Part shown: positions 1 to 64,000 of the stretch, piece by piece | How the letters are laid out: each line of letters opens with the position of its first letter | Numbering within the stretch: position 1 is the first letter of the stretch | NCBI GenBank assembly: GCA_958009085.1 | Contig: OY253674.1 | Coordinates: 930,001-994,000, forward strand | Reading direction: 5' to 3' | DNA from: Protoeuglena noctilucae | Taxonomy: Eukaryota | Length of the DNA: 64,000 bases | Program-made: the position numbers and the translations under genes | The notes under the pieces: generated by a model | What the model was told of the DNA's origin: nothing | Databases searched by the model: none | The model's input: only the letters and a program-made list of their open reading frames with translations

Positions 1-1787
1 GACGGTACCGCAAGGCGGAGGGGGAGCGCGAGACGAGGCAGGAGCTCAACTATGGACAGTTCCTGGAGGCCCTGCATGTCATCGCGGGTGAGCCGCTTGC
101 TGCCTCACCCCCGGCGCCCATGGCCGCACATGCCGGCCCCCGACCGTTCCACGGAGCGCTGTCTGCTGATGCGACCACAGACAAGCGGAGGGAGGGCCTT
201 AGCGACACCATCCGGGCTGTCCTCCGGAGCAAGAAACTGCCAGAGGCCCTCCCAAGCGCCATGGACTTCGTGACCTTCGCCGAGGACGACTACACGCACG
301 AGACGGCGGCAACGCCGCCCGCACTCCGCGGCCCGGGGGACGTGGCTGCCGCTGAGAGCCCGGCCGCTGCGCCGGGGGACCCTACGGCGAATGATGCGGC
401 AGCGGCCGACGAGGCGGCGGCGGCAGGGACCTCGCCGGGCATGACGCAGCTGAGCCTCGGGTACCAGGGCGTCGGCACGGCTCGCTGGCACATGTACCTG
501 CACCCTGACCAGCTCATGCCGTACCTTTACAAGGTGTTCAAGATGTACAGCGTGACCAACGACGCCGGCAGTATCATTGGCCTGGAGTGGATCGGTGAGC
601 ACAGCCGCTGCGTGTTTCGTAAGTAGCCTCTGATTTCTGGGAATCAGTGCCATGACCTCCCCCCTCGCCGTCCCCGCCCTCCGCAGAGATGCAGAGCCTG
701 ATGCGCAACGCGGGCATCGTGGGGACGGGCATGATGACTTTGGCGGAGCTGGAGCGCTTCTACGTCCGCGCCAAGTCGAGCAAGGACGCCTCGATGCACT
801 TCCACCAGTTCATGCAGTGCCTCAAGACACGTGAGGGCTGCTCAGCAGCCTGCTCCGTTGCATGGCCGCCCCGGGTGCAAGCAGCTCCACCTCCCAACCT
901 GTCGCAGTCGCCGCCCATCTGCGTCTCTCCCTCAACGAAGTGGTGGAGCGCCTGGTGGTGCACCTGTACCCACGCGCCATGAGGGTGGAGGTGACGGTGC
1001 ATCCAGGCAGAGTGCGCCGCGTGCACTCGCTAGTATGTTACTGCCATGGCGGTGACACGGTCCTGCGCCCCCGTGTCCTTGCACGCAGGCGTACCAGAAC
1101 AAGGCGGGCCAGCAGAACGTCGCGGACGCGGTGGAGGCCCTGGACACCAGGCTGCCCGTGGTGGCACAGCCACACACAGAGGCCCCGCAGCCACCTGCGT
1201 CGTTCGCGGAGTGGAAAAAGGACCACCCGTCGCAGGCGGGGAAGCACGCCGACGAGGTGGAGTGGGGTACGCGGCAAGCGGAGCTGGACACCACGGCGGC
1301 GGCGGCAAGGGGGGCATCGGAACCTGCTGGCAAGGCGGGGTCGGGTGGAGCGACTGGGGGTGCCGCGGAGCTGTCGACGAAGTCAGGGCCGGCTGCACCG
1401 ACTGCGGCGGGGGCAGCGGAGACTGCTGGCAAGGCTGGGCCTGCTGTGGCTGCGGTGGGAGCCCAGGAGCCTGCTTCCAAGGCAGGGCCAGCCGGAGCAG
1501 CTGCGGGGGGTGCTGCGGCGCCTGCTCCAGCGGCTGGGTCGGCCACTGCTGCGGTGGGAGCCACGGAGGTCGCTCCCAAAGCTGCGGTGGGTGCAACAGA
1601 GGCTGCCCCAAAGGGTGGGCTGGCCACGGCTACGGGGGATGCTGCGGCGCCTGCTCCCACGGCTGGGTCGGCGGCAGCAGCGACAGTGCCCGGCTCCACG
1701 GATGACGCTGCAACCGCGAGCCAAGAATTGCCCGGGACCTCGCCCAACCCCGGCAAGAAGAAGGGCAAGGGCCGCAGGCGGAAGTGA
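1..1787 (+). CDS. p25alpha/TPPP-like domain protein with Ala-rich C-terminal tail (5' end outside window; multi-exon)
   Basis: Spliced exons give ELNYGQFLEALHVIA/DKR and MQSLMRNAGIV...TLAELERFYVRAK...MHFHQFMQCLK, resembling p25alpha helices. GT-AG introns. Ends KKKGKGRRRK-TGA at 1787. Confidence 0.55.
1390..1710 (+). repeat. Degenerate Ala/Gly/Thr-rich coding repeats (AAVGATE(V/A)APK x2; AAAPAP(A/T)AGSA x2)
   Basis: Duplicated nucleotide blocks such as tgctgcggcgcctgctcc at about 1511 and 1640, and gctgcggtggg three times. Confidence 0.7.
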
Positions 1788-1791
1788 CGCT

Positions 1792-2438
1792 TCAATCGGC
1801 CTTACGAGCTCTGCCGCTGCGCTTGAAAAGAGGCTGCCTGTTCCCGGGCTCCGTGCTCCCCCCGAGTCGGGCGAAAAAGCGCCTCAAGAAACCGGGCTGG
1901 CGCCCAGTGCCTCGCGTGGGTGCAGCTGCCCCCGCGGGCCGCTCCGCGGTCCCCCTCGCATCCTACGCGCAAGACAGGAACAACATAGTTCGAATAAACG
2001 CAAGAACGCCCGCGGAAGTCGCTTTTCGAGAGCGTGTGCGCAGGAGCCTCACCAGGGCTGCTCGCCTCCCCTCGCGTGGCACAGCCTCTCCCCCGAGACC
2101 CTCCCGCGCGTCCGATTGTCGAGAGCTAGTAGGCAGGGGTGGCGCGGGGGCCGGGGAGGCGGGTGGCGCGTCGCGAGGTGCATGTCCCGCTGCTGGTGAC
2201 GCCGAAGTATCGACGCTCTCCCCCCCTTGCGCCTGCGATAAATAAGAAAGAGACGCGATGCATGCGTGGAAAGCCAGCCCCTCGCGTGCCGGAGGTCGCG
2301 AGGGAAGCTCACCTGCTGAACAAAGCGCTCAAAACGATAATACACGCCCGAAACGAACTCCGCAACCGCGGCAATGAGGACAAAGACCAGCCCGACAATG
2401 GAGGACAGCCCCGGCGGCTCTGCGGGGCCCTCCCTCAT
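1792..2438 (-). CDS. Unannotated 158-aa single-pass membrane protein, 3 exons (2438-2313, 2232-2053, 1962-1792)
   Basis: Starts MREGPAEPPGLSSIVGLVFVLIAAVAEFVSGVYYRFERFVQQ. Two phase-0 GT-AG introns (80 and 90 nt, gtgag donors) keep the frame open to ...RRFFARLGG...KRSGRARKAD-TGA. Confidence 0.7.
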
Positions 2439-2480
2439 CGTGCAGCGCCCACGCCCTCCCACGCCCTCCCTCTGCAGGAA

Positions 2481-5214
2481 TCAGCCCGTCCGGACGCCCT
2501 TGACCTCGAAATAGTGTGGTGCGAGCTCCGTCAGCCAATCAGATTGGATGCTGACGACTCCCTCCATCTCGTAAACCCTGCGCCACGGTCAGTCCGCTAT
2601 GGTCAGATGCCAGCCCATGCCACCGCCTCGCTCGCCCGCCACAGCCAGCGCGCTCACCCGGGGAGCGTCTGCACCGCGTTCGTGAACACCACCCACTGCG
2701 GCTGGCACCCGTGCAGGACCGACCCCTTGCCGATGCGGAGCACGGGCATCCGGGCCCCCAGCGCCGCCTGACCCCGCACGAGCCGGTAGGGCGGCCCGTG
2801 CGTCTGCCCCGCGTCCGGCGCGCCCTCCTCCTGGATCACCGCGGCGTTGGCGAAGAACCCCGCCGCCATCGCCCGGCACACGTCGTCCACCGACGCGTCC
2901 TGGGGCCTCACGTCCAAGCCCAGGCGCACCATGTGCCTGTGCGGGCGGGCGCGCGAGTGAAGCGTGAGCTGCGCGAGGGGCGGGAAGGCGCGGGAGGCGC
3001 AGCGGCTGGGCCTCACCGCTTCACTTGCGCGCGGATGTCGGCGACGCGCAGCAAAGCCTTGTGGCTGATGCCCACGCTGTGCGCGAACTTGGGGCGCCGC
3101 CCAGAGCGCTCCCACGCCTCGTAGACGTTCAGCGCAGTGACGAGGTCCCCTTCTGCCACGCGGAACCGGGCCCTGGCCTTCTCAGTCGCGGCCCCGCGCT
3201 GGGCCGCCCATATCGTGTCCACCCCCAGCACAGCCGCGACCGTGCACATCTCCTCGGCGCATCCGTGCTCCGCCGCCCAAAGCAGGCTCCGCGCCACCAT
3301 GGGCCCCACGGGCATCTCAGCCATCCGCACCCCGTCCGGCTTGGCCAAAGCGCCCTCCTTGTCCAGCGCCCCCAGGCTGTAGAGCGTCTCCAGCGCGCGG
3401 ACCATCGACTGCGATTGGAGGCGAGCGCAAGTGCGTCATGGGGCTTCTTCCATGCACCCGCTGTGCACCGTGCCACGCACGCCCTCCCATGCCCATTCCT
3501 CACCTCGGCGGGAGGGGCCGAGAGCCAAGGGAACCGGACGATGTCATCGACGCCGAGCATCTTGAGGTGAAGGACAGCTCCAGAGAGCTCCGCTCGCTGC
3601 ACCTCTGGGACGGAGGCGGCGGGAAGGGCCAGGAAGTCGCTCTCGGTGCAGAGGCGGAAGCAGTGGCCGGGGCGGACGCGGCCGGCGCGACCGGCTCGCT
3701 GCTGCGCAGACTGTTTGCTCGCGGGGGATACGACGAGGGACTCGAGTCCCGCCACCGGGTTGTAGACGCGCTGCTTGGCGAAGCAGCAGTCGACGACAAA
3801 GACGACGCCCTCGATGGTCACGCTCGTCTCGGCCACGTTCGTCGCCACCACGCACTTGCGCCACCCGCGGCGGGGGGGCTCCAGGCACGCCATCTGCTGC
3901 GGCCCCGGCAGGCCCCCGTACAGTGGCAGGGCTTGCAGCTGCAGGCCCTCGCCCCCCTGGTTGTGCGTGCGGCCCGACTGCTGTCGGATGGACGCCACCG
4001 CCGTCTCGCACTCCTCCTGCCCCGTCAGAAACACCAGGATGTCCCCCGGGGTCCCCTCCCTGCGAGCGGCGCCAGTGCGAGCCTGTCACCGGTCACCCCT
4101 CCCTCGGTAGTGGCCCATGGAACCCTCGTCGACGAGCCCGCTTCCTACCTGTGTATCTTGAGCACCGTCTCGACTGCGGCGCGCACGTAGTCGGAGCAGG
4201 GCTCTTGCAGGTAATGCACCTGCACGTCGTGGAGGCGCCCCTCCACCGACAGCACCGCCGCCTCCCCGTGCACTCGCCACCCCGCCGCAGCGTCGCTGTC
4301 CCACCGAGACCGCTTCGCACGCGGCTCCCCGGCGCCCCCTGCGCCCTCCCCGCCCGCCTTGGCCCGCGTGAGCTCTGCGGGCGCCCTCCCCGGTCCCCAG
4401 GGCTGCCGGAAGAAGTCCGCGAACGCCTCCGCCTGGATGGTGGCGCTGGACACAACGATGCGGAGCTGCGGGCGCCTCCGCTGCGCGCGCCTCAGCAGGC
4501 CCAGCAACAGGTCGGTGGCCAGGGACCGCTCGTGAGCCTCGTCCACCACCACGACGCTGTAGCGAGTGAGGAGCGGGTCGCGGAGCATCTCCCGCAGGAG
4601 CACGCCGTCCGTGACGAACTTGAGCGCCGTGAGGCCCTCCGTGGAGACGTCCTCAAAGCGAATGGCGTAGCCCACCTCGTGCCCCAGGCGACACCCGACC
4701 TCCTCCGCCACGCGCTGGGCGACGGACATGACCGCGATGCGCCTGCGAGAGCGGGGACGCAGCGCTCTCGGCGCAGGGGCGCTGCGGAAGAGACGCAGGC
4801 GGGCACAGAGCACAGGCGTGGCACCTGGGCTGGGTGCAAACCACGCAGCGCCCGCCGTCCGTCCATCCCGCCTCCCGTAGGTACTGCGGGACCTGCGTGG
4901 TCTTCCCCGAACCCGTCTCGCCGATCAGGACCACCGTCGAATGGTTCTCGACCAAGTAAAGGATCTCTGACCTGCGGGGGTGGGCAGTCACATGCTGCAG
5001 GCGATTTTTTGGAATCTGCGGCGCACCGCCTTCTCGCAGCGCACCTGCAGGAGTAAATAGGCAGCCGCTTGCGCCTCTCGGCGATGGAGAGGCGCTCGTT
5101 GGGGTCGTAGGCGTTGCGAACGAACGCCGTCCTGTCTGCGTCGGCGTCCACGTCGTAGGCAACGCCCAGGGACTGCTTGACCAGCGTCCCCGGGCGGAGG
5201 AAGCCTGTCGCCAT
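2481..5214 (-). CDS. DHX35: DEAH-box RNA helicase, DHX35-like (7 exons)
   Basis: [33 protein letters not shown] and QRAGRAGR motifs; C-terminal [10 protein letters not shown]; six GT-AG introns. Confidence 0.9.
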
Positions 5215-5550
5215 GACTGTTGCAAAGAATCAAGCCACGATCGCCGCTGGCGGGCCTCGGGGGGGCAGGCACACTGGCCCTGGCCTTTCCTGTGGCAAAC
5301 AATCCCCGATGGCGGGCCAGCGACCGTCAACGTGCGATGTCGCATTGTATCATTGGAATGTGGGGCCTGTTGTTCCCTCTTCCACGCGTAGGGCTGCCTC
5401 CAATTGCCCCGACACGCAAGAAGTCTTCTGAAGATGGTAGCGTCAAATCTCTTCCAAAAGCTCCTGCTCGTCCCACTTAGTGAGCTCGTCCGAAACGCTG
5501 AAGAGCTATTGAGGGCAGCAGATCCACTGAGAGCGTGATTAGGCCGCTCT

Positions 5551-5875
5551 ATGTGGGGCGTGGTGGCTGCAATCACTGCTGGGGCTGTTGCGCTCACCAT
5601 CGCGTCCGAGAAGCTTGGCGCCCTGGTGAAGGGAAAGGACAGCTCGCCGCAGCCCAAGGAAGGAGGGAGCAAGGAGCGACTGCACCTCCCCAGCGGCGAC
5701 GGCAGCTTAAAGCCGTCGCAAACGCGCTTCACGGTGAGCGTGCGACCGTGCAAAGCGCGCATGTGGAATCTTTGTCACAAGCAGCGATTCATCCGGAAAG
5801 CACGAGCCCTCGCTTGTGGCGCAGGCTCCGCTGTGGCGCGTTGCGCGCTCTGCGCTAAAGAGGACGCCCAAGTGA
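5551..5875 (+). CDS. 77-aa small protein with hydrophobic N-terminus (exons 5551-5733, 5825-5875); candidate ORF1 of a bicistronic mRNA
   Basis: MWGVVAAITAGAVALTIASEKLG... with a phase-0 gtgag...gcag intron of 91 nt, then APLWRVARSALKRTPK-TGA ending 1 nt before the next ATG. Confidence 0.65.
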
Positions 5876-5876
5876 C

Positions 5877-8286
5877 ATGGCGCACGCGGCCTTTGCGGCG
5901 CTGGCCCGCGCGTCACATTGTGTTACGGGAGAGGGTCGTCATTTTGCCAGCGGTTCCTCCCCGCGAGTGGCATGTGCGCGGCCCCACCCGCTATCCACGA
6001 GCAAGAGCGGGGCCGGGCGCGGAGAGCTGGCCGTCGCCGCCGCCGCTCCCCTCCCGGCGGCTCTTTCGGTCCGTCTGGACCTTGCGCGCTCGCTGGGCAG
6101 GCTCGATTTGTCCGACTCCGGGCTGGAGGAGCTCCCCGAGGAGGTGCTGGAGCTCACCAGCTTGGAGGAGCTCAGTTTATCGGGCAACCGGCTGGAAGAG
6201 GTGCGAGGAGTTGCTGCATGTGCCTCGTGCAATCAGCATAGCGACTGCATGTCGCGGAATGCGGCTTGCACCCACCCCGCCCCCTGCAGCTTCCCGACGG
6301 CATCAGTCGCCTCACCGCCCTCCGCAAGCTGGGCTTGGCCGGGAACCGCCTGCGGCGCATCCCCGACAGCATCGGAGCTCTGCGCCACCTCGAGGGCCTG
6401 TGGCTCCATGGCAATTGCCTCGCGGTGCTGCCAGAGACCGTCGGGTCCCTCACGTCACTGCAAGCGGTCAACCTGTCAGGGAATTTCCTCCAGCAGGTAA
6501 GCGAGCGCGAGTGAGCACCACCGTTAAGGGTGCATCTTTGCTCCTGGTCAGCACGGCACGGCACGGCACGTATGTTTGCACCCCTTGTGAGATGCGGGGC
6601 GCTTGCCGTGCCACACAGATTCCATCGTCGCTGGCGAGACTGCCCCGTCTCGACTCCCTGGGCTTGGCCGGAAACGACCTGGCGAGCCTCCCGGACGACT
6701 TCGGCTCTCTTGGTGCCCTGTCGGCCTTATCCTTACATGGCAACCGCCTCTGGAGCCTCCCTGCGACGTTTGGGGCGCTCAAGAACTTGCAGGCGAGCGG
6801 CATGGGCGGTGTTGCGCTCGCCGGGTGCGGTGTGGTATACACACGCTCGCATGCATGTGATGGCGCGACCTGCGTCACACGTCCGCAGTCCGTGTCATTA
6901 CAAGGCAACGCCCTGGGCCACCTCCCAGACGACCTGTCGGGTCTCACATCGCTGACGTCTCTCAACGTCGCCGACAACGACGCCCTCGCCTCCCTGCCCC
7001 CGTCCCTCTTCACCCTCCCCTCCCTCGCCTCTGTCGTCGCCTACGGCTGCCGCATCCGTGACGTCCCACCCCACACCCTGGCTGCCCCCGCCCTCCGCTA
7101 CCTGTGGCTCGAGGGCAACCCTCTCTCACCCCAGGCCCTCGCCGCCCTCGCACCCTCCACCCCGCCCACACGCGCCCTCAAGGCTGTTGGGCTCGACTCC
7201 AGCCAGGCGGCAGGGCTGGGACCCAACGGCCTCCCTCCCCACGTGCGCGTGTCCTCTTTAATCCAAGCGCCGTCGGGGATGCGGCACGGGTACCTGAAGA
7301 TCACCCCGGCGCCCGGGCTGGCACCCGGCGCGCCCGGCACAGGCCGCGCGCTCGTCGTCGCGTTCGGCTCTGCGCCCGGGGACCCCAACTGGGGCGGGGT
7401 GCTGTCGCGCGTGCGGGGGCAGATGGAGGCGCGGGGTGCGCCGGGCGCCGACTTCGACGTGATGTTCGTGGTGGACGCGCGGCGGTGCTGGTACGACGGT
7501 GCGGGTGGTGGCCTGGAGCATTACCGAGGGGCGGTGGAGCGGGCCGTGCGTGAGGGCGGATACCGGGGCGCGGTGCTGCTGGGGGACTCGATGGGGGCGT
7601 CCGCGGCGCTGATGCTCGCCGACCTCGCCCGCTCTGTGCTCGCCTTCACGCCCCAGGTCGACCTCAGCTCGTGCTCCATCCGACCGGGCCGGGACCAGGT
7701 GGGTCGCGGGCTGGCGGCTTATATACACATGTGTGGCCGCATGTCGCCTGCAGAGGCGCTACATCTTCGTACCCCACCCTCTGTTGCTGTTCCGGACCTG
7801 TCCTTTGGCCCCCCCGCTACTCATGCAGGCGTGGTTGTCGAAGCTGCGCGAGGTGGTGCGCTCGTCCGTGGGGAGGGCCGTTGAGGCCGGCGTCGACGTC
7901 CGTGTGCTGACGGGGTCCTGGCAGCATGACCTCGACCAAGCACGGCAGCTGGAGGACATCCCAGGCGTGCAAGTCAAGGTGACGCGGCAGGTTGCGGGGC
8001 ATGAACAACACGTGTGCTCTCTTGCTGACGCACCTGTTGCGAGGTCGAGATCGTGTCCCAGCAGCTGAGCAGCACCGATGGCAAGCATGTTGCTGTCAAA
8101 GCGATGCTGTCGCTCACGACCGTGACCCCTTCTCTTCTGCTTGTCCAGGTCTTTTCGCTGGACTCCCACCGCCTGGCTCATTACCTGGACTCCCAAGGGC
8201 GCCTGGCAGCCATCGTCGAGGAGGGCATTGCCGCGGCGCTGGGGATGCGTAGCCCCACCGCTGTCCGCCTCACCAACTTGCTGTGA
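5877..8286 (+). CDS. Leucine-rich-repeat protein fused to an alpha/beta-hydrolase-like domain; probable organellar transit peptide
   Basis: Many LxxLxLxGNxLxxLP repeats, then a VLLGDSMGASAAL (GxSxG) elbow and a C-terminal DSHRLA. Five introns, one GC-AG (6793-6888). Confidence 0.8.
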
Positions 8287-8439
8287 GGTAGAGTTGAGGA
8301 GACTGCACAGATATGCGCGATTCAAATCAAAGTCACTAGTAGGCGAAAGGCAAGGGCGGCTGCCGCTGTCTCTTGTGACACGTGTTGTCGATGGATGGCC
8401 TGTAGGTGAACCATCGCACATCCCCTGATGGCACACCCC

Positions 8440-10829
8440 TCACTCGGGCACCGCGGCCCCGTACTTCGCGTGCCTCACGACGAGCCAGTCCCCGTCGCGC
8501 ACGTCGTACCACCGGGAGAGCCGCAGCCCGGGGCACTCGAGCGGCTCCTCGGCCGACGCGTCCCCCCGCGGACGCCACGACACCTGCAGGAAGCCCGGGG
8601 CCACCCCGCACCGCGCGCTGACACGCAGAACCAGCTCCATGACTTTCCACTCCGTGCGGACCACCATGGCCACCTCGTCCTGCCCAAACAGGTCCAGCGT
8701 CACCGTCGCCTCCTCGGGCGGCGGGCTCAGGTCCACATCTGCCAGCGGGGCCAGCTCTCCATGCGTCTCGACCAGTTCCCAGTACCGGCGGGGCTTGTGG
8801 TCCATGCCATGCCAGTACCTGGAAGCGTCGGGTCACGGACAGTGTGGTATGGCAGACGGATCAAGCTCAGCACGGCCCCCACTCAGTGACAGCATTGCGA
8901 TCCCAGCTGAAACGGCCTGTACCTGAGGGAACAACGTGCTTACCTGACGGCAGCCCGCTCGGCCGCTTGGCGCTCGCCGTCCAGCACCCGCGAGCCGTTG
9001 ATGGTGGCGACGTGCGGGAGCGCAGCCACCAGGAGCTTGAAGGCGTCTTGCTCGGGCAGCGAGCGCGCGAGGGGGGTGCCCTGCACTCTCACGTCACGCA
9101 GGGACTGCGGGGGTGGAACAGAGAGCCGATGAAGAGAACATGCTGCTAGCCAGTTCAGCGACAAAGACGTAAGTCACGGTTGGTTCCAACGCCCCGTTCG
9201 CCGTTCGCAGCCACCGCCTCTCACCGGCAGGCACCGCAGGCAGTCCAGCTCCTCCAAAGCAGCGATGGCCGTGTCGGAGAGGAACAGCGATTGCAGCTGT
9301 GGGAAGAGGCCCCGTGTGGCAGACAGGGGCGCCTCGTGGGGGGTGGCACTGGGACCTGCGACCTCGGGCTCCCCACCGCCCACCCCCGCCCCGACCGGCC
9401 GCGTGGCGCCGCCGTCGTCGCCGCTCATGGGGCTGCCCACGCGCACGTCCGTCGCCCAGTCCTCATCCGCCTCTGCCCCACGCGGGCCCTTGGCATGCGC
9501 GTGTGTCGCGTCCCCCGGTGTCCCCACCTCCTCCGCCATCTCCGCCGGCACTGACACGGGCGCGGCGCCGGCCATCCACGCGTGCTCGTCCCACGCCGCC
9601 GCCAGCGCGGTCTCCTCTTCGAACCCCGCCGTGGTAAGGGGGTTGCCCCCAAGGGACAGGACCCGGAGCCCCGGGAGGCGCCCGAGGGGCACCGCCTCCC
9701 GCAGCGAGGCAAGGGCATTGTCGTTGAAGAAGAGCGTGTGGAGGCGAGGCGGCAGGGACTCTGCCAAGTCACGCACCTCGCGCTCTCCCTGGAGGCCGTT
9801 GGCGCAGAAGTGGAGCTCGGACAGGGCGGGCAGCCGCCGGAGCCACCGCGCGGCCAGCCAGGCGGGGAGGGCGGTGCCGGAGAGGCGCAGGTGCGAGAGG
9901 GAGGCGAGGCTCGGGAGGGCGTTGATCTGGTCTGCCTCACGGGGGCCGGCGTCGCTGTCACGCGAGGCGGGGGGGTCAGGGACGAGGGCGTTGTTGGACA
10001 TGGCGAGGAACGTGAGGGAGGGGGTGTGGGCGAGGATGGCTGCGATGTCGGCCACGCCCAGGAAGAGGTTGTCGCTGAGGTCCAGGGAGGTGAGGTTGGA
10101 CACGAAGGGCGCCACGGAGGGCATGTCCCCGGCCAGGGCGATGCGCTTGCCGGACATGATGGCCTGCAGGGGTGGGAGCGAGCTGGGCCTGAGGGACGGG
10201 GGTTCTGCGAGGCACCAGCCCCAACTGTCGCACTGTCGGGGCACTGTCGGGGCCTTGCCTGCGTCATGTTGGTGATGTCCCGGGGGTTCAGGATCTTAAT
10301 GTGCTTGTACTCGTCCTCGCTCGCTGCGTAAACGCACGACAGCAAGTCCCGTTGCACATCATCAGGCGCAGGCCCGGCATCAAGTCCGACGCGCCCACGC
10401 CCGCATCAAAGCCCCTCACTGTTGTATCGCTGGAGGAACTCATGGGCGAAGGTGGTGCCCAGGAGGACCTTGCCCGGGCGAACGAACGACCCCGACCCAG
10501 CGCGCACGCAGTGGAAGCGGCGCACGCCGTCCAGGGTCCCATCGTGCGTACCCCTCGCCGGGTCGTCCCTGCAAGGCACAGCAGCTGCCCTATCCGCAAC
10601 GAAACGAAGCAGCCGCTTTGACCGCATCGAAGCAGAGCAACTACCCTATCCGCATCGCGCGGGGCAAGTCGAGGCAGCGAATGTTGTCGCCGTTGACTGA
10701 CCATTCGACGCCGAGCCAGAGCCCGGCGAGCTTGCCATCGCCGAGCTCTCCCTCGAAACGAACAGTGCCCTTGTATAGGTTGTCCGAAGAAACGACGCGG
10801 GCCCCCAGCCAGCTCGACTGCGTCGCCAT
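8440..10829 (-). CDS. TBCE: Tubulin-folding cofactor E (CAP-Gly, LRR, Ubl)
   Basis: CAP-Gly motif GTVRFEG...WLGVEW/DDPARGTHDG, LRR core, LRR-cap INGSRVLDGERQAAER, C-terminal ubiquitin-like LSRWYDVRDGD. Confidence 0.88.
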
Positions 10830-11172
10830 CGTGAAAAGCGTGGACTCCTGGCTACTAGCGCACCGCGCAGAGCATCCTTGATTCAGCAGCGGTGCGCGAA
10901 TGATGGTCTTTTTGATTGGTTGCGGCGCGTGAGAAGCAGCTTGGGCCAGCGAAACACCAGTTTTGCGCCAGGGGGATTCTGCGAGAGTAAAATCCGCCGG
11001 GGGCACGAGCTCTGAAATCAAATCTGCCGCTCCTGAAGCGCGAGAACACACAAGCGGCGCACAGTGCTTGCGAGGGTACAAGCAGTTAACAGAGCCGCTG
11101 CCCTGCGTGCACATCAGCTGCGTACACGCACATCGCCGCGCGCGGCATGGATGGGAAGGGGGGCGTGAAGGC

Positions 11173-12053
11173 ATGGCGAAGCTTTACAGGCAGCTCAGGT
11201 GAGGCATCGGGGCGCGCTTCCGCGTCCCCCAGGATCAGCGAAGGGTTTGCGGGCGCCCGCCGCGTCTCAGCGCTCGCTCCCCTCGTCCTCGGCGCCTCCA
11301 GTGTGCCTGTGACGACGTATGTGGACCGGAATTTCCTGAAGAGGGGCAACACGCGGGGGAATTACTTGGAGGCCTTGCGGAAGTCCACGACCGTGTACGT
11401 GGGCAACCTCAGCTTCTACACGAGCGAGGATCAGATTTACGAGATATTCTCCAAATGCGGGGACATTCGGCGGATCATCATGGGCCTGGACAAGTTCCAG
11501 TCGACCCCGTGCGGCTTCTGCTTCGTGCTCTTCTACACGCGGGAGGACACGGAGCACGCGGTCAAGTACCTCAACGGCACGGTGCTCGACGGGCGCATCA
11601 TCCGCGTGGACATCGACTGGGGATTCGAGGAGGGGCGCCAGTACGGTGCGGGCACGCACTGCGTCTCCCCTCTCCCCTGCACGCCGCCCCCGGTGGCCCG
11701 CGCCTCGCCTCAGCTTGCCCGCTTCAGCGTCCTGCGTTTCGTCCACGCAGGGCGGGGTCGCTCGGGCGGACAAGTGCGTGACGAGCTGCGGGACGACTAC
11801 GACGCGGACCGGGGCGGCTGGGGCAGGATTGTCGAGGATGAGATGACCGCGGAATACGTGAGTGCTGGCTGCGAGTGAATGTTGTCTCCGATGCGGGTCA
11901 CGGGCTCGGCAAACGGCCTTTGGCGAGCTGGGCTCAGCGCCTGCTCTGTGACGGGTGCAGGGGTTCGAGTACGAGGGGCGGGGGAGGAGGAAGCGGCACG
12001 CTGACCGGGACGAGGACGGGGGCGAGGACACGCGGAAGCGGCAGCGGGACTGA
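11173..12053 (+). CDS. CBP20: Nuclear cap-binding protein subunit 2 (CBP20)
   Basis: [44 protein letters not shown]; three GT-AG introns. Confidence 0.95.
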
Positions 12054-12103
12054 CGAGCATCATAGGCTTTTTAAAGTTCTAACGCTAGCGACACGACGCG
12101 CGC

Positions 12104-13614
12104 TCAGCAGGAGTCGGTATACCCCATCTGCACCCCGAGATAGACCAGGTGGTCCGTCAAGCTCGTGCAAATGCCGTAGCCGTCGATCCCGCACGCGCCG
12201 TCGTAGCACGTGGGGTCCTCCCCAGACCCGTCGCACAACCGCGCCACGATCATTTCCGGAAAGGCGGGGGACGTGAGGGTGTAGAGCTCCTGGGCGCTGT
12301 GGTGGAACCCTGCAGAGAGGGGCATCGGAAAGAGCGGAATGGATGTTTGCATGCCACGAGCGGCGCGGGTGGCCACCCGATGCCAGCTGCTATCCAGCCA
12401 AGGCTTGCCCGCAAAGTGGGGCGGCAGGGACGGCACCATGTCCTGGTTGTGCGTCACTCTCAAGACCTCCTCCGCCATCCCGTAGAGCAACTGCGGCACA
12501 AGTCCCGAGAGGGCCTTGGTCGTTGGCACCATGCCATGCACCCCGGGCGAGCGAGCTCGAGCGCTGGGCCCACCTTGGCAAAGTCCTTGTTGCCCACGCG
12601 GGGGGATCCGAACGTGTGCACCGACACGGCGGGCACGCTCACGTTGTACCGCAAGTCCAGCGCTGCGATCTGTGCCAGGGCAGCCCCCAGGCTGTGGCCC
12701 AGCACCAGCACCCCGGGAGGCTTGCTGCGGGGCACGACACACGGCACTTGCTGACCCCGCAACCACCACTGAAAAGTGTAACGCGCGTTACGAGCAACCC
12801 GCTCTCTCCTCGTGCCAGTCCCTGGAGGCTAAGTGTAAGGGTGGTCCCTCCTCTCACCTGTACCACTTCTTGTGGTCGTGCATGAGCTCCTGCACGGCGT
12901 CGCGCACGAGGGGCTCGAGCTCGCTGTCGTGGTACGCCTCGAAGAATCCCCGGTGCACGCGGACGTCGAGGCTGGGGTCCATGCCGTCCTGAGAAGGGAT
13001 GTCTGCGGGAGGGAAGGAGGCTAGTTGTGAAGTTGGCAGAGCAGAGTGTGTCATACTCTCTGCACCGTCGCAGGGGGCCACAGCACGCTGCGGCGCCTCC
13101 CACTCGCCCATATCGGTGTGTGAGAACTTGAGGTCCGAGACCCAGTTCTCAAGGGACTTGGCGTGGGTGCCGCGGAAGGACACGACGATCTTGTCCAGGT
13201 CGGGGGAGAAGCCAACGTAGCCCATCAGGTCCCACTTGTCGTCCTCAATGACGACGGCGGTCGAGAAGCCCTCCAGCCCATAGCCGTGGCAAGCGTCACA
13301 CGTCCAGCCTGGGCAGGGCGAGGCGGGGGATGATGCACAGGAAGTCGGCGCGCCTAGGGACGCCGATGCGTTGCGCAGAGGCCCCTACCGGCGATGGCGG
13401 TGATGTTATGGCAGTACGAGATGGCGGCAAAGTTAGCGGACGCTTTCAGAGACGCAAAGTCGAAGCCGTCGCCGCCCACGACCTTCGAGCCGGGGCCGTG
13501 GGTCAGCGGCCGCGCCGCTAGCGTGCCGGGAACCCGGCCGGCCAGGGCAGTCGGTCCTAGCAAAAGCAAAAGCAACAACGCATGCAAGACGACGAGGCCG
13601 CGGTGCCACGTCAT
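12104..13614 (-). CDS. Secreted class-3 (fungal-type) triacylglycerol lipase
   Basis: Signal peptide, IVVSFRGT, VHRGF, GHSLGAA, TFGSPRVGN, D(M)VPSLPP, and DHLVY carrying the catalytic His. Confidence 0.92.
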
Positions 13615-13972
13615 GGCTGAGAGGGCACGCGTCACATCGCCCGTCGCAGGGCCCCTACCGAGCAGTATATCTGCGGTTTGTCACTACCACAAGCTTCTAT
13701 CGATACGAGATAGGCTGATGAGATTTGGAGTAGTGATCCCGGATGCGACAGTGCGCCCAATTTTCCGATCGTCAATGGCTCTGACGACGGGAGGACGTGT
13801 CAGCGGCAGGAGCGCTCTCTCATCAAGCAATACGTGGCATTCGCGCACCATGTGGAGACTAGTCGGGCCGCCTGGGGCCTGGAGCGGCCCGCAGGCGCCG
13901 CGGATGGGCCCTGCGGGTGTACGCAGGGTTCGGCAGCGAATGCAGGGCATCGTGACGCTTTGATGGGACGCG

Positions 13973-15437
13973 ATGGCACGAAGACATCCAGAGCGCCCCG
14001 CCCTTTGGCAGCGGCATCCAGGGCATAAAGACAACTCCCTGCCAGGTCGGTCGCTGTAGAGGAATCGCTCCCATGCGCCAATCCCGCCGATGCAGCGACA
14101 TCCGGTGTTGCGTGATCGCAGGGAACTTCTTATGGTCGCTGGTGCTAAACGCCGTTGAGCATGAGACGCGCAGCTACCTTGTGCTGGGTGAGTTTTGGGT
14201 CGTGAAATGGAACAGGGCACCCATTGCAACCCCCCCAGGCCTCTGCACCTGCGCTCCCTGCCTCTCGCGCAGTGGGCCACTCCACGGTGGTGCTGCAGCA
14301 GCTGGGTGTGGCTGCGATCGCGGCCGTGGCGTCCGTGGAGCTCTACAGCGGCCGCCTGTCGCCCCGCACGACGCTGCTGGTGGCCGGGCTGCTCCTCGTC
14401 GCCGGCTGGGCCTTTGCGTGGGTGGCGTCTGACGGGTCGCTTGGACGCTCGCTCCCCAGGGCCGCCTGGCAGGTTCTGATGCTTCTTGTCGGGTGCGTCG
14501 CGCTGTCGAGCTGGCTACGCGCTGTAATTCCCATCCATTCTTTCACCCCAAACCCAGCAATGCCTCTCCTTTGCTGTTCTCAGCGTGTACAACATGTCCC
14601 CGTTCCTTGCGAACCTCACCCGCGCCATCAGCACAGACACGGTGGTGGCGGCGGCCACCTGCATGCTGCTCTTCCACCTCTATCTACACGACTACTTCTT
14701 CACTGCGCAGGTGACGCCGCGCAGGTGACGCCGTGGCCACCGTGTTCTCTCTTTGTCGCACACTAGATTGGCCATGGCCTTGCCTCGCCCACAGGTCACC
14801 GACTCGCTGTCGGGTTTCGTCTCCCTCAGCGCCGCCGTGGCTGCCGCGGGCCTGGTCGCGTCCAGGCTGGGCGACGCCGAGGCTGCCTTTGCGTACGTCA
14901 TGCTCTGCCTGGAGCTCTTCCTCCTCTCTCCCTACCTCCGTCGCTACGTGCGCCAGCGCAGTGCCACCATGCACTACGCCTTGACGGTGAGGGCCTCACG
15001 AGCGAGGAGAGCCGATGTGTAACTTCTTTTGCTGGTGTAGTGGCCCCGGGAGGCCCGAGCTTGACGTCTTTTCCAACCATGCATCCAAGCCCCTGCACCC
15101 CAGGCGTGCCTCGTCTGCGCCCCGCTCCCGTCCATCTTCGCTCGGTCCCTCACAGCCGGGGTCCTCTGCGTCGGAGTCTGCGTCTTCGTCGCCGCTGTTT
15201 GCCCCCTCGCCTTTGTGGCCATCGATCGGTACAAGGCGAGGCGCCAGACCCCGCTGACACGGGCCGCTCTCTTTTCGCATAAAATTACCGTCACGATCAC
15301 CGGAACTGTTTCTGATCGTGACTCACCGCCCTCGCCGTTGCGCGCAGGTCATCCCCGCGGGGCCCTGGGACGAGGCGGAGCTGGAGGCAGAGCTGCTCGG
15401 GCGCGGCGATGCCCCCCCGCGGCCTGGCAAGACGTAG
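13973..15437 (+). CDS. PIGC: GPI N-acetylglucosaminyltransferase subunit C (PIG-C/GPI2)
   Basis: SPFLANLTRAISTDT, HLYLHDY, SLSAAVAAAGLVASRL and C-terminal YK/VIPAGPWDEA. Last intron is GC-AG (15236-15347). Confidence 0.9.
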
Positions 15438-15471
15438 TGCGAGTTCAAAAGCCCTGCCTCGCCCCACCGCG

Positions 15472-17576
15472 CTAGTCGGCTGAGAGCTGGAACATGGGCC
15501 GCCCACCCGAGGGCAGCACTGCCGCCCGGCTCCCCAGCCACGCCAGCCGCCACGGCAGGTGCTCCACGCCCCGCCTCATCACCTCCTCCGCCTGGTCGAC
15601 TACCAGAGGTTCCTTAATGAACATGGCACGTAGGGGCACCTCCACACTCCGCACCGCCACCTTGCCACCCCAGTCGCTGTCCGCGTCCGACCCACCGTCC
15701 TCTCCCCCGCTTCCTGAAGCCCCGTCCCCTGCTCTCGATGCCGCCCCTCCTGGGGCATCCTCGGAGCGCCCCGCTGGCTCCGGCTCAGACTCCCCAGCGC
15801 CCATCGGCACTGCCCCGCTCGCGCCTCCCTCTCGCGACTGGAGCTCCCCTGCAGGCGCAGAGGGGTGCGGCCCGGGTTTAGACGGGCCTCGACCCACGGC
15901 TGCATGGCGCTGCGTGGAGGCGGCCGACGCACCCGGATCGGACGCGCGTGCCACCGCAGTCAGCTTGGCTTTCAGGTCGACCCCCAGCACCATGCTCAAA
16001 GCCACCCTGCTGGCCTCCTCAGCCGAGGCCTCCCGGGTCAGGCCACGGTACACAGCGTCGGGCGTGATGACACCGAAGCCCTTGGGAGGGTACCGCGAGA
16101 TGCCCAGGCACTCGGCCACCTCCTTGTTCGGGACGACCGCGGCGCTCGGGGGGAAGATCATGAAGGCCAGCTGGCCCTCGGCGTCCTGCGGCATCAGGGT
16201 CACGCAGTCTGGCAACAGACCCACGAACAGACCCCCGCCAGCGGCGTCTTGAAGCGAAGATGCGCTCCTCACCATTTGCAAGTCCACTTCGATCCCAGGG
16301 ACGTGGTTGGCCATGATCTGGTCCATACTCTCGCGTAGGGAGTCCAGGAGGTGGGGCGACAGGCAGTCCGAGAGCTCCCCGAGCAGCCTGCAACGTGAAG
16401 CACGTTCAGGCGTGATGACCGCGCCGCATGGAGCGGAGCAGCGACGGGTTCGTCCTGCAGGGGCGTGCATCGCTCACCCGTGCCGCTTCTCCGGTTCAGT
16501 CAGCTTGAGGCAGTCGTTCAAATGCCCCACGATGCCCTCCACGGCCATCGTCGCCGAGGCCGTCTCGCCCTGCACCCATGCAAGGTGCGACGGGTGAGCA
16601 TTGGGGGGCAGCGCTCAGGGCGGGGGCGAGGCCCATCCCTGCAGCCCACCCTCAGCCACGGCCCACCTGGACAGTCGAGTCGGCGTCAGAAACCATCATG
16701 CGGTAGAAGATGCGGCCGTGGAGCGACAGGAGCCAGGGCATGTCTGAGGCGCGGATCTTCGGGCTCGGGAAGGAGACGAGCGCAATGGCCCTCCCAATCT
16801 GCTCAAAGACGCTCCCCTGCTGCTCCTGCAGGGCACCGCGGTCAGCGCTCGCGCGTCTCCAGTGTCCTGACCCGTCCCCAGCGCAGGCACTCGCGAAAAG
16901 ACAATGAGCGTCACGCAACGAGCGTCACCAACCCTACCAACCCTCACCGTGGTCAGGACTTCAAGCCCCGGGTAGACCGTCTCCCGCATCACCATGCTGT
17001 GCTCCACCTCTGCGGGGGGTGTTATGGAAGACAAGTGGGCCACGTGCACACTCGACCGGGCTTGCAGACGGCGCTGGTGGTCCCTCTGGCTCCCTCACCG
17101 CCGCCCACTTCCAGCCACACTTCGCCTGGGCGCTCCTTCGCGGCGGTCGCCCGCATCGTGGACATGAACTCCTGCATCTCTGACCCGTTCCCGTGCTCGC
17201 TTCCCGTCTGAATCGTCTTCAGGAGCGCCCCGCGAAAAACCTCCGGCTTTCCCTTGAACAGCTCTGCAAAAGGCGTGTCGATGGTATCAATGCAGCGGCT
17301 TCTGCCGTCCTCTGCAGCGCTGTCACACGCACGGGCGGGTCCTCTGACTAATGATAAATTACCTGACAGGCCGTTCGAGTCCTTCTTCCCCCCTTTCTCG
17401 CCAGTAGGTGAAGTCCTCGCCCAGCGCCCCACCCAGCCGTGCCAGGCGCACAGCGTGGCAGGCAGAGCATTGAATGACACATGCGATGTTTCCTGCAACA
17501 CCGGCCCCGCAGCTCGGACGCCAAAGCGGCTTCGACGCCACAGGGCCCCGGCGCGACTGGACGTGCGGCTGGCCAT
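15472..17576 (-). CDS. Hypothetical multi-exon protein, family not recognised
   Basis: Consistent GT-AG exon chain with globular-looking segments (FEQIGRAIALVSFPSP, GLFVGLLPDCVTLMP, YPPKGFGVITPDAVYRG). Start codon uncertain. Confidence 0.65.
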
Positions 17577-17848
17577 GCTGCCAGACCCTCCGTCGGCCGA
17601 TTAGCGCCTGTCCCGTGAACTCGAAAAGCGTGACTGATGCGCAGGGCACGGAGCAGCTCCTTTCAATGCCAGCTCCCGCGCCAGTCCTGGCGTCACAGAA
17701 ACACCCTTCTCTTCTGACCTTTGAGGGGGCTCGGCCCGTCATCTTTTTGAATCCTCATAGGCAAAAAAAGGCCTGCCTGCTCACCCTTCCCGTCTTCTTC
17801 CACGCGATCCTTCCATCGGTAGAAGCTAAGCGCGCCGCTGCTCAGCAG

Positions 17849-18672
17849 ATGCCGCCTTGCGCAGTCTCGGCACGCCCGGCGCCCGCACCCGGCGCCGTGG
17901 CGAGGCGCGCTGTCCTGGCCTCCCTCACTTCCGTCGGCATCCCCGTCGGAGGGGCGAAGGACGCACCACTGGCGCCGTTGGGACCCACGAACGAGGAGTT
18001 TGGCGGTCCGAAAAGCCGTGGCCTCCCCATCGAGGCCGTGAGGGACGCGCTGGGACGCGGGCTCGGCGAGGACGAGTACTTCGTGACCGGGAAGATGCCT
18101 TTCGAGGTGTTCAGTGGCAGCTGTCGCTTCGTGGACCCCACGAACGACGTGACGGGACTGTCCAAGTACGCGCGGTGAGTCCGTGGTTGCAGCGGCGTGT
18201 ACGCTCTCTGATGGCCGCGTGGCGCATGAGTGGCGCCATTGCTAAGAAACGAGAGCAAGATGGACGCGCTGGCGCCGCGAGCAGTCCGGAGCGCTGAAGA
18301 CGTGCGCATTGGGTTACACGGCGCTGGACATATCCCCTTTACCATCTCTGTGGTGGGCATACTCCCTGCCACGCTCATCTCTGCAGGGCCCTGGAGATCC
18401 TCTTCGACCCGGATCTCAGCGGCGTGCGGCTCCTGTCCATCGCGGTGACCTCCCCGCGGACGGTCGAGGCTACGTGGGAGCTGGGCGGGTTCCTCCGAAA
18501 GGAGTTCTTCTTCTGGCGTCCCGTGGTAAAGCCGTTCGAGGGCAAGGTAGTCTGGACCGTGGGCGACGACGGCCTCGTGGTGGAGCAGCGGGAGGAGTGG
18601 AGCATCAGCCCATGGGAAGCGCTACGCGAGACATTCACACCGTACTTTGGCGAGCCTTACAAGGTCTTATGA
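17849..18672 (+). CDS. DUF2358/SnoaL(NTF2)-like protein, likely plastid-targeted
   Basis: YFVTGK...CRFVDPTNDVTGLSKY, GLVVEQREEWSISPWEALRETF; transit-peptide-like N-terminus; one intron. Confidence 0.8.
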
Positions 18673-18698
18673 TCCATCGCATGCTTTGAAGCTGAAAG

Positions 18699-19524
18699 CT
18701 ACAGGTCCTCCACTTCTGCCGTGGTCGGCCCAGCACTCCGCTCGTACGTGCGCCGGCGCTCGCGCTCCCTCTCCTCCAGCACACGGCGCACTGTCTGTGG
18801 CGGAGGACGAGCCCGGCGTTGCATGCAACGACCTTTCCCACCGGGTAGGAAAGGCACCATCCAAAGACCGCACCGCACCTCTGCCTCCTCCTGCTGCCGC
18901 TCCTCCTCCCACTCCTCGCGCTCGCGCTTCTCCAGCCGCCGCTTGATGCGTGACTGGACTTGTGCGACCCGTGCCTGCTCCAACGCCGACAGGGACCCGT
19001 GCCGCCGCATCGCCACCTCCTCGACTTGACGCATGAGGTAGAGCCGCATCTTTCCCCAGTTGTTCCGCCTTGGGTTGTCCTTCTCAACGCTCCCCAGCTT
19101 CTTCAGGTCCCCGTCCGTCACCAAATAGATTTGCTGCGCAGCAGGGGCCAGCAGTGCTCTTCCTTGGCGTGGGCCCCCCTCTGCGCGGCTGGCCTCGCCT
19201 GCAACGCGACTCCCTCACCTTCGCGGCGACCTTCGATATGAGTTTGTAGTCCCGCTTGCAGGACGAGCACACCGCGACGCCAAAGGCCGACCAGTATTGC
19301 CCGTCGAACGTGAGCGACGAACACACCTCGCAGCAGGCAGGCGGAGCCGCGTCCTCCCGCTTCCCAGTCGCAATCCCACGACCAGATGGCTCCGCTTGCT
19401 GCTCGCAAGCCTCTTGGCGGCTAGCTGCACCGCTAGGCTCGTGGGACGCCGAGGGCCCTGGTCGCGCCTCCGCCCCTCCCTCATCTGGCAAGAAACCCCC
19501 GAGGAAGTTCCCACCGCCCGACAT
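18699..19524 (-). CDS. XPA: DNA repair protein XPA/Rad14 homologue
   Basis: C4 zinc finger CEVC...VAVCSSC, then YKLISKVAAK/QIYLVTDGDL and NPRRNNWGKMRLYLMRQVE. Confidence 0.9.
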
Positions 19525-19657
19525 GAGCGGGTGGGAGAGGCGCACGTGAAGAGCCCAGTGAGCAAAAGCCACAGCACGTCAACTCCGGTGGCAGTGCAGC
19601 AACGGCGCCTTGAATCGTCACACAGGGGCGAGCTGTGGATCGAGTTCTGCGATGTTT

Positions 19658-19679
19658 GGGGGGGGGGGGGGGGGGGGGG
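19658..19679 (+). repeat. Poly-G tract (22 G) in the XPA/SLC35F divergent intergenic region
   Basis: Direct reading of the sequence. Confidence 0.9.
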
Positions 19680-19935
19680 TGTCGGCTAGTGCAAGCAAGC
19701 ATTCATTGTGGCACTGGCGCCCGCGTCTAGTCAGCATTATGCCAGATCTCCTCCAAATGGCACCCTGAGCTCGTCAGAGGGCTGCGATTTGGTGCTCCTG
19801 TCCAACTCGTGGGCCTGCGCCCGCATCGCTTGACGATGCAGCGCTGAGTGGCGACGTTGGTCCGACCGTGGGCGTGCGTGAGCCAACGAGCAGCTGTCGG
19901 GGGCGTTGAGTAGTGTCGAGGTCCGAGGCTCAATC

Positions 19936-21944
19936 ATGCGGCCGCTCAGCAGCGCGGCCACGCTCGGGTACGCTTTCCTGGCCCTCACGTGCGGAATTTG
20001 GGTCTTCTCAAGCTTCTTGGTGCAATGGATCCTCGGGAGCCAAGGAGTACAGCCGGCACTGCTGACGTATGTGGTGCGTGCGCGTGTTGGGAGCGCAAGC
20101 GGGCAGCGGGTTGCGTCGGGAGTGCAGAGCGACATGGCTGCGACGCGGCGCCACTCGACGAAGGCGTCAGCTCCATGCGTGCAGGCCAACACGGTTTTCA
20201 TCGTGTTCCTCCCGATCTTCCGGCTGTCGCTCATGCTCCAGGCCTTCGCGGCGAGGAGAGGCAGCCCGACCACGGGATACCAGAACCTCCTCGGGGCAGG
20301 CCCGGTCGATGGCATCGAGAGCGGACCGCCCACGTGGAGCCGACGGTCGAGCGCCGCCGATTGCAGCTCTCACGGAGAACTGGGCCGCGCGAGGAGCGAC
20401 GTGGGACTTGCGGCGTTGCCGCGACGTGCGCCCGAGCCCAGCGCTAGGGGCTCAGGCGGGGAAGGGGTTGGCGTGCAGGGAGGCACGGACGTGGGCGGTT
20501 CCACGCCAAAGGGCGACGCCAGCGACGGCGGTTCGGAGCCGGCAGACCCCCCAGGGGCCCTGCCGGTCGCCGGGCAGGGGAGGCCACGGACGTCGTTGGG
20601 GCAAAACCTGGCGCTGACGCCCCTGTCGCGCCAGTTCCAGCAGGACTACATGGAGTCGGTGCGTAAGTGGTCGGGGCGGCGGGGGGAGTCGGGCACGCCT
20701 GGGGCGTCTGGGTCCGGCGTGGGGTTGGAAGGGCCTGACCTGTTGCTGGAGGGCGGCAGGGGCCCGTCGGGGGGCGCCGGCAGCCCCAGCAGCTGCAGTT
20801 CCGCGAGTCGATCTCTCCCCGTGCGCGTGCGGCACCGTCTCCCCGCTCGCCTCCGCCCCCCGGAGCCACCCGAGGACGCGGGGTGGACGGGGCGCTTCTC
20901 GCTCACCCGGCACGCCCGGGCCGCCCTCATCGTGTGCCCCCTCTGGTTCGTGGCCCAGCTGTCCTACAACGCGTCCCTCGGCCTCACCTCCGTCACCAGC
21001 AACACCATCCTCAGCAGCACGTCCTGCATCTTCACCTTCGCCCTGTCGGCCGCCCTGGGCCGCGAGCGCTTCACCGTCCCCAAGTTCCTCTGCGTGCTCG
21101 TCGTCATGGCGGGCACCGCGCTGGTGACGCTCTCGGACCAACTCAACGCCGCAGCGTCGGGGGCCGCCGAGGACGGGCGCCACACCGTCCAGGGCGACGC
21201 GCTGGTCGTCCTCTCCGGTGACGCGCCCCTCGGCCCTTCCGCCGCCGCATTTGCTGAACATACGTGCCGACTCTTATAGATAACGGACACGTGTCGCTCT
21301 CGCTCGCAGCCCTGTGCTATGCCGCCTACACGCTGGCTCTGGACGCGACGCTGCATTCGGACCGGGAGGCCTCCATGCCCCTCTTCTTCGGCCTCATGGG
21401 CGCCTTCACGGGGATGCTCGCGTGGCCCGCGGCCATCGTGGCGTCCCTGGCCGCTTGCGGCAGCCTCCGCGGCTTCACCCCGCGTGCCTTTGGCATCTGC
21501 GCCGTCAAGGGACTCATCTCCAACGTCATGAGCGACTACTTCTGGGCGCGTGCCGTCCTGCTGGTGGGGCCCACCGTGGCCACGGTCGGCCTCTCCATTC
21601 AAGGTAAGCAAAGCATGGCTGGGGGTTGCACTGGGCCGCAGGGCTCCGCGGACCGGTCTGGAAGCGACCGGGTTACCTCATCGGGGCCAGCTTGCCTCCG
21701 GTGTCACCCTGTGCGCGCGACGCCCGCAGTGCCGATGGCCACGGCTGTGGAGTTCTCCCTGGGGCACCTCCACATGGCCAGCGCGGGGACCGCCTTCATG
21801 TACATCGCGGGGGCAGGGGCCGTCCTGGGAGGGTTTGTGGGCGCTGCCCTCCTGTCGCCGACCAAGAGCGACGAGCACGCTCAGGCGGGACACTGGCCGG
21901 ACTCACAGGAGCTCCAGAGGCAGGACTTGTACGGCATGTCATGA
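19936..21944 (+). CDS. SLC35F5/Thi74-like EamA-family transporter
   Basis: WFVAQLSYNASLGLTSVTSNTILSSTSCIFT, SDYFWARAVLLVGPTVATVGLSIQ/VP; multiple TM helices. Confidence 0.88.
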
Positions 21945-22057
21945 GCCGCGACACGCATTTGTTTTAGTTTCAGAGACGCTAGTGCAGCAGCAAACGTCTG
22001 CGTATCGGCAGGCATACTACGCGAGCCCAGAGCTGTGGTGAGGCATGCAATACACCT

Positions 22058-22062
22058 TTACA
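22058..22062 (-). promoter_or_regulatory. TGTAA chlorophyte-type polyadenylation signal of the CCDC137 gene
   Basis: TTACA on the + strand, 25 nt past the CCDC137 stop codon. Confidence 0.5.
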
Positions 22063-22087
22063 AAACATGCGAATCGTCCAACGCCCG

Positions 22088-23274
22088 TCATTCGCCTCCG
22101 TCCGCGCCGCCCTTCCCTGTGCGCCCCACGAGGTCCTTGAGCGTCGCTGGCGTCGCGCCCCGCACGCTCAGATGCTCCGTGCTGTGCCCCAGCTTGGCCA
22201 GGCGCGACAGCCTCTTGCTGCGGTAGGCCTGGATCACGGAATCCCTGCAGGCATGTGCGTGCGTTGAGAGTGAGGACGAGAGCCTCAGCGGGGCCATGCA
22301 CAGAAGGATGGATGGATGGCGTGTGGCCCTCACCGCAGCTCTGCCGCCCCAGCCTCGGAGGGTCCCCGGCCCTGGTCTTTGCGGGCCAGCCGGTCCCGGC
22401 CCGCAGACAGCTGCCGCTCCATGATGCGCCCGAGGCGGCCCTTGTCGCCAGCATCGGGAGCCCCTTGGCCCCCTTCCCGCCAATGTCGCCGCTTCAGGCT
22501 GAACTGCAGGGGCCGGTCCGCCACCTCCCCGACTGCCACGCGTTCAGGCTTGAAGGGCTCCTCATCCAGCCGAGCCTCGGCCGCTGTCACCGCCTTCTTC
22601 GCCCTCTCCTTCTCCTTCTTCTTCTGCAAGCACGCACCGTGCGCTCAGCAGGAAGGCCGTCGACACGTTGCGCCAACGGGGCGGCCGGGAGAGGGCCGTC
22701 ACCTTGCGGAACTCCTTCGCCTTGAGCTTCCGGCGCGTCAACCCCGCGGCCAGCCTCTCTGCCTTGCTCATCCGTTCCGGATCCAACGCGACCTTCTCCT
22801 TCGCGTCCGTCCCGTCCCTTTCGTCCAACCGCGACCTCAAGTCAGCTCCCCCCTTGCCCGAAGTGGACGCCTCCCCGGCGCCGCGTCCCCGCCCACCCTC
22901 TCCCTCGCTCGCGATCGCCGCGACCTTGTCAGCCGTCGAGTCATTCGTTCCGGTCAAAACGCCGCCGCCTTTCTTCGCCCTCGCCTCCTTCCGCACGCGC
23001 TCTGCAACAGCCATCATCTCCACGAGCTTCTGCGGCGTGAGGGGGGCGCCGCGTCAGACGCGGAAGCGAAGTGGAAAGCCCTGCGCCCGAACACGCGGCG
23101 ACCCACCCGCTGGGATCGGGGGACGTGGTTCATCTCGCGCTGCACGTCGGCAACGGCGTCTGCCCGGACGCGAGCGAACGGCAGCGCCTTGGCGAACTGC
23201 GCCTTGTACAAGTTGCTCTCTAGCGCCGCCTCCAGATTGCGCTTGCGCCTACGAACGCCGACGCCCTTGCCCAT
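22088..23274 (-). CDS. CCDC137: CCDC137-like basic coiled-coil protein
   Basis: ERVAVGEVADRP and ELR/DSVIQAYRSKR motifs, Lys/Arg-rich; three GT-AG introns. Confidence 0.65.
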
Positions 23275-23542
23275 CCTTCCAGCGCTGCCCAGAACCGGAC
23301 CTCCGCAGAGATGTCGGATACGCTCTGCACAAGTGAGGAGTACCAAACAAGCAAGTGCATCCATAATGTCGATGGTTGGCGCCTTCAGGCCTCCTAACGA
23401 GCTCGCTGGAGTTGGCGCCAGTGAGCTGACGCAGTGCGCCGACATTTGGAATCGACGTTTTGCGGGGCAGTACCCTGGCATATCGACACCCTGATCGCAT
23501 CCAGGGGGGAGCTGCTTGATCGTCCTGCGCAGCCATGTCGCC

Positions 23543-25872
23543 ATGTGCGACCGGCAGCGGCCTCCCAGGGTTGAGCTCCTCATCTGCTTTGTAGTATCCT
23601 CTGTCATTTGTGCCTTCCTGATCCGCCGGGGTCATTTCACGGAAGGTAACAGCCGCGGCCCAGCGCCCACAGGGCCGCACCACTCATGATGGCCCATCTC
23701 GCTGCTTCACTGGCCGCTGAGCGATATTCTGCTGCTCGGCAGCGTATGTGGTATGATTAATTCTGCCAACCCTTCCCTCAGCCGCCTCCTTGGGCCTACC
23801 TGTGATTGCGGGCGCCCTATTGGAGACCAACCCGGCGCTCTGCGGCCTCACTCTGGGGTGCTGCGCGCTCTCATGGTGCGTGTCGACAGTGCAACCAAGC
23901 CGGTGCCCACTCACCTCGTACGGGTCATAGAGGATGCTCTGCTGCCCCGTACGATGGAGCGTTGCGGAAGGCCGGCGCCTTGGCCCTTGCAGGACGCCTG
24001 CCGCATCCCTCCTCGCGGGGGGCTACGTGAAAGTGCTGGGGGCACCTGAGAGCTCGAGCGAAGCATGGGAGGGCCAGGACCTTCGCTTTGTGACAGCTGC
24101 CGCGGCTGCGACGATGTTGCTTGTGGCCCTGCGGCCGGCTAGCGGGTCGCTCACCCGGGCCAAGGCAGCCTGGCCCGCCGCGGCGCTGTCGGCCCTCTGC
24201 CTCGCCGTTAGGTGCGACGATCCGCGACATGGGTGGCTTGGCGCGCAACTGCCACGATGCACAACAGCAGCACAAACTCGCCCCTATCTAGTGTTCGCAG
24301 CATGAGAGGGGCTACGCGGACTGGGGCCTTCGTGACAGGCCCAGGAGCAGGCGGCGTCGCTGTTCATGCAGCCCTGGTGCTGCTGGCCTCGTGGCCTGCC
24401 GTCCCATCGACCGCGTCCCAGGCTCCACCGCTGAAAGCGGGGGAGGCGGCGCTGGTCGGACAGACGGCAGCTCTTGCGATCCGCAGCTTCCTGCGGAGCG
24501 CCTTGCGGGGTCCTGTCCCCCCAGCCCTGGCGTCAACGGCCGTGCGCTGGAACCTCGGCTGCGCCGCGACGCTCTTCGTTGTCCTCCTCTGCGCGTCCGC
24601 GATGCCGACTCGAGGGCAGACGCGCGCCGACCGCGGTCCTTCCTCTGCGTCGGCGCTGCCCTCGGAGCCTGGGCATGCTCCTCGACCGTACCGCTCCGCG
24701 CCGTCAGATGCGCGGCGGTGGCACTGGCGATGCCGCCCTTTCCTGGCAGCAGGGTTGGTGCTGGCGTCGCTCGCCGCCGTAGCGTGGTGCGGAGGTCTGT
24801 CTCTGTACGCAGCATTCACGCAGGGCCCTGCCACGCACCGCAGTCTTCTCCTGCTCTTCTGGGTGAGCGCTGCACCTGCCTGCAAGGGCGCAAGGGCTGC
24901 AGCCAAGCCAAGTCAAGGACCCTCTCGCTCTCGCCGTCTGCAGGCTCTCCTGCTGCCTGCTGGCACCTACCTCATCACCCTTGCCAAGGACAGGGCGCCT
25001 CTCGCGATCGTCCGCAAGGCCTTCCACGTCCTCCTCCTCGCGCTCGTCGTCCCAGGCCTAGCAGTAGATTGGGAGTTCACCTGCCTCGCGACTTCTGGGG
25101 CGCTCCTCCTGATGGTCTCCTTTGAGGTGGGGCTCGCACTGCCAGCGAGACGCGTATGTGGGCTCGTCATGCATCGTTCTGCTCGGTGACGGGCCTGAGG
25201 CTGTTAACTTCCGGTCCTCTCTGCAGATCTTTCGCATGGCCCGCGGCGATGGGCCTGCTGTGGTCGCAACACCCCGGGGCGGCAGGGCCTTGCTCAGCCT
25301 CGTCGACGACGTCGCGGACGCCATGCGGGTGTTCACCGACGATAGGGACGCCGAGGAGCTGGTGGTGAGAGTCTCGCGGTGGTGCTGAAGGCGCGGACGC
25401 CGGCTGCTGCGCGGGAGCACACTGCTTGCTTGTGCGCTCGCACCTGCAGGTGACCCATCTGTCTCTTTTTGCGGGCTCATTGACCCCCCTGTGGTTCGCG
25501 TACCTTTTCCTCTCTCGCCCGGACGCGCCTGGCGTCCCTCACTTGGCCCCCGTGTATGGCCTGGGCGGTCTACTCGTCCTTTGTGTCGGGGATACCCTGG
25601 CGGCGGTGGTGGGCTCCCTGGGTGGCCGCACCCCGATCCTCCCGGGCTCTCGCAAAACGGTGGAAGGCTTCGTGGGGGGCCTGCTCGGCTGCTGGGCAGC
25701 GCTGCTCGCCGCAGAGGTTGCGGCGGGGCGTGCACCAAGGTTGCAGAGTGCGCTCACGTCTCTCGCGCTCTGCACGCTGCCGTCCGGTTCTGAGGCCCTG
25801 CTAGTGCAGCTGGACAACCTCTTCCTTCCCGCCTTCATGTCACTCGGCATGGCAGTTTTCTTGCCAGCGTAA
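23543..25872 (+). CDS. DOLK: Dolichol kinase (CTP-dependent)
   Basis: IVRKAFH, FTDDRDAEELV/VTHLSL, LCVGDTLAAVVGSLGGR, GSRKTVEG and QLDNLFLP; six GT-AG introns. First exon MCDRQRPPRVELLICFVV. Confidence 0.88.
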
Positions 25873-27387
25873 CGACTCACCACGCTTGGTCGCTGGACCG
25901 TGTCGTTTGCAACCTTGGTCACGCACACGCCGTGCACTGCGCCATCATTTCAGGCCTTCACTTCAACCAAAACCGCCGTAATTGGATGCTCCAATTGTCG
26001 TATGCCCGTCTGGCCAATGTGCAGAGCTTGCACAACGACGGATCAAGCAATGTCCAGATGCCTGGGCGTCATCAAATGGAGAGCAGAGAAACGGAGGTAA
26101 CAGAGGGCACAAAAGACCAAGCAATCGGTAATAGGCACGGGCGCCTCATCTGCAAGGAACATGGCATGCCTGGAAGGTGCAGGGACACGTCCCTCACCAG
26201 GCAATGGGAGTTGCCAAAGGCATCCTCCTTGGGGGGTGAAGCCAGTGGAAACAGCCAGCAAGAAAAGATGGCACGTCCGCATTGCAAGTGGGCACTCAGA
26301 ATTGCACACCGGGGGAACGGCGTGGTGCAAGGGCAGTCGGATGTGCCTGATGCCTCTTGGAGGCAGGTGCCAGACAAGCAAGCTGGGCCAGGCGCCCTGC
26401 CAATAGCACGAAACCTCGCCACGCGGCAGACGCTCCCCAAAGCTCTCACGCCCGTCCATGTCGAGGCATGCCTGTCGCAGGCGGCGCTGGCAGGCTGCCA
26501 GGAGGAGGCGGCGCGGTGGGCAATGGCCCAACAAAGGAGGCCGTTGCTAGGTGCCTGAGGCGTGGCCTGCAATGCGGCAAAAGCAGAGGCTGTTGACGGG
26601 GATGTGCCCGCAGGGATTCTGCGTCACCTAGCCGACCAGCCCAGGTGTTGGTCAGATGCCACAACTGGCCGATGCAGCTCTCAAACTCGCGTGCACGGAG
26701 CCGGTGGCCGGGGGCACCAGCGCAAAGGCGCGAGGAGACTGGCTCAATGGGTCGGGTAGGGCGCGGGGCACACGCGGTGCCCCTGGCAAGCCGCGGAGCC
26801 CTTGTCCCCGAGGGGAGGCGCCTCGGGATGGGAGGCGTGGGACAGCCACAGCCACAGCCCACGCAGGAACGAGCAGGCATTGCCGATCGCCTACATCTAA
26901 ACTCGGACACAACAGCGACAAAGGACGGCAGTTCGGCGCCATGCGGCAGGTCCGAAAACGACGCGCGCGAACCCCAATGGTCAGGGCCGTTGCTCTGCAC
27001 GCTCGAGTGAGACCCACCCGCGAGAGCAGGAGCTCACACTGGCCGGACAGGCGCCCACAAGAAAGGGCTGGCACCTTGCGGGGACGACACCTCCCTGCTC
27101 ATGTGGGCAGGGGAGGCGTGCTGAACATGCACGACAAGCGCAACGGGGGAAAAGCGGCGGGCGCATGGGCGCTTTGCCACGAATGGCATGGGATGGGGGA
27201 GGAAAGGGTTTGGGCAAAGCCCTCGACAGTGTGAAGGGCGGTGTAAAGGGGGCTGCAGCGGACACGAGTCCCACTGCTGTGTACTGTCGCGAGGCAACGG
27301 CGGCAAGGCAAGGAAGAGAAGTGGGATCTGGCAGGACCGGCCTGCTGCCCCGGCTGGCCCGCCAAGCAGGGCGGGCGGCTGCCGGTG

Positions 27388-30204
27388 TCAGGGTCGTGGC
27401 GGCCTGTCCGAGAGGGGCGCTTGGCGCTGCACGGGCCCCGCCGGCGCGTGGTCGACGCTGCCGTGGAAGGATCCCGACGGCACGCGGGACAGGCGCGGCG
27501 GGGACGGGTCGCCACGGTTGTCGCCGGGAGACCCGAAGGACGCCCCCGAGCCACGGCGTGGGGACGGGATGACGGCGCTGCCCTGCCGCAGGGCCTCTAA
27601 GCTTGTGCGGGACGTCACGCTGCGGTGTAGTCGGCGGGGCCGGGGCCAGTCAGACGGTCACAGCCAAAGCACGTGCATGTGACATCACGGAGTGCAGTGC
27701 ATTGCGCCATGCACGAAGCAGAGGTGTGGCGCATGCGGGAACTTCGTGGCACTCAGCAAGGCTGCAAGCGTGAGTCGTCCGAGCTGACGAGGCACAGGGA
27801 GGGATGCCAGCCCCTGGGCGCACCTGGCAGGTCCTGACCCCATGTGGCTGCCGTCGTGAGACGCGACCCGCCGTCCGCCCAGCACCGATCGACGGGCCTG
27901 GACGACGCGTCGTACCAGGGGGACGACGTCGGCCCTCCATGCCAGGATGGGCGCGGGCCTGTCGGCGTGCAGCGTGACAAAGGGCACGGGCTCCACCAGG
28001 GCGCGCGTCATGGCTTCCTTCGCCCAGCTCCGGAAGTTCTGGCTCGCCTCGTCCATGCTGCGGGGATGACAAGGCCGCAGAGAGTCCTGGGTTGGCGCAG
28101 GCCACGAATCTGGCAGGGTTGACTGCTTCCCGTGTGCACCCCACCTGACCCTCGCCGAGCTAGTCCCGATCGACATGAGGCCAGGGGAAAGCGCGTCGCC
28201 CAGGTTGGACGCCCCCGGAGTGCCCGGCCTGGTTGCTGGCCTCGAGTCCGACTCTGTCCGCATCGACACGGGGAGGACGGGCTCAGCCACGTCGGGGGTC
28301 TGCAGCGGGGAGAGCGGGCGTGGCGTGGAGGGCACGGCGTTGCATGCATGGGGCGCCCAGGAGCGGACATCGGCCGACGCGCCGGCAGCACCCGCCCGCA
28401 CCTGCGCGTCCAGCCGGTCCGTGCACGCGTCGAGGACGGCCTGGAAGACCCTATTCCTGATGGCGTCGTCGTAGTACGACTCGACCATGACGAAGGAGAC
28501 AGCGCCCTTGTCGCCCAGGATCGCGTTCCCACGGGCGTGCACCCAGATGACCGTCTGGTCCGCGCCAGACTTGACGCGGCGGAACTCCATGCTCACCACG
28601 ACGGAGGTGTAGTCCGCGCTCGTGGCAAGCTTCTGCTTGCTGGCGGCCAGCACGTGCATCACGTGCTCCTTGTCCGCCGGGGCGACCGTGGCCAGGACAG
28701 ACAGGCCCTGGAGCGCCTCACGAGAGCAGTTGAGCAGGCCGAGGCAGCCGTGGGAAGCACGATTCACGATGCCCTCCGAGGTGTACTCGATGACCATTTC
28801 CATGGCCTGGTCCGAGATTAAGGAGGGCACGTGCAAGTCGATCAACGACGCCCCTGCACAGAAGACGAGGGGTCGGTAACCTCATTGCTATGGCTGCCGA
28901 CTGCTCAGGCGACACGCCGTTCTACACGGAGCTGAAGGCAGCGCGCCCGTCCAAGGCACGTCCATCATCCTGTCGCGGACCATGAGGGCGCACGCCAGCA
29001 GTGGCAGCTTGCGCACCTGTGGTGACGACCTCCTTCTCGATCACGGCGATGCGCATGAGGCTGCGGCTCTCCGCATGGCCGGGGTCCACGGGCTGGGGTG
29101 ACGGCCACGGCATGGCGGGTCGCGACAGGGCGGCTGGAGTCCCCTGGCTGAGGCCCATGCTCATGGTCATCAGCTGGTGTTGCAGGGTTTCCACCGAAGG
29201 CATGGACCCGGGTATGGAGGGGTAGATGTATCCGTGCACCGGGTCAGCGACAAACGGTGGGTACATCTGCGGGCCTCGGAAGCGCAGGTGGCACGTCACA
29301 CCTCTGCCAACCCCGTTATGGCAGTAACCCTCAAGCATTCGACACACTCTCGTGTCCCCAACCTCCGCGCTCAACGAACTGCGGCCCCCCACCTGGGTCG
29401 CCATGACGGGAGCTTGGTGGTAGGCGGGCACGAACGTCGCGGGCAGCGCGCTTTGCATATGTGACTGCATTGCGTACGAGATCATGTCCGACAGGGCCTG
29501 CTGGCTCGCGAGGCGCTGCGGTGCCTGGACCCCGTGCATGGGGAACTGCCCCGTTGGGAGCCAGTCCGAGGTCGCAGGCGCCGAGGTGCCCGCGTTGCCC
29601 GAGCCGGACGACGCCTGCGGAAAGCAGGGTCCGGGGCAGTCAGCGACCGTGGCCACGTGTTCGCGGGCGCGCACGTGGCTGCACAAGTGCGTCGCAGAGA
29701 CCCGCCGCACACAACCCGCTGGCCCCGTCGACTGCGGGCCCCCACCGGCGCCCCGCAGCGTGCCTAAGGGCGAAATAGTGCGTCACCTCTGCAGGCTTCT
29801 GGACGATGGCGCGTGCCTCCGCCTCCACGAGCAGCAACTTGCCCTGCGCCGTCAAACGGCGGTACACGGCGCGCGCGTTCCCGGGCTGATCGAGCTGCTC
29901 GGCCTGCCGGATCATGCCAAGGACGTGGGGATGATCTTCCTCGGGGATGAGCTCCAGGAACGGCTTCTGCACGATGGCGGCCTTCTTGTAGCCGACGACA
30001 TCGAAGCAGTTGTGGGAGGCCCAGCAGATCGTCAGGTTGGTGTCCACCTCATACCACACCTCCCTGCAGCACACCAGAGGCTGAGGATGCTGGCGGGGGG
30101 CGCCCCGGGCACCGGAGCGGCCGTTGGCGGTACGACCGCCGAGCAGCCCCGCCGCCCCGGAGGTTGCCAGCGGCGCGGCATCCCGCGCTGGAGGATGGGC
30201 CCAT
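27388..30204 (-). CDS. Two-PAS-domain protein with no recognisable output domain
   Basis: PAS1 TICWASHNCFDVVGY...FLELIPEED and PAS2 IVNRASHGCLGLLNCS...IWVHARG, separated by a Q/P/M-rich linker. About 7 introns; start at 30204 is tentative. Confidence 0.75.
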
Positions 30205-31080
30205 CGATTCGATTACCAATGTGTAGCGCAAAGGAGGGCGCCGCGACCCGGAACTCGCGCGCGAGCGGGTCGGCGGGGCTCGACGGCCAGAATGAAATTC
30301 GCCGCAACGACACAGGGAGCCGGCGCGCACCAGGCCGCCCCGGCAAGACGGAATACCGAGCGCGTGGGGCGGGACCCCAAAGAGGCGGGCGGGCGGCTGG
30401 CGACGGAGGGCGTCACCTGGAGAGGGCCTGGAAGGTCGCGAGCCCCCACATGCCGCCCCTGCGACCAGCACGAGAAGCGCGATCCCCGAAAGCGAGACGC
30501 GGACGGGTTGGGTTACCACCCCGAGCCGGGAGATGTCCCCGGTTGTCGCATGCCGCAACAAGGAACGCGCCGTAGGAAGCGGGGAGTCGAGCCTCTCGTA
30601 CCTTCATATGCGCGCGCGTAGCTGGCCGGGAAGATCGGCGAGGCCAGGGTGATCCCTGGGGCCCCCGTGGAAAACGCCACCGAGGGGCGCTGTTCCCGGC
30701 CCCGGCTGCTGCACGGAGTAAGCTCTCACTGATCGCACAGATGCATTTGAGCGGCGGGTCGCCCGGGGGCATCCAAATGCGAGTGAACCCTATATTTTGA
30801 GCGGGACAGGCCGGATGCGACGCCTATCACCGCCAGTGCGTTTGTTGTCGAAATGCGATGCGAATGCCGCCTTCCGGCCGATATCGAGCCCCGCACGTCA
30901 GGAGGTTATACCCAGTACGCCCGAGACGAATTGGCCGGATTGCATTTCTGGACGCATGTCGGCGCTGCGATTGCCCACGACGGGCTGCTCACATCGCTGT
31001 CGTCCGCTGCGGGGTGTCCACAGCGCTGTCGTTCGCTGCGGGGCACTGCACGGTCTCTTTTGTAGCGCTGCAGAGTCGCA

Positions 31081-32578
31081 ATGGCGGATGCGCTGTCGGA
31101 GGCCGTGGCTGCAGTCCGCGAGGCCACGCGAGACTTGCCGCTGAGCCTGGCCAGGTCGAGCGACGTGCTGCTCGCGGGGGTGCAGGAGGCGGGCGACGCC
31201 GCCCAGGCTCTCGCTCGTGGGGAGGCGCGCGAGCCTGCGCTCTGGCCGCTGCAAGACCTGGTGCGGCAGATGGAGGCGTCCGCGTCCAAGGCGGACCCGC
31301 TGGTCAACTACCACAAGGCGCTTGCCGAATACGCCCAAGGCCTGCTGTATCCCGCAGCGACAGGTGCCGACGACGTTGCTCCCACGCCTGTGTGGTCATG
31401 GAGCACCCAGCGTTCCAGTCTCTGGCGCCCTCACCCCGATGCTTCCTTCCGCATCCAGGCGATGCGGCGAGCCACGTGCAGTTTTGCTGGGAGAGCGCGG
31501 AGTTCTACTTGGTCAAGGCCCAGCGCGAAGCCCGGCAGAGGTCCAGCGAGGCGGCCGAGCTATCCTGGATCAAGGCTCTTCGCAACCTCCACCAGGCCCT
31601 GATCAAGCACCTGCGGCAAAGGTCCGCCACGGTGCAGGGGAAGGCAGGCGCTTCGTCCCACTCAGCAAGGCAGGGCCCAGACGCATCCACCAGTGCCCCC
31701 AGCGGCACGCGTGCGATGCCGGCCACGCCCTCGGTCCCTGCCAGCAAGGGTGTGCCGCCTCCGCCGGCTCCACCCGTGAACGTGGCTGCGATGCTTGCGG
31801 CGACCGCGAACAAGTCTGCCGCCCGGAAAGAGACACCCGGAGGCGCGGGAGGGGCGGGTGGGGCTGCCGGGGGCCTCGGTGCGCTGTTCGAGGAGATCAA
31901 GACGGGTGTGTCACTGCGGCCGGTGCAGCGGGGTGCCGGCCGGGGGGCAGCGGCGCAACCGGCTGGGAAGGGCAGAGCAGGAAGGCAGGTCGAGGTGCGG
32001 CAGGGCACCATCACGCTGGAGGGCGGGAAGCGGTGGGTGGTGCGAGGTTACTCGGGCGTCGACGGCTCGGTCGCGGTCCAGGGCGTCAGCCTTTCCCAGG
32101 CTGTCCATGTGACGGAGTGCTGCGAGAGCATGGTCTCGGTGGATGGCAAGGTCAACGCGGTCACGATGGAGCAGTGCACGGGGGCGGGGCTCCTCCTCGA
32201 CTCGGTGGTCTCCCGAGTCGAGGTCCTGGGGTGCCGCAGGTGCAAGGTCCAGTGCACCGGCACGGCTCCGCTCTTTGAGCTAGATAACTGCGAGGAGATC
32301 ACCCTCTACTTGTCTGCCGAGGCTGCCGCGGGGTGCCAGGTGCGCCTGTGCGGCTGAGGTCGGGTTGCCTTGGCCTGCCCCTTGGCGCCTTGCCGTGACA
32401 GTGCGCCCTCGGGCACCCCTCGCCGCAGATTGTCACGTCCCGTAGCGCGAGCATCTTGGTGGCCGTCGTGGAGGGCGCTGGCCACGACATCCAGGAGATG
32501 CGGATTCCGGAGCAGCTGGTCACGAAAGTCGTGGATGGCAAGCTGCAATGTGCGCCGGTCGACCAAGGCTGGGAGTGA
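31081..32578 (+). CDS. CAP1: Adenylyl cyclase-associated protein (CAP/Srv2)
   Basis: CWESAEFY, poly-Pro, WH2 ALFEEIKTGVSLRPV, CARP beta-helix GKVNAVTMEQC, and EMRIPEQLVT. Confidence 0.9.
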
Positions 32579-32691
32579 GGACGTCGCAGCAGGAGGCCTG
32601 GACGGCCATCCTGGCCTTAGAAGAGACAAGATTCAGAGTCACGCGCCCCAGGCCTGCCCGAGCGCAACTAGTGTGGGCGATGAAACGTCTT

Positions 32692-33813
32692 CTACTTGCC
32701 CTTCTTGCCCTCCTTGAGCTTGATCTCCTCGTCCGCGTACCGGATGCCCTTGCCCCCGTAGGGCTCCGGGGGCCGCAGCCTCCGCAGTTCCGCGCAGAAA
32801 GTCCCCACCGCGCACTGCGGGCACGCGCCCCGCGGGCTGTCAGGCCGTCGGCGTCACCGAAAAAGGTGCGGGGCTCGACGCTGGCACGTCAGTGGTCTGT
32901 GACGCAGCAGGTCCCAGCGGCCCTGCCAGGTCGGGCGCACCTTGTCCAAACCCCAGACGCTCAGGTCCGTCTGCTTGTCCACCTTGACCGTCATCCCCTT
33001 GGGGATCTCGACCTCCACGGGGTGCGACAGCCCGAGCGTGAACTGCAGCTTCGTCCCCTGCACCTGGGCACGGTACCCCACCCCCACGAGCCGGAGCTCC
33101 CGCGTGAAGCCCTGCGTCACGCCCTTCACCATGTTCGCCGCCAGCGCACGGTACAGCCCGTGCATCTGACGAGCCCGCTTCGTGTCCTGCGGCCCGGGAG
33201 CGGAAGCCGTCAGGCCCTCCCACTTCGGCCAGGCGGCCGGCACCCTGGGCGCGGGCGAAGCGTGCGGGGGGCGCGGGCACCTTCATCGGCTTCACCCGCA
33301 GCACGTTGTCCGTCAGCTCAATGGTGACGTCCTCCTCGTAGGGCATGGTGAGCTCGCCCTTCGGACCCTGCAGGCAGGGACGCCGAGCTTTCCGGGAAGG
33401 TCCGCGAGGTTTCCCAGCAGCAGCAAGTATACAACGAAGCCGACACAGCACCCCGGCGACCCCGCCCGCGTCGTCTCGGGGGGCTGGTGGCCCACGGCGC
33501 CTTCATCCGTTCCCCCCGCTGCCCGTGGGGCGGGTAGCCGCCGCATCTAGTCCCGACGCACGGGCATCGAAGCCGTGCGACAAATCAGGCTCGTCCGCGG
33601 CGGCGAGCGGGGGGACGCCGCGACAGACGCCCGGCCCACCTTCACGCCGACGACCCCCTTGTCCACCTTGACCGTCACGCCGGAAGGAATCTTCACCGGC
33701 TGCTTTCCGATGCGGCTCTGGGATGCCGCCACCGCCACCGGCCCCGCGCGGCCGGCACGCACCGGGGCTGGGGCCCGGAGGCCCAGCTGCGCCCCAGCAA
33801 CGCTCGCCAGCAT
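32692..33813 (-). CDS. rpl6: Nucleus-encoded plastid 50S ribosomal protein L6
   Basis: Transit peptide, [41 protein letters not shown]. Confidence 0.95.
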
Positions 33814-34116
33814 TTTCCTCCACACTCAGCGACTGAGAGGCGCGGGGGGACGCCGCGCGGCAGCAGAAGACGGAGGGGTAATGCCCTGCAAGTACACACG
33901 GGAGCCCCCGACACGTCGGCCAGTTGTAGGCCTCGAAAGCCCGTCTCCGGTCAGCTAGGAGGATGTGCGGTGTCACCGCCCGCGACGGCGACCGTGCCCT
34001 GTCCATCAGCGACCGTCCTAGCACCGAAACCCTGCGAGGGCGGGGGGAACTTCCTGCCAGAGAGCTCACCGCGGATTGCGTGGCTCGGGTGGCCTCGTCT
34101 CCTCGCATGAAGGGGG

Positions 34117-34978
34117 ATGCCGGGCGTCCTGCAGAGCCTCTGCGACGCGATTGAGGGGGTGCAACCCTCGCCGAGCATAGGAACCCGCACGTTTGCGGAC
34201 GCCTGCTCGCACCTCACGCCTCTCCTCGACGAGCTGGGTGAGACCGTCGCCGCTAACATCCGCAAGACCCCACCTGCTATCCCTCCCAGCGCGCTTCCCT
34301 TCGGCACGGACTTGCAGGCTCCGTGTTCGGCTTTGCCAAGGCTGACTTTGTGGACAAGCGCAACGACCTCCTGGGGTGCTCGGGCCAGTTCCCGACCCTC
34401 GATCTCCTCGTGGCGGCGGACAAGGAGGCAGGTGAGTCGAGGGCAGGGTCCACTCCGACCGTACCACACCGTGGGTCGACGCGTCGTCGGCCACCGTGCC
34501 CTGCCCATGCGTCCCCGCTCTCAGGGACGGTGGCGACGAGGGGGAGCCACGCGCGGAACCTGGACCGCCTGAAGAACGCCCTCAAGTTTCTGCAGCTCCT
34601 CTTCGTGAACCTGCTGGATGACCCCGATGGTTCCATGCACCAGTGTGCCAGCAAGGCGTACGAGGAGAGCATGGCCTACTCCCACACGATGCCGGTCCGC
34701 CTGGCTGTCAAGGTGGCACAGCCTGAGCGGGGCCACTGCGCACTTGAGGCCCCACCTCGAGGGCCACAGGGGGTCGCGTGCCGCTCAATGCATGTCTCCC
34801 TCCCCGCCCGGTGCAGGCTGGCTTGCTGTGGCTGCCGTCCAGGGCCAAATTCCTTCAACGCATCGGTGAGACGGACGCGTCGGCAGCAGCGGCCGCGGCC
34901 AAGTTCGTCCGAGTGGCAACCGCGGTCGTTCAGCACGTCGAGAGCCTCTACGACGGCCCCATCCCGGCCTTAGCATGA
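34117..34978 (+). CDS. Glycolipid/ceramide-1-phosphate transfer protein, ACD11-like
   Basis: GSVFGFAKADFVDK, GSHARNLDRLKNAL, KAYEESMAYSH, WLPSRAKFL. Confidence 0.85.
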
Positions 34979-35065
34979 CAAGACGCGCGCTTTCCACGCA
35001 CGCTTAGGTTGGAACCCCCTCTGAAGCCACGGCGTTCCAACCGGCTGGCGCCACCGCACCCAGGC

Positions 35066-36159
35066 TCAGTACGGCGCCCAGCGGCCCCGGCCCCGGCCCC
35101 TCCCCCGCCCGCCCATGCCCATGCCCATCCCCCCAAAGCCCATCATCATAGGCACAGGCATTATGACCATCCCGCCCCTCCCATACATGAAGCCCCCACG
35201 CCCCCTCCCCCGTGTCTTCATCCCGGGCACGTTGGTGCGCTGCGGGCCCGAGGAGAGGCGGCAGCGAGTGACGGCCCCGCATCCTGATCGCTCAGCGCTC
35301 GCGCTTTGCCGGGACAAAAACTTTGCTCTGTTGCCCCCGCACCTTGTGCGTGACCTTGATTTCCCGCCCACGGAGCGTTGTCCCCGTCACGTTGAGCGCG
35401 GCCGCCACCGATTCCTCGTTCTCGAACTCCACGTACGCGAACCCCTTGGGCTTATCGCCCTTGTCCGTCGGGATGGTGATCTGGTTGACCGTCCCACACG
35501 CCTGGAACAAGCTCTGGAGCTCCTCCGGGGTCACGGCGTAGTCCACGTTCCCCACAAACACGGACCGCTTGTCTCTTGCCCTCTTCTCCTCCTCCGTAAG
35601 AAAAACGCGCTCTCCGGCTGCGGGCGTGCGCCAGACATCCCCTTGCCCCCGCTGTGCGCCAAACTTCCCGTCCCCGCAGCCGGGCGACCAGCAACCGCCC
35701 GATGCGGCGTCCCAAATCGAAGATACGAGATAGAGGGCGCATTAGAGTGAAGCCATGTGCGCTTACAGGGTCTCTGCGGGCCACCGCTGCCAGCGGCGTG
35801 CCCGTGCACACTGCTTCGGCGTGCTAGCGCCTCACCCCCGGCCTCCGCCTGAGGCGCAGCCCCCAGCCGCTCCTTCATCTTCGCCTCCTCATCGTCGATG
35901 TCCTCCTTCTTTTTGTCTGCGGCGCCGCGATCTGGGGATCCGGCAAACGCCCCAGCGCCCGCTCCCGCGCGGCCGCAGCCTTCGCCACAGCCACGGCAGG
36001 GCCCAACGAGAGACTCGAAACCGAGATCAGTCCTCGGCAGCCACGCAACCACTCACCTCCCCCCGCCTTGCCTGGGGCAGCCGTGTTGCCACCGTGGGCC
36101 TGCCCCTCGTCCTCCAGCTCCACATCAGGGACCTCGCCACCGTAGTCCTCCTCGTTCAT
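35066..36159 (-). CDS. PABPN1: Nuclear poly(A)-binding protein (PABN/PABP2)
   Basis: DKRSVFVGNVDY, PKGFAYVEF, K/RTNVPGMK, RGG-rich tail ending WAPY. Confidence 0.93.
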
Positions 36160-36580
36160 GGCAGCCAGCTGCTTTCTGTTCGGCAAACCAGGGTCGACGC
36201 TCCACGGATTCGCCAAAAGAAAACCCGCTCCTCGCTTGCTGCAACTGGACGCGCAAGACAGCCGTGGGAGGGCGAACACAGCGCAGAAACGCCGGCGGAT
36301 TTAGCCTAACCGGTCTGACTAACTTGCCGGTCTGACTTTGCACCTACCTTCGATCTCCTCCCTCCGCGCTTGTCCCGCACGCAGCAAAGACTGCCGAGAA
36401 CATGGAGCCCTGAACGGCGGCAGTAGAATCTTCCTTTATTGCTCCTCGCGCATGCACTACATGCCATGCCGACAGCTGGAATGAGGCAGGGCCCCCGCCC
36501 GCTCCCGCCGACCTGTTTCCACTGACCTTCCTTTGACAACATTTCCGTGCCGGGGGCCAAGTGCCGGGGGCCCGCGTGCC

Positions 36581-37727
36581 ATGACTCGTCCCAGCGCCTC
36601 GCGGTCCCCCGCCGCACCTGTCCCGGACGCCACGGGCTTCCTGGGCTTCGCGGGCTTCGACCACGAGGCCGTCCGTGCAGAGAATCTGAGAGGGCGGCAG
36701 TTCTCCGCTGCTGACCGCCAGCAGCGGGCCGTCCACTTCCACCAGTCCCACGTCGACCTGGGCACGCGGCTCTCGGTGCCGTCCTGGGCCACGCCAGGGC
36801 AGCGCAAAGGCGCCTCCCTCGCGGCGGACCCGAACAGCACGGCTGGCGTTGCGACGGGGTACGGGGTCGGGGCCAACTCCTTCAATCTCATCTCAGGTGC
36901 GCACCGCCGCGCACTGTTGCCTGGCGTGCCTGGCGTGCCTGGCCGTGGCTCGGGTGCAAGCGCAGCACACGCGTTCGCGTTTGCGTCCCCAGGCACGCCT
37001 AGGGACGTTCAGTGGGAACTGGGCCCGCCCCATGGCGCGTATGCCAAGCGCGTGCCCCTGCACATGCTTTCGGAGGAAGTTCAGGCCCGGGCCTTGGAGC
37101 GGGGCGGGGAGCGAGAGCCCAGGCAAGGAGCAATGTGGCGCGGCGCGCCTGACGCATCTGTATGTTGCTGCAGCCGGCGACCTGGCACGTCGCCCCTGTC
37201 GCAGTAAGCGCGTCCCCTCGGCGCGCGGGGCGGGCGCCGCGGGGGTCACCCGGCACAACTTCTTGGAGGCCAGCCAGGCCATGCGGCACCCAGCATCACT
37301 GCAGTCGACAGCAGCCCCGGACGCCCGCCAATACACATCCTTCAACTCCCTCAACTCTGACCGGAGGAATAAGCGCTACACCACCCTCGTGGCTGCCGAC
37401 GTGCGAGGGCGCCCCCTGCGGTCCTCCGACGCGTACGGCGCCTTCTTCACCGTCGGGGACGTGAAGAGCCCGGGGTGAGCTTCGCCCCTGCCGCAGTGCG
37501 CGCGTAGCCAGGGCTCCCTTCCACCTCAATCATGCCTGCCGCGACCCCCCCGCAGGCTGACACGCCAGGGGACGGGACCCCTGGGTGAGACGTCGCCCTC
37601 GGCCCTGGGAGCCCGCGCCGGGGCCGTCTTCAAGCCCCGCGTGTTGTGCAGCGAGACGGGATTTGCAGAGTCGATCAAGGTCGGCAGCCGCCACGCAGCG
37701 GGGCACGTGGGCCAGGCCGGGCGATAG
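36581..37727 (+). CDS. Hypothetical protein (4 exons), low-complexity and largely non-globular
   Basis: Three GT-AG introns join open frames to a TAG at 37725-37727. No recognised domain. Confidence 0.6.
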
Positions 37728-37849
37728 CGCCTGCACCGCCTGCGGTGCGTTCAAATCATGCTTCCTTTTCATCGCGGGCCCGGCCGGGCGACTAGACAAG
37801 GATGGGGTGTACGCGTGCCAGGCAGGGTGCTCGGCATCCCAGCAAGCCC

Positions 37850-39653
37850 CTATGCGTCGCTGGCATGCTGCAAGGCCACCTCCCCGTTGGACTCGGGCCG
37901 TATGGCCGGGCCACCGTGGAACGAACTCATCGCCCGCGCCGCCTCCCTCCTCTTGCGGCCCTGCCGCGCCGACTCGAGGAGGAAGTCCAGCAGCATCTCC
38001 TGCCACCCCTCCAGTTTGTCGTACCCCGGGAAATAGTTGATGTCGACCACGAACGCCGTTCGCTCCCCTGCCGGCCCCGGCTCCTCCGACATGATCACGT
38101 CGATGTTGAACAAGCTCAGGCCCAACCGGCGCTGCATCTCCCTGCGTGGATGGGCGGACGGGCGCACTCGGTATGAGCGTGGGCACCGGTCCCTTGTGCT
38201 TTCGGCAACACAGCTGGCAGCACCTGCAGCAACCTTAACCCAGCAGCACTTGCCTCCCGAGCCCCACGACGAACCAGTCCGGAGGCGCATCGGCCATGTC
38301 CAGCAGCTCGGGCGTCGAGCAGCCGTCCCGGGACAGCTGGGACACCAGGGCGCAGCTGCCCTCTTGCCGCGCACGCGCCCCCGCTCCGACGGCCTCCAGC
38401 TGCGAGTACTCGTCCGCGTCGCTGCGGGGAGATGCCCCTTCCGCGGGGGGCTTGCGCGATATGCCCTGGAAGAACTTGACGTGCGTGGTCGTGTCGTCGG
38501 GCTCGGGGGCCAGGTCCCGCTCCCCCAGGGACGGCCGGCAGGCAAAGACGGCCTGACCGCCCACGACGTATATCTTGAACATGACCCCCTGGTGGTAGAT
38601 GTACTCCTGGGCCACGACGGGGGCGCCCAGGTCCAGGGGCGTGCCCCGGGAGCTGTCCAGGCGCGCGAGCTCCTCCAGGCCGGCCTCGGCGTTGACTACC
38701 GCGATCGTGTGGCACTCGATCCCGGTCCCGTGCGCCCCTGCGGACGCGGGCACACTGCCAGGGGTGGGGCGCAGTGCGGCCAAGGCGCGGAGTCCCAAAG
38801 GCGCAAAGGAGACGAGACGCACCTGCTGGCTTGAGCAAAAGAGGGTACTGCATGCCCCTCTTCCGGACCAGCTCCGCCACTTGCGTGGGGAAGTCTGCCG
38901 GGTGCACGACCATCTGGGCAGGCACTCGCACGCGGATGCGCTGCACGGCCCCCGGCGCATCGCCGTCGCGGCCCGCGTCTGGATTGCTGATGACCACCTC
39001 GCCGCTCTCGAGGCCCTGCAGCATCGTCTCGCGGTCGGAGAGCGAGCGAATGGCGTCGGGGGAATCCAACACCAGCACCTCGGGGTGCGACCGCGCGTAA
39101 TCCTCCACGCGACGCTCCCAAGACTTGCTGAAAATCTTATGCAAGAGAACGTCGAACGGGCCCTGGTCCTCCAGAGGCTTCTCCATGTCCACCAGCTGCG
39201 GGAAACGGGCCGGGCCGCAGCGCAATGGAATCCCTGCGCGTTGCGCCGCGCTCGGCGCACGGGCGGCCCCGCGGGTGGATGGAATAGAGTGCAGCGTTCC
39301 AAGCGCAGGCAGACGGCAGGCGAGGCGCGCAAGGCGGCCGCGCGCAGAGCTGCGAGCTGGAACTGCCCCTCCGGGCTCACCAGAATCGACAGCCCCGCGC
39401 GTCTCGCGCGCTCCAGGAACTCCTCCGTAAGGTACCGGCTGATCTTCTTCCCCGAAAGCGCGCACGCCACCGTGAGCGGCCCGGCAATTTCGGGATCCCC
39501 TGCGAGGAGCAGCGCGGACCTTGCGCCACCTACACGAGGGCGGGTCGCCGCCACGCCCGACGGTGCGGCAGCAAGAGGCCATGAGACTGCAAGTTGGCGG
39601 GTAGCCACGCGGGAAATGGCCACCCGATCCTCACCGGGCCCTGCCTCCCTCAT
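37850..39653 (-). CDS. ITPK1: Inositol-tetrakisphosphate 1-kinase / Ins(1,3,4)P3 5/6-kinase
   Basis: PLEDQGPFDVLLHK, QEYIYHQGVMFKIYVVG, LGLSLFNIDVI, VVDINYFPGYDK. Last intron is GC-AG (38142-38253). Confidence 0.93.
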
Positions 39654-40037
39654 GTTCCGTGCGTCAAACCCGGAATCCCAATTTCAGGTCGAGGGCTGAA
39701 TCCTCTGCGATAAGAAAGCAGTCTAGCTCGTTATCTATCATACCATCGCCCGCACGCACGCTCAGCTCGCCGCGGCGCGCAGGACCAGTGCGACCCAACC
39801 CACGCCCGCTTCGCGATGCGCGCCAGCGCCGCAGCGCACCTTCTGCCTCACGATGCACATCTGGACATCGTCTGGCGCGATGAACTGGCGAGATGGCATG
39901 GACTGGGCGCGCAGGCAGGCGGCGCCTGAGGCGCTGGAACTCGCATCAGCGTCAGACTGGGCCGGGAGGTCTCCGGCCGGCAGCGCCGAAGCCGCGCGTC
40001 AGTTCACGTGAATGTGGCTCTCCGTCCTGACTCTCTG

Positions 40038-42450
40038 ATGGACCCCTCCGCCTCGCTGCAGCAGGCCCTCCTGGCCTGCACCGAGGGTCTCGGGCGGCCG
40101 CGCGGGTTCGTCGATGTCCTGCGGGCTGCGGGATGCCTGGAGGAGGCCGGGCCCTCCAACCGACTGCTGGCGTTCTCGAACGACCTGGCGAACACGCTGC
40201 CCAAAAGGGCGGCAAGCATCGACGCCCAGATCGAGCTCAAGGCCACGCGACACCGTCGTTTGCTGAAGGAACTCGCGGAGGGATGCCAGCAGCTCCCGCG
40301 ACGGGTGTTCCGGGTGCGTCGAGATGTCATATTGCCGTGGAAACAACGGCGGGGCCTCCACGTGGCGTGATGCGAGAGCATGACTCCCTTGCAGGTCTTG
40401 GTGGGGAACGACGAGATGCTGTCGTCCCTCCGCGCCATCCGGGCCGCGGAGGTGTCCCTGCGCAATAACGGATACGTCTTGACGGGCAGGTGTGGGGCCG
40501 CGCATCTGAGAAGGCGGCACAGCTGGGTCACCTCGGCTGCGACAACCGCCGCCCTCCTCTCGTGATCCCGCAGCGCGACCCGCGATCGCCCGTTCGTCGC
40601 GTTCCTGGAGAGGGGCGGCACCGGCCTCGTCTCCGCCGCGCAGACCGCGCTGGCGGGAGTGCTTGATGCGTGCGCCGCGGAGGTGCAGCGGGGCGGGGGC
40701 TTCGGGCCAGAGATGGGCTCCGAGAGCATCTTCTACGGGATGCCCTTGGACGGACTGCTTGCCTTCATGCGGCGCGTGGAGGCGGTGGCATCGGTTCCTC
40801 CCCGGAGCATCGCAGCGGAGCGCCTGGCTACGCTGCGCACGCTGTCGGACGTGCTCAGCAACGCCGTGGGGGCGGCCGCCGTGCGTCGGCAGGACCATCG
40901 CGCCATGATGGTCCCGGTGGAATGCCTGGGAGGGCACCTTTGGGCATCCGCCGCGCCGACGTGTGCAGCTGCCGCAGCCCTGGCATGCGCGCTCTGCGCC
41001 GCCGCGGCCTCGGCGCCGCGCGAGCTCCCGGAGTCGGCGATCCTGGCTCTCGACAGCGCGGTTGCGGCGGTGGAGTCGGCGCTGGGGATGCTCGCGACGC
41101 ACCGGGAGGCCATGCAGCGCCTGGCGGGGTCGGCGGGTCTCTCCGAGGACGTGTGGGGCGGCGCCGACACCCCCGCGGCGGCTCGCGAGCGCCACGAGCG
41201 CATCGCGCACGCTCTGCTGACCGACGCCGTGGTGAGTGCCAGCAGCGCCAGGCGATCCGCGCTCATGGGTGACGAGCCTCAAAGCGCAAGCACGGTCTGC
41301 CGCCTGCAGAGCGCGTGGAAGACAGCGGCGGGGTCCGAGGCTGCCCTTGCGGCCCAGCGTGCCCTGGAGCAGCTCTGCGCGGCCCACGAGGCGCACGCCC
41401 AGCTCTTCGCCATGTTTGAGGCCCTGGGTGGGCAGCAGCCAGTGCTGGAGGACTACCTAGCTGCCGGGTCGGCTGCCTTCCGCGCGCACGCGTACGGCGC
41501 GCTCTTCAGGACGGGCCGGCACCTGATGCTCCTGTCGCTGCCCCGCCGGCACTGGGGAGAGGTCCTGGACTTCCTGTCAGAGCCGGGGCATCCCGGCCGG
41601 CTGCACCTGCGGTGGATGCACGAGGTGGCGGTGCTGCAGGTGAGGCTGCGGCGCAAGCCGAGAGGGCCTACGCGTTGTGCTCCTTGGCGCTCCTCGTCCG
41701 ATCAAGCCCTCCCTCTGTTTGCTGCCAGGCGGGAGTGGAGGCGGCGATGCTGCCGGGTCGAGAGGACATGTGTCAGCGCACGGCAGCCACGCTGGTGGGG
41801 GCAGGGGCTCTCGCGTCCGTGGGTCCGAGGGAGGGCAAGGAGCTGACGGGGCTGGCACGCGTGGCGCTGGCGGCGGGCGTCTGCCGGGACCCGTCTCTCC
41901 AGGCGCCCATCTCCCGGCAGATGCGGCTGCTCGACATCGCGGAGGAGCTTGGGATGGCTGGGACGGACCCCGAGGCCACTCTAGCCGGCATCATGGGTGA
42001 GGGGCACGAGGGGTTGCACATGTCCAGTGACGCGCAGTGCTTTGCAGACTTGCTAGCTCTGCTCCCACTTTGACCTCAGGGCCTGGCCTGGAGTCGGCCG
42101 TGAAGGCGGCGTCGGCGACGGAGCTTACCGCGGCCCGGGCCCGCCTGGCGCTGGAGCTGTTTGCGACGGCGGGCGCCGATTTCCAGACGCGGCACGTCGA
42201 CGACCTGCGTGCCGCGTGGCGCCTGGCCGTGACGGCGGACGAAGAGGCGTGGGAGGGGGAGGGAGGCGAGGGGGCTACCACCACTGCGGGGGCCACGCTG
42301 GTCACGTGGGCGTGGGACCTCTTCTTTGGGCCCGGGGCGGCGGAGGCGGCGGTGGTCGGGCCGGAAGAGGCGAGAGACATTGTGCGGGAGGCAATCGGGG
42401 ACGACGCGCGGGCGTTGGCGGTTCTGAGCTCAATGCAGGCGGCGGCATGA
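40038..42450 (+). CDS. NUP133: Nucleoporin Nup133-like protein, alpha-solenoid half only
   Basis: FSNDLANTLPK...AQIELKATRHRRLL, NDEMLSSLRAIR, ESIFY, LRWMHEV and QMRLLDIAEEL follow the order of Nup133 C-terminal motifs as I recall them. Confidence 0.65.
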
Positions 42451-42562
42451 CTGAGAATCGTTCCGGCCAAACATTCAAACCAAATGAGCCGTGCAAGACG
42501 CATGTCGTGCACTTGGTAGGGATGTGACGCAAAGCGGAACAAGGGCGCAAGCGAGAGAGCTG

Positions 42563-42567
42563 TGTAA
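42563..42567 (+). promoter_or_regulatory. TGTAA polyadenylation signal downstream of Nup133
   Basis: TGTAA 112 nt after the stop at 42450. Confidence 0.5.
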
Positions 42568-42610
42568 TTGGCACATCCCCACGCGCGTCGAGCAACAACA
42601 GGCGGGTGAC

Positions 42611-44973
42611 CTATTCGGGCTCGTAGGGTGCCGGTTCGGGCGGTGGGGCAGGTGGGGCGCCGTCCATCGGCAGGGGAGGCTGCGCCTCGTCGGGCGGCAG
42701 GGGCGGCATGTCGCCAGGCGGCGGGGGCACACCTGCAGCAAGGGTGACGAAGCTCGCGTTCGCACTGGCAGCGTGTCAGACCGACCAGCGACTCCAGCCC
42801 ATATCAACACACATGCCCAGAGACTACGACATCTGCGATCCTCACTTGGGTCGTGGGGGTAACCCTGACCGTAGGGCCCTGGCGCGCCGTACGGTGGCCC
42901 ACCGTAGCCGTACCCCGGCCCGCCGTACCCAGGCCCGCCGTACCCTGGTCCGCCGTACGCGGGCGGCGGCGTCCCGTAGCCGCCTGAGGAGGGGGGCATG
43001 CCGTAGGGCCCAGGGGGATACCCAGGAGCCGGCGGCATGGGGGGCGGACCCCCGTAAGGGGGAGGCGGCATGCCCGGGCCCCCGTAGCCCCCGGGGGGGT
43101 ACCCGGGGGGCCCGTAAGGTGGTGGTGGCATGCCGGGACCACCCGGCGGGCCCATGTGCATGGGCGGGCCGCCCGGGGGCCCGTACGGCATGCGGCCGTG
43201 GGGCCGCGGCCCTCCCCCGTCCGCGAACCCCAGCCCCGGGCGGCCCCGCCCTCGCCCGGGGGTGCCCCGACCCGGGGTCCCCGGCCCCGGCATCCCGGGG
43301 CCCGGCTGCGGCGGTCCCCCGAACATGGGCCCGGGCCCGTCGTCCCGGCTCTCCCGCACGTTGTAATGCACGTCCGTCTTCCCCGCGATGGGGTCGCCGC
43401 CGAGCTCCTTGAGGAAAGACTTGTATTCGTCCTCCATCGCGCCGGGGTCCTGGCCCGTGAAGCGCGCCACATCCCGACGGTACTGCTCTGCAGGCGCAAA
43501 CGATGGGGAGGGGTGGCGACCGTGCGCCGCCTGAAGCAAAAGGCAGTGACGCGTACGCCGCCAGACAGGGCGGGATTGAAGGCTCACCCTGGACACGCTG
43601 CTGGATCTGGGTGGGGAGGCGGTAGACGCCCTCCATGCCCGCGGCGCCCGCGCGGCTGGGGTCGGACATGATGAGGGCGAGGGAGTTGCGGGTGTCCGCG
43701 AAGCCTTGGTCCCCGGCCCACGTGCCGTTGATCTTGGCCAGTTGCATGAGCTGCTGCCGCTTGTGCACGTTCATGTCCTCGGGCACGGGCGTCAGCAGGG
43801 GCTCGATCACCATCGTCGCCCGGTCGACCTGGTCCCACTCCTCCCCGGACACGTGCACGTGCAGCTCCTCGTTCCACCCGTCGGGCAGCCGCCCGTCCGC
43901 GCGCCGCGGCGGCAGCGACTGCCCGTCCTTCTGCGACCCCTTGCCGCGCACCGTGACCTTGGCCCCCGTCTCGAGCTCCAGGCGCTTCTGCGTGTTGCCA
44001 CGAGGCCCCAGGATCATGCCGATGAAGTTGTACCCCGGGTGGTCCTTGGCGGGGATGTAGAGGATGACGTCCTTGGTCGGCGGGCGAATGCCGTTGGGGA
44101 GGTTGTGCCGCCCGGGGTCGTAGTACCACGACTCGTAGAGCGACTGCTTCTTCTCGTACTCGATCTGCGACGAAGGGCCAAGCGCAAGCGGTCCGGCGGG
44201 GGTGTCTTGTGCACCCGGTGGGCCGGCACGGGCTGCAGACGCAAGGCCAGGGAAGCGCCCTGCCCGCTCCAATGCCCACCTTGGTCTTCACGCGATCCTC
44301 CCGGGTATTGGTACGCTCCCCCGTGTCGGGATCGTAGATGGGCGGCGGGGACGGGGAGCGGTGGCGGGCCGAAGGGATGGGGAGGGCGTTGTACTGGATC
44401 ATCTTGTTGCACTGCAGAGCAAGCGGCCGTGGGGACGTCTCGTCACCGCGAACGTGCACAACAACGGATGCGTGACGAGGCCTCGCTGAGAGAGGGCGCG
44501 CGGCGCAGGACGGCCCACCTGCTCAACCCGAGAGTGGAGGGCGGCTGCCCGGGCCTTCCGAGCCACCACAGGGTACATCGGATCCGGCCCGAATCGGGTG
44601 CCCTCGCGCGGAGGCGTGGGCGGCCTCGACTCCTGTTGCGGCGCCACGGGCAGGATGGACGTGACAACCGACTTGAGCTTGGCGCGCAGGTGCTCGGGGA
44701 TCTGCGTGGGGTGCGAGGCCTGCCAGTCCGCGGCCCACCGCAACTCGCACCGATGAAACGGCGAGCAGGACGAGGCGGCGGAAGACGGCTCCGGGCACAC
44801 GTCCCAGCGGTCCCGCCACGTGGCCGCACCTGAGGGTTCAGCCCGTCGTCCCCCGCGATGATGGCGCGCTCCTCCTCGGGCTTCTCCTGGACCCTGCTCG
44901 CAAAGGTGCGATTGAAGGCCGCAGCCGCCTCCGCCGCGGCGGTGCGGGCGTCGCCGCCCCATCTAGAGGACAT
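42611..44973 (-). CDS. SF1: Splicing factor 1 / branchpoint-binding protein
   Basis: RSPSPPPIYD...RTNTRE, KH domain YNFIGMILGPRGNTQKRLE, QUA2 HKRQQLMQLAKING, MEDEYKSFLKELG, Pro/Gly/Tyr-rich tail. Confidence 0.95.
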
Positions 44974-45288
44974 GGCGGGCCCCCTGCCCGCAGAATCCCT
45001 TGCGTGCAAACGTTGACAATGAAACGACCGCGGTGCCTAGCTGGCGAGCTCTGGGGGGGTGGCGCGGGACGCGTCAAGCCCCAGCAGCCGTGAGTAGGCC
45101 TTTACGACGGCTTGACTTCAGAGATCGAACGCTAACATTGAGATCGGGACCGGGGGCGCGTGTGCAAAAAGCAGGATGGTGTCAAAACTGAGCTGATGAG
45201 CAGTAGAGCACGTTTGGCCAGCGCAGGCGCTTATGGAAGCTATGGAAGCTATCTTGACAGTGACTCGGCGGGGACGAAAGGGCTGGCC

Positions 45289-45987
45289 TCACTGGGGCGG
45301 CTTCTCCTCTCTCCCCGCGTCGCCCTCGCGGCTGTCCTGATCGGGAGTTAGCCGGATCCTGGTGCGCTTGGGGGCCTTCTCCTGTATTCGAGACGACAAC
45401 GGCGACCGATACGGAGGCGCAGCTAGCGTAAGCGAGGGTCTTTGCCGAGGCAGCGCAAGCAGCACGGCCAGAGCAAACAGCCTGCTCAGGCGACGCAGCG
45501 CCGGGTCTACAGCCTTGAAGGGTGTGATACCGGCATGGACATGGTCTCGATTGCGCACCTCAGCCATACGTTCGAGCTCCTCGGGGCCCTCCTGCGCCAC
45601 CACCACTGCCCCCGCCATGGCTGCCGCGAGGGAGCCCAGCACTGCGGTCGAAAGCGTCGCCTCGATGAGGCATACCAACGCGAAGGCCGTCCACAGCCCA
45701 TGGGTTCGCGGTTCGTCGCGACATAGCGAGACGCAAGACCCCACGGGATTGGCTGAGCCTAGCCACCCCCCCCAGGGCGCATGAGCCTCACCGAGGGCCA
45801 CCGTCTGCGCTGCCGTGATCCACGGCGACCCGTCGAACGCCTCGCCGGGCATCAGTGGAGGGCGGCTCTCGAGGGATGGAGGATACGCGTGCCCAGCGCA
45901 CCGAGCACCGCCAAGCAGCTGGATGACCACGCGCTTGCTTCCGCCTCGCTGACGGTCGGACGTACACTGCTCCGTGCACGCCTGCAT
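45289..45987 (-). CDS. Small putative single-TM protein; 5' end uncertain (may extend to about 46495)
   Basis: Two plausible GT-AG introns yield ...WITAAQTVAL/VLGSLAAAMAGAVVVAQEGPEELERMAE/EKAPKRTRIRL...PPQ-stop. Confidence 0.45.
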   Translation of the reverse strand: MQACTEQCTSDRQRGGSKRVVIQLLGGARCAGHAYPPSLESRPPLMPGEAFDGSPWITAAQTVALGEAHAPWGGWLGSANPVGSCVSLCRDEPRTHGLWTAFALVCLIEATLSTAVLGSLAAAMAGAVVVAQEGPEELERMAEVRNRDHVHAGITPFKAVDPALRRLSRLFALAVLLALPRQRPSLTLAAPPYRSPLSSRIQEKAPKRTRIRLTPDQDSREGDAGREEKPPQ

Positions 45988-46713
45988 CGGCCCAGTTTCC
46001 CCACAGACGCCGCGTTTCCGGGCAGCCCCCTGTCAGAGCTGAGCAGGGCGACGTTTCCGAGCGCACGTCCGGCCAAGTGGCGCTTCTGGAGCCCCAAATA
46101 GTCCGCCTTTGATTCGCCAGCATCAGAACGTCACTGGTCGCGTGGGGGAGCTCGCAAGTGGCCCGCAATCCGCCGTTGTCGCGCCTGCCTGCCCGGTCAC
46201 CCGGCCGAGGGTCCTTTACGAGGTGCATTCCCTTTTCAGGGTCCCCGGAAGCTGTCGCGAGAGCCAGAGGACGAAAAGTCAAGGTGCCCGCTCCGCCCGG
46301 GAGGTCGCCGCGCCACCTGTGGACGAGCTCGGGGGATGCGCTCGTTTTTAAGCCTCTCATGCGCGGAAATCGGCCATCTCCCCCGCACCACTCCCCCGCC
46401 GTGCGCGTGCGGCGCGGGGTGCCCGGCCTGGCGCCGCTCCGCACTATAGGAGCGCTCCGAGCCTCGGCGACGCATGATGTAAAGATGCTCTCCATGACCG
46501 GGGCGTGGGACTGACGGAACCGCCCCCCGGCCGAGTTATCTCGGCACGAGCGTCTCCGTCGCCACTCTCCCGCAGGCTATGCCCCCCTCTGGGCGCCTCT
46601 CACGGGTCTCCCGATCTTCGCACCGCTCTAGATAGCTGGACCGCAACAGTCGTGGCAACGTCGCGGGAGGAGGAGGGGCCCGCGGCGCTCGGGGTGGGGC
46701 CGGCTGAGTAGAC

Positions 46714-49132
46714 ATGAACTTTTTGGAGGCGACGCGGTTCGTATGGCGCTTCGGGGGCTCCCAGGTCCACCTGTGTGGATCGTTCACGCGCTGGGTGGAG
46801 ACGGTGCCCATGCACCCAGGTGCCGACCGCGGGGGGCACGTGCCGGCGCCCTGCGCCCTCTGGACCCGCCGCGCTTCACCCCTCGCGCGGCGTCCTCGCA
46901 GTGGAGCACCAGCCCGGCGTGTTCACGGTGCTGGTGCACCTACCCCCCGGGTACCACCAGTACAAATTCATCGTGGACGGGGAGTGGCGGCACGACGAGA
47001 CGCAGCCCTTCATGCCCGACCCTCTGGGGAACGTTAACAACTGGTTGTTTGTGCGGCGGACGGACTTAGACCATGCGCAAGGTGCGTGGTCCTACCTCGG
47101 GAGCACTGCCTGTGGCGGGACGTCCCCGGGGGCCGCCCCACCGCCGGCTCTCGGCGTCTTGGCCGCAGTCGCGCAGTCCATGCAAGCGCAAGTGCCGCAT
47201 GAGGACCAAGCGATGTCGGGGCACATGGGGGTCCCGCGGGAGGGAGGGCAGCCAGGAGGGTCTCCAGAGGACTGCAAGGCGAGGGGGCGCGGAGCCCGCC
47301 ACTTGCTGGAGACGTTTCTGGCAGCACCGGACACGGCCTTTTGCATGCCCCTTCCGCAGATGGAGGACGAGGAGGAGCGGGGCGTGGTGGTGATGCCGGA
47401 GAACGAGCCGGAGGCGACCAAGCGCAAAATCCTCGACTTCCTCAACTCCCACACCGCGTACGAGCTGATTCCAGGCGCGTCAGCGGCAAGCGGGGATGGG
47501 AGGCCATGCTCTGGCCTCGTTCCTACGCCCCAGGGGCACCCCCGTTTGCCAGCCCATGCCTTCACTTCAACTCCACAGCCGCGCTCGCAGAAAGCGGCAA
47601 GGTGGTGCTGCTGGACACCAAGCTCCCCGTGCGGCAGGCGTTCCATGCGCTGCACGACCAGGGCGTCACGAGCGCGCCGCTGTGGGACTCGACCAGCCAC
47701 ACCATGGTGGGCATGATCTCGGCATCAGGCGAGCGTCGGTGGCGTTCGCTCACCGTGCGCGCTCGACACGCCGTGCGACGATGTCCATTTCACGGACTCT
47801 ACGATGGCTCGCTTTTTGCTTGCCGGATGATGTTAACCTTTTTCGCTCCTTAACGAAGCCCTGAGCACGGCCCGCCGTCGCTCGCCCTCGCCCCCCCGCA
47901 GCTCGCCGCCGTCCATCGTCCCCGCCCCTCTCCTGCCCCCAGATTTCATATCGCTGCTGCAGCAGATGCGGCAGACGGTGTCTGCGAGCGGCAACCCCCT
48001 GACGGAGGCGCAGATTGACAGCTTCACCATCCTCGACTTCCGGGAGCAGTGTGCCGAGCAGGGCAACCCCCCGCGGCCCATGGTCTTCGTCAAGCCGGAG
48101 GACTCGCTGCGGGTGGTCGTGGAGACGCTGCTCAAGTCGGGGTGCTCCTCAGCGCCCATCCTCACGGGCGACCCCGGCACGTCCACCGACGGGCGCATCT
48201 GCGAGCTCCTGCACGTCGCGACGCTCTCCGGCGTCCTCGCGTGCCTCATGCGCCACTTTCGCGCCTCCCTGGCGAGCCTACCCCTCCTCAACGCCCAGAT
48301 CAGCGAGGTGCCCCTGGGCGCGTGGCAGGCCGCGGCCATCGGCGGGCCCGACAACCCCGCGCCCGTGACGGGCCCGCGGGCCAAGGGGCAGATCGGGGGC
48401 CGCATGGTCCTGGAGGAGCTCTACACGGTGCACCCCAACACTCCCGTCACGCGGGCGCTGGGCCTCCTGGTGGAGCGGGGCGTGTCGGCTCTGCCGGTGG
48501 AGGACGACCACGGGCACCTGCTGGACATCTACGCCCGCGCCGACATCACCCTGCTGGCCAAGGGCAACGCCTACACCCAGCTGCAGCACGCCGAAGTGAC
48601 GGTGGCGCAGGTCCTGGCCCTGGCACAGATCCCCAACCCGCAGCCGGCCCAGGCCGCAGGGCCGCGTGTCGTCGGGCACGGGGGGCTCAGGCGAGGGCCG
48701 CGGATGGGATGGGGCGCTCGTGGCTGACGTCTGTTGGACAGCGCGACTGTGCGGCAACCTCAGGGGCGTGAGGGTCGGTTTTGGTCTCTCCGTCCCCGCA
48801 GCCAAGCCATGGCGGGGCAGCAGGGGCCGCAGCGTTTCCACATCGTGGGGGGGGCGCAGCCGCAGGGCCCGGCCCCGCAGCCCAAGCAACGCGTGTTCAC
48901 GTGCACGCGGCGCGACACCCTGAGGAGGTGGGTGCCTGCCCCGGTGGGTGGCAATGGCGTCACTCCGACAGCCTGAGCGCTCTTACTGCCGCATCACCGC
49001 TCGCTCGCCCGCAGTGTCATTGAGAAACTGAGCATGCCCGGCGTACGCCGCGTCATTGTTGTGGACCCGGACACGCGGCGGGCCGAGGGCATCATTTCTC
49101 TGTCGGATGTGGCGGCCTTCATCCTCATGTGA
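46714..49132 (+). CDS. SNF4: SnRK1 betagamma subunit (CBM48 plus CBS domains)
   Basis: FVWRFGG...[34 protein letters not shown]...[25 protein letters not shown]; seven introns. Confidence 0.95.
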
Positions 49133-49333
49133 CCCGGCCCGTGCTCGCCCGCCGCCCCGTTTGCCCTACCTAGCCGGACGAGGCCTCGCCGCGTCTGGCA
49201 GAGCCTAGGCGATGCTTGGATTCGACGGACCTGGCGTTGAAGACCGGAGTTTGTGAGGCGCCGCGCCCAACGCGCACCAGATCGCGACACACTGTGGACA
49301 GCGCCCATCATGCCACTGCGAGCCTAGGGCGAG

Positions 49334-52300
49334 ATGGATGTGGTCAGCGACGCGAGTGCCTTTGGGCGCGACCTCGGGTCCGAGGCGCGCGCTCGGGCAG
49401 AGGATGAAGTACGTTTCCTCGTTGAAAATATCATGGGCGGCAGCGCGACGCTGGAAGGGCTGACGGAGCTTCAGGAGGCCATCCGTGCCAAGCGTGACAA
49501 GGTGCGCCGTCCCCGCGCGGCTGAGGGCACGCCGGACGGCGCCATGACTCGCACCTGCAATCGTGTTTACCAACGCGCGCGCCTGTCCGATGCTCGTCTC
49601 GTCCTCTCCGCAGGTGGCGGGAGACGTTGCTGCTCGGACAGTGAGCGCGTACCGGGCTCCTTTCGACCTCATCCGTTGGTCACCTGCCTTCGATGCTGAG
49701 GTTGAGGGCATCTTCACGTCTTTGCGCGTCACTGGTGTCAAAGGCGAGGCATGTGCGACAGCGATTCGACCCACGCCCCTGCGCAGCGTCAAGGTCTGCG
49801 CGATGGGTCCCAAATTACCTTTGGCGGATCCTCTCTGTCCTATTCTACGCAGAGGTCGACCAGTTCGTGGCGAGGAGTGCCGCGCGGCACGGCGAACTCG
49901 TCGCGCAGCTCGTCGCAGCCCACGCGCGCCTCGCCAGCGCGAAATCTGCCGCCGGCCTCAGCCGCGAGATCGATCACGTGTCCGCTCTTCTCAAGAATGG
50001 GGCGCTCTTGGGTGCTCTGGACGCCCTGGACTCCCTGCGCGAGCGCTGCGCCTCCCTTCCCGAGGACGGGGCCGAGGTGCTTCGCTCGACCTGCGACGCC
50101 CTCCAGCGGCAATGCCAGGCGGAGGCAGACGGAGCGCTCGGAGCCATGCTGCGCTGGGATGACGTCAAGTCCTGCCTCAAGGTTACTGTGACTTGGCGCT
50201 GCGTCGGTGCTGCTGGGCACTCGCGCTCGCGCCGAGTGGCCCGTGTGCTGCCCCGCGCTTGTGCTCGCCCTCATCCCCCTGCGCTCATCTTTCTTCCACC
50301 GCGTGCACTCTTACCCGACGCTTGAAGCCCTCGCCGCAGATCTCCTCATCTCTCCAAGGCAAGTCGCTCCCGGGGGGGTTCCAGGAGTTCTGGAACGTCC
50401 ACGACCGCCTCGGCACGCTGGCGGCCCGGCTGCAGGCCCTCGGATCGCAGATCCAGGGCCGGCTCCTCCTCCCCGTGCTGCGGGGGGCCCTCAAAGTTCG
50501 CGTGGTCGAGGCCGGGCATTCCAAGGCGAGCGGCCACCACGACGCGCTCTCGCGCACGCCTCGGGCGCACGGCTTTGCCGACCTGCGCGCGCGAGCGCTG
50601 GCCCTGTCTGTATGCGCGCGCAGGTGGTGCAGTGGGCAGAGGAGGAGGCCCCGCCCCCCGCTGCGTCCTGGTCTGCCCGTGCCGCGTTCCTCTCCCGCAC
50701 CGCGGCATCCCTGGGCCCCGTCACGGCCGCCGTGCACCAGGTGGCTCTGTGCGGCAACCCCACCCTCGTGGCCGTCGCCTTCCCGGACCTGGCGCAGACC
50801 GCGGCAGCCGCCATCCTCCACGACCTCCTCCACCCGCTCCTGCCGGGCACGTCCCTGGACCTGTTACGGGCCCTGCCGCCGCGGGCCGTGCGGGGGCTGA
50901 CTGGGTGCTGGGTGGCGGGCGACGGGGGCGGCGGGGGCAAGGGGCGTGGCGCAGTTGAGGCAACAGGGCGGCTCCGGGGTGGGGATGCTGAGGTGCTGCG
51001 TCTGCGGGGGGGCGGCACGGGAGACGACGCGTGGGAGGGGTTCGGGTCCGGCTGGGGCGCCGTGACAGGCGGGGCTGGGGGAGACGCTCCCGCCCAGGGA
51101 GGTGCAGGGGAGGGCGGGGAGGGGGTGGCACGCGCACAGGGGGCGAGGGCGCAGGAGGGCTTTGGCGGGGGGTCTGGAGAGCCCAGCAGCGCGCCCGTGC
51201 CGGCGCCTGACGGGGCTGGGTTTGGGGACTCCTGGGGCGTTTCTGACAGCGCGTGGGAGGCCGTTGCCACGGGGACCGGGGGATCCCAGGAGACGACGGG
51301 GAAGGTCCCTAAGGGACTCGCCATGGAGATCAAGCGGCCGCGAGGAGAGGGAGTTGGGGAGTTGGGCCGTGGCGCCAGGGAGGTGAAGCGGCCGGGGTCG
51401 CGCGCAGATGCGGCGGTGGTTGGGCAGACGGTGAACACGAACACTGCTGAGTCGGACAAGCGGGGGGCTGAGTCAGGGGCTGGGGACCGGGCGGGCATTG
51501 CCTTGCCCGGTCACGGGGCGCCGGTCTCAAATAGCAACGGTAACCAGCAGCAGGCGACAGTCGGCGCAGCGGGGGCATCCAAGATCCTGCGGCCAGGGTC
51601 CAGACAGACGCAGGCGCGCTCGACCGGGAGCGCATCGGTCACGGGACAGCCTGGCTCACGGGGCTCGGCTGACGCCTCGTCAGCCATGATGAGCAGCGAG
51701 GGGCAGGATGTGGCGTCGCTGGGTGTGTCGACGCAAGCAGTGGGGGGCTCTGTTCGACTGGACAACCCACTAGAGAGCTCCACCGTGGGCGTGGTGAATG
51801 AGTCGGAGGGTGGGGGCTCAGGGCCGTGGGAGGCAGTGGGTGTGGGAGGGGAGCAGAGGGGCAAGGCGGGGGCAGGCAGCAGCGAGATCCACGGCGGGGG
51901 TGGCGACTCGAGTGGCGGAGGCAAATTGGCGGCGGCACCCCAGCTGCGAATTATCCGGCCCAAGAAGGCCACGGCTGGGCTGGGACTGGGGGCGACGGCA
52001 GCTGGAAAGAGAGGTAGTGACGGTGGACTGCAGGGACCCGGAGAGAGCAGCGCTGGTCGCGGAGCTCCGGCGGCTTCGAGCAGCGGCAGAGTCGTGGCGA
52101 CTGGGGGTGCGGAAGGGGGCAAGGCGGGGTTGGGGGCGTCAAGAGGGCTGCCGCTTGGGTCAGACCCTGCGGTGGTAGTTGGGGGGGTTGCCAGCCCTCC
52201 CGGGGACGAGGAGGAATGGGAAGACGACGGCTGGGGTCCAGAATGGGACGGCGGAGGTGGCATGGGCACGCAGGAGGCGCCCCTGAGCAGCATGCGTGGT

Positions 52301-55107
52301 GGTGGGGTTAGCGACGGGAGGGGTCTGAGCCTGGGGGCTGAGTCGGGCAATTTGGGAAGCACAGGGGTCGAGACGCTGGGCACGGCCCCCCCAGGGCTGT
52401 GGGTGGGGGCGTCGGCGGCTGACGAGGGTGCGGCGGCTGGCGGTGCGGGCGGCATGGCCAGTGGGGGTGACCCAAGCCTCTTCAAGGGGTTGCTGGGGCG
52501 GTTACAGGGAGCCGGGCCATCGCGGGTGGCGGCGCCGGCGGGGGGCTTCGCGGCGGTGCGTGCCTTCAGCCGCGCGCAGTCGGTCTTCACGGGCATCGCG
52601 GGGAACGTGGCACGGTTCATGGAGAGGGCCAGGGAGGCCGAGAGAGCGCCGCCGGGTGCGGGTGCCGGGCTCGAGTCGCTAGCGGAGCAGATGGCTCGAT
52701 TCTTTGGGGATGAGGGCGAGGGGGAGGTCGGCGAGGTGGGGGACCGGCCCCGGGGCGAGAGCGGTGGGTGGGAGTCGGCGCTGGGTGGGACCGGGGCTAC
52801 AGGGGTGGATACGGCGGAGTGGGGCGAGAGGGAAGGGTTTGGGGAAGAATGGGACGGCGTGCGGAGAGCGGTGGATGCCATGACGGGGGCTGTGGGGGGT
52901 GATGGGCCCAAGGGGGCTGCCGCGGCAAGCACACATCCTGCGCCTTTGCAAGGGGCGGCACCTGTGATGAGGGAGGGCGCAGTGGGCGCGGCCGGTGCGA
53001 GCGAGCCCTGGCGGGGAGACAGGGGGGCTGAGTCGGGCCACGGCGGGGCCAGCGTCAAGCAAGGCGTGGTTGGGGGAGCGGTGGAAGTGACCCGGAGTGC
53101 GCAGGTCGCGGCTGTGACTGTGGGCAATGAATCCACGAGTGCCCGCGATGCTGAGACTCGTGGGACCCAGCGACAGGCGGGCAGCACGGGGGAGAGGCAG
53201 GCGGGCACGCAATCGTCTGTAGTCAGCGCAAGGGAGAGGGGTCCTGACAGGCCGGGGGGTGCGGCGATGGCCGAGGGCGGAAGTGAAGGCTTCGGTGCTC
53301 ATGCGGCGTCGGCGTTTGCGTCGGTGGGAGACGCGACTGGGGCAGAGGCCCCCGTGCAGCCCGAGGTGGACCCTTGGGACGCTGCCGCGGCACGGGTGTG
53401 GATGAGGGAGACGTGCGGGGCATCGGTGGACGTCGGGTCGTTCGCAGCGGAGGCTGAGGCGGTGGAGCAAGTGGCGGCGGCGCTGGTGGCGGCGCGGAGG
53501 GTGGATGCGGCGCTCGGGCCTCTGTGCCCGGCCGGCGAGGACGGGCATGGGAGCGACTTGGCGCAGGGCCTGCTCGAGATGGAGCAGGACCTGCTTGGGC
53601 AGGCGGAAGGCGAGGCAGCAGGACGCGCTTGCTTGCATGTGGGGGTCGTGGCGCCGTGCATTTGGGCAACCGTGCTCCGTTCCGGTTTCCGCTGCAGGCC
53701 AGGTGCTCGAGAAGGCGGGCGAGGCCGTGCAGTCGCAGGGCCACAAGCAGTCGGTGTTCTTCCACGCCAGCGGAGGCGTGGTCGTGTCCCAGGTGACGGG
53801 GTGTGCTTTGGAGGCGGCTAGTCAGCCACGCGACCCCGGGTTGCACAGCCAGTACCATCGTACGTTCCTCTGCCCCCTCAGACGACCGTGGCCCTCCTCT
53901 TCTTGGTCACCCGCGCCACGGCCTGCGCCGTCCTGTGTGGCACGCCCCTCCACCGCGCCGCCGCCCTCCGCGCCCTGAGCCACGTCTGCGCCCTCTTCCG
54001 CACCGTGCCGTACCAGACACACGAGGAGGACTTCGGCGACCCGCGCCTCATGATGCTCTACGCCAACGACTGCGAGCAGCTCGCGCGGCGGTGCGCCGAC
54101 CTGGCCAGGGTGGCGCTCGTCCCCCAGCAGCCGGGCGCCGAGCCGGCGCTGGCGGAGGTGGCCGAGGCGGCCCAGCGTGGCTTCCACAGCCTGGAGCTGT
54201 TTGCGCGGGGGGTTCTCAAGGCTGAGCTGCAGCGGCAGCGCGCGCGTGTCGGGGCGGCGCTGGACATGGCTGGCGGCTTCTGCAACGTCGACCGGCCGGC
54301 GCAGGGGGAGCGGGCGCGTGGGGCGGTGGACGAGGCGCTGGCGTGCGTGGCCCAGGTCACGTCGCAGTGGTCCAAGGCGCTGTCCCCCCGCATGTACCTG
54401 GTGGCGGCGGCAGACATGCTGCAGTTCCTGTGCGGGCGCATCGTGGACGAGTTGCTGGAGATGGCAGGCGAGTCATAGGCACCCCACTCAGTGAAGTGCG
54501 CGGGAAGTCTGTCTTGGGAGCTGTGCGGCGTGAGTTGCGTGCGCAAAAGCTACATGCCAGATATGGCGGCGCAATGCAGTCCCTGTCTCCCACGTACGCA
54601 GACATTGGGGCGGACGAGTCGGATGCCCTCCATGGCACGCTTCTGCCGCTAGTGCGGGAGGGGCCGCTCAGGATGGGGTTCGTGCCAGACACGCAGCCCC
54701 ACGAGGAACTCCTGGCGCGGGCGCCTGCCTACGACAAGCTGCGGTGCGTGGCGCGGGTGCTTTGCACGGCATGGCCACTGCGGTCTGAAGGTCTCCGGAC
54801 CATCATCTGGCACCTCAACAGGCTGTTGCTCATCACTTCGCCCCGCTCATTGTAGATCGCTGTCCGCGCCTCTCCTCGCAGCCTGCTGCTGGCGATGCTG
54901 GCAGCCCGAATGACCGAGGTCGTGGACATGTGGACGCGGGGGGACCTGCGGCGGGCGGGGTTCTCGGCCGCAGAGGTGTGCGGGGTGGTGCGCGCGGTCT
55001 TCACCGACTCGCAGCGCCGCGCGGACGCCATCCAAATCATCCAGGGCGCCGCCGGGGAGGGGGAGCCCCGGGACGCGAGGGGGGCGCTGCGACGCATCGC
55101 GATGTAG
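49334..55107 (+). CDS. ZW10: ZW10/Dsl1 CATCHR tethering protein with a very large internal low-complexity insertion
   Basis: C-terminal PRLMMLYANDCEQLA, LDMAGGF, LLEMA/DIGADES and GFSAAEVCGVVRAVFTDSQRRADAI are typical of the ZW10 C-terminus. Confidence 0.85.
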
Positions 55108-55360
55108 CACGGCAGCACCCGTCCTGGCTTGAAGCAGGCGACACTGGAGGGCGCGCGGTTGAGTCGCCGGCTCGAGCTTTGCATAGCGAAAAGTCATTCA
55201 ATGCCGCCGATGCCAGCATAAGCCCAGCGCAACACTCAGAGGTCTGCCATGGCGCTGCCAGACGGGCCCCCTTCGTCCACCATCTCGTAGTCGAGGATTG
55301 CCCCTGCGAGCGAGGAGAGCGCGAGTGAGTCGTTGAGCAGGCGATGGGTGGCACGAGGCG

Positions 55361-57244
55361 CTACCTGCGCCACCCCAGCCCCATGTCACCCGGCCCTCCC
55401 TTGCCCAGGCGCGACATCATCGCCTTGTCCTTCCGAGCAAGCTTGTCCAAGTACTCCCGGGAGAAGGCGACCACGCGGTCCAGAGCCGCCACCTCCTCCG
55501 CCGCAGCGACGGCAGTGGCGATCCTGAGAGGGCCGGGCATGCACGGGGGTGTGTCCACACGAGTCTCTCTCACAGACCCGCACCCGCCCCCTGGCCCGCA
55601 CTCTCGCCTGCTCTGCATCTCGGCCAACACGTCGGCCCCGAGCTCGTCCACCGACGCCCCCAGGTCGACCGTGCCCGTCCTCTTGTCCACACGAGCGCGC
55701 ACCATCCCCCGCTGTACCATGGAGACCAGGAGCTTCTCCACGCGCGCCTCAGACTCGGCCCCCACCTTCGCCGCCATCTCTCCCACCGACTGCGAGTAAG
55801 AAGGCATCTCGTTCATCCACCCCATGCGCTTGCCACACTGACCGACGCGACGTGCCACGCGCGCGCCACGTACCAGGGTGAGGTATGTCTGGGCCACCTG
55901 CTGCACGCGCTTGGCCTCCACGGCCTCCACGACGCACCCCACGAGTCCCCAGTCGCCGTTGGCCACGAACACCTCCGCGTGGGCGCTGGCGGCCGCCTGG
56001 ACTGCCGCGGGGTCCCCGCGCTGGTACGCGGCGGCGAGCTCGTCGTAGGGCTTGGAGTGGGTGGCCAGGAAGCGTTGGACGGGGTGGGGCACGAACGCGG
56101 GGAGGGGCTGGACGACGCCGTGGGCGAGGAGGGAGGTGAGGATGTACTTGCGGTGGGCCCACGGGGCCACCGCGTGGGGGCACTGGGCGGGGACGGTGAG
56201 GGCCATGAGGAAGAAGTGGACGGCGCGCTGGGTGCAGGGGAGAGGCAGGTGCGGGTGAGGGGGCAGCGAGGTCTGCTGACGTGGGTTCCAGGGCACAGCC
56301 AAGCACCCACCTGGTAGTCGCGGAGGGTGGCGCAGAGGGTGCCGGCGTGCAGGCCGTAGAGCGCGACGTCGAGCGCAGTGATGCCGGTGGCGGCGACGCG
56401 CACTTCCGTGACCGGGCACAGCGCCAGGCGCCTTGCAGCCGCATAGCAGCGCGAGGCCAGGGCCAGGCGCATGACCATGGCGTGGGCGGGGGTGAGGACG
56501 TGGGCGCACGGCTGGGAGCCGTTTGTAACTTGAAGCTTCTCCACGGCGCTGAGCAAGAACGGAAGGGCCTCCCGGGACCTGCAGGCCGGGGTGCGCGGGC
56601 GTTCAGCAGCGATGAGCGTGGACCAGCACGGGCCCCCAGCGCGCGTGGTGACCCACCTTCCATGCTTGATGGCCAGATCCGTGGCGGCGAGGCAGACAGC
56701 ACGGAACTGCGGCGCCGCGAACTGCGCGCTAGGCGCAGGAATCGCTCCGATGACACGCTCGAGAAGGCCCAGCGTCTCCGGCGGGGGCCCACCGGCAGAC
56801 CAGCAGGGAGCACTGACAGCGAGATCGCACACAAGTGCAGCCCTGACCCTGCGATGAGCACAGAGGCGATCAATCGGCGGCACCGCGCGGCCCCTGCAGC
56901 AACCTTCGCAATCACGATGATGGGTTACCCTTGCTTCTTGTCCGCGAGGTCGAGCTCCCCAATGAGGGCGTGCAGATTCACGGTTGCTTGATCTCTTACG
57001 GGCGCATCGACCCCCTGCGGTCCGCGGGAGACGGGGGCGTGCAAAACGAGCCACGGGGGCGTGCCCTCGTTTTGCAGCTCGCTTGTCGCACGCCGCGTCG
57101 TATCCTGTATCTAGTGAGGCGCACATGAAAGCGTCGTGTCACCTTTGCGAGCCTCTGGAACTTCTTGCGCACATCTGCGCTCTCGCTGTAGAAGGACGCG
57201 TGCAGGACCTCTTGCAGCCTCTGCTGGGCACTTGGGGCCGCCAT
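55361..57244 (-). CDS. CSN3: COP9 signalosome subunit 3
   Basis: LTPAHA...LALASRCY, HRKYILTSLLAHG, KPYDELAAAY, DWGLVGCVV...QQVAQTYLTL, PCI winged-helix VRARVDKRTGTV. Confidence 0.85.
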
Positions 57245-57672
57245 CGCGGCACGCCTCGATGCGTTTCACTATTTGCCTCTTCGGGTGATGGCTCTGGCTC
57301 AGGAAAACGAGCGTGCTGCCGTTGCAGTGACGCGGCCGCGCTGCGCTGCTTCAGATTCTGGGGTTCCTCCGCTGGGATGAAGGCGAGCTGAAGGAGGGAG
57401 TATGAGGACAGCGAAGTGGCCCAGGATCTCCAGCCACCCAGGCCGCCCGGGGCTGCAAGGCCACGGCACGGCGCGTCTGGCGCCTTACAACGGCGCTCGC
57501 ACTACTCAAGTAGCCACTCGGTCCACCAGCCCGTCAGTTCGTGCCGAGCTGTGCCGCATGTATCTATGACACGGCCAAAGAGGGGCACATAAGGGCGATC
57601 CATTGTGTGCTTCGGAGATTAGGGGCCCTGCGCGGGCTCGCAGGCGGGCCGTGAGCCCGACTGTCGCTGAGG

Positions 57673-60600
57673 ATGGCGAGCGCGTTGAACAAGCTCAAGT
57701 ACCTGGGCCTGCTGTCGAAGGTGATGAGCAGGCGCGACTCCTTTCACACACGCCGCGCTGTACACGCCGCGCGATGCCACCAAGCGTCTGCCCTTCCTCC
57801 CGCTTTCGACGGTGAACTCTTATATGTTGCATCGCCCGCATGCAACCCCTTATGGTGCGCCGTGGGGCCGCAGGTTGCCAAGGAGCTGGAGAACCACCTG
57901 GGCGTCTCGGACAAGACGCTGGCCGAGTTCGTGATCGAGCTGTCGAACGAGTGCAAGGATAGTGCGGGGTTCGCGAAGGTGAGGGGCGGCAACGGCGCTG
58001 CGGAGGCGCGGCGGGGGGACGTGCTCGGCGTTTCACGACCGAAATGGTCATCCGGCGCAGCGATCCCTCCCCTTGACCTCTCCTTTCGCAGAAGCTAAAG
58101 GAAAATGGTGCGGACATGGGCAAGGAGTTGACGGAGACGATATGGGCAGTCATCACCAAGATCACCCGGGGCGGCCAGTCGGGGCAGCAGAAGGCGTCCA
58201 ACGGTGCGAGTGCTGGCTTCACGCGCCCGCCCCCTGCATAACAGATATGCATATGAGTCCCTGGCGCTTTCAGACTCGGAGTCCTGCGCCCAGCTGGCCT
58301 GCACTGAACCTGCCTGCTCCACCGACCCCCTGATGCGCAGGCCCAGCCGTGGAGGGCAAGCTTGCGGGTCTGGCGACGCTCGACTCGCGGGAGCGTGCGA
58401 AGCAGCTAACGGAAGAGCTCATGAAGGAGCTGGGAGGACCGCTGACGGAGTCGCTGACTGCCCCGGTGCGGCCTGTGCCGGACAAGGCGAGCCTGCCTCC
58501 CCCCCCGCCCGCGGCGGCATCGTCGGGGCGTCACGGCGACGACGATGACTATGCGCGCGATCGGTGGAGGGGCGGGGCGGGGCCGGGAGACCGCGACCGG
58601 GACCGCGGCCGTGACCGGGATGCGGACCGGGACAGGCACAGAGAACGGGACCGGGACAGGGAGAGGGACCGAGACAGGGGAAGGGACAGGGACAGGGACA
58701 GAGACGGGGGCCGTTTCCGGGAGCGAGAGAGGAGCCGGGACAGGGACAGGGACCGGGGCCGGGACGGTGACGGGGATGGGCGGTGGGGCTCGGATCGGCA
58801 CGGGGGCCGGGGCAGCCCCGCACCCCGGGAGCCGCTGCCGGAGATGCCGAGCGCGGGCCAGGTGTACCGCGGCCGCGTGGCGAACGTGCGCGACATTGGG
58901 GCGTTCGTGACGGTGCAGGGCCTGGCGCGCCCCATGGACGGCCTGGTGCACATCAGCAACCTGCAGAGCTCGCGCGTCGCCAAGGCGAGCGACGTGGTGG
59001 AGCGGGGTCAGGAGGTGTGGGTGAAGGTGCTGTCGGTGACGCGGGACGCGGGGGGCCGCACCCGCATCAGCCTGTCAATGAAGGACGTCGACCAGGGGAC
59101 GGGGCGGGACCTCAACCCGGGGCCGGCGCTGACGGGGCTGGCGGCGGAGGACCCGATGCGGAGCAACCCGCGGCCGGCGGGGGACTCGCTGCGGGGCCTG
59201 TCGGGCATCCAGGTGCGGGAGGAGGAGCCGTCCGCGGCCCCGCGCAAGCGCCGCAAGCGGCTGACGACCCCGGAGCGATTCGAGGCCAAGCAGCTGATCG
59301 CGAGCGGGGTGCTGCGGCCGGAGGACTACCCCGGCTTCGACGAGGAGCGGGGCCTGCAGTTCGCGGACGACGAGGACGTGAAGGAGGAGTTCGAGGTGGA
59401 CCTGAACGAGACGGAGCCGCCCTTCCTGAAGGGGTGCACGACGCGGGCGGGGGTGGAGCTGTCGCCGGTGCGGGTGGTGAAGAACCCGGACGGGACACTG
59501 CAGCGCGCCGCCATGGCCAGCCAGCAGCTGGCGTCGGAGCGGCGGGAGCTGAAGCAGCAGCAGCAGCGGGCGGTGGCGGACGCGGTGCCGCTGGACACGG
59601 CCTTCGCGTGGGCGGACCCGATGGCGGCGGACGAGGACCGCATCTTCGCCCAGGACCGGCGGACGGCGGCGATGCAGGCGGCGCACGACGTGAGCGAGTC
59701 GCGGCGCCGGGGAGTGGTGGCGGCGCCCACGTTCGGCAAGCAGGACACGCGGACGATCAAGGAGCAGCGCGAGTCGCTGCCCATCTTCGGCATGAAGGAG
59801 GCCCTCCTGTCGGCCGTCGCCGCGCACCGCGTGCTGGTGGTCATCGGGGAGACGGGGTCGGGCAAGACCACGCAGATGACGCAGTACCTGGCGGAAGCGG
59901 GGTACACGGCGCGGGGGCGCATCGGGTGCACGCAGCCCAGGTGCGCGGGGGGAGAGGTGCATGTCGGGATCAGTTGCTGGCACCGGAAGACCCACCGCGT
60001 CTCTTCCCCATCTTCCCCGTCCCGTGCGACCGCAGGCGCATCTCCGCCACGTCGGTGGCCAAGCGCGTGGCGGAGGAGTTCGGGTGCCGTGTTGGCGAGG
60101 AGGTGGGCTACGCGGTTCGTTTCGACGACATGACGTCCCCCTCGACGGTGATCAAGTACATGACGGACGGCCTGCTCTTGCGCGAGTGCCTCCTGGACGA
60201 CAACCTGTCCCAGTACTCGGTCATCATCCTGGACGAGGCCCACGAGCGCACCATCAGCACGGACGTGCTCTTTGGCCTGATCAAGGAGGTGCTGCAGCGC
60301 CGCCCGGACCTGAAGCTGATCGCCACGTCGGCGACGCTGGACGCGGAGAAGTTCAGCACCTACTTCTGGGACTGCCCCATCTTCACCATCCCCGGGCGCA
60401 CCTTCCCCGTGGAGATCTTCTGGGCCCAGGAGCCCGAGACGGACTACCTGGACGCGGCGCTGGTGACGGTGATGAAGATCCACCTGACGGAGCCCGAGGG
60501 GGACGTGCTGCTCTTCCTGACGGGGATGGAGGAGATCGAGACGGCCGTGGAGGTGCTGCAGGAGCGGGTCAAGGCGCTGGGGCCGTCCGTGCCGGAGCTC

Positions 60601-62041
60601 ATGGTGCTGCCCGTGTACTCGGCGCTGCCCAGCGAGGCGCAGAGCCTCATCTTCGAGCCGGCGCCCCCTGGCAAGCGCAAGTGCGTGGTGGCCACCAACA
60701 TCGCCGAGGCCTCCATCACCATCGATGGCATCTACTACGTGGTCGACCCCGGCATGTGCAAGGTCAAGGCCTTCAACCCCAAGCTCGGCATGGACTCGCT
60801 CGTCGTCGCGCCCATCTCCCAGGCCTCGGCCAACCAGCGCGCCGGCCGCGCCGGCCGCACCGGCCCCGGCAAGTGCTACCGCCTCTACACGGAGCAGGCC
60901 TACAAGACGGAGATGCTGCCCACGGCCGTGCCCGAGATCCAGCGCACCAACCTCTCCATGACGGTCCTCACCCTCAAGGCCATGGGCATCAACGACCTCC
61001 TCAACTTCGACTTCATGGACCCGCCCCCGACCCAGGTGCGGCTGGACGGGAGAGCGAGCCGCGGGGGGCGGCCGCGCGCCCGCATCACTGACAGCTGGCT
61101 CTTGCAACGCTTTCGCAACGTCTCGTCACAGCTCGTTGCTCGCAGACGCTGGTCAACGCCCTGGAGCAGCTGTACAACCTGGGGGCGCTGGACGAGGAGG
61201 GCCTGCTTACGCGGCTGGGGCGCAAGATGGCGGAGTTCCCCCTGGAGCCCCCCATGTCCAAGATGCTCATCACGTCCGTCGACATGGGCTGCTCGAACGA
61301 AGTCCTCTCCATCATTGCCATGCTCTCTGCGGAGAACATCTTCTACCGCCCGCGCGACCGGCAGGCGCAGGCGGACCAACGCAAGGCGCGCTTCACGGCG
61401 CCGGAGGGGGACCACCTGACGCTGGTAAGGGACGGCAGAGAGCTGGCGTGTGTGGCGACAACGTTGGGTCTCTCTCTGCCCTGCGCTGGTGCCGACCTCG
61501 TCCCTCGCCCCTCTTGCAGTTGAACGTGTACGAGGCGTGGAAGAGCAGCGGGTGCAACCGGCAGTGGTGCTACGAGAACTTCGTGCAGCACCGTTCCCTG
61601 GAGCGCGCCAACGACATCCGCAAGCAGATGCTGCAGGTCATGGACCGGTACAAGCTGGACATCGTGTCGGCGGGGAACGACTTTAAGCGCATCCAGAAGT
61701 GCGTCGTGGGCGGCTACTTCTTCCACGCGGCGCGCAAGGACCCGCAGGAGGGGTACCGGACGCTGGTGGAGCAGCAGCCCGTGTACATCCACCCGTCGTC
61801 GGTGCTGTTCCAGACGCAGCCCGACTGGGTCATCTACCACAACCTGGTCCTGACCACCAAGGAGTACATGCGCGAGGTCATGGCCATCGACCCCAAGTGG
61901 CTGACGGAGCTGGCGCCCCGCTACTTCAAGGAGGCCGACAACACCAAGCTGTCGCGGCGCAAGCAGCGCGAGCGCATCGAGCCCCTCTTCAACAAGTGGG
62001 AGGAGCCCAACATGTGGCGGCTGTCCAAGCGCTTCGGCTGA
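57673..62041 (+). CDS. DHX8: Pre-mRNA splicing helicase Prp22/DHX8 (PWI-like, RD-rich, S1, DEAH, HA2, OB)
   Basis: [19 protein letters not shown]1 [31 protein letters not shown]-terminal [20 protein letters not shown]. Confidence 0.97.
58585..58775 (+). repeat. Arg-Asp/Arg-Glu dipeptide coding repeat of Prp22 (gggaca/gggacc hexamers)
   Basis: [28 protein letters not shown]... Confidence 0.9.
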
Positions 62042-62290
62042 GGCACGCGCGCGTGGCGCGGCGGTCGCAGGCCATGCCACCGGGGGGCGCTCTCTGCGTG
62101 TTCGCTTGTGTTTGAATCGTGCGCGTCTGGCGCGAGGCGGCCAGCTGTTCGCGGGCAGGCAGTCCACATGCCGAACTGCGCCCTAGTACTGCCCTGCTGC
62201 AGCTCCGCGCACAGGCACATGCTGCCGGGCGCGCCAATCTCGCGCGCCCTGCACTTCAGAGTCTCGACCCACGAGCGACCGCAGGCACCC

Positions 62291-64000
62291 CTAGGCCCTG
62301 CCGGCCCATGGCTGCGAGAAGCGCTCCCTCTCTGGCGACGTCTTGCGGAAATCTGCGTCGTACACCATGCTCTCGAGGACCTTGTATTCCCGGCACACCG
62401 CGTCGTGCACGAAGCGCGCCAGGATCTCCTCCGACTCCTCGCCCTCCTTAGACTGCAGACAAAGCACTCTGTCGCCGTTTCGTGAGCGGCCCATCCGCAT
62501 GCACGGCCGCCATCACTGGTGCCCACCAGCCTCGCCTGCGCAGTGAGGGCGGCCACGTCGACCTCGGGGCATGCCGAGATGCCCACCCCTGTGAAGTTGG
62601 TCAGGCGCCGCTCCCCCAGCTGCTTCTCTGTGGTCTTGGGCGGGGGCATGACGGCCCAGGACACCATGGCCACGGGGTACAGGTGCGTGGGGGACTTGGA
62701 CGTGGCCGCCAGCTTGGCCATCAGGCCCACCGCCGAGGGGTCGAAGCGGTCCGGCATCCACACGTCCTGGCCGTCCACCTCCTTTGGCCTGCGACGCGCG
62801 GCGAGGCGGTGCGAGATATGCGCATCCGATCGACCCAGGCAAGTGTGGGAATACCTTCCCGACGCCCCGCGGCTCACCGGTCCCGTCCCCCCGAGGGGGC
62901 GATCCACACCAGGCGCCCGCCCTCGTTGAGCATCTTGGCCATGACGACGAGCGTCTTGCGGTTCTGCCTCTGCTTGGCGGGCGCGGTGGCGGGGTCGTCG
63001 AACATGTGCTTCTTGGAGTGGACGCAGAAGAGGTTGCGGCCCATGGAGAAGGGCTTGCACATGGCGTCCTGCACCACGCGGTCGCCTGCCACGTAGATGA
63101 CGTCCTCGGCCATGCGGGGCTCGAGGGCCTCGAGCATGTGCGCCCACACCGCCGGGTCCGCCTCCGTCTGGTGGTTGGCCAGCACGACCACGTTGTGCCC
63201 GGCCCGCAGCCGCTCCCCCATCTCCTGGAAGGTCCCCGCGTTGCCCACGAACGACGTCTGGAAGTCGATCAGCGCGCCCACGTAGCGCTGCCCGAAGTCA
63301 TAGTAGTTGTAGGGCTCTGCAGGGGGGGGACAGGACGTCAAGCCTTGCAGGAGGGCCCAGGGTGTCGATGGCAGGGCGAGGGGGGCGCTGCCGTGCACGT
63401 ACCCAGGAGGCGTTCGTGGAACGAGGGGAACTCGTACGGGTCCATGAACTGGTACACGACCCGGTCCGCGATCGCGGCCTGCACCTCCGCCACGAACGTC
63501 TCGTCCCGCAGCCCCGAGCCCAGGACCGCCGTCTTGTAGTTGTTGTAAAAGTCCTTCCAGGCCGGCACTAACTTGGCTGGGAACTGCAGCGCGTGCGGAG
63601 CTAGCGGTTTGCAGCGGAGAGACGGTCGGCGAGCGCCGAGGCGCGCCCACGGCCCTGGTCCAAGCAGACGTGCCCGCGGACGCACCTTCCCCGCGGCCGC
63701 GAGCGCCTCCATCGTCCCGAAAAACTCCGCCTCCGACTTGACCGCAAAGAACGGGGTCTTAACGACTGGGCTGGGGCTCGCGGTCGCAGGCGCCTGGGCC
63801 CGGGCAGGCGCGACACTCCGCGGCCTGCAGAGGACGGGGCTGAGAGGCGGTCCGGAGCTGCAGGTGGGTGCTAGGGACGTCGCCCCTGCTACCAAAGGTC
63901 ACTGCACGTCATTGTAGAGCGGGAAGGTCCGCCCGGGCTGCGAGCGCGGCCCGGGTGCCAGTCGCAGGCGATCCCCGCCGGAACGCGCGGCGTCGGTGCG
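62291..64000 (-). CDS. ATS1: Plastid glycerol-3-phosphate acyltransferase (ATS1); 5' end probably outside the window
   Basis: PYNYYDFGQRYV, NHQTEADP, YVAGDRV, KPFSMGRNLFCVHSKKH, WIAPSGGRDR/P, terminal FSQPW. Confidence 0.95.

Follow-up and report, generated by a model that had tools for sequence, protein, structure and literature searches.

We analysed a 64,000-nucleotide stretch of DNA (the window) from a high-GC marine green alga and found at positions 5490-8331 a probable nuclear transcription unit with two open reading frames on the forward strand (Table 1). ORF1 (234 nt) starts at ATG 5551, is interrupted by an intron at 5734-5824, stops at TGA 5873-5875 and encodes a product of 77 aa. 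The gap between this stop and the ATG of ORF2 at 5877 is 1 nt, the C at 5876 (TGA-C-ATG). On the spliced RNA from 5490, ATGs occur at 5551, 5877 and then 5972; ATG 5761 lies inside the ORF1 intron, and a scan of 5435-5550 found none. An earlier sequence-only reading of this DNA had proposed the coordinates of ORF1 and its intron, the TGA-C-ATG junction, the start contexts tct-ATG-t (ORF1) and gac-ATG-g (ORF2) and the lack of an internal AUG in spliced ORF1, with 5761 intronic, and all of these were found again in the sequence. The same reading had called a 777-aa ORF at 5551-7884 a false fusion. This ORF exists in the unspliced DNA, and we likewise rejected it as a real protein, because it reads through introns seen removed in RNA contigs; it shows that ORF calling of the prokaryotic type can turn a locus of this sort into one spurious protein.

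Table 1. Features of the two-ORF transcription unit, in window coordinates.
Feature	Position	Strand	Details
Minimal 5' UTR	5490..5550	+	at least 61 nt; RNA contig starts 5490 (X1), 5527 (X2)
ORF1 exon 1	5551..5733	+	61 codons; start tctATGt; hydrophobic N-terminal 19-mer
ORF1 intron	5734..5824	+	91 nt; GT at 5734, AG at 5823-5824; spliced in RNA
ORF1 exon 2	5825..5875	+	16 codons + TGA; basic tail
Spacer C	5876..5876	+	1 nt; RNA contigs unbroken across it
ORF2 exon 1	5877..6200	+	start gacATGg; variable N-terminus and first LRRs
ORF2 exon 2 (LRR)	6290..6496	+	RNA joint; Pfam LRR_4 at 6.3e-11
ORF2 exon 3 (LRR)	6619..6792	+	RNA joint on 3' side
GC-AG intron after ORF2 exon 3	6793..6888	+	donor GCGAGC; 96-nt skip in X1 and X2
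ORF2 exon 4	6889..7698	+	last LRRs and first part of predicted alpha/beta-hydrolase-fold domain, GDSMG
ORF2 exon 5	7829..7978	+	RNA joints; model in frame
ORF2 exon 6	8149..8286	+	RNA joints; TGA 8284-8286
Minimal 3' UTR	8287..8331	+	RNA contigs extend to 8331 (X1), 8317 (X2)

The RNA data were short-read contigs from metatranscriptome runs of one study, of which three RNA runs (X1, X2 and X3) and a DNA-like run (X5) were compared. The joint of the ORF1 intron (5732/5824, cut +1; exon edges 5733/5825) was found in contigs from two of the three RNA runs, X1 and X2, and the splicing of 5734-5824 on which the earlier proposal depended was in this way seen. ORF1 was uncovered in run X3, and 5363-5483 in each of the three RNA runs, gaps that carry no weight as evidence; in X5 the ORF1 intron was unspliced and the joint absent. 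Record 2 of X1 (1507 nt) covers 5490 to 7394 with 0 mismatches and contains the ORF1 joint, the TGA-C-ATG junction and the joints of three further removed introns, and record 6 of X2 carries the same ORF1 joint and stop/start junction. All six introns of the locus were confirmed by RNA contigs, and neither loose ends nor contig breaks were seen over 5490-6198 in X1 or X2. The spliced 77-aa product is verbatim the stored protein P0004, which derives from an assembled contig of 1701 nt. We also considered a fusion of ORF1 to ORF2 by alternative splicing and rejected it: a single RNA isoform was seen, an in-frame stop lies six codons 5' of ATG 5877 in the ORF2 frame of the spliced RNA, and the position of the ORF1 stop is conserved. 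In the short-read contigs of two runs from one study, two separate ORFs lie on one mature spliced mRNA. Such contigs, which give no start, end or strand and do not prove a single transcript by spanning two genes, suggest that single RNA molecules carry both complete ORFs.

The full model of ORF2 (1806 nt) translates without a stop into 601 aa, which is also the length of P0011, its nearest relative. The N-termini of ORF2 homologues are variable and none has an ORF1-like extension; ORF2 as annotated is complete. With ORF2 exon 4, 74 homologues were retrieved. Pfam LRR_4, LRR_8 and LRR_14 matched exons of the window and its relatives, and in a VIA comparison the LRR solenoid matched SHOC2 chain 7sd0_A at Z = 30.5 and, over 303 residues, 4u08_B at Z = 32.9. 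These results show that the N-terminal half of ORF2 consists of LRR repeats with a solenoid fold, the part that it has in common with SHOC2-like LRR proteins. When the full 601-aa model was used to search for similar folds, LRR proteins filled the list, and therefore the C-terminal domain was refolded alone; the model obtained (pLDDT 79.6, pTM 0.83) is that of the relative L001 (57% identical) rather than of the spliced protein encoded in the window. In VIA, all 50 matches listed for this L001 domain had Z = 14.4-16.4 and rmsd 3.1-4.1 over 187-228 residues, and every one was an esterase, a lipase or a peptidase; the best Foldseek match had E = 1.7e-8. The model thus has an alpha/beta-hydrolase core fold. 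A GDSMG motif is invariant in 10/10, 15/15 and 12/12 aligned sequences, as are an H-D pair and a later H; we regard GDSMG as a putative nucleophile elbow and the H-D and later H as candidate triad residues. Fold and elbow would be common to alpha/beta-hydrolase esterases. Pfam Esterase matched 12 of 15 members weakly (best E = 0.004), a PDB profile search with the domain gave two weak irrelevant matches, and no solved structure or Pfam family was found to cover the domain by sequence. The fusion of LRR and hydrolase forms a family of Viridiplantae proteins that has no named function.

We then compared ORF1 across related loci. In tblastn searches of P0004 against 80 loci holding ORF2 relatives, the best matches lay directly 5' of ORF2. 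L001 and L002 are one organism (99.4% nucleotide identity), so that four lineages could be compared: the window, L001, L079 and L049. The ORF1 of L001/L002 matched at E = 2.6e-6 with 40% identity over 72 aa; in L001 it encodes 74 aa, has a GT..AG intron at the same codon position as in the window and a homologous exon 2 (50% identical), and ends in TAA followed by a 6-nt spacer. The ORF1 of L079 (62 aa, E = 0.013) ends in TAG 4 nt before the ORF2 ATG, and that of L049 (64 aa) is separated from ORF2 by a 156-nt spacer and is the weakest by sequence (E = 1.5); the membership of L049 leans on position and architecture and is weak by sequence. In leave-one-out profile searches the omitted ORF1 was always the top non-training piece, with E = 3e-3 (L001), 9.6e-4 (L079) and 0.3 (L049) among 17,333 locus pieces and E = 6e-7 for the window ORF1 among 1,285 pieces. 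Shuffle z-scores of the three related loci against the window ORF1 were 21, 9.0 and 4.9, values that the hydrophobic segment may inflate. GC content by codon position in L001 was 0.49/0.52/0.91 for ORF1 versus 0.77/0.57/0.97 for ORF2, and by composition the GC3 of this ORF1 is a coding signature. The best-conserved part of ORF1 is the hydrophobic N-terminal 19-22 residues (in the window the Kyte-Doolittle average over 19 residues reaches 1.8 at residue 1), and the C-terminal tail is basic, with a P-K or K-K end in three of the four lineages. ORF1 and ORF2 are thus conserved and colinear in L001/L002, L079 and, with weaker sequence support, L049. The predicted product of ORF1 is a conserved microprotein whose N-terminus holds a single hydrophobic segment of membrane type and whose tail is basic; it may be located in a membrane. 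The check for the same adjacency in relatives that the sequence-only reading had suggested came out in its favour, as ORF1 lies directly 5' of ORF2 in three other organisms and its intron position is common to the closest.

Outside these loci ORF1 was hard to trace. In the other 76 of the 80 loci, about a dozen of which have less than 250 nt of upstream sequence, neither the ORF1 profile nor tblastn found anything above chance upstream of ORF2. An exhaustive phmmer search of P0004 against 1.84 billion representatives gave no credible homologue beyond itself. Its seven matches at E <= 0.001 were P0004 and six long repeat proteins (511-2687 aa), which we judged repeat-inflated; the five repeat proteins with stretches listed had 3-8 matched stretches each, and the best single-pair BLAST of ORF1 against the repeat proteins reached 28 bits. 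Pfam recognised 0 families in ORF1, and the Protein Atlas gave a recognition of 1754, below the mark of 2300, with unnamed viral 'hypothetical proteins' as uninformative top clusters (0.92-0.93). Five L049-like proteins of 63-67 aa (P0085-P0089) occur in the protein collection. ORF1 represents a new family of membrane-type microproteins of 62-77 aa that is nearly absent from standard protein databases, with 6 proteins among 5.8 billion clusters.

In the ORF2 tree the host groups with Pedinophyceae sp. YPF-701, and rows of Chlorophyceae and Trebouxiophyceae fall in the same clade as the ORF1-ORF2 pair, which seems to have been retained throughout it. In the comparison of DNA, which covered rows other than the streptophyte ones, the pair was found inside this one clade only. 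A 10-row clade of marine intron-free loci, which may be Mamiellophyceae-like, has instead a gene of about 216 aa located 220-240 nt upstream of ORF2.

The start contexts were scored in the four lineages against the general consensus quoted in PMC11892635, which is not a host-specific matrix. The bases at -3/+4 of ORF1 were T/T, C/T, C/A and T/T, with a -3 purine or +4 G in 0 of 4, and those of ORF2 were G/G, G/G, C/T and T/G, with both favourable bases in 2 of 4 and +4 G alone in one more. Against that general consensus the ORF1 context is weak and the ORF2 context stronger. The +4 U of ORF1 is fixed by a conserved Trp codon (Met-Trp start). The window has 0 internal ATGs, where 2.45 are expected by base composition (P0 = 0.087) and 1.42 by the ATG density of ORF2 (P ~0.24), and roughly 10% of the 232-nt segments drawn at random from the same sequence are also without ATG; the absence in the window alone is weak evidence, within chance. 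Across the four lineages, 0, 0, 2 and 0 ATGs lie between both starts versus 13.06 expected from each ORF2's own density (P = 2.1e-4), and inside ORF1 alone there are 2 versus 9.9 expected (P = 0.003). The two are in L079 (5964 and 5968), where the ORF2 ATG at 6004 has a weak context. AUG depletion upstream of ORF2 is significant only once the three related loci are added. The leaky-scanning signature put forward earlier for this locus therefore recurs over four lineages, although the missing internal AUGs are not significant in the window by themselves.

Taken together, these results make it probable that the locus is a genuine bicistron of a type already known from green algae, with two ORFs on one spliced mRNA translated by leaky scanning. 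Leaky scanning is the most likely way in which the ORF1-ORF2 mRNA is translated, and both ORFs would then be translated. Scanning 40S subunits would reach the ORF1 AUG first; because its context is poor (-3 pyrimidine, +4 U), only a fraction would initiate there and make the microprotein. The remaining 40S subunits would pass it, meet no further AUG and initiate at the good-context AUG of ORF2, which would thus draw its ribosomes from leaky scanning and not from reinitiation.

Reinitiation would be invited by the tight spacing, which is 1 nt in the window, 6 nt in L001 and, in L079, either 4 nt or an overlap of 32 nt, and both ORFs could lie on one mRNA with ORF2 reached mainly by termination-coupled reinitiation at an AUG 1-6 nt downstream. 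We consider this quite unlikely, since it predicts neither the AUG depletion of ORF1 (2 versus 9.9 expected, P = 0.003) nor its uniformly poor contexts. The spacer of L049 is 156 nt. Reinitiation drops steeply for upstream ORFs longer than about 30 codons, and ORF1, at 62-77 codons, is long for it; TGGGA, a calicivirus-type reinitiation motif, occurs in 0 of the 4 loci. Mutation of an ORF1 context in Auxenochlorella changed ORF2 output as leaky scanning predicts (PMC11892635), which also argues against reinitiation. Two overlapping transcription units, with the ORF2 mRNA starting inside ORF1 or its intron and the contigs merging two RNAs, are very unlikely: contigs cannot reveal 5' ends or single molecules, yet an ORF2-only mRNA would have to begin within ORF1 because the spacer is 1 nt, the tight adjacency is retained in L001 and L079, the unbroken contigs of X1 and X2 over 5490-6198 speak for continuity, and the AUG depletion of ORF1 would be left unexplained.

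The role of the ORF1 product can be read in more than one way. As a conserved-peptide uORF, ORF1 would tune ORF2 translation through its nascent peptide acting in cis on the ribosome, which might for instance stall at the stop codon next to the ORF2 AUG; once released, the peptide would do nothing of its own. The location of ORF1 in the ORF2 leader, 1-6 nt from the ORF2 AUG in 3 of 4 lineages, and the basic tail with its P-K or K-K end in as many would agree with this, and polycistrony may form a continuum with uORFs (PMC7896298). We nevertheless find it unlikely, as the best-conserved N-terminal 19-22 residues are already outside the exit tunnel at the stop, the length of 62-77 aa and the coding-type GC3 suit a stable protein, and the stop-start abutment is not conserved, the L049 spacer being 156 nt. 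That ORF1 is a chance upstream ORF without function is scarcely credible; the lack of a Pfam match, of a credible homologue in the exhaustive protein search and of Atlas recognition (1754 against the mark of 2300) would fit it, but it is already disfavoured by the conservation found, with homologues in the corresponding position in three further organisms, an intron site common to one, and coding-type GC3 in the L001 ORF1. Within the preferred reading of a leaky-scanning bicistron, a more specific and rather doubtful possibility is that the microprotein serves the LRR-hydrolase as its dedicated partner or anchor in the membrane, held on one mRNA with it since the core-chlorophyte ancestor so that both are made in a ratio fixed by the ORF1 start context and hard-wired by Met-Trp. 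A complex prediction of the L049 ORF2 with its ORF1 scored 0.01 and, with alignments unused and the partner fold uncertain, is uninformative on binding. If the partner reading were true, the locus would amount to a eukaryotic 'operon' whose two subunits are functionally coupled, beyond mere co-transcription, and would offer a first handle on the Viridiplantae-wide LRR-hydrolase family. The locus adds a well-supported bicistron to the green-algal set, from a lineage grouping with Pedinophyceae. Its 1-nt spacer and conserved weak Met-Trp start would make it a compact natural test of leaky scanning versus reinitiation, and the spacer design may serve two-gene expression cassettes in algae.

Plant CPuORFs lie in the leader that precedes a main ORF, and the amino-acid sequence of their peptide is conserved between distant species. 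ORF1 resembles them as a conserved peptide ORF in a leader, and differs in its length (62-77 aa) and in that a membrane-type N-terminal segment is best conserved. Nuclear bicistronic loci translated by leaky scanning are known in green algae (Gallaher et al. 2021, PMC7896298; Duenas et al. 2025, PMC11892635), with medians of 291-357 nt for ORF1, 40-183 nt between ORFs and 54-83 nt for the 5' UTR, and with weak ORF1 Kozak-like contexts and AUG depletion (PMC11892635). The present locus is like this class in its short ORF1 (234 nt), followed on one spliced mRNA by a long ORF2 (1806 nt), very short spacer, short 5' UTR, weak ORF1 and good ORF2 contexts, depletion of AUGs before ORF2 and colinearity kept across distant green algae. 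It differs in its 1-nt spacer, far under the 40-183 nt medians in PMC11892635, in the intron within ORF1, and in its host lineage near Pedinophyceae, a class not among the species named in the compared passages of these papers. The CDC26-TTM3 bicistron of land plants and Chlamydomonas (PMC11892635) is likewise a deeply conserved pair, in which one mRNA encodes first a tiny protein and then a larger enzyme; its proteins are unrelated to ORF1 and ORF2, and the ORF1-ORF2 pair was found, among the non-streptophyte rows compared, in one ORF2-tree clade only. A keyword search of the supplementary locus lists of both papers, comparing by description and not by sequence, did not find this gene pair. 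The LRR loci listed in these supplements (PMC7896298, PMC11892635) differ in size, with 426 + 3012 nt for Cre06.g279976/950, 468 + 927 nt for Cz01g42145/40 and two large ORFs for Cz08g17130/40. The arrangement is thus already known in green algae, and the gene pair, called a new example in the sequence-only reading, appears to be new by keyword comparison with the published lists.

The sequence-only reading had placed at 5551..8286 a candidate bicistronic mRNA, with a signature of leaky scanning, for a microprotein (ORF1) and an LRR-hydrolase (ORF2). On re-reading the sequence, we found the ORF1 exons and intron, the TGA-C-ATG junction and both start contexts as claimed. Read from 5490, the spliced RNA has its first three ATGs at 5551, 5877 and 5972, and the claimed absence of an ATG inside spliced ORF1 holds, ATG 5761 being intronic. 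The 777-aa ORF at 5551-7884 in the plain ORF list is a false product, as had been proposed, because it reads through introns.

Features of the ORF1-ORF2 locus in the window and in metagenome-contig loci (L handles, own coordinates)
Locus (GC)	Feature	Position	Strand	Details
Window (68%)	ORF1 start ATG	5551	+	77 aa; context tctATGt
Window	ORF1 exon 1	5551-5733	+	
Window	ORF1 intron	5734-5824	+	GT..AG, 91 nt
Window	ORF1 exon 2	5825-5875	+	ends TGA 5873-5875
Window	Spacer	5876	+	1 base (C) between ORF1 stop and ORF2 ATG
Window	ORF2 start ATG	5877	+	context gacATGg
Window	ORF2 exons	5877-6200, 6290-6496, 6619-6792, 6889-7698, 7829-7978, 8149-8286	+	6 exons
L001 (74%)	ORF1 start ATG	5642		74 aa; stop TAA
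L001	ORF1 intron	5816-5943		128 nt; codon position as in window
L001	ORF2 start ATG	6001		after 6-nt gap
L079 (55%)	ORF1	5811-5999		62 aa; no intron
L079	ORF2 start ATG	6004		4 nt after ORF1
L049 (43%)	ORF1	5536-5730		64 aa (= P0085 of the protein collection); no intron
L049	ORF2 start ATG	5887		156 nt after ORF1

RNA mapping on 5000-8600 used four public runs, three metatranscriptomes of one study (X1-X3) and one DNA-like run (X5). A 1507-nt X1 contig with 0 mismatches begins at 5490, skips the ORF1 intron, runs unbroken across TGA-C-ATG to 6200 and then skips three more introns, reaching 7394; a 633-nt X2 contig beginning at 5527 has the same intron joint and stop/start junction. These contigs come from short reads, and 5' ends, strand and both whole ORFs on one molecule are not readable from them. 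The expected splicing of ORF1 was thus seen in both runs, and all six introns of the locus were confirmed in X1 and X2, including a GC-AG intron in ORF2 (6793-6888, donor GCGAGC, a 96-nt skip). X3 gave no cover over ORF1, and in X5 the unspliced stretch is present as one piece. Entry P0004 of the protein collection, which comes from a 1701-nt contig, is verbatim the product of spliced ORF1.

Upstream lies a divergent minus-strand neighbour with its start ATG at 5214; its ORF 4145-4729 shows a DEAH motif, which by eye makes it a putative helicase. Its RNA contigs end at 5336/5342 and those of the ORF1 mRNA begin at 5490/5527, so the two genes share a gap of ~150 nt, presumably a bidirectional promoter. 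On the 3' side, plus-strand contigs reach 8317/8331 and the following gene has a minus-strand contig from 8364 on, which leaves ~30 nt between the ends of the two convergent transcripts.

The six-exon ORF2 model is stop-free and gives 601 aa. In the spliced RNA, a stop closes its frame 6 codons ahead of 5877, and ATG 5972, which comes next, lies in another frame; the sole AUG able to give the full ORF2 protein is therefore 5877. Exon 4 as query drew 74 longer proteins (E <= 0.001), led by P0011 of the protein collection (601 aa, 57% identity), the best named relative being from Pedinophyceae sp. YPF-701 (49%). The family ranges over Chlorokybus, Mesostigma, Klebsormidium, mosses, Selaginella and conifers; in the homologue alignment the N-termini were variable and none carried an ORF1-like segment. 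Pfam and fold comparison (Z = 32.9 to 4u08_B, 303 residues) both identify the N-terminal half as an LRR solenoid. The C-terminal domain had no Pfam family above cutoff, Esterase matching 12 of 15 members weakly (best E = 0.004). A model of this domain from the L001 relative, folded alone (pLDDT 79.6), gave alpha/beta hydrolases in all 50 listed fold matches (Z = 14.4-16.4), with Foldseek concordant (best E = 1.7e-8), and GDSMG was invariant in all alignments made. The LRR fold, the hydrolase matches of the model and the GDSMG motif support the earlier label "LRR-hydrolase" as far as fold and motif go.

Taken alone, ORF1 looks orphan-like: it had no Pfam match, a word-indexed protein search found nothing beyond its own entry P0004, and exhaustive phmmer returned only repeat proteins, judged spurious. 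Residues 25-72 of ORF1 are similar to a unit repeated in P0005-P0010, long bacterial or phage-like repeat proteins whose E-values, down to 1.9e-9, arise solely from 3-8 summed stretches; with a best single pair of 28 bits, we rejected them as homologues, the similarity being repeat-inflated chance.

The decisive evidence for ORF1 as a gene came from the DNA around ORF2 relatives. Scanning metagenome contigs with the ORF2 alignment gave 349 pattern matches, 188 of them confirmed, and the best 80 of the 188 formed the locus set. The top tblastn matches of P0004 in these 80 loci lay immediately 5' of ORF2 on the same strand, with ORF1 homologues in L001/L002 (the same organism, 99.4% nucleotide identity), L079 and L049; ORF1 conservation and adjacency to ORF2 withstood this check. 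Exon 2 of L001 ORF1 (5944-5994) is 50% identical to that of the window, and the L049 ORF2 (566 aa) is without introns. The N-terminus is Met-Trp in the window, L001 and L049 and Met-Ile in L079. In each of the four ORF1s, one stretch of 19 residues is hydrophobic (Kyte-Doolittle mean 1.8-2.3) and the last 20 residues are net positive (+5 to +6), and this predicted architecture is common to them. Shuffle z-scores against the window ORF1 were 21 (L001), 9.0 (L079) and 4.9 (L049). In leave-one-out profile searches, the left-out ORF1 was the top non-training piece every time, with E = 3e-3 (L001), 9.6e-4 (L079) and 0.3 (L049) among 17,333 six-frame pieces and 6e-7 for the window among 1,285 window pieces. 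The L049 ORF1 is thus weak by sequence, and its membership depends in part on where it lies and how it is built. A profile including it found five 63-67-aa proteins in the protein collection, 75-86% identical to it; the small ORF is therefore maintained within the L049 clade. GC by codon position in L001 was 0.49/0.52/0.91 for ORF1 versus 0.77/0.57/0.97 for ORF2, a clear coding signature of ORF1 in this GC-rich locus, and in the window 0.62/0.58/0.77 versus 0.73/0.53/0.83.

Loci L050-L075 (e.g. L050 4383-4658; GC 0.46) carry a low-complexity upstream ORF, starting MM[ST]LSFVLL, that ends next to the ORF2 start or runs into it; near-identical loci differ in its length (44 to 95 aa), and it looks non-coding.

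The single-gene ORF2 tree (43 rows) was computed with a quick method, with SH-aLRT as its only support measure. Chlorokybus and Mesostigma, used as the root, failed to form one side of a branch, and 12 of the 43 rows had unusual amino-acid composition. The window and L001 were sisters (support 99), adjoining Pedinophyceae sp. YPF-701 (99), and all four ORF1-bearing rows fell in one 22-row clade (97) with Chlorophyceae and Trebouxiophyceae rows, ORF1 presence being read from the DNA of the window and metagenome loci. Marine loci without introns formed another clade of 10 rows (100), which had no ORF1 upstream of ORF2 but a gene of roughly 216 aa at a distance of 220-240 nt. In the marine clade lacking ORF1 (L004-L048), many loci have a conserved gene of ~160-220 aa with the motif PLMHNLVQQGA, 220-380 nt ahead of ORF2 and on its strand; this colinear gene and ORF2 might be another co-expressed pair.

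The ORF1 start has a -3 purine in 0/4 and +4 G in 0/4 lineages, its +4 U being due to the conserved Trp codon (3/4 lineages). For the ORF2 start, the window and L001 have both, L049 has just the +4 G, and ATG 6004 of L079 has neither. Taking each lineage's own ORF2 ATG density as expectation, the ATGs between the two starts numbered 0 versus 1.42 expected (window), 0 versus 0.89 (L001), 2 versus 4.0 (L079) and 0 versus 6.76 (L049), summing to 2 versus 13.06 (P = 2.1e-4); within ORF1 alone, 2 were observed versus 9.92 expected (P = 0.003). For the window taken singly, such an absence could arise by chance, since ~10% of random 232-nt stretches of this sequence are ATG-free. Near the end of the L079 ORF1 (5964-6006), ATG 5964 is in the ORF1 frame and ATG 5968 in the ORF2 frame; no stop separates 5968 from 6004, so the two ORFs may overlap by 32 nt.

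ATG depletion in ORF1 and uniformly weak ORF1 contexts are what leaky scanning predicts. Termination-reinitiation, a minor rival in which ribosomes would be delivered to ORF2 after terminating on ORF1, suits the very short spacers of three lineages, but it predicts neither of these two features, and TGGGA, the calicivirus-type motif considered with it, occurs in 0/4 loci. We therefore consider that ORF2 is probably reached by leaky scanning past the ORF1 start, and the joined RNA contigs, the conserved pair, the four-lineage ATG depletion and the weak ORF1 contexts support the bicistronic interpretation first proposed. A functional coupling of the membrane-type microprotein to the LRR-hydrolase would be a speculative and rather unlikely reading, suggested because the pair is kept adjacent across lineages with ORF2s 39-59% identical.

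Loci of exactly this kind are described by Gallaher et al. 2021 (PMC7896298) and Duenas et al. 2025 (PMC11892635), the latter reporting by mutagenesis that ORF1 context tunes ORF2 output. The medians given there are 291-357 nt for ORF1, 40-183 nt between ORFs and 54-83 nt for the 5' UTR; the window has an ORF1 of 234 nt, a 1-nt gap and a 5' UTR of at least 61 nt. A keyword search of the two supplements found three LRR-bearing loci, Cre06.g279976/950 (426 + 3012 nt; ORF1 predicted cytoplasmic, no signal), Cz01g42145/40 (468 + 927 nt) and Cz08g17130/40 (both ORFs large), none matching the window pair in size. They are set apart by size, not sequence, and Cre06.g279976/950 could formally still be orthologous to the window pair. 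The window pair, a gene combination absent from these keyword matches, appears to be a further case of the documented green-algal bicistronic class.

Follow-up and report, generated by a model that had tools for sequence, protein, structure and literature searches.

In yeast, acidic tryptophan motifs in the lasso of the Dsl1 tether catch COPI, according to three sources (10.1101/2020.04.07.029496, PMC9915479, and PMC7145657). The plant and metazoan ZW10 homologs are described as lasso-less in two reviews, which leave open how plant and animal tethers recognize COPI (PMC4868844, PMC4206994). Here we describe the ZW10 gene of a marine green alga, located in a 64,000-nt window, in which a very long insertion with acidic tryptophan motifs splits the helical body. 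The literature searched contained no report of an algal loop of this kind; Travis 2019 and Suckling 2015 may survey non-fungal lassos.

Gene model and identity

The gene is ZW10, a subunit of the Dsl1/NRZ tether (Table 1). Its reading frame is open from ATG to stop, and four of the eight introns are of the GC-AG type. Introns 3, 5, 6, 7, and 8 appeared as joints in RNA contigs, intron 4 had only matching loose ends, and introns 1 and 2 were placed from splice signals and homology. Two transcript-derived proteins, P0001 and P0006, correspond to the last 260 and 434 aa of the model. The gene is single-copy, with no other ZW10 detected in the genome.

The ZW10 identity given in the first-pass annotation was borne out by Pfam, by profile matches on both flanks of the insertion, and by fold. 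Pfam ZW10_C2 matched the last exon (E 1.8e-10) and scored above the cut-off for P0006 (72.8 bits, E 4.5e-20). A profile built from 31 lasso-less homologs matched aa 38–348 (E 8.7e-22) and aa 1265–1595, and removal of approximately aa 349/353–1200/1208 gave a single continuous match of 263.5 bits over profile positions 25–757/761, with the N-terminal half included. AlphaFold2 prediction of P0006 with aligned input reached a pLDDT of 87.4 and was used instead of a poor single-sequence fold (pLDDT 51). This model was closest to ZW10/Dsl1, matching human ZW10 (7QPG chain W; Z 26.3, rmsd 7.1, 362 aligned) and yeast Dsl1 (8EKI, Z 20.2; 3K8P chain C, Z 20.0, rmsd 4.5, 291 aligned). IcmE matches to the last exon were short repeat matches and were discarded.

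Table 1. Features of the algal ZW10 gene (positions in the window)
Feature	Position	Strand	Basis or remark
ZW10/Dsl1 gene	49334..55107	+	9 exons, 1,615 aa; marine green alga
Exons 1–5	49334-49501, 49614-49743, 49853-50181, 50340-50525, 50624-53609	+	Gene model
Exons 6–9	53698-53792, 53882-54467, 54602-54743, 54882-55107	+	Gene model
N-terminal helical body, aa 1–348 (CATCHR N/A/B part)	49334..50854	+	Homolog profile
Low-complexity Gly/Ala-rich insertion, ~aa 349–1207, inside exon 5	50855..53431	+	Profile match
RLRGG (aa 387–391) and VLRLRGG (aa 395–401), ubiquitin-C-terminus-like	50969..51013	+	Shuffles
First acidic Trp cluster (W408/W415, W475/W482)	51023..51259	+	Motif positions
Four [IV]xRP[GRK] basic motifs, function unexplained	51326..51964	+	Shuffles
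Strongest lasso-like motif, DEEEWEDDGWGPEWD (W803, W808, W812)	52205..52252	+	Fungal-lasso matrix
More hydrophobic segment, aa 887–968, possible amphipathic helices	52469..52714	+	Hydrophobic moment
Third acidic Trp cluster (W987, W1004, W1014)	52763..52858	+	Motif positions
EVDPWD (W1189), end of insertion	53363..53380	+	Within X2 record 12; start of P0006
C-terminal helical body, ~aa 1208–1615 (end of domain B, domains C–E)	53432..55107	+	AlphaFold2
Fungal lasso-equivalent position, loop of ~5–7 residues, aa ~1279–1285	53733..53753	+	Fold and profile

Extent of the insertion and its RNA cover

The profile delimits an insertion of ~850–860 aa within the 2,986-nt exon 5; it splits ZW10 as first described and is slightly longer than the ~830 aa then claimed. 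Between positions 50890 and 53400, the coding frame contains no stops, versus 24 and 18 in the other two forward frames, and none of the Markov simulations (1,000 for each order from 1 to 3) produced a stop-free frame. The strongest G skew of the window falls in this stretch, which had earlier been described as G-rich. The composition includes G (23.6%), A (15.7%), S (8.8%), and V (7%), with Tyr absent, and disorder was judged from this composition. Taken as a whole, the insertion shows only mild acidity (D+E 11.5%, K+R 8.8%), which is centred on the Trp residues. No Pfam family and no usable ESM Atlas match was found for it. It is single copy in the genome, and the nine short inverted pairs included no terminal repeats around it.

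Three RNA runs, all belonging to one study, contained no contig joint that skips the insertion. A spliced contig (record 12 of run X2) extends from 53081, crosses four introns, and includes the last ~300 nt of the insertion, so the RNA continuity sought at the outset was seen at the 3' end, but no one contig bridged the whole insertion. Among the pieces listed, RNA contigs covered at least 1,048 of 2,478 nt, in several pieces; bins 51532–51953 and 52798–53008 were without RNA-contig cover in all three runs, gaps that prove nothing. The 5' border was bridged by RNA in run X1 only, a run that also contains unspliced pieces. An independent DNA contig of run X5 spans 50030–55300.

Position relative to the fungal lasso

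The insertion separates two helices on the hinge's domain-B side and, by structure and profile, precedes the fungal lasso site by ~70–75 residues. Yeast domain C begins at approximately residues 74–76 of the P0006 model, within a helix (66–98) that is followed by a short loop; in full-length numbering, domain C starts near aa 1255 and the insertion ends near aa 1207. Profile positions ~410–432 are deleted, not expanded, in the algal protein. The placement at the Dsl1 lasso position envisaged in the first-pass annotation was thus contradicted, the insertion being upstream of domain C and the equivalent loop short. Judged from helix order, the insertion site, two helices before domain C, is probably near the tether apex. 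The loop had been described as convergent or retained; because it is not at the Dsl1 position, retention is not supported and only convergence survives, with a pedinophyte loop at the same site in its favor, and the difference in site from the fungal loop makes separate evolution most likely.

Relatives in green algae

The nearest full-length relative found was an unnamed 875-aa protein (P0010) of Pedinophyceae sp. YPF-701, whose short acidic di-Trp loop occupies the site of the algal insertion. Of 113 homologs, one (P0010) had an acidic Trp cluster there, and 67 had one at the fungal site. In a FastTree analysis of 46 sequences, two of them after removal of their inserts, P0010 was sister to the algal ZW10 with a support of 0.991, a grouping that unites two long branches. 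The P0010 loop was misaligned by MAFFT, and its site was taken from hmmalign, hmmsearch domain ranges, and inspection. In the ZW10 proteins of Tetraselmis (P0009/P0015) and Myrmecia (P0012), neither site bears an acidic Trp loop; the proposed survey of green-algal ZW10s thus yielded a short loop in YPF-701 and none in the other algal ZW10s examined.

No close relative with a long insert was recovered in the homolog and metagenome searches. Word-based searches with exon 7 and with the algal alignment (for proteins of 1,571–4,485 aa) gave no match, each being weak evidence, and no relative emerged when metagenome loci were scanned with P0006.

Tryptophan and other motifs

All of the Trp motifs quoted in the first-pass annotation are present in one common frame (DDAWEGFGSGWG at 51023, GFGDSWGVSDSAWE at 51218, DEEEWEDDGWGPEWDG at 52205, GGWES at 52763, AEWGEREGFGEEWDG at 52814, and EVDPWD at 53363). 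The number of Trp residues is at chance (16 versus 14.2 expected). Their surroundings are not: net acidity around Trp was 31 versus 3.4 expected, and D/E followed Trp 8 times versus 1.8, values that none of 10,000 shuffles reached, which upheld the claim of lasso-like acidic Trp motifs. Di-Trp motifs have the spacing W-x(1-6)-[WF]; non-overlapping acid-W-x(1-6)-[WF] motifs numbered 4 versus 1.06 expected (124 of 10,000 shuffles). On a matrix derived from 252 fungal lasso Trp sites, DEEEWEDDGWGPEWD gave the top two scores (7.9 and 7.3 bits), and the mean score of the insertion Trp lay above the shuffles (3 of 3,000 reached it). Four of 14 sites scored above zero, and the rest were weaker than fungal or P0010 motifs. 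DAW[EG] of the first cluster resembles GADAWGGEED in the alpha-COP linker of the same genome.

The repeated RPG/RPK-type basic motifs reported earlier were recovered as four [IV]xRP[GRK] matches, versus 0.08 expected (0 of 10,000 shuffles, with the pattern chosen post hoc). An ALPS-like amphipathic helix in aa 887–968 was considered and rejected, as the moment (0.49–0.51) was below the shuffles' 95th percentile (0.52).

Tether and coat partners

The genome encodes delta-COP with its mu-homology domain (MHD) and the alpha-COP C-terminal domain, the latter with its own DAWG-type motif. A candidate RINT1/TIP20-like gene is present (RINT1_TIP1 match below cut-off, E 4.2e-5; 12-exon model) with a predicted acidic Trp tail of 880+ aa, in which Trp contexts did not exceed composition on the fungal matrix (343 of 2,000 shuffles). 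Acidic Trp numbered 10 in the ZW10 insertion and 16 in this tail, versus at most 4 in each of seven background frames from 600 kb. NAG/Sec39 was not detected with three Pfam models, for which controls were uninformative, and a RINT1 exon had no usable ESM Atlas match. Separately, an exact look-up of 10 open frames returned one match, a gene called from genomic DNA; its two near-identical members were unspliced and showed no substitutions from which selection could be judged.

Proposed function and alternative readings

We propose, with a probability of roughly 0.55, that the insertion is a convergent, expanded COPI-catching loop, its binding being predicted. A short acidic di-Trp loop would have arisen at this site in a lineage common to this alga and YPF-701, separately from the fungal domain-C lasso, and a Gly/Ala-rich spacer may then have stretched this short ancestral loop ~14-fold in this alga. 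With the tether complex anchored on the ER, the loop would work like the yeast lasso: di-Trp motifs (best W803-W808-W812) may bind the delta-COP MHD, singleton acidic Trp motifs the alpha-COP C-terminal domain, and the three spaced clusters could provide multivalent, longer-range capture of COPI vesicles and perhaps uncoating. If the loop is lasso-like, acidic-Trp coatomer capture arose at least twice, the position of such a loop on the tether is movable, and its reach and valency are tunable. A more elaborate proposal, which we regard as improbable, is that, in a green-algal lineage, COPI capture was rebuilt separately from the fungal system and distributed between two tether subunits, through the giant ZW10 loop at its new site and a 900–1,500-aa acidic RINT1/TIP20 Trp tail, the loop being opened at VLRLRGG by a ubiquitin-tail-specific protease and the motif being a ubiquitin-free processing signal reused in several unrelated disordered proteins.

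We consider it unlikely that the insertion grew mostly by neutral expansion of a surface loop whose growth was tolerated, with no more than one ancestral Trp cluster being of importance and the rest serving as spacer with no COPI role. The genome is prone to long Gly-rich exons, seven coding frames in 600 kb being long and of low hydrophobicity, and since long disordered exons are common, the length of the insertion alone is no evidence of selection. The chance-level Trp count also fits neutrality, as do the negative fungal-matrix scores of 10 of the 14 Trp sites, whereas the acidic Trp context far beyond shuffles, the three separate clusters, the ceiling of four acidic Trp in the background frames, and the predicted Trp-rich acidic tail on the RINT1-like subunit of the same complex argue against it.

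It is less probable still that the Trp motifs bind a non-COPI partner such as ATG8, which would turn the loop into a platform of the ER tether for autophagy or another adaptor role. Acid-W-x-x-V resembles the AIM/LIR consensus, and Val occupies +3 in 4 of 14 insertion Trp sites (29%; WEAV twice, WDGV, and WGAV) versus 7% Val in the insertion. However, WxxV is absent from the best motif and from the pedinophyte loop, both of which match motifs of fungal lassos, and the WxxV count is small and was noticed post hoc.

Doubtful as well is the reading of the loop as a processing site, compatible with COPI capture, at which a ZUFSP-type protease would cut after G391/G401, so that the C-terminal half would begin with a free tail of ~800 aa. 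Two RLRGG motifs stand at the start of the insertion (two or more in 1 of 20,000 shuffles, the pattern being chosen after sighting), and VLRLRGG is also the heptamer with which the ubiquitin moieties of L014 and L015 terminate. VLRLRGG-coding sites numbered 17 versus 3 in a reversed control, three other long frames contain them as tandem pairs, and one fungal lasso (P0077) has MRLRGG beside a Trp motif. A ZUFSP-like gene (L029) is present, which from its motifs we take to belong to the ZUFSP subfamily, and ZUFSP enzymes cleave RLRGG-AMC (PMC8776766). Against this, LRLRGG-coding sites were not enriched genome-wide (98 versus 97), the P0010 loop is without the RLRGG motif, and the available part of PMC8776766 describes peptide-AMC cleavage only, with no natural substrate of such a kind.

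The earlier annotation had named splicing, a transposon, or misassembly as grounds for dismissal, and an untranslated long intron, transposon, or assembly error is very improbable: a possible splice acceptor before 53361 and patchy RNA cover would suit it, but the spliced contig holds 53081–53607 and so runs past that acceptor, an independent DNA contig spans the whole insertion, the sequence is single copy without terminal repeats, and it has coding-type base bias with 0 stops versus 15–22 in other frames. The suggested WG/GW Argonaute hook has almost no probability left, as the five dipeptides in this Gly-rich disordered region are not enriched (6.5 expected; 8,474 of 10,000 shuffles reach 5) and the genome gave no Piwi match in a search for which 2 of the 14 controls returned prokaryotic Argonautes and no PAZ match in one whose control was uninformative.

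Comparison with known systems

With the insertion left out (~760 aa), the algal protein agrees in CATCHR fold and in length with human ZW10 (7QPG chain W), plant MIP1, and the ZW10 proteins of Tetraselmis and Myrmecia. P0010 resembles the algal protein in its acidic Trp loop at the same site (DGWDADWGWDE, DGWSDDE) and differs in that its loop is ~60 aa long with four Trp and no RLRGG, with 34% identity in the C-terminal part. Compared with the yeast lasso, the algal insertion is ~8 times longer, Gly/Ala-rich, and acidic only locally; the yeast lasso lies in domain C after the domain's first helix, and the algal insertion lies on the domain-B side. It carries additional RLRGG and [IV]xRP[GRK] motifs, and its COPI binding is only predicted. 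What it shares with the S. cerevisiae Dsl1 lasso (378–488) and other fungal lassos is a disordered insertion bearing acid-flanked singleton and di-Trp motifs.

Gene model and coding status of the insert

The genome holding the window (26.3 Mb, 27 contigs, ~68% GC) encodes a nine-exon ZW10/Dsl1 gene whose exon 5 (2,986 nt) contains a low-complexity insert at about aa 349–1207. In RNA contigs, joints mark introns 3 and 5–8, and intron 4 is marked by loose ends that match. Four of the eight introns are of the GC-AG type (window positions 49744, 50526, 53610, and 54468; three backed by RNA contigs), as are two of 11 in the RINT1-like model (L062 4871 and 5238). The protein belongs to the ZW10/Dsl1 family: its last 260 and 434 residues are identical to two database proteins, the last exon holds the only Pfam ZW10_C2 match in the genome, and a profile built from 31 lasso-less relatives matched aa 38–348 and 1265–1595. 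AlphaFold2 modelling of the C-terminal 434 aa (pLDDT 87.4) gave a structure most similar to human ZW10 (Z 26.3), with yeast Dsl1 at Z 20. The phmmer search returned 294 relatives, the best 150 of which were listed.

Features of the ZW10 region and of two loci elsewhere in the genome; names of the four neighbours are presumed from their translations
Feature	Location	Strand	Basis
SF1/BBP	42842–45000	-	neighbour
SNF4/AMPK-gamma gene with carbohydrate-binding module	46714–49132	+	neighbour
ZW10/Dsl1 gene, nine exons, 1,615 aa	49334–55107	+	splice signals
CSN3	55240–57250	-	neighbour
PRP22-type DEAH helicase	57670 onward	+	neighbour
Peptidase_C78 gene (L029)	G000:C3:1210934–1211935	-	motifs
RINT1/TIP20-like gene, 764-aa core (L062)	L062 1657–8405, continuing past 10500 (G000:C7:438156 onward)	+	weak Pfam match

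The insert is real and almost certainly coding. The stop-free stretch reported in the first-pass annotation was confirmed, with no stops against 24 and 18 in the other two plus-strand frames; Markov simulations of three orders, 1,000 runs apiece, never produced an open frame. Nor did it prove to be spliced out, an assembly artefact, or a transposon insertion: no joint among the RNA contigs skips it, a DNA contig from a separate run covers it end to end, it is single-copy in the genome, and no flanking terminal repeats were found. RNA continuity, from three runs of one study, held in part. A spliced 1,640-nt contig from run X2 begins at 53081, ~300 nt within the insert, and crosses four introns, while the 5' border is bridged in run X1 only, which also has unspliced pieces; no contig covers the entire insert.

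Motif content

The proposed acidic tryptophan motifs were upheld: net acidity around the insert Trp residues was 31 versus 3.4, and D/E occupied the +1 position eight times versus 1.8 (each 0/10,000 shuffles). Trp itself was not over-represented (16 versus 14.2 expected from base composition). When scored with a matrix built on 252 Trp sites of 52 fungal-type lassos, the insert exceeded shuffles (3/3,000), with positive scores at only four of 14 Trp sites, W808 and W803 ranking highest. Four [IV]xRP[GRK] and two RLRGG motifs also exceeded shuffles, these patterns having been picked after being seen. Two basic K..GLG motifs (window 51983–52005 and the 52121–52140 region; aa 718–725 and 771–775; 0.16 expected, 101/10,000) may resemble the coatomer-binding stretches of ArfGAP2/3.

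Insert site and green-algal relatives

The insert does not lie at the Dsl1 lasso position. Deleting about aa 349–1207 restored a single profile match broken at position ~343–348, whereas the acidic Trp clusters of fungal-type homologs fall at ~395–450 (67/113 sequences). The yeast lasso (residues 378–488) is described in PMC9915479 as a domain C insertion. By structure comparison, domain C starts at model residue ~74–76 (aa ~1255), and the lasso site corresponds here to a short loop (aa ~1279–1285). The profile break and structural mapping thus place the insert two helices upstream, on the domain-B side.

An acidic Trp cluster at the insert site was present in only one of 113 homologs, Pedinophyceae sp. 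YPF-701 (P0010), whose ~60-aa loop carries four Trp scoring 5.6–15.4 bits on the fungal matrix; no loop was found there in Tetraselmis or Myrmecia ZW10. P0010 was sister to the insert-bearing protein inside the green-algal clade (FastTree support 0.991 and 0.990; 46 sequences; long branches). In P0061, a member of the algal clade, the fungal lasso site holds a short loop with acidic Trp, so such loops may have arisen more than once. P0140, a ZW10 from the fungal clade, lacks a central lasso but has acidic Trp motifs in a C-terminal tail (residues 777–807), possibly another relocation of the motif. The fungal-type P0077 has MRLRGG immediately ahead of a DDDGWGW motif.

COPI partners and the RINT1-like gene

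Both delta-COP, mu-homology domain included, and the C-terminal domain of alpha-COP are encoded in the genome; the alpha-COP linker contains GADAWGGEED, similar to DDAWEG and DSAWEA of the insert. NAG/Sec39 was not detected with three Pfam models, whose controls were uninformative. In the RINT1/TIP20-like model, assigned on the weak Pfam match and presumed hallmark residues, a canonical GT-AG intron with a predicted junction precedes an in-frame exon of at least 880 aa. This Gly/acid-rich tail (17% D/E) has 39 Trp versus 16.9 expected, their contexts showing no fungal-matrix match beyond composition. Past one stop lies a 698-codon open stretch with 21 Trp.

Proposed function and alternatives

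In yeast, the Dsl1 complex is anchored on the ER with the lasso at its apex, and singleton and di-Trp motifs of the lasso bind alpha- and delta-COP (10.1101/2020.04.07.029496, PMC7145657, and PMC10866661). The insert would act likewise from an adjoining, non-homologous site, its three spaced Trp clusters allowing multivalent, longer-range capture. We give this reading, a multivalent lasso-like COPI capture loop at a non-homologous site, a probability of about 0.55.

Mostly neutral expansion is the leading alternative, albeit an unlikely one. Sampling 600 kb of the genome yielded 51 frames of at least 500 aa, of which 11 were plausibly coding and seven low in hydrophobic residues; these seven had at most four acidic Trp each, versus 10 in ZW10 and 16 in the RINT1-like frame. 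Long disordered exons are therefore ordinary in this genome, but acidic-Trp-rich ones are not. Another partner for the Trp motifs, such as ATG8, is doubtful.

Slightly less probable again, and compatible with COPI capture, is proteolytic opening of the loop at RLRGG. VLRLRGG-coding sites numbered 17 versus 3 in the control, including two ubiquitin fusions (L014/L015), and tandem pairs occur in three other long frames; however, the shorter LRLRGG was not enriched (98 versus 97). The heptamer, identical to the ubiquitin end in L014/L015, lies inside unrelated long disordered frames (tandem in L018/L019, L023/L024, and L025/L026; also L021, L016, and L027). RLRGG-AMC is cut by ZUFSP enzymes (PMC8776766). 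The genome has a ZUFSP-like protease gene, L029, whose motifs suggest a ZUFSP/ZUP1-like subfamily; a second C78 gene, L030, resembles UfSP.

That the stretch is non-coding is very improbable, its open frame and spliced 3' end standing against partial RNA coverage. The suggestion that WG/GW pairs form Argonaute hooks can be set aside as scarcely credible, as these pairs were not enriched in the insert and a search of the genome detected neither Piwi nor PAZ domains; RNA silencing machinery may have been lost.

Plant and metazoan ZW10 homologs lack a lasso according to reviews (PMC4868844, PMC4206994), and no report of an algal lasso was found in the literature searched. Compared with the fungal lasso, the insert is not a member by position, but it seems similarly built.
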